A stretch of DNA of 64,000 nucleotides from Candidatus Latescibacterota bacterium (GTDB lineage Bacteria > Latescibacterota > UBA2968 > UBA8231). The stretch lies in NCBI GenBank assembly GCA_965204725.1, contig OZ242005.1, positions 1,728,001 through 1,792,000 of the forward strand. Reading direction: 5' to 3'. Below the pieces are notes generated by a model. That model was not told the origin of the DNA. It did no database searches and saw only the letters and a program-made list of their open reading frames with translations. This document shows, one piece after another, positions 1 to 64,000 of this stretch. The translations under genes were made by a program, and so were the position numbers. Within the stretch, counting starts at the first letter, position 1, and the number at the start of each line of letters is the position of its first letter.

Positions 1-691
1 GCCCGGCAATATCGGCGCTACGGCCCGCGTGCTCAAAACCACCGGCCTAAGCCAGTTGGCCTTGGTCAATCCCGGAGCGTGGGACACGCCGGAAGCGCGC
101 GCCTTTGCCCACGGCGCGGGCGATATTCTCGACGGCAGCCAAGTCTTTTCCAGCCTCGCCGCGGCCGTGGCCGATTGCCATATCGTCGTCGGTACGACCC
201 ATCGGCAGGGCCGCTTCCGCACGGTTACTTCCGCGCCGCACGCCCTGATTGCCCAACTAGCCGCCCAAGCCCATCACCGCCGGGTCGCGCTCGTGTTTGG
301 CCGCGAACGGGACGGCTTGTGGCATGAGGAACTCGCGCTCTGCCAGCAAGTGCTGAGGTTCCCCACGGCCGTGGCCTATCCCTCCCTCAACCTCTCCCAC
401 GCCGTGCTCCTGTTCACCTATGACCTGTATCGAGCGGTGGGAGAAACGCCGCCAGCCCCCGCCGCGCCACTCGCTACGGCCGGCGAGCGCGAGCGCATGG
501 TCGCTCAGATCGTACAAGCCCTTGCCGAGATAGAGTTTACCCCGTACAACAACGAGCCAGATCACTTTGGCCGAGTGCTGCGCCGCTTCTTCAACAAGGT
601 CGAGTTGGAAGTGCGGGATGTGCGGGCAATTCAGACGATATGCGGCCAAATCCGCAAGTTCAGCCGCCGCTATCGCCGCCGGGCCGATTGA
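1..691 (+). CDS. TrmJ/LasT-type SpoU RNA methyltransferase (5'-truncated by window edge)
   Basis: Frame is open from position 2 ([12 protein letters not shown]); SPOUT motifs VFGRERDGL and [10 protein letters not shown]. Confidence 0.88.
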
Positions 692-1653
692 TGGGCCACC
701 TGCTCCAAGTCCGAGTCAACCATCTGCTGGACCATTTCCTCAAAGCCGACCTCGGGTTCCCAACCGAGTTTTTCCCGGGCCTTAGCCGCATCGCCCAACA
801 GGGTATGGACCTCGGCGGGACGCAAAAAGCGCTCATCCACCACCACGTATTGCCGCCAGTCCAAGCCAGCATGCGCAAAGGCGACCTCGCAGAATTCGCC
901 AATGGTGCGAGAGGTGCCCGTGGCGATGACGTAATCGTCGGGCTCGTCCTGCTGGAGCATCATCCACATGGCGCGGACAAAGTCGCTCGCATGGCCCCAA
1001 TCGCGGCGGGCATCGAGGTTGCCGAGGCGTAGCTGTTGGTCTAGCCCGCACTTAATGCGGGCCACGCCGTGCGTGATTTTGCGGGTGACGAATTCGCGCC
1101 CGCGGCGCGGTGACTCGTGATTGAATAGGATGCCCGTACAGGCAAACAGACCGTAGCTCTCGCGGTAGTTGATGGTGATCCAATGCGCGTAGAGCTTGGA
1201 CACTCCGTAGGGCGAGCGCGGATAAAAGGCCGTTTGCTCGTTCTGCGGCGTTTCTTGTGCCTTGCCGAATAGCTCGCTGGTGCTGGCTTGGTAAAAGCGA
1301 ATGTTCTCGTCGCAGGCGCGGATGGCTTCCAAAATCCGCGTCACCCCTAGGCCGGTTACTTCGCCGGTCAACATGGGCTGCTCCCAAGAGACGGGCACAA
1401 AGGACTGGGCCCCTAAGTTGTACACTTCCTGCGGCCGCGCGGCCTGCAACGCCGAAACCAGCGACTTCTGGTCCAGCAGATCGCCGGAGATGAGCTCGAT
1501 TTGGTCCTGCAAATGGCCGATCCGCTCGAAGTTGACGGTGCTGCTGCGGCGGACCAGCCCGAAAACCTCATAGCCCTTTTCTAGCAGCAATTCGGCCAAG
1601 TACGAACCGTCTTGCCCGGTAATGCCGGTAATTACGGCGCGTTTTTGGCTCAT
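670..1653 (-). CDS. gmd: GDP-mannose 4,6-dehydratase
   Basis: [43 protein letters not shown] motifs. Confidence 0.97.
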
Positions 1654-1654
1654 C

Positions 1655-4507
1655 TCACTCCCCTCGTACGTAAGTTTCTACCGGCGGACAGGAACAGATT
1701 AGGTGGCGATCGCCCTGCGCGTCGTTTAGACGCCCTACGGCCGGCCAGAACTTGCGCTCCAACAGCCAAGGTGCCGGCAACGCGGCAACGGTCCTAGAAT
1801 AGGGCCGGTCCCACTCGTCGGCCAGCACGACATCCACGGGGTGGGGCGCGTGGACGAGCGGGTTGTTGGCGCGGTCCATTTCCCCGGCCGCTACTTGCTG
1901 GATTTCGCCGCCAATGGCGATCATGGCCGCGCAAAATCGGTCCAACTCGGCCTTGGACTCGCTCTCGGTTGGTTCGACCATCAAAGTCCCGGCGACTGGA
2001 AAGGATACCGTGGGCGCGTGGAACCCGTAGTCCATCAATCGCTTGGCTACGTCTTCTACGCCAATGCCGTGCTCTCGCGCCCAGCGCAGGTCGAGGATGC
2101 ACTCGTGCGCTACGCGCCCGGCGCGCCCCTTGTAGAGCACGGGAAAGGAATCCGCGAGGCGGGTACTCAGGTAATTGGCATTGAGGATCGCCACCTGCGT
2201 CGCCTCGGCGAGGCCCGCACCGCCCATCAGCCGCAAGTAAGCCCAAGATATGAGCAGAATTGAGGCACTGCCCCAGGGCGCGGCCGCAATGGGGCCAATC
2301 GATTCAGCACCGCCGGTGGGGACGAGGGGGTGCGAAGGCAAAAACTCCACCAAGTGTTCGGCCACGGCAATGGGGCCCATCCCCGGGCCGCCCCCGCCGT
2401 GGGGGATGCAAAAGGTCTTGTGCAAATTCAAATGGCACACGTCAATGCCGATTTCTCCAGGTCGGCACCATCCCACCAAGGCATTCATGTTGGCACCGTC
2501 CATATAGACCTGACCGCCCGCTTGGTGGACCACCGCGCAGATCTCGCCGATGGCCTCTTCAAAGACCCCGTGGGTTGAGGGGTACGTCACCATGAGGGCT
2601 GCTAGCCGCTCGCGGTGGGCGACCGCCTGCGCCCGCAGGTCTGCCAAGTCGATGTTGCCCTCGGCGTCACAGGCCACGACGACCACGTCCAACCCGGCCA
2701 TGGCCGCGCTCGCTGGGTTCGTCCCATGGGCCGAGGCTGGAATGAGGCAAACGTTCCGCTGGGCCTCCCCGCGCATCCGGTGGTATTTACGCACGATGAG
2801 TAAGCCGGCGTATTCGCCCTGCGAACCGGCGTTGGGTTGCAGCGAAATGCCCTTGAGGCCGGTGATCGCGCGCAGCATGTCCTCCATTTCGGCGAAAACC
2901 GCCGCGTACCCCCGGGCTTGCTCGGCCGGCGCAAACGGATGCAGCCCAGCGAATTCTGGCCAAGTAATCGCCATCATTTCCGCGGTCGCATTGAGCTTCA
3001 TGGTACACGAGCCGAGGGGAATCATCGCGTGGGCTAAGGACAAGTCCTTCGCTTCGAGCCGGCGCATGTAGCGCATCATTTCGGTCTCGGAGTGATGCGA
3101 CGCAAAAATGGGATGCTCCATGAAGCGCGAGCGGCGCGCGTGGACCGGCCCCCAAGCAGGCTCTGCATTGACTTCGGCGGGGAGCTGGCCGTCTAGCAAG
3201 GCGAGGATGGCTTGCAAATCGGCCTGATGGGTTGTTTCGTCGAGGGCCATGCCCCAGTGCCCGTCCCCCAGATCGCGGAAGTTCATCCCCGCAGCCCGCG
3301 CTCGCGCCAACAACTCGTCTGCCCGCGCTCCCACGTCAACGCGCAGGGTGTCGAAGTACTGGTCGTGGACGATTCGGTAGCCGGCTTCTTCTAGCCCGCG
3401 GGCGAGCACCCGCGCTTGGCGATGGATGCGACCGGCCATGCGCCGCAACCCGTCCGGCCCGTGATAGACCGCGTACATGCTCGCCACCACGGCGGGCAAG
3501 ACCTCGGCCGTGCAGATGTTGCTCGTGGCCCGTTCTCGTCTGATGTGCTGTTCGCGGGTTTGCAAGGCCATCCGCAGGGCGGGCTGCCCGCGGACGTCCT
3601 TTGAAACGCCAATGATGCGCCCGGGCACCTGCCGCTGGAACTCGGGTCGCGTCGCCAAAAAGGCGGCGTGCGGACCCCCGTATCCCATGGGCATGCCAAA
3701 GCGCTGCGCGCTGCCGATGGCCGCATCGGCCCCAAATTCCCCGGGGGGCCGCAGCAAACACAGGGCGAGCAAATCAACCGCCACGCACACGAGGGTCTGC
3801 TGGGCGTGCGCCCGAGCGCAGAACTCGGCGTAGTCGTATAGAGCACCATCGGAGGCCGGGTATTGGAGCAAGGCGGCAAAGGCCCCGGCCGCAAAATCCC
3901 ACTCGCGATGATCGCCGACTACAACCTCCCACCCCCGCGACTCGGCCCGGACCTCAACCACCGCTATGGTTTGCGGATGGCAGGCCGACGACACAAAGAC
4001 GCGCTGGCTCGCGTTGTTCTTTTGCACGGCCCGCAACATGGACAGAGCTTCGGCCGCGGCCGTGGCTTCGTCCAACAAGGAGGCATTGGCCAAGGCAAAA
4101 CCCGTTAGGTCGCCGACCATGGTCTGGAAGTTGAGCAGGGCTTCGAGCCGACCTTGGGCGATTTCGGACTGATAGGGCGTGTACTGGGTGTACCAGCCTG
4201 GGTTTTCCAAGATGTTGCGCTGAATCACCGGCGGGGTTATGCAGTCTGAGTAGCCCAAGCCGATAAAGCTGCGGGCTAGGCGATTCTGGCCGGCCAATGC
4301 GCGCAACCGCCCCAGCAGCTCGTACTCGCTGATGCCTTCTCCTAGCCCTAGGGGGCCTTGCATCCGAATCGCCGCCGGTAGGGCCTCGTCCATGAGGTCG
4401 TCCAAACTGGTGGACCCCACGGCCTTGAGCATGGCGGCTACGTCTGCGGCCGTAGGGCCGATGTGCCGGCGGACAAAAGCATCCCTAGGTTCAAGTTCGT
4501 CGCTCAT
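1655..4507 (-). CDS. gcvP: Glycine dehydrogenase (glycine cleavage P protein, single chain)
   Basis: [43 protein letters not shown]-lysine motif; 950 aa. Confidence 0.98.
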
Positions 4508-4509
4508 GC

Positions 4510-5619
4510 TCAGTCCTTTTTAAGGCCCGCAGGCACAAAGGGCCGCTTGACCACCACGGCGGCTTGCTGCTTGCCCTTCATGCCGATGTACACGCGGGTT
4601 CCTATTTTTTGGGCTCCGCGCTGTAGGTAGGCCAGTCCGATGCCCTGTTTGAGCACCGGCGAGTGCGTCCCGCTGGTCACGGTCCCCACCGGCTCCCCGC
4701 GCTGGTCGAAAACCGGATAATCCGGCCGGGGAATGCCCCTTTCCAGCAGGCGGAAGCCGCGCAGGCGGCGATAGCCTCCAGCCGTGCGCAGCACCCGCAG
4801 GGCCTCGGCCCCGACAAAATTCGCCTCTTTTTCGAGGTCTAGTGCCCAAGCCAAACCCGCTTCTAAGGGGGTCGTCTGTTCGTTCAACTCGCGGCCATAC
4901 AGGCAAAACCCCATCTCGAGGCGCAAGGTGTCGCGGGCGCCGAGTCCACAAGGCCGGGCACCGGCCGCACGGAGCTCGGCCCACAGCGCGGCGACTTGGT
5001 CGGCCGGGCATATAATCTCAAACCCGTCTTCTCCTGTGTAGCCATTGCGGCTGAGCACCCCGCGGATCCCGGCGATCTCCATCTCCGCGCAGCGATAGTA
5101 CCCCAGTGCCACGCTCGTCGGTCCAGCGAGTGCTTCAACTAAGGCGGCGGCCTGTGGCCCCTGTACCGCGACCATGCCCTGTTCATCGCTCAAGTCCTCA
5201 ATTTGCACATCCGACCAACCCGCTGCCCGCGCGGTAATCCACTGCCAGTCCGCCGCCTTCCGGCTCGCGTTGACCACCAAGCGGTACTCCTGCTGGGCGA
5301 GCCGATAGACCACCAGATCATCTACGCATCCGCCCTGTTCATTGCACAGGGGCGCGTAGAGCATCTGGCCGATGGTCAATTCGCGGACCCGCGCTGGTAA
5401 GAGGCGGTCGAGAAAGGCTAAAGCGCGCGCCCCGGAAACGGCTATTCGACCCATGTGCGATATGTCGAACAGGCCGACCGCTCGCCGCACCGCCCAATGT
5501 TCGCTGCGGATGCCCTCGAACTGAACCGGCATTTCCCACCCGCCAAAGGGCACCATGCGCCCGCCTTCGGCCACGGCCACCTCATAGAGCGGCGTCCGCC
5601 GCAAGCGTTCATTCGTCAT
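4510..5619 (-). CDS. gcvT: Glycine cleavage aminomethyltransferase T
   Basis: [41 protein letters not shown]. Confidence 0.97.
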
Positions 5620-6235
5620 GGCGGTTCAACTCGGCCCACAGGGCTTCGGCTTGCTCGGCGAGCGCGGCCAAGCCCTTGTTGTTGTCGATGACAAAGTCGG
5701 CGCGGGCCTTTTTTTGGCGCGGATCCATCTGGCGGGCCATCCGCTGCCGAACCTCGCACACCGGCAAGCCGCTGCGCTTTTGCACCCTCAACACGCATCG
5801 TTCCTCCTCAGCATCAACGACCGCAATTCGGTCAAAGTTCCCCTCGTTTCCCCACTCGTATATCAGCGGCGCGTCAAATGCCACGATCCCCCCAGCGGCT
5901 TCCGCCACGGCCTGCGCCAGCCGGCACTGGATGGCCGCTTCGAGTGGCGGCCGCATAATCGCCTCTAACCGCTGGCTCGCCTCGGCCGATCGCAGGGCGC
6001 GACGCCCCAACTCTCGGCGATTCAAGCACCCGTCTGGCCCGAGTATATCGCGGCCGAACGCCGCTTGCAGGTTTTCTAGTACCGCTGGAATGGTCGCCAC
6101 TTCGCGCGCTACCTCGTCGGCATCGACCCGCAGGGCACCCAACTCGGCGAGCATCTGTGCCAGTGCGGACTTGCCCGCGCCCATGCCGCCGGTAATGCCT
6201 ACGAGCATCCGCACTCGGGGGCCGGGGTTGAGCAA
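5609..6235 (-). CDS. coaE: Dephospho-CoA kinase
   Basis: GITGGMGAGKS P-loop, DAD, DAPLIYE, ADFVIDN. Confidence 0.93.
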   Translation of the reverse strand: MLNPGPRVRMLVGITGGMGAGKSALAQMLAELGALRVDADEVAREVATIPAVLENLQAAFGRDILGPDGCLNRRELGRRALRSAEASQRLEAIMRPPLEAAIQCRLAQAVAEAAGGIVAFDAPLIYEWGNEGNFDRIAVVDAEEERCVLRVQKRSGLPVCEVRQRMARQMDPRQKKARADFVIDNNKGLAALAEQAEALWAELNRHDE

Positions 6236-6429
6236 CAGAACTTGAAGAATCGCACCACTATGCCTAGCAATGAATTGAGGAAGGACCTTCGGTCGCTGGA
6301 ACGGGGCAAAATGTACCGTGCCGCCCCTGCGCGGTCAACCGATCGGAGCGCTGCCCATTGACACTATATGGAGCATCGCCTATAGTCCATTAACTAGCGA
6401 GTAGCCCCCTTCTAACGACAGAATAGCAG

Positions 6430-7035
6430 ATGGCCATCGTACCCGTAGTAATCGAACAGACCGGCCGCGGCGAGCGCGCCTACGACATCTTCTCCCGCCT
6501 CCTCAAGGAGCGGATCATCTTCATCAGCACCCCGATTGACGACCGCGAAGCCAACCTCGTCATCGCCCAGTTGCTCTTTCTAATCTCGGAAGATCCCAAC
6601 AAAGACATTTCGCTCTACATCAACAGCCCCGGCGGCAGCCTCACGGCTGGCTTGGCCATCTACGACACCATGCAGTACGTTCCCTGCGACGTAGCGACGC
6701 TGTGCATCGGCCAAGCGTACAGCATGAGCGCGATCCTCCTCGCGGGCGGGACCAAAGGCAAGCGCCACGCCCTAGCTCATTCTCGGCTCATGCTGCACCA
6801 GCCTTGGGGAGGGGTCCGCGGCCAAGCGGCCGATATTGAAATCCACGCCCGCGAAATCGTCGAGTGGCGCGCCCGGCTCAACCAGATCTTAGTCCAAGAT
6901 ACCGGCCAGCCGCTCGAGCGCATCGAGTTGGTCACCGAGCGCAATTACTTTCTTTCGCCGGCCGAGGCCATCGACTTCGGCCTAATCGACGGCCTGCTGA
7001 CATCCGAACAAGAGCTGGCCGCCCTCGCCGGCTAA
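6430..7035 (+). CDS. clpP: Clp protease proteolytic subunit (Asn at the catalytic Asp position)
   Basis: [29 protein letters not shown]; TERN in place of TERD. Confidence 0.95.
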
Positions 7036-8321
7036 TGTCCCAGCGGAAAGGCGATCACCTCGTCTAAGCAAGACGCGCCGGCAACGACCATGACCAACCG
7101 GTCCAACCCCAAGGCCACGCCACCCGCCGGCGGAATACCCCGCTCCATCGCCGCGAGAAACGCCTCGTCGGCCGGTGCGCCCCCCGGCTGTGCCCCCCGC
7201 GCAAAGCGCGCGCGCTGTTGGGCTGGGTCGTTTAACTCGGTATAACCGTTTGATAACTCCACCCCGCCCAAGTACGCTTCCGTTCTCTCGGCTACAGCCG
7301 GGTCGCCTTCTTTTAGTTTAGCCAAGGCGGCTAACGGCCGAGGATAATCGAAAAGGTGGACCGCCCCGAGTTTAGCCAATTCTGGCTCGACTTTTTCCAG
7401 CAGAATTTTGTGGTATAGGTCCTGCCAACGGTCCTCTCGTCTAGTGCTGCCATAGCCTAGGGCCTGGGCGCGGCGAAACAGCACTTCCGCGCTGGCACAC
7501 GCATCCAAATCAACCGCAGCCCAGCGCATAAAGGCCGCGCGGACGCTGATCCGCTCCCACGGCGGCTGCACGTCGATCGCCCGCCCTTGTCGGACTACGC
7601 TCGGCCGCCCTAAGACGCTTTCCACCACATAAGCGACCAAGTTTTCGACATCGGCCATGATTTCCTCGTAACTGGCGTACGCTCGATACCATTCGATTAG
7701 GGTAAATTCGGGGTTGTGTTGCGGCCCGCTCTCCCCATTGCGGTACGAGCGGCTAATCTGGTAAATCCGCTCAAAGCCCACCCCTAGCAGCCGCTTCATG
7801 TACAGCTCGGGCGAGGGGGCGAGGTAAAGCGGTTCGCGCACCTTATGCCCTTGGTATTCCGTGGCGAACAGCTGTATGTGTTCCTCTTGCGCCGAGGCGC
7901 GCACCAACGTGGGCGTCTCCACCGCGAGGAAGTTCGCAGCCCGAAAAAAACCGTGGACGGCGTCTAACACGGCGGCCCGCACTCGCAGGTTAGCCCCCAG
8001 CCTGTTGGCGTGGAACCGCGCCCAATCTCCCCGCTGCCATGCCGCCTCGCTAGGGGCTAATAAACGAATTTGATTGACAACGATAACTCCTTCTACAACA
8101 ATCCCATATAACTCGACTATGTCTCCGGCTTGTACCCCTTCTGCCCGCGTCTTCACGACGAGATCAACCGCTCCGCTCTCGTCGGCTATTCTGCCCCGAC
8201 CAGCCGCGAAGTGGAGGAGCCGTCCCCGCACAGCCACTTCCCCGACCGCGCTGGCCGTGCTGGCCGCAGGCTGGTGCCGCCACAGCACCCGCGCTGGATA
8301 GTCCCTAGACTTAGACTGCAT
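7032..8321 (-). CDS. epmA: EF-P lysine aminoacylase EpmA/GenX with N-terminal OB-fold-like extension
   Basis: [54 protein letters not shown]; ~100 aa extra N-terminus. Confidence 0.85.
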
Positions 8322-8332
8322 GGCATTTTTCC

Positions 8333-8377
8333 AAAAAAAAACCCTTCTCGACCAGCGCGGTCGCTGGCTGAGAAGGG
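8333..8377 (-). terminator. Rho-independent terminator after clpX
   Basis: CCCTTCTC..CCAGC/GCTGG..GAGAAGGG stem followed on the - strand by a long U tract. Confidence 0.7.
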
Positions 8378-8410
8378 ACCTAGTGAAAGCTCAAAACCCT
8401 AATTTGGCGA

Positions 8411-9637
8411 TCAAGCCCGCTTCTTGTTGTACACGAAGGTTGGCGGGGCCTTGTTTTCGATGAACTCCTTGGTAATGACGCATTCGGCGACGTCGTCGCG
8501 GGCCGGGAGGTCGAACATGATCTCAAACATGACGGTTTCTAAGACCGCCCGCAGACCGCGTGCGCCCATCTCTTTTTCTTGGGTCAATTCGACGACCTTC
8601 TCCAGGGCCTCCTCTTCAAACCGCAGGGCCATGCCGTCCATTTCAAACAGCTTCTGGTACTGCTTGACGAGTGCGTTGCGCGGCTTGAGCAGGATGTCCA
8701 TTAGTGCCTGATCGCTGAGGGGGTGCAAGATACCCGCCACTGGCAAGCGACCAATCAACTCGGGAATTAGGCCGTACTGGATCAGTTCTTCGGGTTCGAC
8801 GCGCGCCAACAGATTGGCCCCGTCCATTTCCTCGCGGTCGTCGAGCGGGCTGCCAAAACCTATGGACTTGGTTCCGATGCGCTGGCTGATAATTTTGTCC
8901 AGCCCATCGAAAGCCCCCCCGCAAATAAAGAGAATGTTTTTGGTATTTATTTGGACCAAAGGCTGTTCGGGGTGCTTGCGCCCACCCTTGGGAGGCACTC
9001 CCGACACCGTCCCCTCTAAAATTTTGAGGAGTTCCTGTTGGACGCCCTCGCCTGAAACATCGCGGGTTATGGAGGGATTGCCGGATTTGCGGGCGACTTT
9101 GTCCAGCTCGTCGATAAACAAGATCCCGCGCTCGGCTTGTTTGACATCGTAATCCGCGGCTTGGAGAAGCCGCACGAGGATGTTTTCCACATCCTCGCCT
9201 ACGTACCCAGCCTCGGTGAGGACGGTGGCATCGACGATGGCAAAGGGCACTTGTAGTACGCGCGCCAACGTCTCCGCCAAAAGCGTCTTGCCCACTCCGG
9301 TGGGGCCGATGAGCAGGATATTGCTCTTGCTGAGCTGAACATCTGCAACGCCGGAATGCACCCGCTTGTAGTGATTGTACACGGCGACCGCGAGGGCTTT
9401 TTTGGCGCGTTCTTGACCGATAATATGCGCGTCGAGGTGGGCCTTGATTTCAGCCGGCTTGGGCAAGGGACGACCGTTGAGACTGAGCTCGTGTTTGTCG
9501 TCCTCTGCCAGCACCTCGTTGCACAGGCCAATGCACTCACTGCATATATACACCGAAGGCCCCTGAATAACCTTCTCTACTTGATCGCTTCCCTTGCCGC
9601 AGAACGAACAGGCTGTATCAGGCGTTTTTTTACCCAT
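8411..9637 (-). CDS. clpX: ATP-dependent Clp protease ATP-binding subunit
   Basis: CSFC zinc finger, [34 protein letters not shown] loop. Confidence 0.98.
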
Positions 9638-9643
9638 CTTCCC

Positions 9644-10270
9644 CTACGACTGACCGCCCTCGTCGTCTTGGGGGGGCGCCGCGCTGTCTTCGCTGTCCGC
9701 GGCGTCGCCGTTGGCGTTTTCAGCCTCCCCGGTTTCGTCGAGAGGCCCGGTCGCGGTTGCCGCGGCGGTCTCCTCCTCGGCCTTGTCTTGGCCGGCCTTC
9801 ATCACGTTGATGGCCTGAAACCCCTTGGCAGTGCGGGTCACCATGAACTGCACTTCGTCGTCTTGGCTTAAGCTCCGTTCCCAAGATGAAATGTCGCGCC
9901 AGTGGACAAAGACATCGACATGGCTATCTGTAGAAATAAAACCATATCCCTTATCGTTGTTAAACCACTTGACTACGCCTGTTGTCCACTTGTTTTCCTC
10001 TAGGGCGCGGCGCTCATGCGTCGGGGGGCCGCTCTCCGCAGTGCCGGGGAGCGGGCGAGGCGGCTGTTTCTTTCCCTCACTCTCCAGAACGCGGGCGAGT
10101 ACGTCTTGCTTGAGCCCTTGGCCCCCCTCGGCCCCTTGCGCTATCCACTCGACAGCCGTCATCATACCTATGACGTAAGGACTATCGTTGCCATAGAGCT
10201 TGCGGGCATCTCCTATGCGTTGAGCCAGTTCGCTCACCACCGTGCTTTCTAAATGTATTGAACTACCCAA
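9644..10270 (-). CDS. Cold-shock domain protein with N-terminal extension and acidic tail
   Basis: GVVKWFNNDKGYGFI (RNP1) and DVFVHW (RNP2) in the middle of a 208-aa ORF. Confidence 0.85.
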   Translation of the reverse strand: MGSSIHLESTVVSELAQRIGDARKLYGNDSPYVIGMMTAVEWIAQGAEGGQGLKQDVLARVLESEGKKQPPRPLPGTAESGPPTHERRALEENKWTTGVVKWFNNDKGYGFISTDSHVDVFVHWRDISSWERSLSQDDEVQFMVTRTAKGFQAINVMKAGQDKAEEETAAATATGPLDETGEAENANGDAADSEDSAAPPQDDEGGQS

Positions 10271-10367
10271 TGTAATCTACTCCTCCTACCCCTTAAAGGG
10301 CCTTAAATGCCTCTTAGCGAAGTGTGGGATATGAGACGATGTAGTTAAGCACATCTATATAGGTTTG

Positions 10368-11759
10368 TCAACCTACTCTAAATCGGTATTGCTTGACCCC
10401 TTCGTAGATGGTTTGGACGCTCACTTTCGCGATGCCCGTGAGCGGTACGGCGATCAGCATCCCGACGATGCCCATTAACTGGCTTCCCACCATGACGACA
10501 AAGAGGACGACTAAAGGGTGCAACTCAACGCTTTTGGCCACCATTGTCGGTTGAATGAGTACGTTGTCGATCAGTTGAATGACCAAGAACATAACGATCA
10601 CTTTGGTCACCATCGCCAAACCCCCGCCGGTAGCCAAGGCCACAATCGACGAGCAGACGATCCCGATCAAGGGCCCGAGATATGGGATTACGTTGGCCAA
10701 CCCGGCGAGTATCCCCAGAGGCAGAGCATAATAGACGCCGATAATGGACAAGCCGCTAACGGAGAGCGTCGATACGAGGAGGACCGCCAAAAGCTGGCCG
10801 CGGATATAATTCCCGATCTGTTTATTGGCTTGATACATTAGGTTTAGGCACAATTCAAAATAGGCGTTGGGCACCAAGGCCATCAGGCACCGCGTCAAGC
10901 GCCGCCCCTCTTTGAGGAAGAAGAACGCCACAAACGGCACGAGCACCGCAAAAGTAAGGCCCGAGATCACGCCCTCGATAAACATGGTAGTGCCCCCCAA
11001 CATGGTCTTTAGCAGCCGCTCGCCGTACTCCCGGATCAACTCCGCGAGACGGAAATCACTTCCCAAATAAGGCTGTAGCATAGGCTCAATTTTTGAAGCC
11101 CTAGCGCTGGTTTCCGTTAGGATCCTATCGCCGATTTCCACCAAGACGTTGGGAGCCGCCTCGCCAAAGCCAATATCGGTGCGCGAAAACGCAACGGACC
11201 TCGGGCTTTCGCCGGCCGCTTGGCCGCCGGCGACCAAACCGCTATTGCCGTGGACGCTGATGCGCTGGCGGTACTCGGCCTTGCCCTGCGAGTACTCGAT
11301 CAAGAGCGCGTTTGCGGCCGGTGCGTGGTCCTTGGGAACAAAGCGAAGGTGAACTGCCAACTCCTCCATAGGAGCAATTTCTAGCGGCCAGCGGTATTCC
11401 CCTCTTAGACTAAACGGCTGTTCCCGCGAGTCGTCTTCCCAAGCTATCCTTTGGATACTCAGGAGTTTATCTCCGGTGTTGGCGATGGTAAAAACCCTAT
11501 CGACCGTTTCTCCGGTCAGCTTATCGCCAACCTTGAATACGCCTAGCCCCAATCCGGCGAAAACGAGCGAAAAGACGAGGAGGGTACTCCAAACCCGCCC
11601 CAACCCCTTTCTCTCCAGCCAATCGATGATTGGGTGAAGGACATAGGCCAAGACGAACGCCAAAACAAACGGAGTGAGAATTCCGCGAATCTCGTATAGA
11701 AACCACCCGACAGCCGCTAGGGCCACCAAGCCGACTGCGACTTTAAGTTGCCAATTCAT
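10368..11759 (-). CDS. AI-2E (PerM) family transporter with inserted Ig-like domain
   Basis: PFVLAFVLAYVLHP, YIRGQLL, IPYLGP, LHPLVVL; soluble insert FTIANTG...LEIAP...LRFVP. Confidence 0.85.
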   Translation of the reverse strand: MNWQLKVAVGLVALAAVGWFLYEIRGILTPFVLAFVLAYVLHPIIDWLERKGLGRVWSTLLVFSLVFAGLGLGVFKVGDKLTGETVDRVFTIANTGDKLLSIQRIAWEDDSREQPFSLRGEYRWPLEIAPMEELAVHLRFVPKDHAPAANALLIEYSQGKAEYRQRISVHGNSGLVAGGQAAGESPRSVAFSRTDIGFGEAAPNVLVEIGDRILTETSARASKIEPMLQPYLGSDFRLAELIREYGERLLKTMLGGTTMFIEGVISGLTFAVLVPFVAFFFLKEGRRLTRCLMALVPNAYFELCLNLMYQANKQIGNYIRGQLLAVLLVSTLSVSGLSIIGVYYALPLGILAGLANVIPYLGPLIGIVCSSIVALATGGGLAMVTKVIVMFLVIQLIDNVLIQPTMVAKSVELHPLVVLFVVMVGSQLMGIVGMLIAVPLTGIAKVSVQTIYEGVKQYRFRVG

Positions 11760-11822
11760 TGTAATTACCTGCTCTGCTCGCCGCGCCTCTCTTACTCTTA
11801 ACAGGGGCGCGAGGATCCGCAG

Positions 11823-12362
11823 CTATACCGAGAGCTTCTTTGTTAATTCGGATACGTCGGCTGAGACCGCTTGGGCCAGGCCTTTGAGCATCTTTAAGGA
11901 AAGTGGGGTGTTGCCCTGTAGGAGTTCGAGTACGTCGGGGCGACAAAACACGAGGAGGCTACAAGGTTGGACAGCGTAGGCCGAAGCGGGGCGCGGCGAT
12001 TCGTCTATAAGGGCTTGTTCGCCAAAAAAATCCCCCCGGGTCAAGGTGGCTAGCGGCTTCTCAACCCCATCGTCGCCCATCTGTGCGACCCGCACTTGGC
12101 CGGCGGCGACGATGTACATCCCTATCCCGGGATCCCCTTGGTTGATAATCGTCTCGCGGGCGCGCCAATTCCGTGGCCCGTAGAGCATCTCTTCTATCTT
12201 GTGCAGCTCTCGCCCGCTCAATTCCTGAAAAAGGGGCATTTTCTGCAAGAGCTTGTAGGTGGGGGTCTCTTCCGCCTTGTGACCGCTCCGTACGCGCTCT
12301 TGCAGACCGTGCAGGCGGCGAAAGACCGGCCTCCAGATGGGATTAGACGGCATGGTTAGCAC
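11823..12362 (-). CDS. Stand-alone cyclic nucleotide-binding domain protein
   Basis: QGDPGIGMYIV, GDFFGEQALID-SPRPASA; no HTH. Confidence 0.85.
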   Translation of the reverse strand: MLTMPSNPIWRPVFRRLHGLQERVRSGHKAEETPTYKLLQKMPLFQELSGRELHKIEEMLYGPRNWRARETIINQGDPGIGMYIVAAGQVRVAQMGDDGVEKPLATLTRGDFFGEQALIDESPRPASAYAVQPCSLLVFCRPDVLELLQGNTPLSLKMLKGLAQAVSADVSELTKKLSV

Positions 12363-12405
12363 TCCCGCTCAGACGACCAACGCCCAAACTCGCTCCCCCG
12401 CACGA

Positions 12406-12732
12406 TTAGGCCAATGCGGCCTCCAGCTTTGCGGTGATTTGCCCTTTGGAGACAGCACCAATGATCTGGTCTGCGACTTTGCCCTCTTTGAAGATGAGCA
12501 AGGTGGGAATGCTGCGGATGCCGAATTCGGCCGCTGTTTTCTCGGCGGTGTCGACGTCTAGCTTGCACACTTTGGCCCGGCCTTCGTATTCACCGCTCAA
12601 TTCTTGGACAATCGGCGCAATCATTCGGCACGGACCGCACCACGTCGCCCAGAAATCCACGAGCACGGGCAGGCTCGCTTTGAGAACTTCAGTGCTGAAA
12701 TTGTCATCGGTTAAGACAGTTGGTTCGCTCAC
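12406..12732 (-). CDS. trxA: Thioredoxin
   Basis: WCGPC active site, IRSIPT. Confidence 0.97.
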   Translation of the reverse strand: MSEPTVLTDDNFSTEVLKASLPVLVDFWATWCGPCRMIAPIVQELSGEYEGRAKVCKLDVDTAEKTAAEFGIRSIPTLLIFKEGKVADQIIGAVSKGQITAKLEAALA

Positions 12733-12834
12733 GATAGGTCCTTTGCTTGTTGGTTTATACTTATACTTTTCAACAGGTTACAAACACAATACCTTGTGTT
12801 TCAATTATAGCCTTGACACAACCCATTGTCAAGC

Positions 12835-13875
12835 TTAGCGCTTCCGGCACAACTTGGCCACCAACAGTTCCAAAACCAAGTGCTCTTGGCGTCGCCCCTG
12901 CGATTTTAGACGCCAATCGGCCTCCTTTAAGGCACTCAAACCCGCCCACAGCCAAGCGGTGGAGCGACGCTGGGCCTGCTCTAAATAGCCGGACAAAAAG
13001 AACGGCGCAACTCCCAATTCGGCGGCCATTTTGTCGCGCGGCAACGATTGGCCCCTTAGCCCCTTCGCCTTGAGCAAAAGCTGGAAGTGGCGGGCGACCA
13101 TGACGACGGCGCGGGTCGGCTCTTCTCCCTCGTTGAGCAATTTTCGCATCAACTCTTGCGCTAGCTTGCCCTGCCCTTTGCCGAGGGCATCGGCGAGGTC
13201 GAACACGCTGGCCCCGCGCGTGATGCCAGCGACTTGCTCGACCGCAGCGGCGGTGATCGGCCGGCCCACGCCAGCAAAACTGACCAACTTTTCTATTTCG
13301 CTGACCAGCTCGCGCGGCTTAGCCCCTACGTACTGGCTGAGCAGTTGGATGGCCTCGGGCTCGATCGGTATCCCCTGACGCTTGGCGTACCGCTGTATCC
13401 ACCGCGGAACTTGGTTGTCGTAGGGCGGCCTAAATTCTAGCGCACGTCCCTTGCGCGAGAGCTCGCGAAAGAACTTCCGACGCATATCGACCTTTCGGCC
13501 ACCCACTACCAGCAGCCGACTCGTCTCCACGGGCGTTACAAATACGCGCTCCAAGCCACGGCACTGATCGGCCTCTAGGGCCTCGGCATCGCGCAACACA
13601 ATCAGTCGGCTCTCGGCCATCATGGGATAGGTCTCATAGACTTGGAAAAAATCCAGTATCTCCAAGCGTTCGCGTCCGCGTTCGCTTTTGGCCCTTAGTA
13701 CGTCGAGGTTGAAATCCCGCGTCTGGGCTGGTGCCAAGGCTTCGATCATAGACGCGACCACCGCTTCGCGCTCGTATTCTTCATCGCCGTGTAGCAAATA
13801 AAAGGGCCGAATATCTCCCTTGGAAATTTCGGCCAGCAGCTCTTCGGGACTGAGTCCTTTCGCTCTCTTAGCCAC
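12835..13875 (-). CDS. holA: DNA polymerase III delta subunit
   Basis: YLLHGDEEY, PMMAESRLIVL, SEIEKL, VFDLADAL; typical length. Confidence 0.9.
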   Translation of the reverse strand: MAKRAKGLSPEELLAEISKGDIRPFYLLHGDEEYEREAVVASMIEALAPAQTRDFNLDVLRAKSERGRERLEILDFFQVYETYPMMAESRLIVLRDAEALEADQCRGLERVFVTPVETSRLLVVGGRKVDMRRKFFRELSRKGRALEFRPPYDNQVPRWIQRYAKRQGIPIEPEAIQLLSQYVGAKPRELVSEIEKLVSFAGVGRPITAAAVEQVAGITRGASVFDLADALGKGQGKLAQELMRKLLNEGEEPTRAVVMVARHFQLLLKAKGLRGQSLPRDKMAAELGVAPFFLSGYLEQAQRRSTAWLWAGLSALKEADWRLKSQGRRQEHLVLELLVAKLCRKR

Positions 13876-14059
13876 GATCTTTCCGTTCTACCTCCTCTTC
13901 ATCCAATATGCTGTACTCGGCCTCGGCGACTCGGCTCGGATCAATACCATCGCGCTTGTTGGACGCGCCGCGGCTAGAATCGCCCCTTAGCTGCCGATAC
14001 GCGGCGAAACACAGCAACGAGATCAGCAATATAAACAACATGAACAACATGAATTTCAT
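13868..14059 (-). CDS. Small single-TM hypothetical protein
   Basis: Hydrophobic N-terminus, AGGGA RBS, overlaps the holA start. Confidence 0.65.
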   Translation of the reverse strand: MKFMLFMLFILLISLLCFAAYRQLRGDSSRGASNKRDGIDPSRVAEAEYSILDEEEVERKDRG

Positions 14060-14103
14060 GGTTTATTCGTCCCTTCTTTTTGCACTAGGCTAGAATTTAA
14101 CGC

Positions 14104-14136
14104 AAAAAGCTCCCCCTGTTACCTACCGGGGGAGCT
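14104..14136 (-). terminator. Rho-independent terminator
   Basis: AGCTCCCCC...GGGGGAGCT stem + U5 on the - strand. Confidence 0.7.
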
Positions 14137-14172
14137 CTACGTAGTGCAAGTGCAGCAGGCGGCGGGCCTCAA

Positions 14173-14628
14173 CTATTTTTCGGCTTGCCACTTGAGCGGG
14201 AAGGGTTCGGTCTTACCGGCATCCTCCCATATTTTCTTTAAGTTGGTGTACACGGTGACAAATTCTTCTTCGACGACCGCAATGCTCTTTTGGGCGTTGG
14301 GCACAAACGTCGGGAAGTCCGGCTCAACTAGCTTGCGCATCGCCGCCTTCAAGCCCCGCTTCATTTTGTTGTTCAAGGCCCGGAGATACTTGTCCTCCAG
14401 CTCGATCTTCTCCAGCTCGTCGAGCAAGGTCTGCATGACCTTTTCGACGTCGTTGGCCTGAGAGGTCATACCCTCGGTCGTTAGGTACACCTGATAGCGC
14501 ATTAGCTGCTGGCTGTGGCGATCCAAGTCCTGCAAGGTTTGGATATAAGGGGTTAGTTCGTCTTTCTTGGCACCTCCGCAGGCCGCAAGCCCGCTGACGA
14601 GCGCGAATAGGATTAGATTTTTGTGCAT
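14173..14628 (-). CDS. Hypothetical helical lipoprotein
   Basis: Signal peptide with lipobox LAAC; GGAGG RBS. Confidence 0.75.
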   Translation of the reverse strand: MHKNLILFALVSGLAACGGAKKDELTPYIQTLQDLDRHSQQLMRYQVYLTTEGMTSQANDVEKVMQTLLDELEKIELEDKYLRALNNKMKRGLKAAMRKLVEPDFPTFVPNAQKSIAVVEEEFVTVYTNLKKIWEDAGKTEPFPLKWQAEK

Positions 14629-14674
14629 TGGTTCCTCCATTTCCCCAAGGCATTACCACGCTACAGGCCCCAAC

Positions 14675-15535
14675 CTAACAATCTGTCGGGGGCGCGTCAA
14701 ATGTATGGCGGCGGCGATAGAGCACCGCGTTCAACTCGCCGCCCAACAGTAGGGTAAAAGCGAGCAAATACGTGGACAGCAAGAGGATGATGGCGGTCCC
14801 GAGCACGCCATGGATGATGTTGTAATAGCTGAATCGCTCGATATAATCCAAGGCCGAGGCAATGACCCCGGCCAGCCCAGAACACACCACACTACCCGGC
14901 AATACGTCCAACCAACGCAGACGCCCGGCGGGCATGATGCAGTAAATACAAGTGGTCGTAGCGATCATGCCCACCACGACCACCGCCTGCCTCAACAAGG
15001 CCACCAACGGAGAAAAATGGGAGGAGAGCCAATAGTCCCGCAGCCAACGCTCGACGTGTTCGCCGAATACGATGAGGTTAAAGAAAAAAACGAAAGAAAT
15101 CCCCAAGACCACGACTAAGGCCAGCGAGAGAATGCGCCGCTTGTAAAAGGACCGATGCTCTTGGACGCCGTACGCTCGGTTGAGCGCTATCATCGTAGTG
15201 GACATGCTGGCCGACGCCGGCCAGATGACGCCCAAGAACCCGATGACGAACAAACTTTGCGACGAGAGAAAGTTGATGTTGCTTTCGATGACCTCTAGCA
15301 GCGGGACGGGGATGACAATGCCCAAAATTGCGAGGACTTGGATGAAATCCTCGGGCGATATGCCCAAGATGCCCAATAAGGGCGTCAGGACGAGAATGCC
15401 CGGGAAAATGGCAAATATAAAGTCAAAGGCCATGGCGGCGGCCGCGGTCGTGCAATCGTGGCGGTACGTCGCCACCACGGCATCGCGGCCGACCGCCAAA
15501 TAGAAGGCGATCCGGCCTCTAAGCCCGCTTCTCAC
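14675..15535 (-). CDS. YihY/virulence factor BrkB family membrane protein
   Basis: AAAMAF..IFAIFP, ALNRAY, LLLGGELN; GTG start overlapping the upstream stop. Confidence 0.85.
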   Translation of the reverse strand: MRSGLRGRIAFYLAVGRDAVVATYRHDCTTAAAAMAFDFIFAIFPGILVLTPLLGILGISPEDFIQVLAILGIVIPVPLLEVIESNINFLSSQSLFVIGFLGVIWPASASMSTTMIALNRAYGVQEHRSFYKRRILSLALVVVLGISFVFFFNLIVFGEHVERWLRDYWLSSHFSPLVALLRQAVVVVGMIATTTCIYCIMPAGRLRWLDVLPGSVVCSGLAGVIASALDYIERFSYYNIIHGVLGTAIILLLSTYLLAFTLLLGGELNAVLYRRRHTFDAPPTDC

Positions 15536-16308
15536 TGCGGCCGCCCCAGATACTCCATGATGGACGCAAAGAGATGACCGTTGGACGAGAAGGCGTCTTG
15601 GCCGTATATCGTCGGCGCCCCTCGCCAATCGGTAAAGGTGCCTCCGGCTTCCTGCAAAATCGGCAGCAACGGCCCGCAATCCCACGGATTCATAATGGGG
15701 TCAAAGCTGGCCTCAGCCCGGCCCGTGGCCACGAGTATATGGCCGTAACAATCGCCCCACCCCCGGTGTAGTCGAGTGCTGGCGACTAGCTGCCGCCACC
15801 CCGGCTCGCGGCCCTGTTCGGCAAAGCTCGGCCACGACGTATAGCAAATACAGGCCTGACCCAACTCGGCTACGGCCGACACCCTAGCCCGCCGGCCATT
15901 CCACCAACAGCCCTCGCCCCGAGCGGCCCATACCATCTCGTCAAGGGCCGGCATATAGCAACAGCCTACGTCAACGCCATCGGGGCCTTCCCGCGCGATG
16001 AGCACTCCGTAGAGCGGCACCCCTTGGACAAACGATTGCGTACCGTCTATGGGGTCGATAATCCAGCGCACGCCGGAACTTCCCTCGATCTGGCCAAATT
16101 CTTCGCCGACAATCCCATCGTCGGGATAGGCTTTGGCCAGCAAGTCCCGTATCTTGGCTTCGGCTTCGCGGTCGGCGACGGTCACCGGCGAGCGGTCTTC
16201 CTTCCACTCGGCGTGGATGCCCGACTGGAAATAGCGCAAGGTGATCTTGCCCGCTTGCCAGGCCGCCTCTACGGCAAAATCCGCACAGTTCCGCAGCCGA
16301 GTACTCAA
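15532..16308 (-). CDS. Inositol monophosphatase family protein (HisN-like histidinol-phosphatase)
   Basis: SPVTVADREAE, WIIDPIDGT, WDCGP, EAGG. Confidence 0.88.
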   Translation of the reverse strand: MSTRLRNCADFAVEAAWQAGKITLRYFQSGIHAEWKEDRSPVTVADREAEAKIRDLLAKAYPDDGIVGEEFGQIEGSSGVRWIIDPIDGTQSFVQGVPLYGVLIAREGPDGVDVGCCYMPALDEMVWAARGEGCWWNGRRARVSAVAELGQACICYTSWPSFAEQGREPGWRQLVASTRLHRGWGDCYGHILVATGRAEASFDPIMNPWDCGPLLPILQEAGGTFTDWRGAPTIYGQDAFSSNGHLFASIMEYLGRPQ

Positions 16309-17138
16309 CCCAAAATCTCGCGGCGCAGGTCGGTGAGTAATTGTAGGGCCGCGCGGATGTCTCCGACTTGGTCCGGGGAAAATTCGCGCTCAATGGTCAG
16401 CGGCCCCTCGTATCCCAGATCCCGCAATTTCAAGAGGAAGGCCCGGATATCGACATCGCCTTGGCCAAGCGGCGCGTCCTCAGACCACGGCTGACCCGGG
16501 CGACGCTCAATTGCGGCGTCTTTGCAGTGGACGCTGCGGACAAAGCGCCCCACCCGATCTAAGGCCTCTAGCGGCGGACCGGCTTGGTAGAGGATCATAT
16601 TGGCTGGATCGAAATTGACTGCGAGGTTTTCGCGGTCCACGGCTCCGATAAAAGCGAGTAGTTCGTCGGCGGTCTCTTGCCCGGTTTCTAAGTGAAAGTA
16701 CTGGCCGTGCCCCCGGCAGTGATCGCACACGGTGCGCGCAACTTCAACGACCGCGGCAAAATCTGGAGCCGACGCCTCCGGCACAAAGCCTAAGTGCATG
16801 CCGACCGCATCTACTCCCAGCACCGCGGCAAAGTCCGCGATGGCCAAGGTCTCTTCGAGCCGACGCGCGCGGCGATCCAAAGGCACCAGCCCGACCGTTT
16901 GCTGGGTGGTTTCCGGCGTGGTGTAATCCTCGTCGGAAAAACCGGCGAAAACCACGCTGATTTCGATCCCAGCCGCGGCGAACTGGTCCTTGATTGCCGC
17001 GGTTTTCTCGGCCGTGCGAAAAGCGCGGCCCGGGGCATGTAGATGCACGGTGGCAACCCCTAACTCCTTCACCGAATCCAAGCCAGCCCCCAAGCCCTCG
17101 TCAATTGAGGTGAATATACCCGTTGCCCATGTGTCCAT
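16305..17138 (-). CDS. Sugar phosphate isomerase/epimerase (TIM barrel)
   Basis: LETGQE, NFDPAN, VHCKD, LTIERE. Confidence 0.85.
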   Translation of the reverse strand: MDTWATGIFTSIDEGLGAGLDSVKELGVATVHLHAPGRAFRTAEKTAAIKDQFAAAGIEISVVFAGFSDEDYTTPETTQQTVGLVPLDRRARRLEETLAIADFAAVLGVDAVGMHLGFVPEASAPDFAAVVEVARTVCDHCRGHGQYFHLETGQETADELLAFIGAVDRENLAVNFDPANMILYQAGPPLEALDRVGRFVRSVHCKDAAIERRPGQPWSEDAPLGQGDVDIRAFLLKLRDLGYEGPLTIEREFSPDQVGDIRAALQLLTDLRREILG

Positions 17139-17165
17139 TTTGGTTCTCTCCGTTTGTGGTTGCAG

Positions 17166-17200
17166 AAAAAAAGAGGGGACAGCCAAGCCATCCCCTCTCT
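17166..17200 (-). terminator. Rho-independent terminator
   Basis: AGAGGGGA...TCCCCTCT stem + U7 on the - strand. Confidence 0.7.
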
Positions 17201-17218
17201 GATAAATCCACGCGCCGC

Positions 17219-17374
17219 TTACCTCCTCGCACTCCCTTCCTTTTCGTCGCGCCGCGTTCCCTCGGCCTGGGCAGCGTCTAAAATAGCCCGCACCCGCTGG
17301 CGAAAATTTTTGATCTGGTTGTCAACTTCATCTATGGAATTCAGCAGATCCTCCTCAACCGCATCTTCTGGCAT
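17219..17374 (-). CDS. Small hypothetical protein (51 aa, below ORF-track cutoff)
   Basis: MPEDAVEEDLLNSIDEVDNQIKNFRQRVRAILDAAQAEGTRRDEKEGSARR; CAGGAG RBS; followed by a terminator. Confidence 0.6.
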   Translation of the reverse strand: MPEDAVEEDLLNSIDEVDNQIKNFRQRVRAILDAAQAEGTRRDEKEGSARR

Positions 17375-17430
17375 GATGTACTCCTGCGACTTTTGGGGAG
17401 CAGGGGAGCCGTTGGTGTTGGGGGTCGTTT

Positions 17431-18291
17431 TTAAGCGCGGCTATAGGTGCGCAGCCGATCGCAGCGGCTGGGGTGCCGCAAGCGGTGCAGTGCTTTCTCC
17501 TTGATTTGCCGAACTCGCTCGCGCGTAAGCCCAAAGCGCATACCGATCTGGTCCAAGGTCATAGGCTCTTCTCCATTCAGCCCAAAGTAGAGGCGAAGAA
17601 TTTCGGCCTCGCGCCCGGTGAGCCGACTCAGAGCCGAGTCAATCTGCCCGCGCAGACAGCCGCGTATCACTTGGTTTTCGGGGGATTCTTGGCGCTCGTC
17701 TGGCAGCACGTCGAGCAGGCTGTGGTCCTCTTCGCCGAGAAAGGCTGCGTCGAGCGACCGCATCGAACGGCCGCACAGCAAGGTCTCTTTGACCTCTTCA
17801 ACCGGAACATCGAGTTGCTCGGCAATGGCTTCTGGGTGGGGGTCGCCCGTGCGCTCTTGCTGCAATATGCGGGACGCCTTGGATATCTTGTAGAGCAAGC
17901 CGACTTTATTCAGGGGCAGGCGAACTGTGCGCGACTGCTCGGCCAGCGTCTGTAGGATCGCTTGGCGGATCCACCAAACCGCATAGGAAATGAATTTGAA
18001 CCCCTTGTCTTCGTCGAAACGCTCGGCCGCCGTGATCAAGCCCACGTTGCCGGCACCGACTAAATCGGCGAAGGGGACGCCGCGATTTTGGTATTCCTTG
18101 GCCACGCTGACCACAAAGCGCAAATTCGCTTCGACTAATTTATTGCGAGCCTGCTCATCCCCTTGCTTAATTTTTCGCGCCAGATTGACCTCGTCGGCCG
18201 GGGAGAGCGGCTTGGAATGAGCAATTTCGGCCAGATAACTCCCGAGGCAATCTTCCATGTCCCAAAATGGAGCTTTAGTCATCCCCGCCAT
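17431..18291 (-). CDS. Sigma-70 family factor, RpoD/SigA-like without region 1.1
   Basis: LVEANLRFVVSVAK, FKFISYAVWWIRQ, LTRERVRQI. Confidence 0.93.
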   Translation of the reverse strand: MAGMTKAPFWDMEDCLGSYLAEIAHSKPLSPADEVNLARKIKQGDEQARNKLVEANLRFVVSVAKEYQNRGVPFADLVGAGNVGLITAAERFDEDKGFKFISYAVWWIRQAILQTLAEQSRTVRLPLNKVGLLYKISKASRILQQERTGDPHPEAIAEQLDVPVEEVKETLLCGRSMRSLDAAFLGEEDHSLLDVLPDERQESPENQVIRGCLRGQIDSALSRLTGREAEILRLYFGLNGEEPMTLDQIGMRFGLTRERVRQIKEKALHRLRHPSRCDRLRTYSRA

Positions 18292-18412
18292 GGAACCATC
18301 CTCTTCGTTTAGAGTGGGGAGGAAAAGGAAAGCTACACGTGCTTTGAACTGAACTAAAGATGCGTATAACTTAGCCGGGGTCACAACCCCTGTCAAGCAA
18401 TTTCTCCCGCCC

Positions 18413-19129
18413 CTAAGCCTCCGTAAGTGCGCTTAAAACAGACTGTTGCACGGCCAATAGGCGTTCTATGCCTATCGCTGCCAAGTCGAGCAACTCAATC
18501 GCTTGGGTGCGGGTAAAGGGACGCCCTTCGGCCGTGCCTTGGACTTCGACGATGCCCCCCGAGCCGGTCATAACGACGTTCATATCGGTTTCGGCGCGGC
18601 TATCTTCCTCGTAGCACAGATCCAATAGGGGCTGCTCCCCTATGATCCCGACGCTAATGGCCGCGACTTGATCTACGAGCACATCATCGCCTTGGAGCGT
18701 CTGCAACGCCTCTACTAAAGCCACGTAAGCCCCTGTTATTGCGGCCGTGCGCGTTCCACCATCGGCCTGTATGACATCGCAATCGACATACAGCGTGCGC
18801 TCGCCGATTTGCTCCAAATTCACTATCGCACGCAACGAGCGGCCGATCAGGCGTTGAATCTCCCGCGCCCGGCTAGTGGACTCACGGGCTACTCGGCGCA
18901 CAGAGGAGCCCGGCAGCATGCTGTACTCAGCGGTCAGCCACCCCTTGCCGGTCCCCGCCAGAAAGGGCGGTACTCCATCGACGGGCGACACCGTGCAGAG
19001 CACCTTTGTATCGCCCATTTCGATCAGGGCCGATCCAGCGGCCGTTTTCAGGTATTTCGGAGCGATCTGCACCGGCCGCAGTTGATCAGGGCGGCGTCCA
19101 TCGCCGCGCTTCGAGCGGGTCTCACGCAT
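18413..19129 (-). CDS. rph: Ribonuclease PH
   Basis: [43 protein letters not shown]. Confidence 0.96.
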
Positions 19130-19946
19130 TGATATAAGGCCGATAATCAAGGCCATCCATGGGGATGGGTTGGCACATCTCTACTAGGCGCGAGTAGATG
19201 CGGCCCTCGGCGAGGTCCTTGAGTTCGTCGAGAGGGTGATTCGTGGTAATGACCGTGAACCGCTGGTCGCCATAGCGAGTATCTAAGAGATCGTAGAACA
19301 TTTCCTCTTCCCAATCGGTCCTCTGCTGGACTTCAAAATCGTCTATGACCAGATAAGGCATATTGCACAGTTCTTCAAAAATTGGCCAAATGCGGCCACG
19401 GTGCTCGCTGTCGGGTGAAAAGGTGTCGCGCAACCTGTAGTACATGCGCCGCAAACTGAGGAAGCGGCCCGGTTTGGTCCAGCGCAACATGAGTTCGTTG
19501 AGTGCAATACAGCTCATCAAGGTCTTGCCCGTGCCGGGATTTCCGTAGAGAAGATAGCCCCGCTCAGGCTCTTCGGCTGAGTCGATCAGATCTTGGTGAA
19601 TGCGGAGATAGACTGTATTCGCTAGGTCAATGGGCGTCCCGTCTGGTGCCGCCATGCGGAAGTCGTCAACGAACTTCCACTTGAAGCGCTCGGGGATCTC
19701 GGCTTGGCGAAATAAGCGGTTGGTTTCCGCAATTTTTTGGCGATAGGGACGGCAGGGACACCACTGGTTGCGCGAATCGTCGTCCCAGTACTGGTACGGC
19801 ACCCGCCCCCCACAGCGGCACTCGACGCACTCGCAAAGCCGGAGCGTACCATAGCGGCCCACCTCGACTATTGGGTCGTAGTACAGGCCGCCACTACCGC
19901 ATTTAGAACAGCGCGGCACTTCCCGGCTGGGTGCAGGTAAACTCAT
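19122..19946 (-). CDS. DnaC/IstB-like AAA+ ATPase with Cys-rich N-terminus
   Basis: [23 protein letters not shown]; CxxC/CxC clusters. Confidence 0.85.
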
Positions 19947-20422
19947 CGGTGTCGCTCCTTGAGGGCCCGGTCGACGTCGCGGTCGGCTTGGCGTTGGGCC
20001 AACGCTTGGCGTTTGTCGAACTGCCTCTTGCCGCGGACCAGTGCCAACTCCACCTTCGCTCGGCCGCGCTTAAAGTAAATTTTCAGCGGCACCAAAGTAA
20101 GGCCCTGCTGTTGCGTCCTCCCGGTCAGCCGGCGGATTTCGCTGCGGTGCAAGAGCAATTTGCGTACGCGCTCTGGGTCGTGATTGAAATTGTTGCCGCG
20201 CTCGTACTGGGCAATGTGGACATTGTGCAGAAAAATTTCGCCCCGCTCAACTAAGGCGAAACTGTCCTTGAGGTTGGCGCGGCCGGCGCGCAGCGATTTG
20301 ACTTCCGTGCCCCGCAAGACAATGCCGGTCTCATAGCGGCCCATCACCTCGTAATCGTGCCGGGCTTTGCGGTTTTGTACGGCGATGAACTCGCGCTTGG
20401 CACCGTTTTCCGTTTTGGCCAT
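19943..20422 (-). CDS. smpB: SsrA-binding protein
   Basis: [30 protein letters not shown]. Confidence 0.97.
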
Positions 20423-20452
20423 AACTCGCCTGTTCCTACGAAGAGAGCAGGC

Positions 20453-20481
20453 TTGACGGCTACAAGCCCGCCGCTTAGTTT
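20453..20481 (+). promoter_or_regulatory. Sigma-70 promoter of tRNA-Leu
   Basis: TTGACG - 17 bp - TAGTTT. Confidence 0.55.
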
Positions 20482-20494
20482 GTGCTATGCACTG

Positions 20495-20581
20495 GCCGAA
20501 GTGGCGAAATTGGTAGACGCGCATGGTTCAGGACCATGTGGGGGCAACCCCGTGGAGGTTCGAGTCCTCTCTTCGGCACCA
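20495..20581 (+). tRNA. tRNA-Leu(CAG)
   Basis: GCCGAAG/CTTCGGC acceptor stem, CATGG-TTCAGGA-CCATG anticodon arm, long variable arm, GGTTCGAGTCC, encoded CCA. Confidence 0.96.
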
Positions 20582-20703
20582 CTTTTCGCTTCTCACTCCC
20601 TGACTGATTTAATCTACACGCCTCGTTCCAACCCGCGCAAGGGACTGCCTGCACCCGCAGCAGCCCTTTTCTTCCTTATTATATACCTATAACCTGCGAA
20701 AGG

Positions 20704-21087
20704 ATGTCCATGGCTCGCTTCCTGCACACCCGCATCCGCGTCGGCGATCTCGAGCGCTCTATTGAGTGGTATTGTACTCACCTCGGCTTTGAGGTCCAGA
20801 GCCGTTCCGCTAAATCGCCTGCTGGCAACCAAATCGTCCATCTCGAACTGCCCGGCAATGAGCACACCCTAGAGCTGACCTACTCCGCCGACTACCAGCT
20901 TGCGGTCCCCGAAGACCTCATGCACCTCGCTATTGCGGTCCCCGACTTGATCGGCTTTTGCGACGCTTTGGAAAACAACGGGATCGAAATATGGCCGAGC
21001 GATTGGCGCACGACGTTTCCCACCGGCCGCAAGATGGCCTTTATCGACGACCCCGATGGCTACGAGATAGAGCTGCTCGAATGTTAA
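20704..21087 (+). CDS. VOC/glyoxalase family protein
   Basis: LHTRIRVGDLERSI, HLAIAV, DPDGYEIEL. Confidence 0.9.
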   Translation: MSMARFLHTRIRVGDLERSIEWYCTHLGFEVQSRSAKSPAGNQIVHLELPGNEHTLELTYSADYQLAVPEDLMHLAIAVPDLIGFCDALENNGIEIWPSDWRTTFPTGRKMAFIDDPDGYEIELLEC

Positions 21088-21139
21088 GGTTGATTTAACG
21101 TTCCCGCGCTAAAGGGCCGCTGTGGTCGAGGAAAGGAAC

Positions 21140-21213
21140 TACCCCCGGGCGGATTCGAACCGCCGACCCACAGATTAGGAATCTGTTGCTCTATCCTGCT
21201 GAGCTACGGGGGT
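21140..21213 (-). tRNA. tRNA-Arg(CCT)
   Basis: ACCCCCG/CGGGGGT acceptor, ACAGA-TTCCTAA-TCTGT anticodon arm, GGTTCGAATCC; CCA not encoded. Confidence 0.95.
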
Positions 21214-21385
21214 TAGAGGAGGGATGTTGGTTGTTCATATTATATTGCGAGAGATTCAAAGTCAAATGCTCGGGTTTTTATCGCATCTGTTGACACCAAA
21301 TTAAACTGGCCTAATTTACAAGACTGTTTGGCCAAAAAATCTAAGGCAAGGCCGGCTTTTTACAACCTCAGCTAAACTAAAAAAT

Positions 21386-22042
21386 ATGGCTCAAGTATTC
21401 TCGCGCAGCGCCAACTGGGCTTCTAAGGCCAGCATCCTCGTCGGCCTCGTCCTAGTCGGAAGTATCCTCGGTATCGTCCTCAACATCAATCGCATTTACT
21501 TCGTCAACCAAGTCAACGTGGCCATTGATCAGCCCGTTCCCTTCAGCCACAAACACCACGTCACCGGCATGGGGATCGACTGCCGCTATTGCCATACAAC
21601 CGTCGAGGAAAGTGCTTTTGCCGGCATTCCCCCGACCGAAACCTGCATGACCTGCCACTCGCAGATCTGGACCGAAGCCCCCATCCTCGAACCCGTGCGG
21701 GCTAGCTTCCGCGACGGCGTCCCCATCGAGTGGAATCGCGTCCACGACTTGCCCGACTTCACTTATTTCAACCACAGCATCCACGTCAACCAAGGCATTG
21801 GCTGCCAGTCCTGCCACGGCCCAGTCGATCAAATGCCCCTGATGTGGAAAGCCGAATCCCTGAATATGGAGTGGTGTCTCGATTGCCACCGCGATCCCGC
21901 CCAGTACATCCGCCCACGCGACCAAGTCTTTAACATGAACTACCAATATCCAGCCGACCAAGAAAGCTTGGGGGCGCAACTCGTCGCCGAATACGGCGTG
22001 CAGACCAGCCAACTCACCAACTGCTCTATCTGCCACCGCTAA
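21386..22042 (+). CDS. actA: Alternative complex III pentaheme cytochrome c subunit
   Basis: Five CxxCH motifs, QPVPFSHKHH, N-terminal TM. Confidence 0.93.
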   Translation: MAQVFSRSANWASKASILVGLVLVGSILGIVLNINRIYFVNQVNVAIDQPVPFSHKHHVTGMGIDCRYCHTTVEESAFAGIPPTETCMTCHSQIWTEAPILEPVRASFRDGVPIEWNRVHDLPDFTYFNHSIHVNQGIGCQSCHGPVDQMPLMWKAESLNMEWCLDCHRDPAQYIRPRDQVFNMNYQYPADQESLGAQLVAEYGVQTSQLTNCSICHR

Positions 22043-22043
22043 T

Positions 22044-25025
22044 ATGGAAACCAGAAAAAACATCGATCTCGCGACCATCCGTTCCCGTCTCCAAGCCACT
22101 CAAGGTCCAGAGTACTGGCGCAGCTTGGACCAATTGGCTCAGACCGAAGAATTTGCCGCCATGGTCCAGCGCGAGTTCCCCGAGCAAGCGGCCGAGTTGA
22201 AGGATCCGGTCAGTCGGCGGAATTTTCTCAAGCTCATGAGCGCATCGCTGGCGCTAGGCGGGCTTTCGGGTTGCACGATTCAGCCCCGCGAAAAAATCGT
22301 TCCCCAAGTCCGGGCCCCGGAAGATGTCATTCCCGGCAAGCCTCAGTACTTTGCTTCGGCCGCCTCGCTCGGCGGTGTGGGCATGGGCATCCTAGTCGAG
22401 AGCCATCAGGGGCGGCCGACCAAAATCGAGGGCAATCCCGAGCATCCCTCCGGCAGCCGCGGCTCCAATGCGCTCATACAGGCTTCGATTCTCGACCTCT
22501 ACGACCCCGACCGGTCGCAAACGGTTAAAAACGCCGGTCGCATCAGCACTTGGAGCATCTTCCTAGCCGATCTGACGCAGCGGTTGAGCTTGCACGAGGC
22601 CAACGGCGGCGCTGGCCTGCGCATCCTGACCCAGACGGTGACTTCGCCGACCCTTGGGCACCAGTTGCAGGCCCTGCAGGCCCAGTTTCCCCAAGCCCAG
22701 TGGCACCAGTACGAGCCTGTCAATCGCGACAACGCCCGCGCCGGGGCCCAAATGGCCTTTGGCGAGCCGGTCCATGCGTTTTACGACGTCGCCCACGCCA
22801 AGGTGATTCTATCGCTGGACGCGGACTTTACCTACAGCGCTCCCGGCAACGTCCGCCACGCTCGGGACCTAGCGGCCGGTCGCCGCTTTCGCAACAACGC
22901 CAAGGCCAGCAATCGGCTCTATGCGGTCGAGAGCAGTCCAACGCCTACGGGCAGCGCAGCCGATCACCGCTTGGCCCTAGGCACGGCGTCCATCGAAGCC
23001 TTGGCCCTAAAGGTGGCCCAAGGGCTTGGCATCGGCTGGGAGGGGCCGAGCGTTCCGGCCGACTTCTCCGCGCACGATGCCTGGATTGCCGCCCTCGTCG
23101 ATGACCTAAAAGCCCACCGCGGTCAAAGCCTCGTCCTCGCGGGCGACCAGCAGGCCCCGGCCGTCCACGCTTTGGCCCATGCGATCAACCACGCCCTCGG
23201 CAATGTGGGCACAACGATACACTACACCGATCCCCTCGAAGTCGAGTCGGTTGACCAGCGCGCGTCGCTAGCCGCTTTAGTCGCCGACATGAACGCCGGC
23301 CAAGTCGAGTCCTTGTTCATCCTCGGCGGCAATCCGGTGTACGACGCGCCCGTGGATCTCGACTTTGCGGCCGCGCTCGACCAAGTCGGCTACCGCGTCC
23401 ACCTCGGCCTGTACGACAATGAAACGTCGGAACGCTGCCATTGGCACATCCCAGAATCTCATTTTCTCGAAGCGTGGAGCGACACCCGCGCCCACGACGG
23501 CCTCGCCACGATTGTCCAGCCGCTAATAAGCCCGCTCTACAAGAGCCAATCAGCGCACGACTTTTTGGCGGTCCTCACCGGCCAGCCCGGGGTCCCCGAT
23601 CTTGAAATCGTGCGCCAGTATTGGGAGGGACAAGGGCTGGATGCGACAGCTTGGCGTCGCGCCCTGCACGACGGCTTCGTCGAGGGTACGCGCCCCCAAG
23701 CCCAATCCGCCCAACTCGTTCCGCTGCGGCTGCCGGCAACCACTGGGAACCTGCCCGCCGAAGAAGACCTCGAAATCCACTTTCGGCCCGATCCCATGGT
23801 GTGGGACGGCCGCTTTACCAACAACGCTTGGCTGCAAGAGACCCCTAAGCCCATCACCAAGCTAACTTGGGACAACGCCGTCCTCGTCAGCCCGGCCACG
23901 GCCGAGCGCCTGCGGCTCAAGAGCGAATTTCTCGCCGAACTGCGCTTTGACGGGCGGGCGCTCAAGGCAGCGGTTTGGATCGTGCCCGGCCAAGCCGACG
24001 GCGTCGCCACCTTGCACTTGGGCTACGGCCAAAAGCGTAGTGGCCGCATCGGGCGCGACAAGGGGTTCAATGCCTATGCCTTGCGGCCTACGGCGGCCTT
24101 GTGGAGCGGCGGCGACCTCCAGATCAGCGGCTCCTACGACCGCTATCGCCTCGCCTGTACGCAAGACCACCACAGCATGGAAGGCCGCAACTTCGTGCGC
24201 CAAGCCTCGCTAGACTACTACCAAGCGCATCCGCACTTTGCCCACGAAGGCACCCACGACCCGCCCGATGACCTGACGCTCCACAACCGCACGGATCACC
24301 AATACACAGGCTATGCTTGGGGCATGGTAATCGATCTAGGCTCCTGCATCGGCTGCAATGCGTGCGCAACGGCCTGCCAAGCCGAAAACAACATCCCCAT
24401 CGTGGGCAAGGACGAAGTCCTCAACGGCCGCGAAATGCCTTGGATTCGCGTCGATCGCTACTACAAGGGGTCGCTCGATAACCCCGAGATCGCGCACCAG
24501 CCCGTGCCTTGCATGCAGTGCGAAAACGCCCCTTGCGAGTTGGTTTGCCCGGTCGCGGCTACGACCCACAGCGACGAGGGCCTCAACGACATGGTCTATA
24601 ATCGCTGCGTCGGCACCCGCTACTGCGCCAACAACTGCCCCTATAAGGTGCGGCGCTTCAACTTCCTCCAATACGCCGACCGCGATACCGAAAGCCTAAA
24701 ATTGCAGCGCAATCCCGATGTCACCACGCGCGCCCGCGGCGTCATGGAAAAATGCACGTACTGCGTCCAGCGCATCAACCAAGCACGCATTGAGGCCAAA
24801 AAGGCGAATCGCACCATAGGCGATGGCGAGATCGTCACCGCCTGCGAGCAAGCCTGTCCCACCGAGTCCATCGTCTTCGGGGACATCAACGATCCCGAGA
24901 GTCGCGTCTCTGCGCTCAAGGCATCCCCGCTCAACTACGGCATCCTCACCGAGTTGAACACGCGCCCCCGCACCACGTATTTAGCCAGCATCAAGAACCC
25001 CAATCCCAAAATTGCCGAGGCTTAG
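22044..25025 (+). CDS. actB: Alternative complex III ActB (Tat-exported molybdopterin-oxidoreductase-like + Fe-S domain)
   Basis: YWRSL, SRRNFLK Tat motif, [36 protein letters not shown]. Confidence 0.93.
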
Positions 25026-25026
25026 C

Positions 25027-26400
25027 ATGTCCGAAACTGCGAAAACGCCTTATCGCCCCCCAGTGTCGGAACTAGGCCCGAGCCAGACCTCGTACACCTC
25101 AATCACCGACAAAATCAGCGGGATCGTCCTGACCAAAAACACTCCGCTGGCGTGGTTCCTTTGCTTTGCTTTGGGCTTTTTGCTGCTGCACGGACTCATG
25201 ATCGGCGTTCCCTACCTGCTGTTTGAGGGCGTGGGCATCTGGGGCATCAACAATCCGGTGGGCTGGGGTTGGGCCATCATCAACTTTGTCTGGTGGATCG
25301 GCATCGGCCACGCCGGCACCCTGATCTCGGCGATTTTACTCTTATTCCGGCAGCGGTGGCGCACCTCGATCAACCGCGCGGCCGAGGCCATGACCATCTT
25401 TGCCGTGCTCTGCGCCGCGCAGTTTCCGCTCTTTCACACCGGGCGGCCTTGGCTGGCCTGTTACTGGCTGTTGCCCTATCCCAACTCCATGGATCTCTGG
25501 CCGCAGTTTCGCAGCCCGCTTATTTGGGACGTCTTCGCGGTCTCGACCTATTTGACGGTGTCGCTGGTCTTTTGGTTCGTCGGCTTGGTTCCAGACTTAG
25601 CGAGCCTGCGCGACCGCGCCAAAAACCGCATTGCCCAAGTTCTCTACGGCGTCCTCGCGCTTGGCTGGCGCGGCTCGGCCATTCACTGGGAGCGCTACGA
25701 AATGGCGTCCCTGTTGCTGGCCGGCCTCTCCACCCCCCTCGTGCTCTCGGTCCACAGCGTCGTCAGTTTCGACTTTGCCGTCGGGCTGATACCCGGGTGG
25801 CACACGACCATATTCCCTCCCTATTTCGTCGCCGGGGCCATCTATGCGGGCTTTGCCATGGTCCTGACCTTGATGATCCCCATGCGCCTCATCTATGGGT
25901 TGGACGACTTCATAACCGAGCGCCATCTAAACAACATGGCCAAAGTCATGCTCGCTTCCGGGCTGATTGTGGGATATGGCTACTTCATGGAGCAGTTCAT
26001 CGCTTGGTACAGCGCCAGCGTCTTTGAGAGCTATATGATGGAAAACCGCATGCATGGCCCGTACGGCCCCTTCTACTGGGCCTTGATCGTCTGCAACATC
26101 GCCGTGCCCCAGCTCCTTTGGTTTAGGCACTTCCGCACGAGTATGTTCTGGCTATTTTTCATTTCTCAGTTCATCAACGTCGGCATGTGGCTGGAGCGCT
26201 TCATCATCGTCGTCACGAGCCTACATCGCGATTTTATGCCCTCTTCTTGGGGCATGTTCCACCCAACTATCTGGGACATTGCCATCTACGCGGGGACCAT
26301 CGGCTTGTTCATCGTCCTGTTTTTTCTCTTCATCCGCGGCCTACCGATGATTTCCATCCACGAGATCCGCAATCTGCTGGTCTCTGGCGACCACAAGTGA
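25027..26400 (+). CDS. actC: Alternative complex III NrfD-like quinol-binding subunit
   Basis: [39 protein letters not shown]. Confidence 0.94.
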
Positions 26401-26411
26401 GCCCTTGATTT

Positions 26412-26954
26412 ATGCAGCACACCGAACCAACGCCCTACGGCCTGCTGGCCGAATTTGAATCCCCCAACGACTTGCTGGCCGCGGCCAAGGCGACCTTTGC
26501 GGCCGGCTACCGCAAGATCGACGCTTATTCGCCCATGCCCGTCCACGGTTTGGGCGCGGCGATTGGCTTTCCGCGCACCAGGTTGCCTTGGCTGGTTTTC
26601 GCCTTTGGCCTACTCGGCGCCATCACCGGCTACTCCCTGTGCTATTGGGTCTCGGTCATCGACTATCCGCTCAACATCGCCGGCAAGCCCTTGCACAGCG
26701 GGCCGATGTTCATCCCGGTGACCTTTGAGCTGACCATCCTCTTTGCCGCCCTCAGTTCGGCCGTTGGCATGTTCATTGCCAACGGCCTGCCCCAGCCCTA
26801 TCACCCGGTCTTCAACGCGCCCAACTTCAGCCGCGCCAGCCAAGATCGCTTCTTTCTCTGCATTGAGGCCGAAGACCCCCAGTTCGACCGCAAAAAAACC
26901 GAGGAATTTCTGCGCGGCCTAAACCCGCATGAGGTTGTCGAAGTTGAAAACTGA
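26412..26954 (+). CDS. actD: Alternative complex III ActD (DUF3341)
   Basis: DAYSPMPVHG, GKP, PVTFELTIL; operon position. Confidence 0.9.
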   Translation: MQHTEPTPYGLLAEFESPNDLLAAAKATFAAGYRKIDAYSPMPVHGLGAAIGFPRTRLPWLVFAFGLLGAITGYSLCYWVSVIDYPLNIAGKPLHSGPMFIPVTFELTILFAALSSAVGMFIANGLPQPYHPVFNAPNFSRASQDRFFLCIEAEDPQFDRKKTEEFLRGLNPHEVVEVEN

Positions 26955-26955
26955 A

Positions 26956-27540
26956 ATGACCATCGCCAGCCGACGGCCCGCGGCCCTGTTGGCAGCGGCG
27001 CTGTTGCTGATTGGCACCGCCGGTTGCGAGCTGCGGCAGGCCATGTACAATCAAGAAAAATACGAGCCGCTAGAGGCCTCGGCGTTCTTTGCCGACGGCA
27101 TGTCCTTTCGCCCGCAGGTAGAAGGCACTGTGGCGCGCGGCCAACTGATGCTCGACGAACACTTCTACCAAGGCACCATACAAGGCCAACTCGCGGAGAC
27201 CTTGCCGGTGCCGGTTGACCGCCCGCTCCTAGCGCGCGGCCGCGAGCGCTACAACATTTTCTGCGCCCCCTGCCACGACCGGACCGGCGCGGGCAACGGC
27301 CTGATCGTCCAGCGGGGGCTCAAACAACCGGAGAGTTTTCACCAAGAGCGGCTGCGCGAGGCCCCGGTCGGCCACTTTTACGATGTCATTACCAATGGCT
27401 TTGGCGTCATGTATAGCTACTCCTCCCGCATTCCCGTGGCCGACCGCTGGGCCATCGTCGCCTATCTCAAGGTGTTACAGCTAAGCCAGAACCTCGAACT
27501 GGACCAACTGCCGGTCGAGGACCAAAGGCAACTTCAATGA
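26956..27540 (+). CDS. actE: Alternative complex III monoheme lipoprotein cytochrome c
   Basis: Lipobox TAGC, GTVARG, CAPCH, DRWAIVAY. Confidence 0.9.
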   Translation: MTIASRRPAALLAAALLLIGTAGCELRQAMYNQEKYEPLEASAFFADGMSFRPQVEGTVARGQLMLDEHFYQGTIQGQLAETLPVPVDRPLLARGRERYNIFCAPCHDRTGAGNGLIVQRGLKQPESFHQERLREAPVGHFYDVITNGFGVMYSYSSRIPVADRWAIVAYLKVLQLSQNLELDQLPVEDQRQLQ

Positions 27541-28772
27541 ACGAGTCGATTACCCAACAGTCCGCTGCCCTCCATCCCTATTTGGACACCCTCCAGCGCC
27601 GCGCACTGGCCGTGGGCTTGGCCGGTTTGGCCGCCGCTGCGGTCGGCTACTTCACCGCCGAGGAGCAGTTCTTCCGCTCTTATTTGCTGGCCTTTACCTT
27701 CTGGATCGGCCTGCCCTTGGGCAGCATGGGCATCCTCATGATCCACCACGTCGGCGGCGGCACTTGGGGATTTTCGATCCGGCGGCTGCTCGAAGCGGGG
27801 ACCCGCACCTTGCCGCTGATGTTTCTGCTCGCGCTGCCCATTCTCTTCTTCGGCCTGCACGACCTCTACGAGTGGACTCATCAGAGCGTAGTGCAAAAAG
27901 ACGCCATCCTCCAGAAGAAGGCCCCTTATCTCGACGAGCCTTTCTTTATCGCCCGCACCGTGCTCTACTTTATTATATGGGGGCTGTTCGCCTTTCTGCT
28001 CAACCGCTGGTCGCAGCAGCAAGATCAGACGACGGCCACGCATCCAACCCACCGCTTGCAGCTCTTGAGCGGCCCGGGGATCGTCGTTTTCTTTGTGACC
28101 GCAACGCTGGCCTCTATGGATTGGCTCATGTCGCTCGAGCCGCATTGGTTCTCGACTATTTTTGGCATCATCTACATCGTGGGCATGGGGCTGATGGCCT
28201 GGGGCTTCGCGTTCCTCGTAGCGGTTCCCCTCGCGCGCCGCAAACCGCTACAGGGCGTAATTACCGAGCAGCACCTGCGCGACTTGGGCACTTTTATGCT
28301 CGCCTGCGTCATGCTCTGGGCATACACCTCGTTTTCCCAGTTGCTCATTATCTGGTCGGCCAATCTGCCCGAGGAAATCACTTGGTACATGACCCGCTTG
28401 GAGGGCGGCTGGCAATACATTGGCTACGGGCTGCTGGTGTTTCACTTTGCCGTTCCCTTTCTGTTTCTCATATCCAGCACGATGAAGTCCAAAACCAAGC
28501 TGCTCGGCGCCATTGCCGCGGGCTTGGTTTTCATGCGCTTGGTCGATTTGTACTGGATCACGGCCCCGACCTTCACCAAGGTCCACGCCGAGCACGGGCC
28601 GAGTTTCCACAGCACCGGGATTACCCTACACTGGCTCGACCTAGTCATTCCAATAGGCATCGGCGGCATCGTCATTGCGCTCTTCTTCTCTCAGCTAAAA
28701 AAACGCGCCCTGATCGCGCAAAACGACCCCCGCTTTGCAGACCTCTACCGCGGCGAGAGCAATCATGGCTGA
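27537..28772 (+). CDS. actF: Alternative complex III ActF membrane subunit
   Basis: DWLMSLEPHWFST, SQLLIIWSANLPEE; ~10 TMs. Confidence 0.9.
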   Translation: MNESITQQSAALHPYLDTLQRRALAVGLAGLAAAAVGYFTAEEQFFRSYLLAFTFWIGLPLGSMGILMIHHVGGGTWGFSIRRLLEAGTRTLPLMFLLALPILFFGLHDLYEWTHQSVVQKDAILQKKAPYLDEPFFIARTVLYFIIWGLFAFLLNRWSQQQDQTTATHPTHRLQLLSGPGIVVFFVTATLASMDWLMSLEPHWFSTIFGIIYIVGMGLMAWGFAFLVAVPLARRKPLQGVITEQHLRDLGTFMLACVMLWAYTSFSQLLIIWSANLPEEITWYMTRLEGGWQYIGYGLLVFHFAVPFLFLISSTMKSKTKLLGAIAAGLVFMRLVDLYWITAPTFTKVHAEHGPSFHSTGITLHWLDLVIPIGIGGIVIALFFSQLKKRALIAQNDPRFADLYRGESNHG

Positions 28773-29157
28773 ACAAGCACCCCAATCCACCCACTCCGGC
28801 TACGAGACGACCGATGCGCGGATAACGCCCTTGGCCCAGACCGGCCTTTTTATTACCGCGCTAGTCATCGCTTCCTTTGTCGGCATGCTCGTCTTATTCC
28901 GGGTTTTCGCCTATTACCAGCCGCTCTTCGACGATCCGGTGCCGCCGCTCGTCGCCAACCGCATCGCCACCATTGCGCCGCGGCTGCAGGTGGACCCGCC
29001 CAAGCAAAAGGTCGAGCTGGCCCAAAGCGAAGCCGCGCTGCTCAACTCCTATGGCTGGATCGACCAACAAGTGAAGGTGGTCCACATTCCCATCGAGCGC
29101 GCAATGGATCTGGTGAGCGCCGGCAAAATGCCGCTCATCGCGCCCGCGGCCCCATGA
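28765..29157 (+). CDS. ActG-like single-TM subunit
   Basis: PRLQVDP, YGWID, HIPIERAM; position after actF. Confidence 0.7.
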   Translation: MAEQAPQSTHSGYETTDARITPLAQTGLFITALVIASFVGMLVLFRVFAYYQPLFDDPVPPLVANRIATIAPRLQVDPPKQKVELAQSEAALLNSYGWIDQQVKVVHIPIERAMDLVSAGKMPLIAPAAP

Positions 29158-29993
29158 GCAGAGCCACGACGACATTCTTTCGCAGTGCGATCTTCGCATC
29201 GGCCCTGCTGCTAGCCGGCCAAGCCGGAGCGCAAAGCTATACCCAGCAGCTACAAGAACGCATTGGCATCGACCAGAAATTGGGCGATTCGATCCCCTTG
29301 GATCTCGAATTCACCGACTCCAGCGGCGAGCGCGTCTCGCTGCGCCAATACTTCGGCCAAAAGCCCATCGTACTCACCTTAGTGTACTACGAATGCCCCA
29401 TGCTCTGCACCCAAGTGCTCAATAGCCTCTTGCGGGCCATGAACGTGCTGAGTTTTGGCATTGGCACGGATTTCGACGTGTTGACCATCAGCGTCGATCC
29501 GGGCGAAACTCCAGAGTTGGCCGCGGCCAAAAAGGCCGAATACAACAAAAACTACCGCGGCCGCGATGGCTCTACGGGCTGGCACTTCCTCACCGGCGAG
29601 GCACACTCCATCAACCAGCTAGCCGAAGCCGTCGGCTTTCGCTACCTATACGACGAAGACACCGATCAGTACATTCACGCCAGCGGCCTGATGGTGCTGA
29701 CGCCGGCAGGCAAACTAGCGCGTTACTTCTACGGCATCGACTACCCCCCGCGCGACTTGCGCTGGGGCCTCGTCGAAGCAGCCGACGGCGCCATCGGCAA
29801 TCCGGTCGATCAGCTGCTCCTGCTCTGCTACAGCTACGACCCAATGACCGGCAAATACGGTCTCTACATCCGCAATTCCCTGCGCATCGGTGGGCTGATT
29901 ACCGTGCTGGCTCTCGCGGCCTTTATCATCGCTATGCTCAAGCGGGAGCGCCGCAACAGCCGCAACAACCTGCACCAGCCTCAGCTCAACTAG
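29154..29993 (+). CDS. SCO/SenC copper chaperone
   Basis: YECPMLC (CxxxC), WHFLTG, conserved His; C-terminal TM. Confidence 0.88.
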   Translation: MSRATTTFFRSAIFASALLLAGQAGAQSYTQQLQERIGIDQKLGDSIPLDLEFTDSSGERVSLRQYFGQKPIVLTLVYYECPMLCTQVLNSLLRAMNVLSFGIGTDFDVLTISVDPGETPELAAAKKAEYNKNYRGRDGSTGWHFLTGEAHSINQLAEAVGFRYLYDEDTDQYIHASGLMVLTPAGKLARYFYGIDYPPRDLRWGLVEAADGAIGNPVDQLLLLCYSYDPMTGKYGLYIRNSLRIGGLITVLALAAFIIAMLKRERRNSRNNLHQPQLN

Positions 29994-30011
29994 TTCGGAG
30001 CCCTGAACCGC

Positions 30012-30947
30012 ATGTCCGACTTTCCACTTTTTCCCGCCCAAGCCTCCACCGTCGCCTGGCAGGTAGATGCCCTGTACGCATTCTTGCTCGCCCTGACTGT
30101 GCTCTTCTGCCTGCTCGTGTTCGGCATGGTAATCGTCTTTGCCATCAAGTACCGCCGCCGCTCGGACGACGAACAGCCCGAGCAAAACCACGGCAACCTC
30201 GCCCTCGAATTGTCTTGGACCATCATTCCGCTCTTTCTCGCCCTTTTCGTCTTTTTGCTCGGGGCCGACGTGTTCTTCCGGCTCCAGCGGCCGCCGGCCG
30301 ACCCCTTGGAGATCTATGTGGTTGGCAAGCAGTGGATGTGGAAAATCCAGCACGAATCGGGCAAGCGAGAAATCAACACCCTGCACGTACCCAAGGGACA
30401 GCCCGTCCGCTTGACCATGACTTCGGAGGACGCAATCCACGACTTTTTCATCCCCGCCTTTCGGGTCAAAAACGACGTGTTGCCCGGGCGCTACACCACC
30501 TTGTGGTTCGAGGCCACGCAGACGGGCGAATTCCACTTGTTTTGCGCCGAGTATTGCGGCACCCAGCACTCGGGTATGATCGGCAAGGTAATCGTCTTAG
30601 AGCCCGCCGATTACCACGACTGGCTGACGGGCGCGTCCAGCGGCGAGTCCATGGTCGAGGCGGGCCAGCGCCAGTTTCAGCAACTCGGCTGCGAGACCTG
30701 CCACAAATCCACGGCCACGGGTCGCGGCCCGTCGCTGATCGGGATTTACGACAAGCCGGTAACGCTCAGCAACGGGCAGGAGATCGTCGTCGATAGCGAC
30801 TATATCCGCGAGTCCATCCTCCAGCCCACGGCCAAAATAGTCGCCGGGTACGAGCCGATTATGCCCGTCTTTGAGGGGCAGATCAGCGAGCAATCGCTCC
30901 TGCAAATCGCGTCTTATATCAAATCCCTGAGTGAGTCCGCAGAGTGA
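30012..30947 (+). CDS. coxB: Cytochrome c oxidase subunit II fused to cytochrome c (caa3-type)
   Basis: CuA motif [12 protein letters not shown]; C-terminal CETCH. Confidence 0.95.
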
Positions 30948-30972
30948 ATATCTCAACGAGGTCATTCAAGCC

Positions 30973-32640
30973 ATGAGCCACGCAGTTAGCGCCAACGGCG
31001 AGCCGAGGAACTATCTCAACGAAACCTATGGGATCAAATCTTGGCTCCTGACCCTAGATCACAAGCGCATCGGTATCCTCTACTTGATAACGATGGCGAT
31101 CTTCTTCTTGGCCGGCAGCCTTTTCGCCAGTGTAATTCGCTTTGAGCTGATGACGCCCCAAGGCGATTTGGTCGAGGCCGAGACCTACAACAAGCTCTTC
31201 ACCATGCACGGCGTGGTGATGATCTTCTTCTTTCTCATCCCCTCCATCCCAGCGGCCCTCGGCAACTTTCTCATCCCCCTGCAAATCGGCGCTCGGGACG
31301 TGGCCTTCCCCCGCCTCAATCTCCTCAGTTACTATCTCTACACCGCCGGGGGGCTGTTCGCCGTGTTGGCCATCATCATGGGGGGCATTGACACGGGTTG
31401 GACCTTTTACACGCCTTATAGCAGCACGTATGCCACTTCGTTTGTCTCTTTGGCCCTAGTCGGCGTTTTCGTCAACGGCTTCTCTTCGATTCTCACTGGG
31501 GTCAACTTCATGGTCACCATCCACAAGATGCGGGCCCCGGGCATGACGTGGTTCCGCTTGCCGCTCTTTATTTGGGGGCACTACGCGACCAGCCTAATTC
31601 AGGTCTTGGGCACCCCGGTCGTGGCCATCACCTTGTTGCTGGTCTGCTTCGAGCGCATCTTCAAAATCGGCATTTTCGATCCCAATTACGGCGGCGACCC
31701 CGTACTCTTCCAGCACATGTTCTGGTTTTACTCGCATCCGGCCGTATATATCATGATCCTGCCGGGCTTTGCCGTCATCAGCGAAGTCGTAGCCTGCTTC
31801 TCGCGCAAGCGGGTCTTCGGCTATTCGTTTGTCGCCTTTTCTTCGTTGGCCATCGCCATCCTCGGCTTTCTCGTCTGGGGCCACCACATGTTCGTATCGG
31901 GCCAATCCACCTACGCCAGCATGGTCTTTTCCTTCATTACCTTCTTCGTGGCCGTGCCCTCGGCGATCAAAATTTTCAACTGGTCTTTCACCCTCCACAA
32001 AGGCTCGGTTCAGCTCGACTCGCCCATGCTCTACGTGATGGGCTTTATCGGCCTGTTCACCATCGGCGGGCTGACGGGCCTGTTTCTTTCCACCTTGGGC
32101 ACGGATGTCCATCTCCACGACACCTATTTCGTGGTCGCCCACTTTCACTACGTCATGGTGGGCGGCATGGTCATGGCGTTTCTGTGCGGCCTGCATTTTT
32201 GGTGGCCTAAAATGACCGGGCGCATGTACTCGGAAGGGGCGGCCAAGCTCGGCGTCATGTTCGTCTTCGCCGGGTTCAACTTGACCTTCTTTCCCCAATT
32301 TGTCTTGGGGTACTTGGGCATGCCGCGGCGCTATCACGCCTATCCCGAGGAGTGGCAAGCCCTCAACATCATGTCAACAGCCGGGGCCACCGTCCTCGGG
32401 CTGGGCTTTTCCCTGACCATCGTCTATCTCCTCTGGTCCTTGTTCAAGGGCCAGAAGGCCACTGCCAATCCGTTCCAAGCCAAGGGCCTCGAATGGGATA
32501 TTCCCTCGCCGCCCATCGCCCACAACTTTGAAGCCATTCCGATCGTTACTTGGGAAGCCTATCCCTACGGCGAGGAGGAACCCGCAGCACCGAGCAGCGA
32601 GCCCGTACCTGAACGCGCTAAGGAGGACGAAGTTGTCTGA
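30973..32640 (+). CDS. coxA: Cytochrome c oxidase subunit I (type A2)
   Basis: [34 protein letters not shown]. Confidence 0.97.
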
Positions 32641-33301
32641 GCACGCACACAGCGCCCACCACCTACATCAGTTCGAGACCGCGCAGCAGCAATACGAAGC
32701 CGCCAGCCTCGGCATGTGGGCGTTCATCATCCAAGAAATCCTGTTCTTCGGGGGGCTGTTCGGCGCGTACACCGTGTATCGCAACACCTATATCGAAGCC
32801 TTTACCGCCGGCTCGCACCACCTCGACATCTTCTGGGGCACCTTCAACACCATCGTGCTAATCGCCAGCAGCCTGACCATGGCATTGGCTGTCCGCGCCG
32901 CGCAGACCGACGCCGGTCGCAACGCGATTACCGGGTGGCTCGTCGCCACGATCCTTCTCGGCTGCGCCTTCTTGGGCGTCAAGTACATCGAGTACAGCCA
33001 CAAGTGGCTCGATAACCTCATCCCAGGCAGCATGTTCCAGTGGAACGACCCCGCCTTCCCCGAGGTTTCGCTCGGCAACGCCAAAATTTTCTTCTCGTTC
33101 TACTTCGTGATGACCGGGATGCACGCCTTGCACATGGTCATTGGCGTTGGCATCATGCTGTGGATGATCGTCAAAGTCCAGCGCAACGAGATTTCGGCTC
33201 AGTACTTTACGCCGATTGAAATCAGCGGCCTCTACTGGCACTTCGTGGATATCGTGTGGATTTTCCTCTTCCCCCTGCTCTATCTGATCGGACGCCACTA
33301 A
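32633..33301 (+). CDS. coxC: Cytochrome c oxidase subunit III
   Basis: [28 protein letters not shown]; TTG start after AGGAGG. Confidence 0.92.
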
Positions 33302-33630
33302 TGTCTGAACATCACGTAGTTCCGCTCAAGATCTACTTTCTGATCTTCTTCGCCCTAATGATTGGCACCGTCCTCACGGTCGCCGCGGCCTTCGTCGATA
33401 TGGGCTTTTTGAATACGCCGGTCGCCCTGATCATCGCCTTAGTAAAGGCATCGCTGGTCATTTTGTTCTTCATGCACGTAAAATACAGCCCCAAGCTGGT
33501 CGGGCTGTTTGCCGTGGCCGGCTTCTTCTGGCTGTGCATCCTGCTGGCCTTGACCATGCAGGATTACTACACGCGCGGCTGGGGCGAGGAAGCACCGGTG
33601 GAGTTTTTGCAGGAAGGGTCGTTCTTCTAA
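33301..33630 (+). CDS. Cytochrome c oxidase subunit IV
   Basis: KASLVILFFMHVKY; 3 TMs. Confidence 0.88.
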   Translation: MSEHHVVPLKIYFLIFFALMIGTVLTVAAAFVDMGFLNTPVALIIALVKASLVILFFMHVKYSPKLVGLFAVAGFFWLCILLALTMQDYYTRGWGEEAPVEFLQEGSFF

Positions 33631-33720
33631 GTTTTAAGTCGAGCCTTACCAAGGCACGGGCGAGAGATACTCGTCGCCAAGCCGTGGAGATTCGGCAGCG
33701 CATCCCTGCCGCTTCTGCAT

Positions 33721-33757
33721 AAAAAAGCCCAAGCCGCTTTACACGGCTTGGGCTTTC
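33721..33757. terminator. Likely bidirectional terminator between the cox operon and the TA cluster
   Basis: AAAAAAGCCCAAGCCG...CGGCTTGGGCTTT hairpin. Confidence 0.75.
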
Positions 33758-33777
33758 GTCCTATACGCTTCCCCATT

Positions 33778-33956
33778 CTACTCTGTCGCTCGCGCCGCCT
33801 TGAGAAAGGCTACCACCTCCTTGTAGCACTCCTTCTTTTCGCCGCCCTCAATGTGGGAACCCCGGCCAGCCCATGTCAAGGCCATCCCTTCGGAGTTATT
33901 TTGTTTTGGGCGTTGACCTCGGCACCGAGATCCACCAAAAACTTTACTATCTCTAA
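33778..33956 (-). pseudogene. Frameshifted ankyrin-gene 3' remnant
   Basis: LEIVKFLVDLGAEVNAQ/(CAAAA duplication)/NNSEGMALTWA...EVVAFLKAAR; nucleotide copy of 34469-34551. Confidence 0.8.
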
Positions 33957-33970
33957 TTGAAGTGGAGAGA

Positions 33971-34189
33971 CTACAAACGCTCCCAAGTTGTCCGACTAAC
34001 ACCGGCCTGCGCTAAAATTTTATTCAAAAGCCCACGGCCAATGTCGCCACGATGTGGGTTAGGCAGGACAAGACGCGTCTTATCTCGGACCATATACTGA
34101 TGATTCCCCCCAGAATAGGGGCCTTCAAATCCCAATCTCCTCAAATAGCGAATAAGATCGCGGTGACTCAGCGGTCCAAATTGGGGCAT
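33971..34189 (-). CDS. HicA family toxin
   Basis: LRRLGFEGPYSGGNHQYM, PNPH, LLNKILAQAG; TGATG coupling to the upstream gene. Confidence 0.9.
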   Translation of the reverse strand: MPQFGPLSHRDLIRYLRRLGFEGPYSGGNHQYMVRDKTRLVLPNPHRGDIGRGLLNKILAQAGVSRTTWERL

Positions 34190-35172
34190 CACACCGATTC
34201 CGGTACGCCCTCCAAGCGCACCCCATCCACTTCAGGAAGCAGATGGTTCATTTTCAATCCGAGGGTGATCCAGCCCTCAAGCACGGATTGCAATTCTTCG
34301 CGGCACTGTTCCAAGGTCTCCGCATTTGCATACACGCCTTGAAATCCGACAATTTCTCCATAAAACGTTTGATCGTCGAGTACCTCGAATGTCGTGCGTC
34401 TCATCGCCAACTGGATATATCGGGCCATTCTGAGAAAATCTGCCATCTCCTGATAGTCGCCCGCTTCGGCCCATGTCAAGGCCGTCTCACCGGAGTTATT
34501 TCGGTCGTTGACCTTCGCACCACGGTCCACCAAAAACTTCACCACCGCTAAACGATCGCTAACGGCGGCCTTCATCAAGGCCGTCCAGCCGCGGTTATCC
34601 TTGGCGTGGATATCGCCCCCCTTGGAAATCAAAAACTCCACGACCGCTAAATGGCCACCCCAAGCGGCCCGCATCAAGGCCGTCTCGCCATCTTTATTAC
34701 CGATGTTAATATCGGCCCCCTTACAAACCAAAAAGCGCACTACCGCTAAACGGTCCTCCATAGCAGCCTTCATCAAGGCCGTCCAGCCGACGTTGTTTTG
34801 GGCATTGACATCAACATCAGCCCCGCTAGCCACCAAAAACTTCACTACCGCTAAATGGCCGCCTTGAGCAGCCCACATCAAGGCCGTCCAACCATTCGCA
34901 TCGCGGATGTGAATATCCGCCCCCTCGGCCACTAAAAAGCGCACCATCGCCAAGTAGCCATCTTGGGCCGCCCACATCAAGCTGGTCGTCTGTCGCGCCC
35001 CTTGCCCAATATAGGACTTGAGCAATGCCTGCACCGACATGTCTCGGTTGGCGGCGACCTGCTTGAGAGAATGGAGTACATCCTTGGGTATCTCTATGGA
35101 TACCGTTTCCGTCGCACGAGGACGGAACGCAAGCGCAAATTCTTCTTTCTGTTTGGTTTCAGGCGTCTTCAT
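34189..35172 (-). CDS. Chimeric protein: BrnA/RHH-like antitoxin (aa 1-60) + 6 ankyrin repeats + HicB domain (aa 252-327)
   Basis: RPRATETVSIEIP..RDMSVQALLKSYIGQG; TALMxAA..G/DxLAVVxFLVxxGADI repeats; YIQLAMRR..FYGEI.GFQGVYANAETLEQCREELQSVLEGW. Confidence 0.85.
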   Translation of the reverse strand: MKTPETKQKEEFALAFRPRATETVSIEIPKDVLHSLKQVAANRDMSVQALLKSYIGQGARQTTSLMWAAQDGYLAMVRFLVAEGADIHIRDANGWTALMWAAQGGHLAVVKFLVASGADVDVNAQNNVGWTALMKAAMEDRLAVVRFLVCKGADINIGNKDGETALMRAAWGGHLAVVEFLISKGGDIHAKDNRGWTALMKAAVSDRLAVVKFLVDRGAKVNDRNNSGETALTWAEAGDYQEMADFLRMARYIQLAMRRTTFEVLDDQTFYGEIVGFQGVYANAETLEQCREELQSVLEGWITLGLKMNHLLPEVDGVRLEGVPESV

Positions 35173-35452
35173 ATAACTTCCTTTCAGGAGGCGTTGCGCG
35201 ACGCGCAGATATGATGCGCGTCCATTGGTCTCGCTCTACGTAAACGACCAGCAAAATGCGTTGCTGAAACGAGTACCCAAGAATGAAATTCCGTTGTTCG
35301 GCACCCGTGGATGCGTCACCTATTTGATAAAAACGATCGAAGAAGACTTCGGCGGCTTCTTCAAAATGGACGTGATGCTTCTGCACATTGCTTTGGGCTT
35401 TGTTCTCATCCCACTGAAACCTGATGTCTTGAAGTTGGTATTCGATGTCCAC
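35159..35452 (-). CDS. BrnT family toxin
   Basis: FQWDENKAQSNVQKHHVHFEEAAEVFFD, RIISARRATPPERKLYE. Confidence 0.92.
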   Translation of the reverse strand: MDIEYQLQDIRFQWDENKAQSNVQKHHVHFEEAAEVFFDRFYQIGDASTGAEQRNFILGYSFQQRILLVVYVERDQWTRIISARRATPPERKLYEDA

Positions 35453-35475
35453 AAGACGAAGGATCGCCTCCCCTA

Positions 35476-35718
35476 CTACTCTCCGCCCTCGTAAAGCCCT
35501 TTGCGGCTAACCGCGTACTCGGACAATGGGGGGCAATCGGGACCAACACAATCCATAAAATCGTCTGCCAACTGATCGGCTAGGGCCTCAAATTTATCAT
35601 CCGATAGCGGCTCTACCTTAACCTGCTCCCATGGGACGAATTCGATCAGCACGGATTGCTTCTCACCATTAGAATCCACGACAAACTGGGATTTTTGAAT
35701 CCGGTCAGCAACGCCCAT
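35476..35718 (-). CDS. Small antitoxin-like protein, probably chimeric
   Basis: QFVVDSNGEKQSVLI..PWEQVK N-part and FEALADQLADD..LSEYAVSRKGLYE C-part each resemble TA antitoxin fragments. Confidence 0.55.
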   Translation of the reverse strand: MGVADRIQKSQFVVDSNGEKQSVLIEFVPWEQVKVEPLSDDKFEALADQLADDFMDCVGPDCPPLSEYAVSRKGLYEGGE

Positions 35719-35749
35719 TTCGTTCTTCTTTTTTGGTCCCAAACGGCCC

Positions 35750-35848
35750 TCACGCAATGTCGCGCACCAGCACCAAGATCGCCGCCTGCGGCACGACGAT
35801 AAACTTCTCGTCGTCGAACTTGATTTCTACCGCGTCTTTGCACAGGAA
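35750..35848 (-). repeat. 99-bp duplicate of the groES-like gene 3' end
   Basis: Matches 37792-37890 with 6 substitutions; includes the stop codon. Confidence 0.95.
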
Positions 35849-35855
35849 TTTTGAC

Positions 35856-36332
35856 CTACCCTTTATCTGTTCCATCTTCTTGTTTCAACTCTAATTCATC
35901 GAGAACGAGCACGTCCACATCCGCTACACGTTTGAGTGCTTTATCGTTGGTTAAGAAAACCTGACAGTTCGCTGTCTTAGCAACGGCAACTTGTAATGCG
36001 TCAGGTGTGCGTAACCCATGTTGTGCCCGGAGAATAGCCGCTTGCTCGGCTACTTTTGCGTCAACAGGCAACGTATAGAAGTTGGCACTGTGAAGCAACA
36101 AATCGCGATATTCTTTTTGCAAATGAATCTCTCCTTGTTCCAGAGGCTGAGTTAAAACTTCCGTCAAGGTAATGACTGAAGTAAATCCTGTAATGATTCC
36201 TTGATGAATTCTGTGAAAAATCTCGGTAACTAATCTATGGTACGCGGGATTCATTTCGATTAGATAGATGATGGGCGCCGTATCGAATCCTACCCTTGTC
36301 ACATCCGCCAATGCGTCATCCAGTGCGATCAT
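35856..36332 (-). CDS. PIN-domain (VapC-like) toxin
   Basis: FDTAPIIYLIE, TSVITLTEVL, LRTPDALQVAVA, FLTND. Confidence 0.92.
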   Translation of the reverse strand: MIALDDALADVTRVGFDTAPIIYLIEMNPAYHRLVTEIFHRIHQGIITGFTSVITLTEVLTQPLEQGEIHLQKEYRDLLLHSANFYTLPVDAKVAEQAAILRAQHGLRTPDALQVAVAKTANCQVFLTNDKALKRVADVDVLVLDELELKQEDGTDKG

Positions 36333-37464
36333 GGTTGGTATCCCATTCTTCACGAAGACGATCAACGTACGTTTGAGCATCTACCCCTTGCCAAATCTCT
36401 CTACCTAATCCACGCAACTCCAGAATACTCCGTTTTTTAGGCTCCTGTTGGGCGATGAGAGCCAATTTTAACCGGCGCAGATGCTCTGGCGAAGGATCCC
36501 ACCAAATAGGATTTGCCAACGATCCTTCTTGGCCTCGTAGCCTATCGTTGCACCGCTTCGTTTCCTTTGAATCTGCACGCGATTGCACATCTCCAACCTT
36601 TGCTAGGCGATGCAGGGGGACCGGCGTGTCATGGGTCAATTCTTCATAGAGACGGTTGCGTAACCATGCGACGTTCCGAGGTATGAGGTTATGGCCAAAC
36701 AGTTGGTTGGCAACATTCCCAATGCATCCATAGGTAGCCAGATGGCCAAATGGAATTTGCGTAATGATCAGGGCTACATGCCATCGCCACTCTCCCTTAG
36801 AGTTTCGCAACTGTGCTTCAATACCTTGCAAATCTTCTTCAATACCCTGCAAATCTTCTTTCGTAGTTTTTTTTATTGTATCGCAGTACTGGGCAAGCCT
36901 TTCGGCTACTTCATTCCCGAATTTTTCCAGCCGGGAGTCTAGGGATTCTCGCGTCTGTAGCAGCGACTCCTCCAACGCCTTGATACGTCGCTGTAGATGA
37001 GGATGAGGAACCATGGCGTATAGTTGCTTAGCCACTTCTAGGTCCAGCTCAATCCGACCTATCGAGTTGTAGAGGTAAGGGAGCTTGTTCCTGTACTCTT
37101 CCACCTTCCCCCCCACCAACTCATTGATCGCATCCCAGTCGAAGATGATAGGCGGCCGCTCCTCAGCAGGGATTAGCTCAAACCCCCTCCTCCACTCCTC
37201 GGCCTTCTTCAGCAGAGCAGGCAGACGTTCCGGCCAGTCGTGGAGCATGTTCGGCGAGAAGTCGGCTCCGGTAGGCCAAGTTGGGACCCCATCGTCCAGA
37301 TAAACTTGGTTGAACAGTTTGAGGTCCTTTAGGGGACTATATATCCGGCCTGATAAGATAGGACGAAGATCGGCCTCTTGGCATGTACCGTCCTCAAAGG
37401 AGGCCCGTAGCTTGTAGGGACCTATCACTTCCAGACGGATCACTTTATGAAGTTTATAATCCAC
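36316..37464 (-). CDS. Chimeric protein: DUF2442 (aa 1-91) + coiled coil + alkyltransferase-like DNA-binding domain + VapB-like tail
   Basis: YKLRASFEDG..PLKD..FNQVYLD..TWPTGADFSP; QIPFGHLATYG..PRNV..PLHRL; RSILELRGLGREIWQGVDAQTYVDRLREEWD. Confidence 0.8.
   Translation of the reverse strand: MDYKLHKVIRLEVIGPYKLRASFEDGTCQEADLRPILSGRIYSPLKDLKLFNQVYLDDGVPTWPTGADFSPNMLHDWPERLPALLKKAEEWRRGFELIPAEERPPIIFDWDAINELVGGKVEEYRNKLPYLYNSIGRIELDLEVAKQLYAMVPHPHLQRRIKALEESLLQTRESLDSRLEKFGNEVAERLAQYCDTIKKTTKEDLQGIEEDLQGIEAQLRNSKGEWRWHVALIITQIPFGHLATYGCIGNVANQLFGHNLIPRNVAWLRNRLYEELTHDTPVPLHRLAKVGDVQSRADSKETKRCNDRLRGQEGSLANPIWWDPSPEHLRRLKLALIAQQEPKKRSILELRGLGREIWQGVDAQTYVDRLREEWDTNHDRTG
36816..36860. repeat. 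In-frame 21-bp tandem duplication (EDLQGIE x2)
   Basis: CTTCAATACC(T/C)TGCAAATCTT twice. Confidence 0.9.
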
Positions 37465-37469
37465 TTGTT

Positions 37470-37752
37470 TTATCTCTCTGGCGGCTCAATAGGATCGGGG
37501 ACGACGCCTTGCTGCAACTGTTCCCAAGCAGCTTCCAGATCTTCTACATGATCTTCAGCCCAGTTCATCACTTGTCGATGCTTATTCCTTGGCAGTGAAC
37601 CCCCTATTACCTCTATATTGCCTGAATCAACGGCATAAACAGCCTCATCCCCCGAATAACTCGCATGAAAGTGCGGTCGATGGTGAGGGCTACCTACTTC
37701 CGAGAACATTCGGTCAGATAGTGATTCCATAAAACTCCGCAAGTTTCGGCAT
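37470..37752 (-). CDS. DUF4160 family protein; canonical start (37752) interrupted by a 4-nt insertion, in-frame alternative start at 37730
   Basis: MPKLAEFYGITI|RMFSEVGSPHHRPHFHASY..GSLP..VMNWAEDH...PIEP. Confidence 0.8.
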
Positions 37753-37791
37753 AAAACTCCGTTAAACAGAGTCGATTCAAGGCTTGCTTCG

Positions 37792-38154
37792 TCAAGCAAT
37801 ATCGCGCACCAGCACCAAGATTGCCGCCTGCGGCACGACGATAAACTTCTCGTCGTCGAACTTGATTTCCACCGCGTCCTTGCGCAGGAAAATGGCGTGA
37901 TCGCCCTTTTTGGCTTGGAGGCCGATGTAGCGCATCTGCTCGCTCCCCTCCTCCCAAGGTACGCCGTCGTCATCGGCCTTCGGCGGCAAGGGAACGCCCG
38001 GCCCCACCTCTTCGACGCGCCCGCTTTGCACGTTCTCCTTTTCCAAAGCGGTCGGCGGCAAATAAAGCCCCACGGCCGTGCGCTCTTCCATGTCGTCAAC
38101 CCGGATGAGTACGCGGTCGCCGACTACGTATAGTTCTTTGTCGCCCCGGATCAT
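37792..38154 (-). CDS. GroES-family co-chaperonin (no adjacent groEL)
   Basis: VVGDRVLI, ERTAVGLYLP, SGRVEEVGPG. Confidence 0.85.
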   Translation of the reverse strand: MIRGDKELYVVGDRVLIRVDDMEERTAVGLYLPPTALEKENVQSGRVEEVGPGVPLPPKADDDGVPWEEGSEQMRYIGLQAKKGDHAIFLRKDAVEIKFDDEKFIVVPQAAILVLVRDIA

Positions 38155-38155
38155 T

Positions 38156-38413
38156 TCACCTCGTTAGTAGCGGCAAAAGCTGATTGACTAGCACGGCAAC
38201 CACGACCGCGGCGGCGATCTTCCAGCCGAGCTTGTTCAGGTCATCGCGCACTTTGTTTAGCTCACCGCGTACTTTGTTTAGCTCGCTGTGCATTTCTCTG
38301 CGCAGGTCTCCTAACTGATCTTCTACGCGGCCCAACCGTTCGTTCATCTGCCGCATTTCGCCGCGCAATTCGCCTAAATGCTCGGCGCGTTCTTCTGTCT
38401 CGCTCAAGGCCAT
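38156..38413 (-). CDS. Small coiled-coil protein with C-terminal TM
   Basis: Heptads, ELNKVR repeats, hydrophobic C-terminus; GAAAGGAG RBS. Confidence 0.75.
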   Translation of the reverse strand: MALSETEERAEHLGELRGEMRQMNERLGRVEDQLGDLRREMHSELNKVRGELNKVRDDLNKLGWKIAAAVVVAVLVNQLLPLLTR

Positions 38414-38449
38414 GCTCCACGCTCCTTTCTTGGGTAATCCGTTGAGTTC

Positions 38450-39664
38450 CTAGGACGCCAGTCGCAAACACTCGCCGTAGCGCTCAAAGCGCTCCCCTTC
38501 CTCCTCGGCTGGATCGACGTACTTGAGCCAAAGGGCGCTGTCCTTCTTGGCACCGCTGAGGTCGCGGCGGCTGCCCAAGTGGCTGGGATCCGCGCCGTTC
38601 CACACCACTTGGCCGTCCTGCATGTAGATGAACTCCCCTCGATAGCGGTCGATTAGCGGCTGCTGTTGGTCTTGGTAGATCAGCCCCTGTTCGCAGGTGG
38701 TGCGCCGCCAGTTGGCCACGGTGGCGTCTGAGTCCGTAGATACCGAGTCAAATTCGGCCAGCGGCGCCTCGACCTCGCTCGCAAAGTCAATCTCGGCCAA
38801 ATCCACCGTGCCAAAGCCGCGCTCGGCCGCGATCAGCAGGTGATTGCGGTCGCGGCGGAAAGGCGGGGTCGGCCAATCGGATTGGGGATCGTGGCCCATC
38901 AAGGTCATGCCGCAGGCGTCGGTCGCCACCGGGTGATCGCCGGCCATCAAGGCATTGCAAATCCGGCCCTCGCCGCCCCATTCGCGGCCCCATTGGCCGG
39001 TGAGGGCCTCGACGATGTTGAGGCAGGGCTTGGTAATCAGGCCCAAGTCCGGCAGGACGTAGGAAAGCCGGATTAGGTGGTGATAGTACGAGCGCGTCCG
39101 CCCTTCCGGCGGGATCATCGGCGGCAGGCCAAAGAGGTTTTTCAGGGTCAAGGTAATGCCCATGAAGGCGTGGTTCTTCATCTTGGCGATGGATACCATC
39201 TCATCGGCCTCGGCAAAGACCGAGTTGAGCACGTATTGGTCGAACATGCAGCCGCCGTCCGGCACGGCAAAGGTAGTAAAGGGCGGCAAATTGCCATCGA
39301 CAAAGCGGACGCCAAACTCGTCCAACAAGTAGCGGTAGTTAAAATCGTCTGGGGTCACGTGGCCGTTGCCGTAGGGATAGGTATCTACGGCCACGAGCTC
39401 GGCCGTCGTCCGCTCCCGCAACAGGCGCAACACCGCCCGAGCCATGGCGTCATCGACCAATTCTCGGCGGCGACCGGCGAAATACTCAACGCGCTCCGGC
39501 GGCTTAATCATGTTGAATTTCAGGGCGATCCGCCGCGCTTTGGCCAACTTCTCCCACGAGCGGTCCAGCGGTTCGGTCGTGCGCTTGAGCACTTGGTATA
39601 TCTCCTCGTCGCTGGCTTGATGATCGCAATGCGACGCTCGGACCTTGTACTGTTTGTCGTTCAT
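38450..39664 (-). CDS. DUF362 domain protein
   Basis: IALKFN, SIAKMKNH..GITLTLKNLFG, DHPVATD. Confidence 0.8.
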   Translation of the reverse strand: MNDKQYKVRASHCDHQASDEEIYQVLKRTTEPLDRSWEKLAKARRIALKFNMIKPPERVEYFAGRRRELVDDAMARAVLRLLRERTTAELVAVDTYPYGNGHVTPDDFNYRYLLDEFGVRFVDGNLPPFTTFAVPDGGCMFDQYVLNSVFAEADEMVSIAKMKNHAFMGITLTLKNLFGLPPMIPPEGRTRSYYHHLIRLSYVLPDLGLITKPCLNIVEALTGQWGREWGGEGRICNALMAGDHPVATDACGMTLMGHDPQSDWPTPPFRRDRNHLLIAAERGFGTVDLAEIDFASEVEAPLAEFDSVSTDSDATVANWRRTTCEQGLIYQDQQQPLIDRYRGEFIYMQDGQVVWNGADPSHLGSRRDLSGAKKDSALWLKYVDPAEEEGERFERYGECLRLAS

Positions 39665-39786
39665 GGGGCTCTCCTTTTGGGCCTTTTCACTGTGTGGGCT
39701 AGGTGATATATTGAAAAAACATATCGTGCGACTCTTCTATGTCAAGCCGGCCGTTTTTCCCTCTCATCCACAGCAAAGGACATCCC

Positions 39787-40614
39787 ATGAGACCGCTGGT
39801 CCTGTTCCACGGAGGCTGTAATGACGGCTTCTGTGCTGCGTGGATCTACCGCCGCTACGTCAACCCGCACACCGAGTTTAAGGCCGTTCAATACAACACC
39901 GATCCGCCGGCTACGGCGGGCCGCGACGTCGTCATCCTCGACTTCAGCTACGACCGCACCCAGCTCATGGCCATGCACAATCGCGCCCGCTCGCTCTTGG
40001 TCTTAGACCATCACGAGACCGCCGCCGAGGCCCTAGCGGGGCTCGACTATTGCGTGTTTGCCGAGGGCAAGTCTGGGGCGCGCATGACTTGGGAGTACTT
40101 TTTCGATCCCCGCTCGCAGGTCCGCATCGACGACGTCCCTTGGCTGGTGTCCTATACCGAAGACCGCGACCTATGGCGGTGGGCCTTGCCCGATTCCAAG
40201 GCCATCAACGCGGCCCTCGCCTCGTACCCGCGCAACTTTGCCGTGTGGGACGAAATCGCCGAGCGCGGCCCGCAAGCCCTCGTCGTGGAAGGCCAAGCCA
40301 TTCTCCGCTTCCAACACCGGCTCATCCGGCCGCGCGTCCGCCATCACGGTTGGACCACCATTAGCGGGTTCCGCGTCCCCATTACCAACGCCACGTTTCT
40401 GACCTCTGAAATCGGCAATGCCCTCGCCGAAGGGCATCCTTTTTCCGCCGTGTTCTTCGTCCGCCCCGACAGCAGGGTCGTGTACAACCTGCGCTCCAAG
40501 GGGGATGCGGCCGCCGATGTGGGCCGCATCGCGCGCACGTACGGCGGGGGCGGGCACAAGCACGCGGCCGCTTTTACCCTAGAGACCATGTTGCCGATGG
40601 AAGCGGGGACCTAA
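39787..40614 (+). CDS. DHH/DHHA1 phosphoesterase (NrnB-like)
   Basis: HGGCNDG, LDFS, LDHH, EDRDLW, GGGGHKHAA. Confidence 0.88.
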   Translation: MRPLVLFHGGCNDGFCAAWIYRRYVNPHTEFKAVQYNTDPPATAGRDVVILDFSYDRTQLMAMHNRARSLLVLDHHETAAEALAGLDYCVFAEGKSGARMTWEYFFDPRSQVRIDDVPWLVSYTEDRDLWRWALPDSKAINAALASYPRNFAVWDEIAERGPQALVVEGQAILRFQHRLIRPRVRHHGWTTISGFRVPITNATFLTSEIGNALAEGHPFSAVFFVRPDSRVVYNLRSKGDAAADVGRIARTYGGGGHKHAAAFTLETMLPMEAGT

Positions 40615-41415
40615 ATGACCCCCGAACAGCGCTATCTATTCGACATCAACGGCTATTTGCACCTTCCCAACGTGCTCAGCGACCGCGAACTAGCGGCCGG
40701 ACGAGCCGCCATAGATCGCTATATAGCCACGCCCGACGACGAGCTGCCCGAGGGGTTTTCCCGCTCCGACGACGGCAAGTCCTACGCCAACGGCTTTGCT
40801 TTTGACAAGGCGCTCGAATCCTTGCTCTTCCACCCCACCCTGTGGCCCATCGTCAAAGAGTTCACGCACGATCGGCCCGCGTTCTCCCGCGGCACCTTGT
40901 TGGTAGATAGTCACCGGCACGAGCCGCTGCGCCTACACTGTGCGCGCGAGGACTTTGGCTGGCCCAGCACGCGCTACGACACCCGCGAGGGCCGCATCTT
41001 CTGCGACGACTTCGTCATTTTCCCCTATTTTGACGATGTCTTCCCGGGCGACGGCGGCTTGCTGGTGGTCCCCGGCTCGCACAAGGCGGCGTTTGCGCGA
41101 CCGCCGAGCCTGTTCAACCGCGGAGTCACCGCCGAGCTAAAGGACTTGCCGGTTGGAGTCGTCAATGTGACGCCGCGAGCCGGAGATGCGGTGGTCATGA
41201 CGGAAATGCTGGCCCACGGGACCTTGCAATGGCAGCCCACAGATCGCCGGCGTCGCACCTTGGTATTGCGCTACCGGCCCCAATTCAAGGGCCAAGCCGT
41301 GGTGCCGGAAGCCCTCTACGACCGCTTGTCGCCGCAAACGCTAGAGCTGATGGCCCCGGCTCACTACACCCATGTCAAGGAGATCGTCAAGGAGGACGTG
41401 GTGCGGCTCACCTAA
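40615..41415 (+). CDS. Phytanoyl-CoA dioxygenase (PhyH) family protein
   Basis: FDINGYL, GDGGLLVVPGSHK, AGDAV..E.LAHGT. Confidence 0.85.
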   Translation: MTPEQRYLFDINGYLHLPNVLSDRELAAGRAAIDRYIATPDDELPEGFSRSDDGKSYANGFAFDKALESLLFHPTLWPIVKEFTHDRPAFSRGTLLVDSHRHEPLRLHCAREDFGWPSTRYDTREGRIFCDDFVIFPYFDDVFPGDGGLLVVPGSHKAAFARPPSLFNRGVTAELKDLPVGVVNVTPRAGDAVVMTEMLAHGTLQWQPTDRRRRTLVLRYRPQFKGQAVVPEALYDRLSPQTLELMAPAHYTHVKEIVKEDVVRLT

Positions 41416-41432
41416 ACCAAGTCAAACTCAAG

Positions 41433-41472
41433 CAAAACAGGCACCTGCGATGGCTCACAAGTGCCTGTTTTT
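41433..41472. terminator. Bidirectional terminator between phyH-like gene and tRNA-Lys
   Basis: AAAACAGGCAC...GTGCCTGTTTTT. Confidence 0.75.
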
Positions 41473-41547
41473 GGTGAGCCCACTGGGAATCGAACCCAGG
41501 ACCTACGGATTAAAAGTCCGGTGCTCTACCAGCTGAGCTATAGGCTC
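41472..41547 (-). tRNA. tRNA-Lys(TTT)
   Basis: GAGCCTA/TGGGCTC acceptor, CTTTTAA anticodon loop, GGTTCGATTCC, CCA; 76 nt. Confidence 0.96.
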
Positions 41548-41690
41548 TATCGGGATTGTATCTACTTCAAAATAGGCGGTTTGCACCCCTATCGCAAGGT
41601 TCCCTCCCCCCGTGCGGGGCCTAGTAGGCCAAAGCGATGATCTGGATCGTTTCCTGCGTCTGCGCGTACCCACGGAGGATTTCTTTACAG

Positions 41691-42073
41691 ACAAAAAAGC
41701 CCCGGCCTGCCGGTGGAGACAAGCCGGGGCGACGCGGGGCTGTAATTGTAATCGGTATTTATCGGTGTTTAAGGTATGGCGTATTTGAAAACAATTTGAA
41801 TCAAGACCAGCACGACAGGCACTCCGATGCTCATCGCCTTGATTGCCATCCGCATTTCGCCCCTGAGTTCGGCTATGTCCTCCTTGAGTGCGCCAACGTC
41901 CTCTTTTGTCGCCAAACCCTTGAGTTCCCCCTTGAGTTCGGCCACATTCTCCTTGGTCGCCAGATACTTATGAGTGCCTTCTAAGTTGGCGACCCTTTCC
42001 GCTACTTCTGCCATTGCGTTGCTCCTGTCTAGTGGGTATGTGCAATATAGCTCTATTTAACGCCGTGTCCAGC
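41691..42073. repeat. Direct repeat copy 1 (promoter + mini-gene + terminator)
   Basis: Aligns along its length with 42876-43226 apart from substitutions and indels. Confidence 0.92.
41769..42014 (-). CDS. Coiled-coil, C-terminally anchored mini-protein (LATKE repeats; DUF1640/CCDC90-like)
   Basis: LATKENVAELKGELKGLATKEDV; TM C-terminus; AGGAG RBS. Confidence 0.78.
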   Translation of the reverse strand: MAEVAERVANLEGTHKYLATKENVAELKGELKGLATKEDVGALKEDIAELRGEMRMAIKAMSIGVPVVLVLIQIVFKYAIP

Positions 42074-42140
42074 GGTCTAGTATAATCCCTTTTCAGCACA
42101 GGTTCGGGATGACAAGTAGCTACCTCAATGGACGCTTACC

Positions 42141-42509
42141 TTATGGTTTTGGTGTGATCGTGATGTCAAAATCAGGGAGAAATATGCGCGCCAAAAAGAC
42201 AATAACCACAAAAATTCCAATGGTCATCCAAAAGCGATTTTCAAGTCTCCGCACTCTTTTCTCCAAGTTCTGCAATCCGTTTTCAATCCGCGGGATTGAT
42301 TCGACCTTTTCTTCCACGCGAGTGACTCGTTCCTTTAGATCTCTGAAGTCTTTTCCAAGCTCGTCGAGTCTGTCGTGAATCCGGTTAATACCCTGCATGA
42401 TCCACTGACTTGCATCGCTAAAAGAATGGGATGGCGATTCTGGACGTGTCGGAGGGCTGAGTTCCCGATTTTCACCGTTCTCTGCGTTGTTCTTTTGATC
42501 AGGTGTCAT
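42141..42509 (-). CDS. Coiled-coil protein with C-terminal TM
   Basis: DRLDELGKDFRDLKERVTRVEEKV..FWMTIGIFVVIV; ATGA coupling to the upstream ORF. Confidence 0.75.
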   Translation of the reverse strand: MTPDQKNNAENGENRELSPPTRPESPSHSFSDASQWIMQGINRIHDRLDELGKDFRDLKERVTRVEEKVESIPRIENGLQNLEKRVRRLENRFWMTIGIFVVIVFLARIFLPDFDITITPKP

Positions 42510-42793
42510 ATCCGTGGCCCTCCTACAACCCAGTCGTGTTCGTGGATGTTGATCCACTCCCAGAGGTCTTTGGCTGCATAACCGTAGTAATTCGAGACCG
42601 GTATGACGATCCCAGTACCCGATTCGCCATTGCTAAGCCCGATAGCTTCGGCCAATTCGCGCGTCGTCCCGTTGTACGACACAAAGTACGTAATGGGTGC
42701 TTCGTCAGTATAGACGGGAATCTCGAGTGTCTTTACTTTGTCGCGAAGTCCTTCTGCGTCACTCCGTTGAAAAGGTATGATCGCATAGATCAT
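42506..42793 (-). CDS. Small hypothetical protein
   Basis: 95 aa, AAGGAGAG RBS, YYGYAAKDLWEWI C-terminal motif. Confidence 0.7.
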   Translation of the reverse strand: MIYAIIPFQRSDAEGLRDKVKTLEIPVYTDEAPITYFVSYNGTTRELAEAIGLSNGESGTGIVIPVSNYYGYAAKDLWEWINIHEHDWVVGGPRI

Positions 42794-42875
42794 TGGCGTG
42801 GCTCTCCTTTCATATCAAAATGTCTGCGACATACTTGCATTTTACAAAATACCGGCCTGTTTGTCAGTTGGCCAA

Positions 42876-43226
42876 ACAAAAAAGCCCCAGCTTGCGGTAG
42901 GAGACAAGCCGGGGCAACGCGGGGTTGTAATTGTAATCAGTATTTAAGGGATGGCGTATTTGAAAACAATTTGAATCAAGACCAGCACGACGGGTACTCC
43001 GATGCTCATCGCCTTGATCGCCATCCGCACTTCGCCCTTGAGTTCGGCTACCTCCTCCTTGGTCGCCAAACCCTTGAATTCCCCCTTGAGTTCGGCTATA
43101 TCCTCCTTGGTCGCCAGATACTTATGAGTGCCTTCTAAGTTGGCGACCTTTTCCGTTACTTCTGCCATTGCGCTGCTCCTATCTATGGGTACGTGCAATA
43201 TAGCTTTATTCAACGCCGCGTCCAGC
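42876..43226. repeat. Direct repeat copy 2
   Basis: Paralogous to 41691-42073. Confidence 0.92.
42944..43168 (-). CDS. Paralog of the 41769-42014 coiled-coil/TM mini-protein (one heptad shorter)
   Basis: MAEVTEKVANLEGTHKYLATKED...FKYAIP. Confidence 0.78.
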   Translation of the reverse strand: MAEVTEKVANLEGTHKYLATKEDIAELKGEFKGLATKEEVAELKGEVRMAIKAMSIGVPVVLVLIQIVFKYAIP

Positions 43227-43513
43227 TAGGTCGTTCCCGCAGAAATCCAAGAGTCTTTTGACCGTGGAGACCACAAAGTTCGCATCCGCTGCCGCCTGCC
43301 GTGCATCTTCTCTGCCGGTCGCTTGGAGGCTGCCCTTCATAGCACCAACACCTCGTCTGGTTTCAGATCGGGTTTTAAGTCCCAGTACCAGCCGCTATCG
43401 CGCCGGATTTTTCGCGCCCCAATTGCCGCAGCCTGTCCTGCGACGAAGCAATCAAGTAACGGCTTATAGGTTGGGTAGCCGAATTGGGCCGCCTCGACAT
43501 CTACGACTTTCAC
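43206..43513 (-). pseudogene. Deleted remnants of a nucleotidyltransferase (MNT)-HEPN pair
   Basis: 43337-43513 ends GARKIRRDSGWYWDLKPDLKPDEVL; ATGA-coupled 43206-43340 has REDARQAAADANFVVSTVKRLL. Confidence 0.6.
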
Positions 43514-43555
43514 GGGGCTGCCTCCTGAAGTTAGCTTGTTGCGTCTATTTGCTTC

Positions 43556-44584
43556 TTACAGAGTGATTTGGCAGCCGCGTTCAGCCGCCTCGTATGCCGC
43601 CTCGACAAAGCGCATGGCCTGCCAAGCATCGTCGCCATTGGTGATAAAAGTGCCTCGTCCGCGGCTAGCGGCGACAAAGTCGGCGATAAAACCCTGTCCA
43701 GCCGCCCCGCCATACCCAGGAGCCTCGCCAACCGAGCGGTCGAATTGGCGGTACTCGTCCTCGGTCCAGCCCTCAACTTGGCTCTGGACGATGAGCCGGT
43801 CGCCGCGCCCGTCCCAATCCTGCATCACCCAAGTCGCATCCCCGGCCGTTCCTCGGAAGCACAAGTAGATGTCGCCGTAGCGGCGCGGCAGGACATAGCC
43901 CGCGTGGAGATTGCCCAGAGTGCCGTTGTCCATGCGGAACGAGGCAGCGAGCACGTCTTCGACGCTGATGCCGGTGCCGCTCAGGGTCGCCTTGTGAGCA
44001 CTGACGCTCTGGTACTCTAGGCCGCTGATATAGCGAATCAAGTCAACCGTGTGGATCGCCAGCCAGTGCAGGATGCCGCCACCGGCCCGAGCGCGGTCAA
44101 AGAGCCAGTGGTCCGGGCCGCGCTGCTGCACGGTGCTGGTGATCATCCGCCCCTCAATGGAGACGATGCGGCCCAAGACGCCAGCCGCGATGAGTTGGCG
44201 CGTCTCGGCGGCCAGCGGATGGCAGCGGTTCAAAAAGGCCGTCGCCCACAAGACCTGCTGCGCGTCCGCTAGTTCGTTGAGGCGGGCGATGTCAGCGGCC
44301 GTGCGCGCGACCGGCTTTTCGGCAATGGTCGGTACGCCGGCCTGCAAAAGCTGGGCGATGCGAGCGGGGGCTTGGTCGTTGCGCGTACATACGATGGCCA
44401 GTCCCGGCTTTTCGTCCTTTAGCAGCGCGTCCAAGCTGCCATACACCGGCTCGTCGCCCGGACATGCTTCGGTCGCACAGACGACCAACCGGCCCACGGC
44501 CTCGCAGTGCTGGAGCGAGGTCAGCCACCCGCGGCTGTGGGGATTGTCTAGCCCAACGAGGGCGGCGCACACTTTATCCGTCAT
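43556..44584 (-). CDS. Gfo/Idh/MocA family oxidoreductase
   Basis: AEKP, GGGILHWLAIHTVD. Confidence 0.88.
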   Translation of the reverse strand: MTDKVCAALVGLDNPHSRGWLTSLQHCEAVGRLVVCATEACPGDEPVYGSLDALLKDEKPGLAIVCTRNDQAPARIAQLLQAGVPTIAEKPVARTAADIARLNELADAQQVLWATAFLNRCHPLAAETRQLIAAGVLGRIVSIEGRMITSTVQQRGPDHWLFDRARAGGGILHWLAIHTVDLIRYISGLEYQSVSAHKATLSGTGISVEDVLAASFRMDNGTLGNLHAGYVLPRRYGDIYLCFRGTAGDATWVMQDWDGRGDRLIVQSQVEGWTEDEYRQFDRSVGEAPGYGGAAGQGFIADFVAASRGRGTFITNGDDAWQAMRFVEAAYEAAERGCQITL

Positions 44585-45560
44585 GGTAATCCACCACCTT
44601 TCCCGCCCGCGCCGAGCGGTAGATGTTCTCCAACAGCGCGACGGTGCGGCGGCCCTCGCGCCCATCGACCCGCAGGGCGGTTCCGGTTTCTAGGGCCGAT
44701 ACCATGTCCTCAACGACGTTGGTCAGCGGATTGGGCATGGCCAATAGCTTCTCTTCCAGCCCGTCGCCAAAGACGCGCATCTCGCCCGACAGCACCGCGT
44801 CTAGCAACACCCCCCCTTCGCTGCCGTGGACCTCGGCACTAAAGTAAGGGCTGGCCGGAAAGGTCGTCGTGCCCAAGATGCCTCCTTTGGCGCCGTTCTC
44901 GAAATTCAAGATGGCTTGGCCAATATCCTCGGTCTCAATGTCGTGGTTCATGATCGCGGTTTCGCCATAAACGGTCTTGGGTACGCCCATGAACCACAGC
45001 AGGAGATCGATCAGGTGCGAGCCTTGGTTGGCCAGCGAGCCGCCGCCATCCATGGCCCAAGTGCCGCGCCAGCCGCCGCTGTGTTCAAAGTATTCCTGTG
45101 AGCGAAACCACTTAAAGCGCACCTCCCCGAGAATGGGCTTGCCCAACAGGCCCTGCTTGAGGGCCTCGGCCACGCGGTAGTTGTTGGCGACGTAGCGGCT
45201 TTGGTAATCCACGCCGAGCAAGAGGCCGCCGGCGTCGGCCGCGGCGATCAACTCGTCGCAGGCTTTCGTGCTGACGTCCATGGGCTTAGTGGTGATCACG
45301 TGCTTGCCGGCTCTAAGGGCTTCGACGCCTAGTTGGGCATGTAGCCCGCTAGGCGTCATCACCAGCACGACATCGACATCGCCTCGCCCCAGCGCGTCTT
45401 CCAAGCGGGCGCACCACGAGCAACCCATTTCCGCGCCGACTTGGCGGGCCAACTCCTCGTTGAGATCGACGACCACGCGCAACTCGGCCCCTTTGGTCTC
45501 GGCCACTTGCCGGGCGCGGTTGCGCCCCATGCCCAGCCCTACAACAGCAAATCCGATCAT
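44574..45560 (-). CDS. Gfo/Idh/MocA family oxidoreductase
   Basis: VVGLGMG, TPSGLH, GKHVITTKP, DGGGSLANQGSHLID. Confidence 0.92.
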   Translation of the reverse strand: MIGFAVVGLGMGRNRARQVAETKGAELRVVVDLNEELARQVGAEMGCSWCARLEDALGRGDVDVVLVMTPSGLHAQLGVEALRAGKHVITTKPMDVSTKACDELIAAADAGGLLLGVDYQSRYVANNYRVAEALKQGLLGKPILGEVRFKWFRSQEYFEHSGGWRGTWAMDGGGSLANQGSHLIDLLLWFMGVPKTVYGETAIMNHDIETEDIGQAILNFENGAKGGILGTTTFPASPYFSAEVHGSEGGVLLDAVLSGEMRVFGDGLEEKLLAMPNPLTNVVEDMVSALETGTALRVDGREGRRTVALLENIYRSARAGKVVDYHDG

Positions 45561-45573
45561 GAAAAACCTCCTT

Positions 45574-46212
45574 TTATGTATTTAATTCATCAAAGCGTCT
45601 ATCTGCCAGCCGCTCAAGGCGTTTCGCCTGATTTAGAAGAGTTCGGCGCAATCCCGCCGAGACGTTTCTTTCGCTTATAAGCCGGGCCAAGTTGGCGATC
45701 GTACTGGCCCTTCTTGCTATTCTGATGTCTGGATGTTGCTCCCTAGCGTAGATGTGCGCTGGTATTATCCTAGCCCGGTGCGATTTGGGTAACTCAATCG
45801 GTTCCGTCGGCTTTATATCTTCCTCATTGAGAATAGCACCAATAGCAGATTCTTGCAGGAGCTTCTGGAATACGGTGTATTCCGCTTTTTCCATTTTCTC
45901 TTTAGCCGTCTTTGGCGAAATATCAAAGAAGGGCCAGACTTCCACTTCTGCTACTTCTACCGGGTCGAGGACGAACTTACCCACCGCATCACTCCTTTTT
46001 CCCGTAAGATGGCGACCAATCCGCCCCCGGACCTTCTCAATGGTCTGCCCCACATAAATAGGCTCCCCCTCATAGTCGTAGAATGCGTAGATACCGCAAA
46101 GGGCATTGCCAATTTTGCGTCCTTGTTCGTCTTCAGTGTCGTAAAATTTCTTTATCTCTTTTTGAATGTCCCTGACATCTTGTGGAGACGATTGCTTGCT
46201 TCTTTGAGCCAT
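45574..46212 (-). CDS. GIY-YIG nuclease (putative restriction endonuclease)
   Basis: GIYAFY...YVGQT, RIGRH, conserved E and LN; 1-nt overlap with the MTase gene. Confidence 0.82.
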   Translation of the reverse strand: MAQRSKQSSPQDVRDIQKEIKKFYDTEDEQGRKIGNALCGIYAFYDYEGEPIYVGQTIEKVRGRIGRHLTGKRSDAVGKFVLDPVEVAEVEVWPFFDISPKTAKEKMEKAEYTVFQKLLQESAIGAILNEEDIKPTEPIELPKSHRARIIPAHIYAREQHPDIRIARRASTIANLARLISERNVSAGLRRTLLNQAKRLERLADRRFDELNT

Positions 46213-47333
46213 TATACTTCTACCTCACTCAACTCATCAACAACCGGATTGAGATAATATCGGGCTATCCACTCAATGGCCGATACGCACACGGCGTCGC
46301 CAAAACCAAATAGCGCTCTGTTCAATGGTAGGTCTGGACGGAGCGTAAATTCATCGGCCCCCATTAGGCGGGCGCATTCTCGCGGCGTAAGCAGACGGAC
46401 GGCATACTCCCCGTTACCTCCGCGAAAGAGAATCTGTCGGCCGCTGCCACCACGCGGCGTTCTCAAACATCCGGCGATACCATCGGTGCGTAGCTCGGCC
46501 ATGGACCGCTTGTTCCTCACCCGGCGAAAGACCGTGCCATAGGAATAGTTTCTGCCAGCGATCATTTTTTCGGCTATTGCCCGGTGCCGTTGGCTCATCT
46601 GGTTCAGCAGGTACTCGGCTCGTTCCTTGCTCCACCATTCCTCGACGTCATCCGGCAAGTCTTCGAGCACATCTTCGAGCATCTGGTCGTTGCCGGTAAT
46701 TTCTGGCAGCTTCCTAATATGCCATGCCAGTTCAGGGTGTGTAGCCATAAAATGAGCGAGGGCCTTAGGTCGAATTTGGCTTTCTATGAGTGCCTGTTCA
46801 AGCAGTACAGGGCCTTTTTGTTCTCCCTGAACGCCCACCACAAAGATCCTTTGCCGGCTTTGCGGAACAAACCACGCTGCATTAAGAATAAAGGCATCCA
46901 CCTGATAGCCTAGATCGTTCAGGGCATGTAATGCACAGCGCAGGTCCTCGCCTTGGTGGGAGGTCAAAAAGCCGAGAACGTTTTCCAAAAGCACTATCGC
47001 GGGCCGACGCTCGTCCATTTTTTCCAAGACCTTCACAAAACCCCAAAAGGCAGAAGACGCTTTGCCGTTCAGCCCACGTCTGGCCCCGGCAAGCGAGAGG
47101 TCATTGCAGGGAAAAGAGGCCGTAGCAAGAGTAACCGCCGGCAGCCAAGCCCCTTCTACATTGTGAATATCGCTGACCGTAAAGTGCTCGTCGGCATCCG
47201 CGAAGTGAGCCTTGTACATCGCAAACTTTTCCTCGTCGATATCATTGGCCCAAGCTATATCCCATCCTGCGCGTTCAAGGCCCATTCTCACCAGACCGAT
47301 ACCGGCAAAGAACTCGGCAAACGTTTTTTTCAT
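46212..47333 (-). CDS. DNA (cytosine-5)-methyltransferase
   Basis: FAGIG, SFPCNDLS, LLENV, PQSRQR, RLLTPRECARLMG, GDAV. Confidence 0.95.
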   Translation of the reverse strand: MKKTFAEFFAGIGLVRMGLERAGWDIAWANDIDEEKFAMYKAHFADADEHFTVSDIHNVEGAWLPAVTLATASFPCNDLSLAGARRGLNGKASSAFWGFVKVLEKMDERRPAIVLLENVLGFLTSHQGEDLRCALHALNDLGYQVDAFILNAAWFVPQSRQRIFVVGVQGEQKGPVLLEQALIESQIRPKALAHFMATHPELAWHIRKLPEITGNDQMLEDVLEDLPDDVEEWWSKERAEYLLNQMSQRHRAIAEKMIAGRNYSYGTVFRRVRNKRSMAELRTDGIAGCLRTPRGGSGRQILFRGGNGEYAVRLLTPRECARLMGADEFTLRPDLPLNRALFGFGDAVCVSAIEWIARYYLNPVVDELSEVEV

Positions 47334-47524
47334 TGCGATCTCGCTAGCTCCTCTCTAATGCGGAATCTTATATTCCTTTTTTTATTCTAAAGGTAAGGGT
47401 CATACTATATATATATTTCTCTTTAGGAGGCAATGCTTTGGCAGCCTAGCGCGAAATTCAACGGAACTCGCGTGGCACTAGTCGTTGACTTACTTTCAGA
47501 GAAACGTCAGATAAGGAAGGAAAA

Positions 47525-48505
47525 ATGCACAACATGAACTGCAAAGCCATGGCAATCGCGGCGGCCGGAGTCGCTCTGCTGGCCGCATCGGCGGTATCCG
47601 CGCTCGACAAACTCACGGTGGCATACTTCCTCGAATGGCCTACCCCGAACTTGGTCGCGCAGGTCGAAAAGACCTACGACGAGGCCCTCGGCGTCCCAGT
47701 GGAGTGGCGCGCGTTTGGCAACGGCAACGAGATGAGCTTGGCAATGGCATCGGGCGAGGTACACATCGCCTACGCGCAGGGCGTGATTCCGTGGCTGGTC
47801 GCGGTGTCCAACGGCCTGCCGCTCCAGCTCGTCGGCATTGCGGACAGCTATGCCGAGGGCGACAACTGCGTGGTGCGCAACGGCGCCGGCATCACCCAAG
47901 CCAATGCGGCTGAGCTGGAGGGCAAGCGCATAGCGACGCCGATCGGCAACGTCACCCACTACAAGCTGCTGCGCGTCCTCGACCACCTCGGCGTCGATGT
48001 CGCCAAGGTCAACCTCGTGCAGATGAACGGCGCGGACGCGGCCGTGGCGCTGGCGCGCGGGGACGTCACCATGGCGTGCGCCTTTGGCGGGCCGCTACGG
48101 CGGATGAAGGAGTTCGGCGTGGAGCTCATGACCGCCGCCGAGCAGGAAGCGATTGGCATTCGCGTCTTCGACGTCATCTCGGTGATCAAGCAATTCGCCG
48201 ACGACCACCCCGAGCTCCTGCGGAAATTCATGCAGGTGACCGAGCAGGCCAACGCGGCGTACGCGGCCGACCCGAGCCAACTCGAAGCGACGATCGCGGA
48301 AGCGGCCGGCATGGAACTAGACGTGGCGCGGTGGTTTCTCGACGCCTTCTCCTTTCCCTCGGCCGCAGAACAGCAGTCGGCTGCTTGGCTCGGCGGCGGC
48401 GTCCAGACCTTTGCCAAAGCGGTGGCAGAATTTCTCGCCGCGCAGGGCCAGCTAGAGCGAGCACTCAAGAGCTACGAGTTCGCGATTAACCCCAGCTTCC
48501 TATGA
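47525..48505 (+). CDS. ABC transporter substrate-binding protein (TauA-like)
   Basis: Signal peptide; AYFLEWPTPN; SsuA/TauA-like features. Confidence 0.82.
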   Translation: MHNMNCKAMAIAAAGVALLAASAVSALDKLTVAYFLEWPTPNLVAQVEKTYDEALGVPVEWRAFGNGNEMSLAMASGEVHIAYAQGVIPWLVAVSNGLPLQLVGIADSYAEGDNCVVRNGAGITQANAAELEGKRIATPIGNVTHYKLLRVLDHLGVDVAKVNLVQMNGADAAVALARGDVTMACAFGGPLRRMKEFGVELMTAAEQEAIGIRVFDVISVIKQFADDHPELLRKFMQVTEQANAAYAADPSQLEATIAEAAGMELDVARWFLDAFSFPSAAEQQSAAWLGGGVQTFAKAVAEFLAAQGQLERALKSYEFAINPSFL

Positions 48506-49311
48506 ACCGCTCAGACGGACTCGTCCTCGACGGGGTGTCGATGACCTTCGCCGCGCCGGACGGCAGCGAAGTGAAGGCACTCGCAGATGTTTCGCTGCAC
48601 CTGCAACCGGGCGAGTTGATGGCCGTGCTCGGCCCGTCCGGGTGCGGCAAGACCACGCTGCTCAACATCATCGCCGGATTCTTGGCACCCACTACGGGGC
48701 AGACCCTGCTCAACGGCCGGCCCGTTACGGGGCCGCACAAGGAACGCGGCATGGTATTCCAGCAGGGCGCGTTGTTTGAATGGATGACCGTCGCCCAGAA
48801 CGTCAGCTTCGGGCCGCGCATGAGCGGCACTGATCGGGCCGCAACCGAGGCGACGGTCGGGGACCTGCTCGGCACCATGGCCCTGCAGGAGTTCGCCGAC
48901 AAGCCGGTCTATCAGCTCTCCGGCGGCATGCAGCAGCGAGTGGCCCTAGCGCGGTGCTTAGCCAATGACCCGGATGTAATCCTCATGGACGAGCCGCTGG
49001 GGGCACTAGACGCCCTGACGCGCGAGAAGATGCAGGGGTTGGTGCTCAAGCTGTGGAAGGAGACCGGCAAGACCATCCTCCTCATTACCCACTCCGTGGA
49101 AGAGGCCCTGTTCCTCGGCGAGCGCGTGGTCGTCATGGCACCCCGGCCCGGCCGCATCCACGAGGAGTACCGCCTGCCGTTTGCCGATCAAGGCGTCACC
49201 GGCGATGCTCGCGCCATCAAGACCTTGCCCGATTTCGTCGCCGCCCGCGAAGAGATTCTTTCCATGATCTGGGAGATGGAGGAAGAGATCATGGGCAACG
49301 ATACAGCCTGA
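48502..49311 (+). CDS. ABC transporter ATPase (TauB-like)
   Basis: GPSGCGKT, LSGGMQQR, MDEPLGALDALTRE, ITHSVEEA. Confidence 0.92.
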   Translation: MNRSDGLVLDGVSMTFAAPDGSEVKALADVSLHLQPGELMAVLGPSGCGKTTLLNIIAGFLAPTTGQTLLNGRPVTGPHKERGMVFQQGALFEWMTVAQNVSFGPRMSGTDRAATEATVGDLLGTMALQEFADKPVYQLSGGMQQRVALARCLANDPDVILMDEPLGALDALTREKMQGLVLKLWKETGKTILLITHSVEEALFLGERVVVMAPRPGRIHEEYRLPFADQGVTGDARAIKTLPDFVAAREEILSMIWEMEEEIMGNDTA

Positions 49312-49320
49312 GAGACGATC

Positions 49321-50229
49321 ATGCCAAATCGCAAGCACCCTTCAAAGCTAGCTATATGGCTCGGCGTTGCAGACGATCCCCAGACCGAGCAGAAAACGGT
49401 CAAGTTCGGCGACGCCTCCGCGGTAAATTCCGGCCGGCTGTGGTCGATCATTACCGTGGTGGTGCTGCTCGCCGCTTGGGCCGTGGCGACGGCCGGCGCA
49501 CTCTTCGATCCCATCTTCTGGCCGCCGCTCGATGGCCGGCTCTATCCGTGGGACGATCCCGACCGCGCCCGGCCCGGCGTCGTCGATCGCTTTATCAGCC
49601 TAGTGATGGACGGCTACCGCAATGTCTCGCTCTGGGAGCACGTCTGGACGTCGGTCCGACGGGTGCTGTTGGGCGTATTGTTTGGCGGGTTGCTCGGCAT
49701 TCCCCTCGGTTTTGCCATGGGCTTGAACTCGGTGGCGCGCGGCCTGCTGGACCCCATCGTGGAGTTCATCCGCCCGATCCCGCCGCTCGCCCTGATTCCG
49801 CTGGTCATCCTCTGGCTGGGAATCGACGAAGCGGCCAAGACCTTCCTGCTGTTCCTCGCAGCACTCTTCATCACGCTGATCTCCGCCCGCGCTGGGGTCA
49901 GTTCGATCCGCATTGCAAAAGTGCATGCGGCCTATTCCCTCGGTGCCTCCAAGGCGCAGGTGCTCCGTCACGTCATCCTGCCGAACGCATTGCCGGAGAT
50001 CTTCACCGGCCTCCGCACCTCAATGGGGGTGTGCTGGGGAACGCTGGTGGCCGCCGAGCTGGTGGCCGCAGACCGGGGCGTAGGCTCAATGATGATGGTG
50101 GCCAAGAACTTTCTCCAGACCGAGGTGGTGGTCATCGGCGTCATCATCATCGGCACCATTGGATTCGCCATCGAGATGCTCATGCGCGCACTCGAAGCGT
50201 GGTTGATCCCCTATAAGGGAAAGGGCTGA
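49321..50229 (+). CDS. ABC transporter permease (TauC-like)
   Basis: RPIPPLA, AAYSLGAS, LVAAELVAA. Confidence 0.9.
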   Translation: MPNRKHPSKLAIWLGVADDPQTEQKTVKFGDASAVNSGRLWSIITVVVLLAAWAVATAGALFDPIFWPPLDGRLYPWDDPDRARPGVVDRFISLVMDGYRNVSLWEHVWTSVRRVLLGVLFGGLLGIPLGFAMGLNSVARGLLDPIVEFIRPIPPLALIPLVILWLGIDEAAKTFLLFLAALFITLISARAGVSSIRIAKVHAAYSLGASKAQVLRHVILPNALPEIFTGLRTSMGVCWGTLVAAELVAADRGVGSMMMVAKNFLQTEVVVIGVIIIGTIGFAIEMLMRALEAWLIPYKGKG

Positions 50230-50233
50230 TCCG

Positions 50234-51838
50234 TCAATCTTCCACCACGTGCAACCGCTGGTTGACGGCCACGTCTTCGAGCACTTGCACGCCCCCGGCC
50301 GGCCAGTGAATTTCCAGCCGCTCAACGCGCTCAGCCGCGCCCAACCCGAACACCGGGTCGCGCTGACTGGTCGAGAGAAAACCCGACCCCGCCTTTACTT
50401 CCCTAACCTGCCCATGGCCGTCAGCCCATAGATACAGGCGGGCGCCGATGCCATCGCGGTTGCTCCGTCGGCCCTTTAGCGCGACCGCGAGATAGTTGCC
50501 CCCCACGCCGTCGTTGCGCAGCAGGGCGAAGCGGCGGCCGTTGTTGACGAGGGCCAGGTCTAAGTCGCCATCTTGATCGATGTCCCCAAAGGAGGAACCG
50601 CGCACCACCCAAAAGGCGGCAAACCCCGGGCCGCTCGCCGCGGTCACTTCGCGAAAGACGCCCGCGCCTTGATTGCGAAAGAGCTGGGCCTGTTGGGCGT
50701 AGGTCACCAATTCGTCGTATTCCTCAATGTTGTCGTGGACATGGCCGTTGCCCACGAACAAATCGAGATGCCCGTCGTTGTCCGCGTCGAAAAACCCCGT
50801 GCCAAAACCGAGGTAATTCAGGCTGAGGTCGCCGAGGCCGGCCTTGAAGCTGATCTCGGAGTAAAACGAGCCGTCGTTGCGATACAGCCCGTTGTTTTCC
50901 AACTGGTAGTTGGTGACGAACAGGTCGAGGTCGCCATCTTGGTCTATGTCGCCGGCATCCACGCCCATACCCGCTTGGCTGGCCCCGTCTGCGCTCAGCG
51001 CGGTCCCGGCCACCAAGCCGGTCTCGGCAAAGGTGCCGTCGCCTTGGTTGACGTAGTGGAAATTGGGCGTCAAGTCGTTGGCCACGTATAGGTCGGGATC
51101 GCCGTCCCGGTCGAAATCGCCCGCCACCGCGCCCAACCCATTGCCGGCGTGCTCAATACCTGCTTGAGGGCCAACTGCGGAAAAGACGCCGTGGCCCTCG
51201 TTGCGGTAGAGGATGTCCTCGGTAGGCGCGAACTCCCTCGGGTCGCAGTAGAAGCGCAACCCCAAGTCCTCGCGGCCACACCACGGCTGTTCGCCCAAGG
51301 CAAAGCGCACGTATTGCGCGGCAAAGAGGTCGAGATCGCCGTCGAGATCGTAGTCGAATGCAACGGCACTGGTGGTCCACCCCGCGTGTCCGAGGCCGGC
51401 TGCGGCCGTCGCATCCACATAGCCAGCCTCGGCGCGCCGGTAGAGCTGATCCAGCCCATAAGCCGTCAGATAGAGGTCCGGGCCGCCATCGCCATCGTAG
51501 TCGGCCGCAGTTACCCCCATGCCATAGTAAGTGCCGGGCGCACCGGCCGCGCTGTCCACCCGAGCAAAGGCGCGCCCATCGTTGCGAAAGAGCTGATTCG
51601 AGGCCGTGCCCCGCCCCCGCTTTAGGTCCCCGCTGTTGACCAAGTACAAATCCCAATCGCCGTCGCCGTCGTAATCGAGAAAGGCACTGCCCGCGCCGTT
51701 GGTCTCGGGCAGGTTCTTGTCGGCCGAGGCCCCATTGTCGTGGACGAAGTCAATGCCTAATTCGCGGGCCACCTCCACGAAGTGGGGCTGCCCATAGCTG
51801 GCGACCGCTAGCAGGAGCACGAGGAGCAGGACCCCCAC
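50234..51838 (-). CDS. CRTAC1/ASPIC-UnbV family FG-GAP repeat protein
   Basis: Multiple DxDxDGDxDL repeats; C-terminal SNRDGIGAR..FGLG..WP. Confidence 0.9.
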   Translation of the reverse strand: MGVLLLVLLLAVASYGQPHFVEVARELGIDFVHDNGASADKNLPETNGAGSAFLDYDGDGDWDLYLVNSGDLKRGRGTASNQLFRNDGRAFARVDSAAGAPGTYYGMGVTAADYDGDGGPDLYLTAYGLDQLYRRAEAGYVDATAAAGLGHAGWTTSAVAFDYDLDGDLDLFAAQYVRFALGEQPWCGREDLGLRFYCDPREFAPTEDILYRNEGHGVFSAVGPQAGIEHAGNGLGAVAGDFDRDGDPDLYVANDLTPNFHYVNQGDGTFAETGLVAGTALSADGASQAGMGVDAGDIDQDGDLDLFVTNYQLENNGLYRNDGSFYSEISFKAGLGDLSLNYLGFGTGFFDADNDGHLDLFVGNGHVHDNIEEYDELVTYAQQAQLFRNQGAGVFREVTAASGPGFAAFWVVRGSSFGDIDQDGDLDLALVNNGRRFALLRNDGVGGNYLAVALKGRRSNRDGIGARLYLWADGHGQVREVKAGSGFLSTSQRDPVFGLGAAERVERLEIHWPAGGVQVLEDVAVNQRLHVVED

Positions 51839-51840
51839 TG

Positions 51841-52701
51841 CTACCCCCGGAGCAGCGGCTCAATATGGTCTTTGGCGCGCAACAAGCCTTCCTGTTGCAA
51901 CTCGGGGGTCTGCCAGAAGTAGTGGTCTTCGAGTTCCACCGAGAGCACGCCGTCGTAGCCCGCATCCTCGAGCCGGCGTATTACAAAGTTCCAATCCACT
52001 TCGCCCTCCCCGGGAATGGTATAGCGCCACCAGCCCTCGCCGCACACGTAAGTCGAGCTATACGCCTCGCCCAAGTTGCCGGATTCGTAGAGCTTTTCCG
52101 GCATGATCTCAGTGTCCTTGAGATGGACGTGCCGTACGCGGTCGCCAAACTCGTGCAAGAGCCGCTGATAGTCTATCTGCAAGCGCACGAAGTGCGATGG
52201 ATCGTAACATATACCCAGCCGCGGCGACGGGCACGCCGCAAAAATCAAGCGCAGGCTCTCGGGCGAGCAGCCCAGATTGGGATAGTGGGGCCGACCGCCC
52301 GGCCACGGTTCAATGGCGATGTTGACGCCCACCTTCTCGGCGTGCGCCACGACCCGGGGATAGACCTTGGCAAAGATCTCAAAGGTCTCGGCTTTGGACA
52401 TGCTTGGGTCGTCTGGGGCGAGCACCGTAAAGAGCGTGTGGCCGCCGTGCCGGGCGATCGCGCTCAAGCTCTTCTTTATTTCGCTCAAGCCCTTGCGGCG
52501 CTGGGCCGCGTCGCGGGTGAGGACTTGGCCGCTGCCGTCGGCCGTGCCGAGGGCCAAGCCTAGTTGCTCGCAGGTGCGGGCGATCGGGCGCGTCAAGGGC
52601 GGGGTATCGACCGCGCCAAAACCGTTTTCGGCCAACCACGCGGCATAGGCGTCAAAGCCGATCGAACGGGAAAATGGGGGCATGCGAGTGCCGATTTTCA
52701 T
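51841..52701 (-). CDS. Sugar phosphate isomerase/epimerase (TIM barrel)
   Basis: YDPSH, HVHLKDTE, PGEGEVDW, SVELED. Confidence 0.87.
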   Translation of the reverse strand: MKIGTRMPPFSRSIGFDAYAAWLAENGFGAVDTPPLTRPIARTCEQLGLALGTADGSGQVLTRDAAQRRKGLSEIKKSLSAIARHGGHTLFTVLAPDDPSMSKAETFEIFAKVYPRVVAHAEKVGVNIAIEPWPGGRPHYPNLGCSPESLRLIFAACPSPRLGICYDPSHFVRLQIDYQRLLHEFGDRVRHVHLKDTEIMPEKLYESGNLGEAYSSTYVCGEGWWRYTIPGEGEVDWNFVIRRLEDAGYDGVLSVELEDHYFWQTPELQQEGLLRAKDHIEPLLRG

Positions 52702-52723
52702 GGGGTTCCCTTCTCTATTGGGG

Positions 52724-52945
52724 TTAGTTCAGCACCTTCATGAGGATGGTTATTTGCAAGCCGACAATGCCGAACAGGATGCCAACAATCCAGCGGTGGC
52801 TTGCTCGAAGTTCAGCGCGAAGCTCGGCTACGGCTCGCTCAAGCGAGTCCAAGCGGCGATCTAACTGCTCGGCAATCCCTTCCCCTTCTAACCGTCCAAT
52901 GCGGCGGTCGTGGTCTTGCGCTTGGGTTAGGGTGTGTTCGGTCAT
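52724..52945 (-). CDS. Small coiled-coil protein with C-terminal TM
   Basis: RIGRLEG..LDRRLDSLERAVAELRAEL..RWIVGILFG; GGAGG RBS. Confidence 0.75.
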   Translation of the reverse strand: MTEHTLTQAQDHDRRIGRLEGEGIAEQLDRRLDSLERAVAELRAELRASHRWIVGILFGIVGLQITILMKVLN

Positions 52946-53035
52946 GATTCCTCCGTTGGTTGTGGCTGGGATTTTCAAGGACCGGCTGAAATGTCGGGTT
53001 TTCGCACGGCGGTTGCAATTAAGAGAGGATCGAGA

Positions 53036-54190
53036 TTAAGCCGGGGCACGGCCCTGCTTGGCTGGATCGACCCACTGGGTCACTACCAGCGAGACCAGAG
53101 CGAGGAGCGCGCCGCTGATAAAAATGACCTCGTAGCCAAAGAAGAGCCAAGCATACCCGCCGACTAGGGGCGCGGCCACGGCCGCCACGTGGTTCATGGT
53201 CACCCCCATGGAGAGGGTGGGTTTGAGTTCGTCGGGGGGCGCGATCTTGTGCGCGTAGGTAGTAAGCGCGATCCCGCCGAAGAAGATGAGGTTGTCGAGG
53301 CAATAGAGCGCGTATAGGCTCGGCCGGTGCTCCACAAACGCATAGCCCAAAAAGACGAATACCAACACGCTGTAACTGAGCGTGAGCATCCGCCGCTCGC
53401 CAAAGCGATCGACCAAGCGGCCCATCCACGCAGCCGTCAAGGTAATCAGCACTTGGTTGATCAGCACCAAGACCATGGTCGTCTCCACCGGCATCCCGTG
53501 TACTTTGACGAGGGCAAAAATGGCAAAGGTGATGAACATCTGCTTGCGCAGACCTTGGAGGAAATTCAGGGCGTAGTAGAGCAAATAGCACCGCTTGAGC
53601 ACCCAGCGCTTCTCGCCAGCGGGCGCGTCCTTGGTATCGGCCCAAAGCAGGGCCAAGCCACCCGCGGCCGTACACACCCCGGCCAAGACAAAGACCCCCT
53701 CGTAGCGCAAAAACTCCAGCCCCAGCATGCACCCGCCAATGGCCGCTAGCCACGCCAAGCTGCCGATGCTGCGCAACTGCCCCAACCAGCGGCCCTTGTC
53801 TGCGGTGGGGCCGTAAGTTAGGCCCATGCTCTGCTCAAGCGGGAGCCAGCAGTGAAAGCCCAAGCTCCACACCAGCGAGAACGAGGCCAACATAAAGACC
53901 GAGGACACCTCTGAGTATGCGGCCAGCCCGACGCCCATCACCACCAGCGCAACGGCGGCGACCTTCGGCGGGGTGCAGCGGATGATCAGCACTAAAAAGA
54001 ACGCGTTGAGAAAACCCGGGACTTCGCGCAGAGCCTCGACGTAGCCCAATTCGTGCGGCTCAATGCCCAACCGCTCGACGACGAAGTTGTTGAACAGGGT
54101 CAGCTGCACCCCGAAGAACACCCCCGTCCCGGCCACGGCCACGGCCAAGAGCGCGAAGTTTTTATTCCATTCTGCAAAAGGATTGGTGAT
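53036..54190 (-). CDS. MFS transporter (start uncertain; TTG 54148 or ATC 54190)
   Basis: ~12 TMs, GRLVDRFGER motif. Confidence 0.85.
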   Translation of the reverse strand: MTNPFAEWNKNFALLAVAVAGTGVFFGVQLTLFNNFVVERLGIEPHELGYVEALREVPGFLNAFFLVLIIRCTPPKVAAVALVVMGVGLAAYSEVSSVFMLASFSLVWSLGFHCWLPLEQSMGLTYGPTADKGRWLGQLRSIGSLAWLAAIGGCMLGLEFLRYEGVFVLAGVCTAAGGLALLWADTKDAPAGEKRWVLKRCYLLYYALNFLQGLRKQMFITFAIFALVKVHGMPVETTMVLVLINQVLITLTAAWMGRLVDRFGERRMLTLSYSVLVFVFLGYAFVEHRPSLYALYCLDNLIFFGGIALTTYAHKIAPPDELKPTLSMGVTMNHVAAVAAPLVGGYAWLFFGYEVIFISGALLALVSLVVTQWVDPAKQGRAPA

Positions 54191-54308
54191 GACCGCCCCC
54201 TTGTTGATGTGAATTTGAGTGTGCTTTGCCGTCTTATCCAGCTACTTGACGCACCGCGAGGCAGCCGTTAAGCTACCGGCCCCAACCCACGCAAAGGAGA
54301 TTGTTACC

Positions 54309-55052
54309 ATGGCCGACGAACGCGTCTTTATTGGCGACCTGACCCGCAAGGAATTCCGCGAGCGCATCCACGCTGGTACGATCCAAGCCGCCATTGTGCC
54401 CACCGCCGCAACCGAGCAGCACAACGAACACCTGCACATGATCCACGACACCTTCCACGCCAGCTATATGGCCGAACACGCGGCCAAAAAGCTCCTGCCC
54501 CGAGTGGTCGTAGCGACCCCCGTGAGCATCGGCGTTTCCGAGCACTGGATGGAGCACATCGGCACTCTGACCGTGCGGCCAGAAGTTTTCTGCGAATACG
54601 TCTTCGATGTCTGCCATTCGCTCGTGCGGGCCGGCCTTGAGAATATCTTGGTGCTCAACGGCCACGGCGGCAACGTCAAACCCATGATGCGCCGCCTCGA
54701 CGAATACCGCGAAAAACTCGGAGTCAACCTCCGCTTCCAGTCCTATTGGGACGTATATGATCCCGACTTGGTGCAGCAATACATGGAACGAGGACGCCTG
54801 CCGGGGCATGCCGACGAATTCGAGACCTCGACCATGCTCTACCTCGCACCGGAACGCGTACAGCCAGAGGCCATCGACAACCCGGCGGCCGCCTTGGGCA
54901 CCCGCGCCAAGGGCGAGGCCCTCGTGGGACCGGCCGTGGACGGCGTCGCCGCGCTGCTGGAGGACATGCTCGCCGGCGAAACAATTGACCTGCCGCCAGT
55001 GACCTTCCATCCAGAGGGCAAGCGCAACCTCGTCACCGGCGAGCCGGTTTGA
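54309..55052 (+). CDS. Creatininase family protein
   Basis: ATEQH..HL..D, NGHGGN, GHADEFETS. Confidence 0.9.
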   Translation: MADERVFIGDLTRKEFRERIHAGTIQAAIVPTAATEQHNEHLHMIHDTFHASYMAEHAAKKLLPRVVVATPVSIGVSEHWMEHIGTLTVRPEVFCEYVFDVCHSLVRAGLENILVLNGHGGNVKPMMRRLDEYREKLGVNLRFQSYWDVYDPDLVQQYMERGRLPGHADEFETSTMLYLAPERVQPEAIDNPAAALGTRAKGEALVGPAVDGVAALLEDMLAGETIDLPPVTFHPEGKRNLVTGEPV

Positions 55053-56082
55053 GCACGACGCCGAGGGCCTCGGCCGGCGACTCGACGAGCACATCTACGG
55101 CCGCGGCAATGTCCTCGAGCGCAAACTCATGGGTATAGAGCGGTTGGACGCAGAGCTTGCCGGCCGCCATGGCGCGCAGGCACTCGGCTAGGTTCCGCTG
55201 GGTCGGCCACTCGACGAACACCTCGGGATACGCTGAGCCGCGCTCGTAGGCGGGATCGTGATAGCCGGGGCCGGTGCGCGCCGCACTCCGCACATCCACG
55301 TTGCCCAGCGCGGCCCCAAAGCCGTGCGCGACCCGCGCTCCGCCCACGAGGACGACGCGCCCCATGCGATGCGTATCCGGCGCTTGCTTTAGGCTCTGGT
55401 AAATGGCGGCAAACGCCTCGCTGGCCTCGCCGCCAAAGGCAACGACGCCAAAATCCATGCCATACCCTCGGGTGAACTCGCCGGCCCGCTCGACCACGTC
55501 CTCGCCGGCCGGATCGACTACGCCCTCAACGCCCACCTGCCGGGCGATGGCTCGCCGGCGCGCCCAGCGATCGACCCCCAAGACGTGGCAGCCGCTTAGC
55601 TGGGCGAATTGGGCCGTGAATTGACCCACCAAACCCAAGCCGACGACGATCCCGTTTTCTCCGTACAAAGGGGCTGTGCGGCGCACGGCGTGTAATCCGG
55701 TCGCCGCCAGATGCACGGACGCGGCCTCGGCAAAGCCAACGCCCGTGGGGATGGCCGCGCACAAATTCTGCGGCACACAGGCCCAATCGGCGTGCAAGGC
55801 GTATCCGCCCCCCATGCAGGCCACGCCCTGCCCCACCTCGAATTGCTCTACGCTCGCTCCTATTTCCTCGACGATGCCGGCGTTGCTGTAGCCAAAAGGA
55901 CGCGGGGGCCTGTTGGGTTGGGGATTTTCCCGCATGGCCCCCACCCGCCCCAGTTCGCTCCCCGGGCTGATCAACGAAGCCTCCACCCGGACCTTTACCT
56001 CCCCGGGGCCGAGTGCGGGCATGGCTTCCTCTAGACAGACCCCTTGACCGCGGCCGTCAATAGCGGCGACTTTCCGCTGCAT
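55033..56082 (-). CDS. Zinc-type alcohol dehydrogenase-like (MDR) oxidoreductase
   Basis: SLISPGSE, GYSNAG, VGLGLVG; AAGGAGG RBS. Confidence 0.85.
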   Translation of the reverse strand: MQRKVAAIDGRGQGVCLEEAMPALGPGEVKVRVEASLISPGSELGRVGAMRENPQPNRPPRPFGYSNAGIVEEIGASVEQFEVGQGVACMGGGYALHADWACVPQNLCAAIPTGVGFAEAASVHLAATGLHAVRRTAPLYGENGIVVGLGLVGQFTAQFAQLSGCHVLGVDRWARRRAIARQVGVEGVVDPAGEDVVERAGEFTRGYGMDFGVVAFGGEASEAFAAIYQSLKQAPDTHRMGRVVLVGGARVAHGFGAALGNVDVRSAARTGPGYHDPAYERGSAYPEVFVEWPTQRNLAECLRAMAAGKLCVQPLYTHEFALEDIAAAVDVLVESPAEALGVVLKPARR

Positions 56083-56188
56083 AAGCACCTCCTTGGCGTG
56101 CTGGTTGCGCCTCTACGAGCTGCTATATTACTTATTATATACTTTTCTATTATTATTCTTTTATGTCTATCGCACTATTCGAGGCCCT

Positions 56189-56962
56189 GTGAACGTCATC
56201 ATCGCCGCAGTTTTAGGAGGCATCCTCTTGGTTTGGGGCGGGTTTTGGGGCCTGCTCCGCATTGCGGATCCCTTCGAGCGCAAACACGTGTTGATCCTCG
56301 CCGCGTACACCACCGTCGTCGTCGGTTGTGTCATGGGCTTGGTGCTCTTTACCAATCACGAGCGGCAAAAGGAGCACCGCGCTCAGCTAGAGGAGCAAAT
56401 GGAGGACTTCTCCGCTCGCCTCTCCGAGCTGAGCACCCGGCTCATTGGCCAGCTAGAAGAAAAAGCCAATCTGACCGCCTCTGAATTTGAGATCCGCTCC
56501 CTGCTGCAAAACGAAAAGGATCACCACACGCGCACCCGCAACCAGCTAGCGAACCAAATCGATCGCAACAACGCGCTGCAAAACAAAATGGACACCGAGC
56601 GCAAGGAGCGGCTGCGCTACCAAGCCGACACCGACCGCCAGCTCAAAGAACGCTTCGAGCAGGAGGACGTGCGCTACCAAGACCTCGCCAATACCCACAA
56701 GCGTTCCTCAGCGGATGTGCAGGCGCGGCTCGATCAGTTCGACGGCCAGTTGACCCGCCTGCAAGAGCAAACGGCGGCCTTGCAGCGCAATCAGCAAGCG
56801 ATCATAGCCAAAATCGCCGCCGCCCGCGAGACCCAAACGCTTTCGGCCCAAACGCTCGATGCACTCGCCCGCAGCCTGAGCGCTCTGTCCAACGACTTCC
56901 ACCACACCATGGCACAAGTCGATAGCCTGTACAGTAGAACATCCCCAACGCCAACGCCTTAA
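56189..56962 (+). CDS. Two-TM membrane protein with long coiled coil
   Basis: Two hydrophobic helices followed by ~190 aa of heptads. Confidence 0.72.
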   Translation: MNVIIAAVLGGILLVWGGFWGLLRIADPFERKHVLILAAYTTVVVGCVMGLVLFTNHERQKEHRAQLEEQMEDFSARLSELSTRLIGQLEEKANLTASEFEIRSLLQNEKDHHTRTRNQLANQIDRNNALQNKMDTERKERLRYQADTDRQLKERFEQEDVRYQDLANTHKRSSADVQARLDQFDGQLTRLQEQTAALQRNQQAIIAKIAAARETQTLSAQTLDALARSLSALSNDFHHTMAQVDSLYSRTSPTPTP

Positions 56963-56972
56963 GGAGCCGATA

Positions 56973-57797
56973 ATGAAACGCACCCTCATCCCTTTCATCG
57001 CCCTAGTTCTCGCCTCCTGCACCGATAAGGAGCAAGAGATGCTCCTGCTCCAATTACAAAGCGACATGGGCCGGGCCAACGCCGCCATTGACTCGCTGAC
57101 GTACTCGCTCGACGACTCCAACCGCTTGCTCGACGACATGCGGGCCCAAGTTGACAGCACCCAACAGGTAAACGACAAGCTCCTCGAAAACGTGCAAAAG
57201 CTCAACAAGGAACTGCGGCATTGGAGCAAACTGGCCACCGAATACAAGGAGAGCAATGCGCGGTTAAAGGTCGAAATCGAGCAGCTAAGACAGGAAAAGC
57301 AAGCGGACCGCTACACCATTTCCCAACTGCGGGCCGAGACCGACCGCCTCAATGGCGAGCTGCTCGAAACCCACAGCAGCATCCGCCGCCAGAGCGACCA
57401 CATCCGTCGCTTAGAGCAGGAGTTGGCCCAGACCAAGGCCCAACTGGTCGCGGCGGAAGCCCAAATGGCCGTGCAAAATGCCGTGTTCCTCTACGCGGCC
57501 AACGAGCCGCAGCTCATAGAGCAGGGCTATCTCAGAACGCATCGCCCCTTTGGCAGCGGGTTCCGCAAGCAATACGAGTTGATTAAAAAGATCCGCCGCG
57601 ACAGCCCAGGCACTCAAGTCGCGCCCATCGGCCAAACCATCGCGCTAGCAGGCGAGGTCGAAGCCCTCGTCGATCACTACGGCAAGCTCAGGAAGGGGGA
57701 CGACTACGAAATGACGCACGGCGACGCCGGAGTGCAGGTCACGTTCCTCAACGAGTTGACCGGCGGCACGGGCGTCTTGGCGATACTCAAGGAATAG
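56973..57797 (+). CDS. Coiled-coil lipoprotein
   Basis: Lipobox LASC, long heptad region, small C-terminal beta domain; AAGGAG RBS. Confidence 0.75.
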   Translation: MKRTLIPFIALVLASCTDKEQEMLLLQLQSDMGRANAAIDSLTYSLDDSNRLLDDMRAQVDSTQQVNDKLLENVQKLNKELRHWSKLATEYKESNARLKVEIEQLRQEKQADRYTISQLRAETDRLNGELLETHSSIRRQSDHIRRLEQELAQTKAQLVAAEAQMAVQNAVFLYAANEPQLIEQGYLRTHRPFGSGFRKQYELIKKIRRDSPGTQVAPIGQTIALAGEVEALVDHYGKLRKGDDYEMTHGDAGVQVTFLNELTGGTGVLAILKE

Positions 57798-57800
57798 CTC

Positions 57801-58220
57801 TCACCAAGCGTGGACATAGACCGCCGAGCGCACCTTCTCCCCGGCTTGGTTGGTCGATAGCAGCGAGTCGGCAAACGTCGCGTGTTTGGCCAGCCTTTCG
57901 CGGCTACCCCCTTTGAGAAATAAATGCAAATTGGCTTCGGGCTCGGCCGCGAGACGGCGCACCATCCGGCGGAACTCCCACTCGCTCAAGGGGGTGTCGA
58001 TGGTGTAGCCATCGCTCGATAGGCCCACGCTCGCGCTCGTGTACAGCACGACCCGGTCGCCCGGCTGGGGGTCGTGGCGATGCACCCGCCAGACCGGTTG
58101 CGTCGCATTGAGAATCAGAATGCCCAAGCTCAACATCAGCATCATAATCCCCAAGAAGAGTTCCTTGCTAATATCGTGTTCTTCGAGCTCGGCGTCTTGG
58201 TGCTTGAGATAGCGGCTCAC
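57801..58220 (-). CDS. Single-TM protein, divergent ExbD/TolR-like
   Basis: One N-terminal TM; coupled downstream of the MotA/TolQ/ExbB gene. Confidence 0.55.
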   Translation of the reverse strand: MSRYLKHQDAELEEHDISKELFLGIMMLMLSLGILILNATQPVWRVHRHDPQPGDRVVLYTSASVGLSSDGYTIDTPLSEWEFRRMVRRLAAEPEANLHLFLKGGSRERLAKHATFADSLLSTNQAGEKVRSAVYVHAW

Positions 58221-59002
58221 AATCCTCTATTCCTCGCTCGAACCCAAGCGTCCTCCTGCCGGGCGAGCCGCTGGACCAAGTAGTCGGCGCTCTTGCGCAA
58301 CGGCAAGTAAGCCAAGAGGCCGACGAGCGTGGTCTTAAAGGCCAAGACCAAGCCCTCAGCCATGGCGCTGAGGGCCTTAAAGGTCTGGGTCGCCTCGTCA
58401 ATCTGACTCAATTCCTGCGCGGTCAGCAGGATGCCGCAGACCGTGCCCAAGTAGCCGTACAGGGGGATTCTCGCTAGACCGCGGCGCACATGGGTTAGCG
58501 GGTCCCCGAGAACGCCGACGAGTTCGTCCACCAACTCCTCGTCGCGGCTCTTGCGATCGCTGTAGTTGGCAAACTGACGCTGCAAGTCTGATAGCTGCTC
58601 CATTCGCCTGCGGCCCAAGGTATTAGGGCTAGTATCTCCGTGCTTCCCCCAAGCCCTTTCCTCGCGGCGAAGATGCAGGTTAATATGGGCCAAGCTCAAC
58701 AGATGGCCGCCAGCCGACCAAGCGATCAGCGCGTATGAGAGGCGGCCAATCCACGCAAAAGCACTGGCTGGCTGCGGATTGACGAAGAGGTAATAAGCGG
58801 CCAACGCCCCGACGATACCCCCGGTCAGCAAACCAATACTGCTGGCGAGGAACCTCAGGCGGGGCACGTTCAGGGAGTACTCTTGGTCGTGCTGGCGCAT
58901 GCGCCGGGCGCGGCGCAGGTGTAGCCAGCTAACGCTGACGCCGCTGGCCAGCACCAACAAAATGCTGCTGCCTAGTATTAACTCGTCGTTCAAGAGGTCC
59001 AT
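58217..59002 (-). CDS. MotA/TolQ/ExbB proton-channel family protein
   Basis: IPLYGYLGTVCGI...GLVLAFKTTLVGL. Confidence 0.82.
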   Translation of the reverse strand: MDLLNDELILGSSILLVLASGVSVSWLHLRRARRMRQHDQEYSLNVPRLRFLASSIGLLTGGIVGALAAYYLFVNPQPASAFAWIGRLSYALIAWSAGGHLLSLAHINLHLRREERAWGKHGDTSPNTLGRRRMEQLSDLQRQFANYSDRKSRDEELVDELVGVLGDPLTHVRRGLARIPLYGYLGTVCGILLTAQELSQIDEATQTFKALSAMAEGLVLAFKTTLVGLLAYLPLRKSADYLVQRLARQEDAWVRARNRGL

Positions 59003-60192
59003 CCCCGCGCCCAGAAGAGCTTCCACCACTGCCGACCGACCACCCCCAGATAGCCCAGCAGGCCGGTCGCAATCCCCCACAGTGCCCACGGCATGCTGCG
59101 GTCCGTGCGGGCGCTCCGCGCCGACGCTCGGGCACCACCCGATCCCGTAGTGCGCCCCTCGCCTTTGGTTGAACCGCGGGCGGCCGGCGGCTTGTAATCT
59201 CGACGGCGGTCTGCTTCCCCGCGCGCTGTGGGCTGCACGGCGCGCGGCGGCACGACGTGGGCGGTGCCCTTGAGGGCCTGCTTTTTTGGAAAAACCAACT
59301 CGCGGTGCGCGGCGGGCAGGGCCTCGGTCCAAGCGAGCAGTTTTTTCGCCGCGTCTATGCTTTCGACTTCGGCCAATTTGTCCGCTTTTCCCAAAGAAAA
59401 AGCCAACCGCCCGCGGATGAACCCCCGATAGAGCACGTCCGGGGTCGCGCTGCGGCGCGCTTGGAGCTTGCGGGCCAATTCGTCGCGTTGCTTTTGCAGA
59501 CGCACCAGACGGCTGACGACGGTATGCGTCTCCATCGGCTGGTCCTGCGCGGGGCTGGCCGCGCCGGTGAGCGGCCGACGCCGCGCCGCACGCGCCAACT
59601 GCCCGGCGTCAAAGCGAGCCTCTAATTCGACCTCGCCAAACAGCGTCGTGCCCCAGATGACTTCGGCCCCGGGAATATCGGGCAAGCTGTGGTTGTAAAA
59701 ACGCGGCTCGGCCCGCCGGCCGGCCACCCTCCAGCGGCCAGCGCCGGTGACCAGCACCCGGCGCAAGCGGCCGCGGCTGTCTTGCAGGTACAGACCGGCC
59801 ATAAAGCCGCTCTCGACTCGGTCGGTGTCCCAGCAATGGGCGCGGAGGACATTGGACTTGCGCAGGTACACAACGGGAATTTCGACTCGGGTCGGGGTCA
59901 AGCGCGTTTCCCCGATCCGGTGCCCATTGAGGAACAGCTCGGCTTCGTCGTCCGCCCAGAACATCAGTACTAGCTTGGAATTGGCTGGCAATATCCGGCT
60001 ATTTCCCTTCCGCTTGGCCAATTCGCGCAGCTTGTCCCCCCCGTAGAGGCGGACCAAGGTGTCGATGCTGGCGGACACTTGGTTGTACTCGCGCCGGAGT
60101 GCCACCACGTCGTCGGCAGCAGCGGCCACAGCCCAGCCGACCCCGCACACCACCCAAGCCAACCAACGCCCCCATCGCGCATAGCCGCTCAT
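58990..60192 (-). CDS. Exported protein with beta-sandwich (carbohydrate-binding-like) domain and C-terminal TM
   Basis: Signal peptide; ADDEAELFLNG..IG..NVL motif; C-terminal hydrophobic helix. Confidence 0.6.
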   Translation of the reverse strand: MSGYARWGRWLAWVVCGVGWAVAAAADDVVALRREYNQVSASIDTLVRLYGGDKLRELAKRKGNSRILPANSKLVLMFWADDEAELFLNGHRIGETRLTPTRVEIPVVYLRKSNVLRAHCWDTDRVESGFMAGLYLQDSRGRLRRVLVTGAGRWRVAGRRAEPRFYNHSLPDIPGAEVIWGTTLFGEVELEARFDAGQLARAARRRPLTGAASPAQDQPMETHTVVSRLVRLQKQRDELARKLQARRSATPDVLYRGFIRGRLAFSLGKADKLAEVESIDAAKKLLAWTEALPAAHRELVFPKKQALKGTAHVVPPRAVQPTARGEADRRRDYKPPAARGSTKGEGRTTGSGGARASARSARTDRSMPWALWGIATGLLGYLGVVGRQWWKLFWARGWTS

Positions 60193-60959
60193 ATATTGGA
60201 CTTGGATTGCCCCCCATCGACATTGATGCAGGCACCGGTCACCCATTTTGCCCGGTCGGACGCCAAGAAGGCCACTACATCGGCGACCTCCTCCGGGGTG
60301 CCAAAGCGCCCAAAGGGTAGGTTGGCATCGACAAAGGCTTGGATTTGCGCTGGATTTTCCTTCATCCGCCGCTCCCAGCTCCCCCCGGGAAAGAGAATGG
60401 AACCCGGGGCCACAGTATTGACGCGGATGTTCTTTTTCGCCGCTTCAATCGCCAAATTGGCCCCTAAGCTGATCAGCGCGGCCTTGGCGGCATTATAGGT
60501 GGTAGGCCCCCCGGTTTCGCGGCCAAAAATCGAGGCGATGTGGACGATGCTGCCGCCCCCGCGCGCTTCGAGCAAGGGAATCGCCGCCCGGCTCACCCGC
60601 ACCGCCGAAAGAAAGCTCAAGTTGATGCTGTCGTTCCACTCGGCATCGTCAATCTCGACAAAGGGGGTCCACTTGGCCCCGCCGACATTGTTTACGAGAA
60701 TGTCGAGCCCACCAAAGCGATGGTTCGCCGCCTCCACCACGGCGATCGCGCCCTCCGGCGTCGTCACATCTTGTGTGGTGGCCTCTACTTCGGCACCGCG
60801 CTCGGCTAAGTCGGCGGCCGCTTCCGCCAGCGCGTCCGCGCCGCGAGCACAGATGCAAACCCGAGCGCCCTCGGCGGCCAAGGCCGCGGCAATGCGCTTG
60901 CCAATGCCGCGGCTAGCCCCCGTAACCAAGGCGACTTTGTCTTTGAGTCCCAGATCCAA
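60189..60959 (-). CDS. SDR family oxidoreductase
   Basis: TGASRGIG, NNVG, YNAAK, VDGG. Confidence 0.93.
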   Translation of the reverse strand: MDLGLKDKVALVTGASRGIGKRIAAALAAEGARVCICARGADALAEAAADLAERGAEVEATTQDVTTPEGAIAVVEAANHRFGGLDILVNNVGGAKWTPFVEIDDAEWNDSINLSFLSAVRVSRAAIPLLEARGGGSIVHIASIFGRETGGPTTYNAAKAALISLGANLAIEAAKKNIRVNTVAPGSILFPGGSWERRMKENPAQIQAFVDANLPFGRFGTPEEVADVVAFLASDRAKWVTGACINVDGGQSKSNI

Positions 60960-60960
60960 A

Positions 60961-61947
60961 CTACCCTCCTTTTTCAAGGCCCGGAGTTAGTGCTCCGGGG
61001 TTGGTCGCGAAAAGCGCGATCAAATAAGCAATGCACAACACCAACAACACCAAGCCCTTCCAGCGGTTTAACTCGTAGCCATAGCGCATCAACCCGAGCA
61101 TCGCCAAGACGATTGCCAGCATCCACGGGAACATGAACCGGACCACGTCGGGCGGGACCACCAGCGGATTGGCCAAGGCCGAAGCGCCGGCGATCCAGCA
61201 GATATTGAGGATGTCGGCCCCGAGGATATTGCCCACCGCCAAAGCCCCTTGGCCTTTGCGAGCGGCGACAATGCAGGTCGCGATCTCGGGGATGGAAGTG
61301 CCCAAGGCCACGACCACTAAGCCGATGACCACATCCGGCAGCCCCAACGCCTTCGCCACCACCGGAGTCGCCGCGACGATAAAGTGGCTGCTGACGACCA
61401 CGCCGGCCAAGCCGCCGCTGAACAGCAACGCGACCAGCCAGAGGCTGCGCGGGGCGGTCTCCTCGTCGTCTATCTCGACGCGCGGCCGCCGCTTCTGCTC
61501 CCAGAACGAATATATTAGGTATAGGACAAAAAGCCCGACCAACGCGCCGCCCTCCACCCGCGCCAACGTCCCGTCGGAGGCCATGTACCAAGCGACTAGA
61601 TCTACGGTGATGAGAAAAATCGCGGCCGAGCGCAGCACGACGCGGTCAATGGCAATGGCGGCGGTGGCAAAGAGCGCGGCCATGGGCAGGGCCACGCCGT
61701 CGTCGTAAATGACCGACCCCACCGCATTGCCCAGCGCCACTTCGGGGGCGCCCTTGAGGGCCGCGGTCACCGACACCGCCAACTCGGGCGCGGTGGTGCC
61801 AATGCCGACGATGACGATGCCGATCAATATCGGCGGGGCGCGGAGATAGCGCGCAATATCAATGGCGCCCTCCACCAGATAGTCGGCGCATTTGGCCAAT
61901 AGCGCGAAGGATAGGACCATCAGGCCCGCGGCCTCCCATATCCCCAT
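60961..61947 (-). CDS. Ca2+/Na+ antiporter (YrbG family)
   Basis: GTTAPE and GTSIPE alpha repeats, GNAVGS/GNILGA. Confidence 0.9.
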   Translation of the reverse strand: MGIWEAAGLMVLSFALLAKCADYLVEGAIDIARYLRAPPILIGIVIVGIGTTAPELAVSVTAALKGAPEVALGNAVGSVIYDDGVALPMAALFATAAIAIDRVVLRSAAIFLITVDLVAWYMASDGTLARVEGGALVGLFVLYLIYSFWEQKRRPRVEIDDEETAPRSLWLVALLFSGGLAGVVVSSHFIVAATPVVAKALGLPDVVIGLVVVALGTSIPEIATCIVAARKGQGALAVGNILGADILNICWIAGASALANPLVVPPDVVRFMFPWMLAIVLAMLGLMRYGYELNRWKGLVLLVLCIAYLIALFATNPGALTPGLEKGG

Positions 61948-61967
61948 AAGTTAGCTCGTGGCCGTCT

Positions 61968-62840
61968 TCACGGCGCGTCTAAGTAGGAGGACAAGAGGCG
62001 CTCGGCGTTTTGGTAGGTGATCTTGTCAAAGGCTGCGGCCGGCAGCGCAAGGGAGCGCAGAAAATCCATGAGCTCGGAGCTAAAGTAGTCCCGACCAAAG
62101 AGCAGTTTGTCCTGAAATTCGAGGAGGAAATCGCGCCCAAAGATCCGGTCCCTTTGCAGGGCACGCAAACCCGACCCGGCCGACAAATCGGCGTATAGGT
62201 TGCGGTACTGGCGCAGCATTGGGGCCAAGCGTCCATTCGGCAGCACCGGGCCGCTCGGGTAGCTCTCTTTGACATGGCGGTCGTCCCCGGAAATGTGGGC
62301 CCAAAACCCGGGAGCATGGCCGATAAAGACCGTTTGTGAACAGGCCGCGACCGCGCGTTCAAGCGCGTCGAGACTGCCGCCGTACCACCAGTTGGGGCGC
62401 GGGTAAGGGCCGCGGCCGTGGTCAATTGGATAGTCGAGGTGGATTGTGATGGGCAAGCGCAACGCGCCGCACGCCTCGTATAGGCGCAGCGCGTCTGGAT
62501 CGTCAAACGGCAGGCGCACCTTCAGCTCGGACGCGAGCTGGACGCCGTGGATTTCGACTGCGGCCTTGAGCCGATCTATGGCGTCGGGCCGCTTGGGGTG
62601 AGGCATATAGCCGAGGACGAAGCGGTCGGGTGCTTCCCGGCCGACCGCGAGCACATCTTCAAAGGGAATTCCCAAGCCCGTCGGGGGCAACACCGAGTGA
62701 TACGAAGGCGGGTATTCATCGGCCGCGACCTCCCACGAGAAGAGCCACATAAGGTCGATGCCCTGCTCGTCCATGTTACGCAGGATTTTGCCGGCGTTAA
62801 ACCCGTGCCAATTAGGGTGATTGTGCGCGTCAATGAGCAT
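61968..62840 (-). CDS. Amidohydrolase family protein
   Basis: IDAHNH, IGHAPGFW, YADLSAGSG, LFGRD. Confidence 0.87.
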   Translation of the reverse strand: MLIDAHNHPNWHGFNAGKILRNMDEQGIDLMWLFSWEVAADEYPPSYHSVLPPTGLGIPFEDVLAVGREAPDRFVLGYMPHPKRPDAIDRLKAAVEIHGVQLASELKVRLPFDDPDALRLYEACGALRLPITIHLDYPIDHGRGPYPRPNWWYGGSLDALERAVAACSQTVFIGHAPGFWAHISGDDRHVKESYPSGPVLPNGRLAPMLRQYRNLYADLSAGSGLRALQRDRIFGRDFLLEFQDKLLFGRDYFSSELMDFLRSLALPAAAFDKITYQNAERLLSSYLDAP

Positions 62841-62892
62841 TCGTTAATGATATTCTCATGGGGGAAAACTGTCAAGCAAAGCAACGGGCGTT

Positions 62893-62935
62893 TAGTAATA
62901 ATTATTCTTGATTAAGAATTATTATTTATTATATT
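62893..62935 (+). promoter_or_regulatory. AT-rich inverted repeat / tandem ARG-box-like operator over the argG promoter
   Basis: AATAATTATTCTT-GATT-AAGAATTATTATT (12/13 palindromic); TTGATT..TATATT promoter-like. Confidence 0.55.
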
Positions 62936-62959
62936 ACTTTTTCACTCAAAGGAGGAACC

Positions 62960-64000
62960 ATGAATATCGCCGATCTAAAAGGCCAAACGGTGATGCTGGC
63001 CGCGTCCGGTGGCCTCGATAGCTGCACCATCACCCATTGGCTCCAATCCCAAGGGCTAGCGGTCGTCGCCTATACCGCCAATCTGGGCCAGCCCGACGAG
63101 GAGCGCATTGAAGACATAGGAAGCCGGATGCGGGCCTGTGGGGCTGCTGAGGTGATCCTCGACGACCGCAGAGAGGCTATTTGCCAAGCCGGCATCCAAC
63201 TCGTCCAAGCGCAAGCCCGCTACGAGGGGGGCTATTGGAACACCACCGGCATCGCCCGGCACGTGACGGTGGCCGGCATGTTGCCCCACATTCAGGAGCG
63301 CGGCATCCAAGTGCTGGCGCATGGGGCCACCGGGCGCGGCAACGACCAAGTCCGCTTCCAACTGGCCGCGCAGATGCTCGCTCCGCATATCGCGGTGTAC
63401 GCTCCGTGGCGCGACCCGGCCTTCTTGCAAAACTTCGGTGGGCGCAGCCAAATGATCGCGTACTGCCAAAAGCACGGCCTGCCCATAACCGCCACCCCGG
63501 ACAAGCCCTACTCCACAGACGCCAACATGCTCGGGCTGACCCACGAAGCCGGCCAACTCGAATCCTTAACCACCGCAGCCAGCTTGATCGCGCCCGGCAT
63601 GGGTTGCTTCCCGCCGCAGGCCCCAGACCAAGCAGCAGTTTTTACCGTGCGCTTTGAACGCGGCGTCCCGGTCGCCATCAACGACCGCGCTGTCGGCTTG
63701 GTCGCCGCCATTGAGCAGAGCAACGCCGTGGCCGGGCAGCACGGGGTCGGCATTGGCTTACACGCGGTGGAAAATCGCTTCGTTGGCATTAAGTCGCGCG
63801 GCGTCTATGAGGCACCGGCCCTCGCGCTGCTCGGCCAGTGCTACGAGTACTTGCTCCAGCTCGTTCTCGATCGCCGGGCGCGGCGGATTTTTGCCGTTGT
63901 CTCTGAATTTATCGCCGAGCAGATCTATCAAGGCTACTGGTTTGACACGGCGACCCAAGCGAGTTGGAAGCTCATCGAGCACTTTAATCAGTTGGCGACC
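62960..64000 (+). CDS. argG: Argininosuccinate synthase (3'-truncated by window edge)
   Basis: AASGGLDS, HGATGRGNDQVRF, YSTDANMLG, VENRFVGIKSRGVYEAP; AAGGAGG RBS. Confidence 0.93.
   Translation, partial: MNIADLKGQTVMLAASGGLDSCTITHWLQSQGLAVVAYTANLGQPDEERIEDIGSRMRACGAAEVILDDRREAICQAGIQLVQAQARYEGGYWNTTGIARHVTVAGMLPHIQERGIQVLAHGATGRGNDQVRFQLAAQMLAPHIAVYAPWRDPAFLQNFGGRSQMIAYCQKHGLPITATPDKPYSTDANMLGLTHEAGQLESLTTAASLIAPGMGCFPPQAPDQAAVFTVRFERGVPVAINDRAVGLVAAIEQSNAVAGQHGVGIGLHAVENRFVGIKSRGVYEAPALALLGQCYEYLLQLVLDRRARRIFAVVSEFIAEQIYQGYWFDTATQASWKLIEHFNQLAT

Follow-up and report, generated by a model that had tools for sequence, protein, structure and literature searches.

Two adjacent candidate two-headed antitoxins in a hypervariable toxin-antitoxin island of a sponge-associated bacterium

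Introduction

In canonical type II toxin-antitoxin pairs the two genes overlap or nearly touch, with the toxin gene first in BrnT-BrnA and DhiT-DhiA and the antitoxin gene first in HicA-HicB and VapB-VapC. The available part of PMC8198452 describes dhiTA, a DUF4160/DUF2442 pair of Dickeya dadantii, as functional and toxin-first. Fused genes are also on record: the portion of PMC11980606 at hand gives 195 toxin-antitoxin fusions, of which 32 are BrnT-BrnA and some come from Porifera assemblies, and in which a toxin is joined to its own antitoxin. According to the accessible sections of PMC10440598, the Phd-C neutralising peptide grafted on SUMO still neutralises its toxin, and the PanA/Panacea and NetFlax antitoxins carry their neutralising element at the end of a scaffold; one toxin is described there for each, with no second head or second toxin gene.

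The locus described here lies in a 64,000-nt stretch of DNA (the window, to which all coordinates refer) and belongs to a sponge-associated bacterium; DNA of the locus is contained in sponge metagenomes. It uses the same families as the canonical pairs, in the same gene orders and with similarly overlapping or near-touching genes. Unlike in those pairs, however, the antitoxins of two pairs are encoded as a single protein chain, separated by a third domain, and the downstream antitoxin has neither a start of its own nor its ~12-15 N-terminal residues. In contrast to the fused genes mentioned above, the fusion unites two unrelated antitoxin moieties, and the toxins remain genes of their own; the neutralising element sits at the scaffold end as in PanA/Panacea and NetFlax, but the protein would be two-headed. 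This bivalent-antitoxin sandwich layout is unreported so far.

Two sandwich modules and their setting

Open reading frames, Pfam matches and gene spacing confirmed the anatomy proposed in the first-pass annotation, in which an antitoxin-middle-antitoxin gene lies between two toxin genes and this arrangement occurs twice. The two three-gene units, BrnT/Fus1/HicA and DhiT (DUF4160)/Fus2/PIN, lie side by side with all genes on the minus strand. Fus1 (327 aa) is an RHH-ankyrin-HicB protein, and Fus2 (382 aa) combines a DUF2442 domain, a coiled coil, an ATL-like domain and a VapB-like tail. Both are exceptional within their own genome (G000; other G numbers denote relatives): among six UPF0150 matches the only long frames were Fus1 and one weak match, and among seven DUF2442 matches only Fus2 (a 389-aa frame) and one other (271 aa).

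The locus, compared across 14 genomes, proved to be a hypervariable toxin-antitoxin island, bounded by a groES-like gene (37792-38154; PF00166) and a coxIV-like gene. Copy A of a 99-nt direct repeat (D5) is the genuine groES-like 3' end (37792..37890), and its duplicate, copy B (35750..35848; 94% identity, spacing 2042 nt), forms one boundary of module 2. ORF93 (35476..35757, minus strand) is without a family match and is a shortened copy of the gene found directly 3' of the groES-like gene in relatives, with 121-129-aa matches in G023, G001 and G002. A hairpin (33721..33753, minus strand; 10-bp GC-rich stem, 7-nt loop, then a T run), read off the sequence and not listed by the pattern scan, sits between the convergent coxIV-like gene and the gene array.

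Module 1

The brnT toxin gene (35159..35452, 97 aa) matched BrnT_toxin (PF04365, 87.9 bits, cut-off 34.5) and overlaps the start of the Fus1 ORF (34189-35172) by 14 nt. Residues 1-57 of Fus1 (35002..35172) are a BrnA-like ribbon-helix-helix, assigned from family matches below their cut-offs (CopG_antitoxin PF12441, 23.7 bits against 28, residues 19-55; NF047399, 17.8 bits against 60) and from 75% identity to the RHH protein adjoining BrnT in G036. This moiety comprises the RHH only; the G036 protein, its nearest stand-alone homologue, has ~44 more C-terminal residues, which are replaced by ankyrin in Fus1. The ankyrin repeats (residues 58-248, 34429..35001; 99-nt period, repeats D1 and D2) matched five ankyrin Pfam families, were predicted with a pLDDT of 80-98, and represent a resident gene of the locus, where ankyrin was also found in G006, G023, G019, G014, G011 and G007. 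Ankyrin proteins are typical of sponge symbionts, and Fus1 has the same 33-residue (99-nt) period, but differs in being fused to DNA-binding and neutralising domains at both ends.

The C-terminal HicB N-terminal (UPF0150) moiety (residues 249-327, 34192..34428; PF21748, 90.6 bits, cut-off 27.3, residues 251-313) lacks the first ~11-12 residues of stand-alone 88-aa HicB in alignments. The Fus1 stop overlaps the start of hicA (GTGTGATG). This toxin gene (33971..34192) encodes 73 aa from a GTG, with an ATG one codon later, matched HicA_toxin (PF07927, 49.4 bits, cut-off 27) and yields a protein 75-79% identical to HicA of the stand-alone hicBA pairs in G010 and G011. Displaced downstream of hicA, and followed by the hairpin, is a frameshifted relic of the native ankyrin 3' end, consisting of the last repeat and tail (33778..33960, minus strand), as recognised from translations and repeats D3 and D4 (74-79% to 34467-34551); the native ankyrin tails of relatives match it in nucleotides (query 127-360).

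Module 2

The DUF4160/DhiT-like toxin gene (37470..37752; PF13711, 60.5 bits, cut-off 23) had been placed up to 37752, which is indeed its ancestral ATG, but the frame is broken in G000: after a 4-nt insertion near 37713, behind codon 11, this frame ends at codon 13 (MPKLAEFYGITI, then the stop). The domain continues in the next frame and can be reached from an alternative ATG at 37730 (86 aa). The insertion is missing from G019 and from contigs of X3 and X4 (X1, X3 and X4 being sequencing data sets). Because DhiT is frameshifted in G000, module 2 may guard only PIN here.

Five nucleotides separate this gene from the Fus2 ORF (36316-37464), which begins with a DUF2442/DhiA-like antitoxin domain (residues 1-80, 37225..37464; PF10387, 24.3 bits, cut-off 23.9, residues 8-74) that scored 21.3 bits with the DhiA model, far under the cut-off of 200. 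A linker and coiled-coil region follows (residues 81-225, 36790..37224), with weak coiled-coil family matches and helices at its C-terminal end, and then an ATL/MGMT-like winged-helix domain (residues 226-323, 36496..36789). The latter gave 14.8 bits with DNA_binding_1 (residues 228-288), below the cut-off of 27, whereas relatives do reach the PF01035 cut-off. Its fold was predicted with a pLDDT of 89.3, and in a Foldseek search ranks 1-36 were all ATL or MGMT chains, led by S. pombe ATL 3gva (E 0.025, probability 1.00, target TM 0.52). The canonical alkyl-acceptor motif of ATL/MGMT-type proteins is PCHR. Fus2 shares their fold, but has Leu for the catalytic Cys at the aligned site (PLHR, nearly invariant in 43 sequences), and the domain lies inside an antitoxin, while its family consists mostly of stand-alone proteins of 115-125 aa.

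No Pfam family matched the last 59 residues of Fus2 (324-382, 36319..36495), a putative VapB-like PIN-neutralising tail according to homologues in relatives and a predicted complex; compared with the stand-alone proteins of 72-89 aa, its N-terminus is shorter by ~15 residues. Fus2 overlaps by 17 nt the PIN/VapC-family toxin gene (35856..36332; PF01850, 64.5 bits, cut-off 23.6), which encodes 158 aa from its likely start, ATG 36332, in an ORF open to 36380. PIN had 1530 relatives, the best being a 158-aa protein with 99% identity, and D17, E58 and D111 were invariant.

Modelling of the Fus2 tail with PIN gave a score of 0.90, against 0.00 for the best of three controls. Of 80 solved complexes 58 attained this score mark, as did 2 of 110 mismatched pairs, counts that are only roughly valid here since our own alignments were used. 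Contacts agreed to at least 98% between runs, with a partner pLDDT of at least 76. The interface comprised tail residues 21-52 (Fus2 344-375) and PIN residues 17-28, 58, 108-111 and 129-130, including all three invariant acidic residues, so that in the predicted complex the PIN active site is covered by the tail; the residues lost by fusion fall outside this interface. VapBC complexes have already been solved, and the pass may therefore reflect likeness to them.

Parts, junctions and conservation

The four pairs were seen in relatives as separate two-gene pairs in the orders first noted. An 88-aa hicB with hicA forms its own pair in G010 and G011, and nucleotide matches ended at the HicB start in 10 of 40 other genomes. 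BrnT is accompanied by BrnA::Ank with its native tail and without HicB (261 and 264 aa) in G006 and G023. DUF4160 is accompanied by a DUF2442-coil-ATL-like protein (325 and 332 aa, ending WW-P-A and a stop) in G021 and G012. The middle part of Fus2, described at first as cargo, is therefore no insert: it pre-exists on the DUF2442 domain. Stand-alone VapB-like genes also occur. In G036 the PIN gene behind it is intact, in G019 and G002 broken remnants of PIN follow, and in G014 a different antitoxin and PIN come next.

The junctions run from ...ADFLRMAR to YIQLAMRR in Fus1 and from ...NPIWWDPS to PEHLRRLK in Fus2. Each join deleted the DNA between the genes and, from the downstream antitoxin, its start together with ~12-15 initial codons. 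The ancestral start being lost, HicB and the VapB-like moiety, if produced, would form the C-terminal end of the upstream protein. A search for the same fusions elsewhere was successful. The Fus1 junction was found in 3 of 56 candidate proteins (P0001-P0003, 88-99% identical over queried residues 228-327), one of which has about three ankyrin repeats fewer (226 vs 326-328 aa), and the Fus2 junction in 2 of 46 (P0004 and P0005, 82-84% identical over queried residues 280-382) and in the fragment P0007. Beyond close relatives no full fusion was found; full Fus2 occurred in 1 of 31 genomes of the genus, namely G000 itself.

Among the fused forms every segment was 85-100% identical (middle domains 85-90%). 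All toxin-antitoxin and middle segments had a dN/dS of 0.15-0.53 versus relatives, mostly from comparison with unfused homologues, and the groES-like gene 0.04-0.06. Values were 0.15 for PIN, 0.21-0.22 for HicA, 0.20-0.53 for HicB, 0.30-0.32 for the VapB-like tail and 0.21-0.35 for the middle domains. These ratios indicate that all parts of both modules are under purifying selection.

Origin and alternative explanations

We consider it rather likely that two toxin-antitoxin operons in a recombination hot spot gained two-headed antitoxins by end-to-start joins, a frozen accident that is kept by the toxins; Fus1 and Fus2 are probably working bivalent antitoxins that began in this way. In both, an antitoxin-first pair would have been joined in frame onto the 3' end of the upstream gene. 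Fus1 would chain a BrnA-type RHH, the resident ankyrin gene and a HicB N-domain, each once separate, and Fus2 a DhiA/DUF2442 domain, a coiled coil, an ATL-like DNA-binding domain and a VapB-like tail. The N-terminal head would serve the upstream toxin and operon repression, and the C-terminal head the downstream RNase-type toxin. As long as HicA or PIN is active, loss of the frame at any point of the long ORF should free toxin, and the whole ORF, middle domain included, would therefore be locked in. The origin would thus be recombination or deletion filtered by lethality, rather than a purpose-built sensor. Such a selection filter is plausible in view of the other rearrangements at the locus: G019 has another in-frame fusion (DhiA-coil::Ank, 424 aa), and out-of-frame or truncated wrecks occur in G007, G011 and G046. 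These fusions and wrecks, together with the DhiT frameshift in G000, argue against an optimised design.

It seems unlikely that the modules are decaying relics, in which at least one toxin per module is already inactive and the long ORFs are recent neutral scars that are still open. The DhiT frameshift in G000 would fit this explanation, as would the BrnT gene in X4 contigs (34 nt skipped, with one base in their place, and elsewhere 1 nt inserted), from which it follows that decay of toxins does take place in some populations. In G007 the frameshift is in HicA; G046, the closest relative, no longer has DhiT and keeps only half of the Fus2 homologue and a small part of PIN; the ankyrin tail relic adjoins hicA; and besides the broken PIN remnants of G019 and G002, BLAST found no PIN homologue in G012, G042, G031 and G023. 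However, the fused ORFs are open and without stops in G000 and P0001-P0005, even where identity in the queried junction regions falls to 82-88%, dN/dS is well under 1 for PIN, HicA, HicB and the VapB-like tail, and the conserved acidic residues of PIN are present. In-frame scars in a decaying array, the alternative offered at first pass, capture the origin and the retention of ends that are needed. The present state, however, is not one of decay: several populations have kept the fusions, every segment is conserved in its amino acids, and the Fus2 tail is predicted to bind PIN.

Still less credit is due to the adaptive tripwire that the first-pass annotation had preferred, in which the ankyrin (a protein binder) or the ATL-like domain (a DNA or damaged-base binder) senses a trigger, cleavage or occupancy releases two toxins at once, and this coupling is selected. 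It would agree with the conservation of the middle domains, with a layout present twice side by side, with the confidently predicted ATL-like fold, and with accessory antitoxin domains having been proposed as sensors (PMC10440598, in the sections accessible). The comparisons nevertheless speak against it: the island is hypervariable and holds many other accidental joins and wrecks, both middle domains are already joined to the upstream antitoxin without the second toxin in relatives (ankyrin in G006 and G023, ATL-like in G021 and G012), the ankyrin repeat number varies, and DhiT is broken in G000. PADLOC tied neither module to phage defence and gave generic ankyrin and coiled-coil matches only.

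An assembly or gene-calling artefact, such as a chimeric contig or collapsed repeats, can be dismissed: ankyrin repeats and the 99-nt repeat are error-prone sites for assembly, and Logan contigs do break at copy B, but contigs of X3, a sponge metagenome from a different study, bridge both junctions, and these recur in the five full-length database proteins and one fragment. In X1, the probable source run, each fusion ORF is likewise whole on single contigs, with 0 differences. The X3 contigs cover 33700-35810 with 64 differences and 3 gaps, and 35798-37852 with 25 differences and 4 gaps.

Two toxin-fusion-toxin modules lie side by side on the minus strand

The first-pass annotation had described two adjacent modules in which one long ORF with an antitoxin-like segment at each end sits between two toxin-like genes, and this doubled layout was borne out by Pfam matches, gene order and gene overlaps. 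The array is on the minus strand and is transcribed from 37752 to 33971 in the order DUF4160, Fus2, PIN, a repeat copy, ORF93, BrnT, Fus1 and HicA. Module 2 consists of the DUF4160 gene (ancestral ATG at 37752, end at 37470), Fus2 (36316-37464, 382 aa) and the PIN gene (35856-36332, 158 aa from the ATG at 36332). It is followed by a 99-nt copy of the 3' end of a groES-like gene (35750-35848), by ORF93 (35476-35757) and by module 1, which comprises BrnT (35159-35452, 97 aa), Fus1 (34189-35172, 327 aa) and HicA (33971-34192, 73 aa). All four toxin-like genes exceeded their Pfam cut-offs: DUF4160 (PF13711, 60.5 vs 23 bits), PIN (PF01850, 64.5 vs 23.6 bits), BrnT_toxin (PF04365, 87.9 vs 34.5 bits) and HicA_toxin (PF07927, 49.4 vs 27 bits). 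DhiT and DhiA are the NCBIfam names for DUF4160 and DUF2442, and both scores were below the equivalog cut-offs (43.9 bits vs 100 for DhiT, NF048015; 21.3 bits vs 200 for Fus2 against DhiA, NF048016).

The genes overlap or nearly touch, indicating coupling: Fus1 begins within brnT (14-nt overlap), its stop shares bases with the hicA start, DUF4160 and Fus2 are 5 nt apart, and the overlap of Fus2 with PIN is 17 nt. Fus1 lies directly downstream of brnT and overlaps it, as the BrnA-type genes do in three relatives (G006, G023, G036). Such fusions are exceptional within the window's own genome (G000), since most matches to the two antitoxin families are in short frames (four of six for UPF0150; five of seven, in frames of 86-147 aa, for DUF2442). 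The GC content over 35000-37750 is 0.46-0.53 vs 0.57-0.65 in the flanking housekeeping genes, which fits horizontally acquired cassettes.

To exclude an assembly artefact, independently built contigs from public runs were compared with positions 33700-38200. None of the runs listed as holding this DNA is recorded as RNA. In the probable source run, one contig covered 33700-35810 and another 35798-37852, with zero differences. An independent sponge metagenome from another study covered the same two spans, with 64 differences and 3 gaps in the first and 25 differences and 4 gaps in the second. Contigs thus bridge both fusion ORFs and their junctions in both runs, and the fusions are no artefact; the only breaks are at the 99-nt repeat, whose length makes them expected.

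ORF93 encodes 93 aa without any Pfam, NCBIfam or PADLOC match. Its counterparts in relatives lie directly after the groES-like gene; they are longer (matches spanning 121-129 aa) and start at the groES-like stop codon. ORF93 may stand at the head of the brnT operon. Pattern scans for promoter-like (1 vs 3.5 expected) and terminator-like sites (6 vs 5.4 expected) were uninformative, the latter missing a hairpin read at 33721-33753. Rfam revealed no RNA family in 33000-39000, and PADLOC gave generic ankyrin and coiled-coil matches only.

Both fusions join an upstream gene in frame to a truncated downstream antitoxin

To trace the origin of the fusions, their junctions were compared with stand-alone relatives. 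The final ankyrin helix of Fus1 (...ADFLRMAR) passes into YIQLAMRR, which corresponds to residue ~12 of stand-alone HicB, and the ATL-like part of Fus2 ends in ...NPIWWDPS and passes into PEHLRRLK, residue ~16 of a stand-alone VapB-like protein. Judged from sequence, the two joins are alike, each reading as a near-complete upstream gene fused in frame to a downstream antitoxin, and neither downstream antitoxin retains its promoter region, start codon or initial 12-15 codons. The separate parts are found elsewhere: an 88-aa hicB with hicA in G010 and G011, VapB-like proteins of 72-89 aa, DUF4160 followed by DUF2442-coil-ATL-like proteins with WW-P-A* at their ends (325 and 332 aa; G021, G012), and a shorter DUF2442-coil form of 204-206 aa (G009, G044). 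Nucleotide matches end at the HicB start in 10 of the 40 other genomes compared. The unrelated cargo described between the two antitoxin ends is therefore no insertion into an antitoxin, as the middle is the part that the upstream protein already carried. A match in G023 across the Fus2 junction (query 274-377) came from a VapB-like gene that stands alone and whose ORF is extended upstream, and it was rejected as a fusion.

The modules occupy a hypervariable island

The locus was compared from the DUF362 and groES-like side to the coxIV-like gene in 14 genomes of the genus, including G000. Two genomes (G012, G021) have a locus of ~700 nt with none of these genes; four (G001, G002, G003, G013) have only the ORF93-like gene plus unrelated DNA; and G014 has a 139-aa ankyrin ORF. 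BrnT with BrnA::Ank (261 and 264 aa), bearing a native tail and lacking hicBA, is present in G006 and G023, and G011 holds BrnA and ankyrin fragments. In G019, DUF4160 is followed by another in-frame fusion, DUF2442-coil::Ank (424 aa). In G007, a VapB-like ORF overlaps, out of frame, an Ank-fragment::HicB ORF whose junction is identical to that of Fus1, and hicA is frameshifted. G046 is the closest relative, its groES-like protein and that of G000 being 100% identical; it lacks DhiT, its Fus2 homologue breaks off after residue ~198, and it holds a fragment of PIN and a 581-aa gene whose C-terminal part has ankyrin repeats. Only G000 has both sandwiches complete.

Several traces of rearrangement were found. 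A direct repeat (35750-35848 and 37792-37890; 94% identical, spacing 2042 nt) consists of two copies of the final 99 nt of the groES-like gene with module 2 between them, which looks like the insertion of a circular piece carrying the groES-like 3' end by a single crossover. Just downstream of hicA, at 33778-33960, lies a frameshifted relic of a native last ankyrin repeat and tail, 74-79% identical to 34467-34551. The ankyrin tails of relatives match this relic and not the tail within Fus1, suggesting that recombination placed an Ank-tail::hicB-hicA segment in the last ankyrin repeat and displaced the native tail. The DUF2442 part of G000 and G019 has a dS of 0.17-0.20, below that of the adjacent groES-like gene (0.48). 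G036, from another family of the class, has a dS to G000 of 0.40 for BrnT and 0.67 for PIN and is as close as within-genus copies; it suggests cassette exchange between co-occurring lineages. Taken together, the locus variants, the GC dip, the repeats, the relic and the dS values indicate that cassettes were exchanged and recombined at this island.

Fragments of the coxIV-like 3' end (residues ~86-124) were also seen at the other island border, in locus L018 of G023 (7993-8133) and locus L019 of G007 (4950-5057), mirroring the groES-like 3' duplication of G000.

The fusions persist in several populations under purifying-range dN/dS values

Fusions and junctions were also found beyond this genome, in five full-length proteins and one fragment. 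In a collection of 5.8 billion proteins, 3 of 56 candidates had both the BrnA head and the Fus1 junction, namely P0001 (328 aa), P0003 (326 aa) and P0002 (226 aa), the last with about three fewer ankyrin repeats. The Fus2 junction was present in 2 of 46 candidates, P0004 (377 aa) and P0005 (384 aa, from a cluster of 30 sequences), and in the fragment P0007. Among the 31 genomes of the genus, the full Fus2 occurs in G000 only. A scan of JGI metagenomes with the Fus2 protein yielded 37 pattern matches, of which none was confirmed, and a scan with an alignment (A1) yielded one locus, a stand-alone ATL-like gene of 116 aa with no obvious TA neighbours.

Compared with G000, the full-length Fus1 forms are 93-100% identical in the BrnA head, 85-90% in the ankyrin part and 89-99% in HicB; those of Fus2 are 95-99% identical in DUF2442, 87-89% in the coil, 85-89% in the ATL-like domain and 85% in the VapB-like tail. 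The dN/dS values, calculated against relatives that are mostly unfused homologues, were 0.21-0.35 for ankyrin, 0.28-0.31 for the ATL-like domain, 0.20-0.53 for HicB, 0.21-0.22 for HicA, 0.15 for PIN, 0.31-0.41 for BrnT and 0.04-0.06 for the groES-like gene.

Fus1 combines a reduced BrnA head, ankyrin repeats and a HicB tail

The RHH head of Fus1 matched BrnA/CopG_antitoxin (PF12441) at 23.7 bits, below the cut-off of 28 and over profile positions 40-76 of 79 only, and matched BrnA (NF047399) at 17.8 bits, below the cut-off of 60. The head is the RHH part only; its nearest stand-alone homologue is ~44 residues longer, a stretch replaced by ankyrin in Fus1. The ankyrin repeats scored 157.7 and 170 bits (PF00023 / PF12796) and form five copies with a 99-nt period. 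The C-terminus (residues 251-313) matched UPF0150/HicB-N (PF21748) over the entire profile (1-64 of 64) at 90.6 bits vs 27.3. Canonical HicB has a C-terminal DNA-binding domain of the RHH or HTH type. Fus1 ends 14 residues past the UPF0150 match and has no such domain, and the stand-alone 88-aa HicB relatives are likewise without it. The structure model of full-length Fus1 (mean pLDDT 72.8) is confident in the ankyrin part only, with values below 50 for residues 1-25, 56-62 and most of 259-327, and thus says nothing on the two heads; a PDB sequence search returned only ankyrin proteins.

Fus2 carries an ATL-like domain with leucine at the acceptor site

The N-terminus of Fus2 matched DUF2442 (PF10387) at 24.3 vs 23.9 bits and is followed by a helical region, a weak match to the DNA_binding_1 (MGMT) family (PF01035, 14.8 bits vs 27) and 59 residues without a family. 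Five relatives among ten proteins scanned (P0010, P0011, P0016, P0017, P0135) reached PF01035 with 27.7-32.6 bits. Residues 200-382 were modelled with a mean pLDDT of 89.3 from an alignment of 43 sequences; a mixed alignment (A2, 142 sequences) misaligned DUF2442 fragments and was replaced by another (A3). Foldseek ranks 1-36 for this model were all ATL or MGMT chains, the best being Schizosaccharomyces pombe ATL (3gva; E 0.025, probability 1.00, target TM 0.52), and none reached E 0.001. Active MGMT has its acceptor cysteine in a PCHR motif. In the Fus2 domain and its relatives, P-L-H-R is nearly invariant at this site, with leucine at the cysteine position, so the domain is ATL-like at most and is predicted to be a non-catalytic DNA binder. 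We infer that it is plausibly the DNA-binding part of a DhiA-type antitoxin.

Of the 1635 representative-cluster hits at E <= 0.001, the best 150 included one other cluster with the DUF2442-coil-ATL-like arrangement (P0006); in cluster representatives, ATL-like proteins are mostly stand-alone with 115-125 aa and DUF2442 proteins mostly have ~100-125 aa. The stand-alone ATL-like proteins of ~115-125 aa (among P0010-P0148) resemble Fus2 residues 209-325 and share the nearly invariant P-L-H-R, and one family member, P0039 (482 aa), has an N-terminal CHAD domain.

The VapB-like tail is predicted to cover the PIN active site

Fus2 residues 324-382 had no Pfam or NCBIfam match, and neither did the stand-alone relative P0131. 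A stand-alone VapB-like homologue lies upstream of an intact PIN gene in G036; in G019 and G002, such homologues lie upstream of PIN remnants that are broken, and no PIN homologue was found by BLAST in G012, G042, G031 and G023. Across 41 sequences including that of the window, PIN residues D17, E58 and D111 are invariant and D130 is nearly so. When the tail and PIN were folded together, the predicted complex scored 0.90 (best of three controls 0.00). Of 80 solved complexes 58 attained this value, as did 2 of 110 mismatched pairs, although this calibration is only rough for the custom alignments of 10 and 41 rows used here. Runs agreed in at least 98% of contacts, and partner pLDDT was at least 76. 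In this prediction, Fus2 residues 344-375 contact PIN residues 17-28, 58, 108-111 and 129-130, so that the tail would cover the active site with D17, E58 and D111, and the residues lost in the fusion are outside the interface. VapBC complexes have already been solved structurally, and the score therefore shows likeness to VapBC rather than proof of binding.

Recombined cassettes as a probable source of bivalent antitoxins

The best-supported account is the in-frame fusion of recombined cassettes, yielding bivalent antitoxins. Antitoxin-first cassettes (hicBA, vapB-like/PIN) would have landed or recombined behind toxin-first pairs, and deletions or recombination would then have removed their 5' ends. 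The antitoxin tail would presumably continue to be made only where it is joined in frame to an upstream ORF that is expressed, and only such joins would survive. The product would work as a bivalent antitoxin, and the downstream toxin would guard the reading frame of everything upstream.

Beyond this account, it is conceivable, if rather unlikely, that Fus1 and Fus2 are true bivalent antitoxins whose middle domain is a shared switch freeing two mechanistically different toxins together, with the by-product that the downstream toxin, as a frame guard, would make loss of a symbiosis-type ankyrin gene very difficult. The trigger would then be, again improbably, a phage or host protein binding or cleaving the ankyrin part, or damaged or foreign DNA engaged by the ATL-like domain. 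Several features do not suit a tidy two-headed design of any kind. The BrnA head is reduced to its RHH, neutralisation of BrnT by Fus1 is putative, and the Fus1 model is confident only in ankyrin. In contigs of the marine-metagenome population (X4), brnT has a 34-nt skip containing one inserted base (35288-35323) and a separate 1-nt insertion (35431), and BrnT appears to be decaying there. In G000, the DhiT frame is broken after codon 11 by a 4-nt insertion at ~37713 (codons 11-13), which is absent in G019 and in the sponge-metagenome (X3) and X4 contigs; an ATG at 37730 could still yield an 86-aa product covering positions 5-65 of the 65-position Pfam profile.

A sensor or tripwire purpose-built around the cargo, as first suggested, is similarly doubtful, and nothing observed, the locus comparisons included, requires it. 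As for the other early suggestion, in-frame deletion scars in a decaying TA array, plain decay is argued against by fused ORFs that are open and conserved in several populations.

To our knowledge, type II antitoxins have been described as serving one toxin each. In open-licence PMC papers and bioRxiv preprints, supplements aside, we found no description of two unrelated antitoxin moieties linked in one protein that sits between two toxin genes. The dhiTA pair is a toxin-first type II system demonstrated experimentally in Dickeya dadantii (PMC8198452), DUF4160 beside DUF2442 is the usual arrangement (PMC12065111), fusions of toxins to their own antitoxins have been catalogued (PMC11980606), and multidomain antitoxins have exchangeable neutralising ends, with a neutralising peptide still working when grafted to an unrelated scaffold (PMC10440598).

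If true, a natural protein with two unrelated neutralising heads between toxin genes would be a new wiring, and its occurrence twice side by side, and in several populations, would couple the fate of two toxins. The whole long ORF would be hard to lose, because an upstream frame break would stop the neutralising tail from being made, and a passenger gene, in this case one for a sponge symbiont's ankyrin protein, can become locked in. The locus would provide a natural example of how TA islands evolve when genes fuse end to start and a lethality filter acts on the products. It raises the questions of whether neutralising elements can be chained on one scaffold and whether, with the upstream toxin lost as in the broken DhiT, the rest is held by the downstream toxin.

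A further VapB-like arrangement was seen in G014 (locus L041, 1592-2543). Here, the ORF after the stand-alone VapB-like gene starts with the first ~7 PIN residues (MGPSTVI) and then looks, by eye, like another small antitoxin-type protein; next comes a different 164-aa gene (starting MFAIDTN) that is PIN-like by eye. It looks like one cassette nested in frame within another.

Follow-up and report, generated by a model that had tools for sequence, protein, structure and literature searches.

The window, i.e. the whole 64,000-nt stretch of Latescibacterota DNA analysed here, contains on its minus strand an ORF of 327 aa (34189..35172), which begins with a divergent BrnA-type ribbon-helix-helix (RHH) segment, continues with six ankyrin repeats and ends in a HicB-type (UPF0150) domain (Table 1). 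The ORF lies directly downstream of brnT, with which it overlaps by 14 nt, and its stop codon overlaps the start codon of hicA within the sequence TGATG. The initial annotation, made by inspection of the letters, had proposed both this three-part architecture and the placement between brnT and hicA with the two overlaps; the former was corroborated by Pfam, NCBIfam, AlphaFold2 and Foldseek, and the latter is evident from the nucleotide sequence. The locus is crowded with toxin-antitoxin (TA) genes, its surroundings hold many truncated genes, among them a GroES-like fragment and a RelB/Phd-like ORF with an internal deletion, and the genome is rich in ankyrin proteins. An assembly chimera was considered and dropped, since an independent contig of 11,199 nt from another study's run covers 33650-35550 completely, at 64 mismatched letters and 3 gaps, and 19 full-length variants of the gene are available.

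Table 1. Features of the brnT-hicA locus (positions counted from the first letter of the window)
Feature	Position	Strand	Remarks
brnT, 97 aa, RelE/BECR-type ribonuclease toxin	35159..35452	-	GTG start; PF04365 match
BrnA-type ribbon-helix-helix, divergent; fusion aa 1-61	34990..35172	-	PF12441 match under cut-off
Six ankyrin repeats (five full and a capping repeat); fusion aa 62-248	34429..34989	-	Pfam Ank families
HicB-type antitoxin domain (UPF0150); fusion aa 249-327	34192..34428	-	PF21748; stop codon 34189-34191
hicA, 72 aa from ATG at 34189 (ORF 33971..34192)	33971..34189	-	PF07927
Decaying brnA::ank 3'-end remnant	33778..33956	-	three-frame translation; 5-nt insertion shifted the frame
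Intrinsic terminator, hairpin and U-run	33720..33757	-	RNA fold

The product of brnT matches the BrnT_toxin family (PF04365) with 87.9 bits against a cut-off of 34.5 (87.7 bits in the family search of its own genome) and the structure 7vd7, labelled "toxin", with an E-value of 3.9e-9. It is 74-78% identical to the products of six relatives' brnT genes that precede BrnA homologues, and departs from them at four positions invariant among those six. According to PMC10714953, RNase activity of Aave_1720 needs a Lys-His pair, a Phe about 11 residues past the His and a C-terminal Glu (K17, H18, F29, E86); the candidate counterparts, equated by pattern and spacing rather than by alignment to Aave_1720 or Brucella BrnT, are K25-H26 and F37, invariant in the alignment of the seven sequences, and E90, present in six of them.

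The CopG_antitoxin profile (the BrnA family, PF12441) matches aa 19-55 of the fusion with an E-value of 8.5e-5 and 23.7 bits, under the 28-bit cut-off, and the NCBIfam BrnA model (NF047399) reaches only 17.8 bits against a cut-off of 60. Since the plain BrnA homologues that follow the relatives' brnT genes score likewise low (21-23 bits), the BrnA part is best regarded as a divergent subfamily, its placement relying on gene position together with a consistent sub-threshold match. Residues 1-61 share 59-92% identity with the N-termini of ten proteins from related genomes, and an intact brnT precedes six of these ten. BrnA is described in PMC11980606 and PMC10714953 as an RHH-bearing protein that autoregulates brnTA. 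A complex prediction with two copies of aa 1-66 and BrnT, supplied as alignments, scored 0.59, and one control scored 0.50, values that speak neither for nor against binding. A sigma-70 promoter scan of 33500-36500 reported 1 site versus 1.9 expected, and no conserved operator was detected upstream of brnT in an alignment of 180 nt from seven genomes, because the flanks differ.

Five Pfam ankyrin families match the fusion with E-values between 1.6e-50 and 1.5e-31 (Ank_2: 1.6e-50; Ank: 1.1e-47), the corresponding DNA exhibits a 99/105-nt periodicity, and AlphaFold2 predicted six helix pairs from aa 59 to 258, with pLDDT >90 across most of the array. Owing to a shallow alignment, the same full-length model has a low pLDDT at aa 1-24 and across the HicB part, and it was used for the array rather than for domain contacts. 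The possibility that the last repeat derives from a foreign ankyrin gene was rejected, as the alignment revealed the ancestral cap with a 30-nt loop deletion. Otherwise intact fusions carry six or three repeats; the loss of three repeats is thus tolerated, and the full array length is not required. Positions of the groove type are slightly more variable than the remainder, though not hypervariable (mean pairwise identity 0.68 vs 0.77 elsewhere), and many of them are conserved, several being conserved tryptophans.

Ankyrin arrays are protein-binding modules, and the initial annotation suggested that this one may recognise a protein of phage or host origin and trigger toxin release, which would concern BrnT and/or HicA. 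The general capacity of ankyrin arrays to bind proteins, the conserved tryptophans at several groove positions and the matches to ankyrin-bearing defence-candidate models of PADLOC (PDC-M72A, Ankyrin, MzaA) agree with such a sensor. However, these matches cover the repeats alone and are far under the family cut-offs (NCBIfam MzaA, NF041931: 107 bits, cut-off 800), the groove is not hypervariable, three-repeat forms persist, and the array is retained by relatives whose brnT has been lost or damaged. Moreover, there are 48 ankyrin matches in the genome, so recruitment of an array by recombination needs no special function. We found no support for the proposed sensing, given an inherited array, a repeat number of six or three and many conserved groove positions, and we regard it as improbable. 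Four neighbouring proteins searched against PADLOC had no match, and an ESM Atlas look-up returned ankyrin clusters alone.

UPF0150 (PF21748) matches aa 251-313 of the fusion with an E-value of 5.9e-26 (90.6 bits, cut-off 27.3); the Pfam search revealed no match to PF15919 (HicB_lk_antitox) in the fusion protein. By sequence, the C-terminal part also matches the structure 2DSY (E-value 3.6e-11). The last 79 aa modelled alone from 63 aligned sequences reached a pLDDT of 92.4, and Foldseek reported TTHA0281 (2DSY) as the best structural match (TM 0.85-0.88), followed by solved HicB N-terminal domains (6G1C, 6U0I, 6HPB, 6G26, 4P78, 4P7D; probability 0.96-1.00, TMq 0.58-0.67). The C-terminus of the fusion is therefore predicted to possess the HicB N-terminal (partial RNase H-like) fold, which is the one that contacts HicA. 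It has no DNA-binding domain of its own: no DNA-binding Pfam family matches it and the domain ends after 79 aa. Its free-standing relatives comprise about 80-90 aa, and it is 71-78% identical to the free-standing HicB proteins of the genus (~83 aa). Among the six UPF0150 matches in its own genome the fused one alone is strong (94 bits; the others at most 27.5 bits).

The hicA product matches HicA_toxin (PF07927) with 49.4 bits (cut-off 27) and the structure 1WHZ with an E-value of 2.2e-5; a GTG in the same frame at 34192 would give a HicA of 73 aa. The gene is full length, as in G011, G010 and G008, with dN/dS about 0.2 against those, and the TGATG-type overlap at the fusion/hicA border is shared by the free-standing hicB-hicA pairs of the genus. 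The genome contains 13 HicA matches, and the hicA of the locus is intact without another close HicB in the genome.

Codon 249, the first of the HicB part, invites a different reading, namely that HicB is made separately from a start at this codon (ATG here, GTG in relatives) and that the long ORF is BrnA::ank with a minor HicB tail. The codon is one codon away from the start of free-standing hicB, ATG and GTG are both able to start translation, and the relatives' variant T>C at 34428 (+ strand) gives GTG on the coding strand, a possible start. However, the free-standing genes bear a GTGAG-type motif ~6 nt before their ATG, where the fusion has ankyrin-coding sequence; there is no Shine-Dalgarno-like motif 5-10 nt before codon 249, and the nearest AGGAG lies 18 nt upstream. 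Furthermore, 18 of the 19 full-length variants have Val as residue 249, and in all 19 no stop codon separates the array from HicB. The internal Met, pointed out earlier as a potential start of a separate HicB, is thus replaced in nearly all variants and lacks a recognisable ribosome-binding motif; because the Val codon is GTG, internal initiation keeps some probability, which we nonetheless judge to be low.

Comparison with relatives bears on how the gene arose. With aa 1-66 as the query against 168 genomes of the phylum, strong matches within open frames of 267-348 aa were obtained only in G000, G046, G043, G006 and G023, all members of one genus. The BrnA::ankyrin protein of about 260 aa, without HicB, is the older fusion and is intact in 5 of the 31 genomes of the genus. 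G134, G119, G036, G008, G118 and G025 encode plain BrnA proteins of 69-114 aa (after an intact brnT in G119, G036 and G118), and outside the genus the gene next to brnT on its downstream side codes for a plain BrnA of 78-114 aa. The order of brnT and an overlapping antitoxin gene is common to G043, G006, G023, G119, G036 and G118. Altogether, sequence comparison shows an older step, in which an ankyrin array replaced the C-terminal tail of a divergent BrnA in this genus and yielded brnT-brnA::ank.

The ankyrin::HicB junction occurs in two of the 31 genomes of the genus (G000, G007), whereas nine others have a close free-standing hicB, with hicA intact in G011, G010 and G008. The fused hicB resembles the free-standing gene from codons 4-5 of the latter onward. 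Behind hicA, the remnant runs from the second helix of repeat 5 through the capping repeat to the stop codon of the original brnA::ank; its repeat families D3 and D4 share 74-79% identity with the final repeat of the ORF, and the 3' ends of the G046, G043 and G006 orthologues can be aligned with it. The terminator, which was folded separately (the scan of 33500-36500 did not list it), has a folding energy of -27.2 kcal/mol (z -5.5), and its sequence is common to the 3' flank of the G046 orthologue; it is the original brnA::ank terminator, now closing the brnT-fusion-hicA unit. These alignments show a younger step, in which a hicB-hicA cassette became fused in frame, within the first four codons of hicB, to the ankyrin cap, and the old brnA::ank 3' end and terminator stayed behind hicA as a remnant.

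The combination of ankyrin repeats and HicB is rare, as the initial annotation had supposed. A search of 5.8 billion proteins of 179-573 aa with the HicB part returned three clusters only, all of them close kin of the fusion. None of the best 150 of 1372 HicB-type representatives exceeds 167 aa, and no ankyrin repeats were found in the eight of these 150 that have at least 128 aa. A scan of metagenome contigs with the whole fusion protein reported 16 loci and no close relative: 15 are free-standing HicB-type matches (38-65% identity) and one, L032, is a match to the ankyrin region (37%); locus L034 is a plain hicB-hicA pair. In the literature searched we found neither a single polypeptide with neutralising domains of two unrelated antitoxin families encoded between both toxins nor an antitoxin built on an ankyrin array, and the words "Ankyrin" and "HicB" are absent from the main text of PMC11980606.

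Within the lineage, three protein clusters at 90% identity comprise 22 members. Nineteen of these are full length, ten with 326-328 aa and nine with 226 aa, and their open frame is kept whole although the proteins diverge by up to about 15%; another contig carries the three-repeat form. The dN/dS ratio is well below 1 in all three parts of the fusion (BrnA part: 0.25-0.44; ankyrin part, versus four orthologues: 0.21-0.38; HicB part, versus free-standing copies: 0.17-0.41). These values and the preserved frame argue against the view that the fusion is evolutionary debris, i.e. a neutral by-product of the insertion of a cassette into a decaying TA locus, of which at most the HicB part matters, as does the intact hicA without another close HicB in the genome. 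That view can nevertheless draw on many signs of decay. The insert is flanked by the remnant and a duplicated ankyrin segment in a locus full of truncated genes; G007 retains one repeat and HicB, with hicA frameshifted at its 3' end; P0165 is a decayed form of 112 aa; and P0175 is frameshifted within HicB. Several free-standing hicBA copies of the genus are broken too (G002 and G009 have a shortened hicA, and none was found after the free-standing hicB copy of G001). The fused hicB lineage has evolved faster than the free-standing one (dN about 0.11 vs 0.00-0.03 among G011, G010, G008 and G002) with a raised dN/dS (0.53, G000 vs G007), and deletions between 99-nt repeats keep the frame without selection. 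Weighing both sides, we consider mere debris unlikely, though an explanation that deserves serious attention.

The brnT gene is likewise affected: in G046 only aa 30-93 of brnT are left (the first 29 codons are gone), upstream of an intact brnA::ank of 263 aa that is under constraint (dN/dS 0.23-0.44), and in the contigs of runs X3 and X10 brnT has a net 33-nt in-frame deletion. Judging from these sequences, brnT is eroding in relatives. This raises the question whether BrnA::ank is chiefly a domesticated regulator or ankyrin protein that no longer depends on BrnT, with HicB-HicA as hitch-hikers; the constrained G046 gene and the X3 and X10 deletions speak for it, and the conserved groove tryptophans suggest a conserved partner. 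On the other hand, brnT is intact and coupled in G000, G043, G006 and G023, and orphan antitoxins are a usual stage of TA decay. To our mind such domestication is rather unlikely, albeit a reading of some substance.

Type II antitoxins are modular. The chimeric antitoxin gene of the locus is real, confined to one lineage and built in two steps, and we think it probable, with clear reservations, that its product both counteracts two toxins and represses its own operon, the ankyrin module being an inheritance. According to this proposal, brnT, the fusion gene and hicA would form one translationally coupled operon ending at the old terminator. The fusion protein would dimerise via its N-terminal RHH, which would supply operator binding and, together with the N-terminal segment, neutralise BrnT, and the C-terminal HicB domain would sequester HicA. 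As HicB of this type lacks a DNA-binding domain, the fusion would put hicA under the BrnA repressor. The ankyrin array would serve as an inherited rigid spacer or as a partner-binding module. The overlaps with both toxin genes, the predicted HicA-binding fold, the dN/dS values of all three parts and the presence of just one strong UPF0150 match beside 13 HicA matches favour this proposal. Against it count the sub-threshold BrnA match, the eroding brnT of relatives, the faster evolution of the fused hicB, the decayed derivatives, the tolerated loss of three repeats and the negative outcome of the operator and promoter scans upstream of brnT.

We also speculate, as a long shot, that the array is a working surface, whose conserved tryptophan-lined groove couples an outside signal to the RHH repressor and to two tethered RNase toxins. 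If so, the signal could be an animal-host protein, a phage protein or a cellular partner, the fusion would be a single-polypeptide hub arming or disarming two unrelated toxins at once, and BrnA::ankyrin would represent a novel antitoxin class, gated by a ligand, in a lineage associated with sponges. Independently of this speculation, the relatives of the locus constitute a natural experiment, with the ancestral state (G043, G006, G023), a broken-toxin intermediate (G046), six- and three-repeat fused forms and decayed descendants (G007, P0165, P0175). Given this range of states, the locus could reveal the way in which TA modules merge, and it could tell whether control of a second toxin can pass to a borrowed repressor domain and whether repeat arrays in antitoxins act as spacers or sensors. 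Even if merely a tolerated accident, the fusion is a clear case of a TA cassette inserted into another TA gene.

Well-studied HicB proteins continue C-terminally into a DNA-binding domain of the RHH or HTH type. The solved HicA/HicB complexes (E. coli 6HPB, B. pseudomallei 6G26, Y. pestis 4P78) share with the locus the HicA family, the HicB N-terminal fold and adjacent overlapping genes, but their HicB proteins have 132-141 aa, compared to 79 aa for the HicB domain of the fusion. The UPF0150 type of HicB (nearest structure 2DSY), free-standing or fused, has no C-terminal DNA-binding domain; the gene order here is antitoxin first, and the sole DNA-binding domain of the fusion is the predicted BrnA RHH at its far N-terminus. 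Among solved structures, TTHA0281 of Thermus thermophilus (2DSY, UPF0150) comes nearest to the C-terminal 79 aa; this protein of about 87 aa, labelled hypothetical by its depositors, is free-standing and has neither an ankyrin array nor an RHH. The likeness of the fusion to MzaA of the MZA system and to PDC-M72A of PADLOC consists of ankyrin repeats alone.

The type II BrnT/BrnA system of Brucella abortus, as described in PMC11980606 and PMC10714953, resembles the locus in that the toxin gene comes first and is overlapped by the antitoxin gene; BrnT of the window matches the family over the cut-off as in the known system, and the RHH of the fusion matches positions 40-76 of the 79 of the BrnA-family profile. 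In contrast, the BrnA part of the fusion scores under the curated cut-offs and lacks ~20 N-terminal profile positions, and the known antitoxin is short, whereas the fusion adds 266 further residues (ankyrin array and HicB). Single-gene fusions are familiar from the RelE/ParE superfamily, whose TA parts, according to PMC11980606, are often found in one polypeptide, including 32 BrnT-BrnA fusions in its Table 2; these join a toxin to its own antitoxin, while the gene described here joins two antitoxins of unrelated families via a repeat array and leaves both toxins separate. One antitoxin directed against two toxins encoded on either side of it is also known, namely SR6 of Bacillus subtilis, a bifunctional type I RNA antitoxin (PMC5848175); SR6, however, is an antisense RNA, and the fusion is a protein with two separate predicted neutralising domains.

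The 327-aa fusion matches three kinds of domain. Its N-terminal part (aa 19-55) hits the Pfam family CopG_antitoxin (BrnA family) with an E-value of 8.5e-5 and 23.7 bits, below the 28-bit cut-off, and the NCBIfam BrnA model weakly (17.8 bits, cut-off 60); five Pfam ankyrin families match with E-values from 1.6e-50 to 1.5e-31, and UPF0150 covers aa 251-313 (E-value 5.9e-26, 90.6 bits). The NCBIfam models of MzaA and of Legionella Ank effectors match the ankyrins alone, all far below their cut-offs. The AlphaFold2 model contains six helix pairs (aa 59-258) predicted with high confidence, and for the HicB part (last 79 aa) an alignment of 63 sequences gave a model with a pLDDT of 92.4; the structure closest to this model is TTHA0281 (2DSY, TM 0.85-0.88), followed by HicB antitoxin structures of B. 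pseudomallei, E. coli and Y. pestis, matched in their N-terminal domains (probability 0.96-1.00). The three genes are coupled: brnT overlaps the start of the fusion by 14 nt, and the hicA ATG at 34189 shares one base with the TGA of the fusion. The triple architecture described in the initial annotation is therefore correct in every particular, according to the Pfam matches, the overlaps and the models.

Features of the fusion locus and its surroundings
Feature	Position	Strand	Remarks
Degenerate second ankyrin piece	33778..33956	-	directly 3' of the hicA stop; readable only with a frame switch
hicA	33971..34192	-	HicA, 49.4 bits (Pfam); downstream of the fusion
Fusion ORF	34189..35172	-	327 aa
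Ankyrin array of the fusion	34429..34989	-	
brnT	35159..35452	-	BrnT, 87.9 bits (Pfam); upstream of the fusion
Patchwork of toxin-antitoxin parts	35476..37464	-	upstream of brnT
93-aa ORF	35476..35757	-	internally deleted version of the 150-aa RelB/Phd-like protein of related genome G023
GroES-like gene, C-terminal fragment	35750..35875	-	41 aa; 132 aa in related genomes G043 and G006
PIN-domain gene	35856..36380	-	within the patchwork
382-aa ORF	36316..37464	-	DUF2442 match; C-terminal end like a small antitoxin-like ORF of related genome G007

Most useful is the reconstruction of how the locus arose in two steps: an ankyrin array first joined the antitoxin gene of one toxin-antitoxin (TA) module, and a second TA cassette was later inserted into that gene. 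The older step emerged with aa 1-66 as a query, which gave matches at E <= 0.001 in 33 of 168 genomes of the phylum; the 12 strong ones (E <= 1e-15) form three groups. The ankyrin-fused group (the window's own genome, G046, G043, G006 and G023, all in the genus) lies within open frames of 267-348 aa, and its two-part proteins (BrnA::ankyrin) have 255-265 aa and an ankyrin cap at the end, without HicB. The broken group is G011, with the same gene split into three pieces. Plain BrnA (69-114 aa) occurs in G134, G119, G036, G008, G118 and G025, five of these six genomes being outside the genus; it has the N-terminal 60 residues in common with the fusion, followed by a short or helical tail, not ankyrin repeats, and is preceded by an intact 97-aa brnT in G119, G036 and G118. 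Within the genus, the BrnA tail was therefore replaced by the ankyrin array, either right at the conserved YIGQG motif or immediately behind it. The plain proteins score only 21-23 bits on PF12441, and the gene position together with a consistent sub-threshold match indicates that all these proteins form a divergent BrnA subfamily. In G043 a GroES-like gene, brnT and the two-part gene are followed by convergent cytochrome oxidase genes, i.e. the window's neighborhood minus its extra genes. Against four orthologues, dN/dS (Nei-Gojobori method, own script) ranges from 0.25 to 0.44 in the BrnA part and from 0.21 to 0.38 in the ankyrin part.

The younger junction, with aa 215-327 as a query, is spanned in only two of the 31 genomes of the genus, the window's own and G007. 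Nine others (G011, G010, G008, G002, G009, G042, G001, G004 and G013) match only from query residues 22-35 onward, with 66-78% identity, and carry a free-standing hicB of ~83 aa starting with MLTAYIQ; in G011, G010 and G008 an intact 72-aa hicA follows, with the stop/start overlap seen in the window. From codons 4-5 of free-standing hicB onward, its DNA is homologous to that of the fusion. In the fused copy, the ancestral cap has lost a loop of 30 nt (10 aa), and hicB takes the place of the cap's last few codons. The piece behind hicA, with 74-79% DNA identity to the ORF's final repeat (families D3 and D4), proves on alignment with orthologues of related genomes to be the stretch with which an ankyrin-bearing gene originally ended: it contains helix 2 of repeat 5, the capping repeat and a stop codon, then a hairpin (-27.2 kcal/mol, z -5.5) and a U-run, a terminator shared by the three genes. 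Remnant and hairpin differ very little from the 3' flank of the orthologue in G046, except for a 5-nt insertion that breaks the frame of the remnant. With a cap kept before hicB and a remnant after hicA, the insert thus lies between two diverged copies of about one and a half terminal repeats; single-crossover integration of a circular intermediate, or duplication during repair, would yield such copies.

G007 has the junction and the chromosomal position, adjoining the oxidase genes, in common with the window; everything upstream of the last repeat is lost and hicA is frameshifted near its 3' end. There (locus L014, 1244-2024) a deletion joins the 3' end of the small antitoxin-like ORF to the last ankyrin repeat, leaving a 121-aa ORF of one repeat and HicB, followed by an 83-aa hicA. 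A 49-residue HicB-like stretch in a 419-aa open frame of G043 (L031, G043:C1:1192967-1193113; 59% identity) may be another fused or decayed copy. Among the free-standing pairs, hicA runs into foreign sequence after ~14 codons in G002 (L025), is cut to 44 aa in G009 (L026) and was not found after the G001 copy (L028); hicB is intact in all three. The window's own genome has 48 matches to the ankyrin part, including side-by-side clusters of several ankyrin ORFs (e.g. contig C1, 2575000-2581500, 2655000-2660000 and 1259000-1263000).

In a public protein collection, aa 1-66 (searched against proteins of 179-573 aa) retrieved six proteins from 11 candidates, half of them triple fusions of 328, 326 and 226 aa, the other half without HicB; aa 249-327 retrieved only those three fusions, from 20 candidates. 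A phmmer search of 1.84 billion representatives with the HicB part gave 1372 hits at E <= 0.001; the best 150 of them are 54-167 aa long, and all eight of at least 128 aa contain UPF0150 alone. No ankyrin-HicB or RHH-ankyrin antitoxin was found outside the lineage by the word-based searches, which reach close relatives, or among those best 150 of 1372 hits, so the rarity proposed initially holds within these searches. The three fusion clusters comprise 22 sequences, one being the window's own protein. The open frame is kept in 19 full-length variants: ten have 326-328 aa, and the other nine have three repeats and 226 aa. The remaining three are frameshifted within HicB (P0175), reduced to 112 aa with one repeat and HicB (P0165) or cut short (P0174). 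Variable columns among the 19 number 9 of 58 in BrnA, 46 of 191 in the ankyrins (six-repeat forms) and 20 of 79 in HicB.

Runs from nine studies carry the stretch, some labelled sponge or marine metagenome; none of these is on record as RNA. Contigs were compared across four runs. A single 11,199-nt contig of X6 spans all of 33650-35550 with 64 differences and three gaps; the X10 contig skips 298 nt with one letter between (net 99 codons), corresponding to the three-repeat form; X3 and X10 have a net 33-nt in-frame deletion in brnT; and of four X5 pieces, with a likeness of at least 99%, none crosses the whole stretch. These variants bear on the possibility that HicB is translated separately from an internal start at codon 249. 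The window has Met there; residue 249 is Val in the other 18 of the 19 full-length proteins, and in X6 a T>C change at 34428 turns ATG into GTG. Free-standing hicB has a GTGAG-type motif ~6 nt upstream of its ATG, whereas the fusion has ankyrin-cap coding sequence at that site and its nearest AGGAG is 18 nt off. We consider separate translation improbable.

The fused hicB has evolved faster than the free-standing copies (dN ~0.11 vs 0.00-0.03), with a dN/dS of 0.53 between the window and G007, which fits either relaxed constraint or adjustment after fusion. That the fusion is debris, a neutral by-product of cassette insertion, seems unlikely to us; alongside the 19 open frames, the dN/dS values indicate that those parts with DNA at hand are under purifying selection. 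The window's hicA is full length, with dN/dS ~0.2 against free-standing copies. The genome has 13 HicA, five BrnT and six UPF0150 family matches; since only the fused UPF0150 match is strong (94 bits, the rest <= 27.5 bits), the fused domain would be the only evident antidote for hicA, if hicA is toxic.

In the window's BrnT, K25-H26, F37 and E90 are retained; going by pattern and spacing alone, they agree with the Lys, His, Phe and Glu that a BrnT-like toxin reportedly needs for its RNase activity (PMC10714953). Four positions invariant among six relatives (G, P, H, D) are H27, R40, Y42 and N55 in the window. In G046 (L049, ~1701-1892) brnT is 5'-truncated to aa 30-93 (81% identity) and joined to the end of a PIN gene and a GroES-like fragment; the BrnA::ankyrin gene behind it is intact (263 aa, GTG start). 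Such an arrangement brings in a domesticated regulator, with the role of BrnA::ankyrin no longer tied to BrnT, which we regard as rather unlikely.

We favor a working antitoxin. The fusion protein would dimerise via its RHH and bind DNA upstream of brnT, the RHH and N-terminal segment would neutralise BrnT, and the HicB domain would bind HicA as in solved complexes. As this HicB is of the UPF0150 type, without its own DNA-binding domain, the fusion could place hicA under the BrnA repressor. The ankyrin array may serve as a rigid spacer or bind a partner. Its groove-type positions, defined after designed ankyrin proteins, are only slightly more variable than the rest (mean pairwise identity 0.68 vs 0.77) and include invariant tryptophans, which points to a partner that is conserved, or to no partner, more than to an arms race. 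Eight fusion and orthologue sequences all share the tryptophans directly ahead of the TALM motif (W95, W130, W196) and those of the first helix (W67, W234), which would line the groove. Of the original interpretation, architecture and rarity stand; the proposal that the array senses a phage or host protein and releases toxin finds no support, and we think it very doubtful.

With reservations, the parts can be assigned to the type II families BrnTA and HicAB and to the ankyrin-repeat proteins. Among the papers listed on ankyrin with antitoxin, ankyrin with HicB and BrnT with BrnA, main texts only, neither an ankyrin-bearing antitoxin nor a protein with two antitoxin domains was found. In the RelE/ParE superfamily, known fusions pair a toxin with its cognate antitoxin, and 32 of them are BrnT-BrnA fusions (PMC11980606). 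An RNA antitoxin reported to act on two toxins has also been described (PMC5848175).
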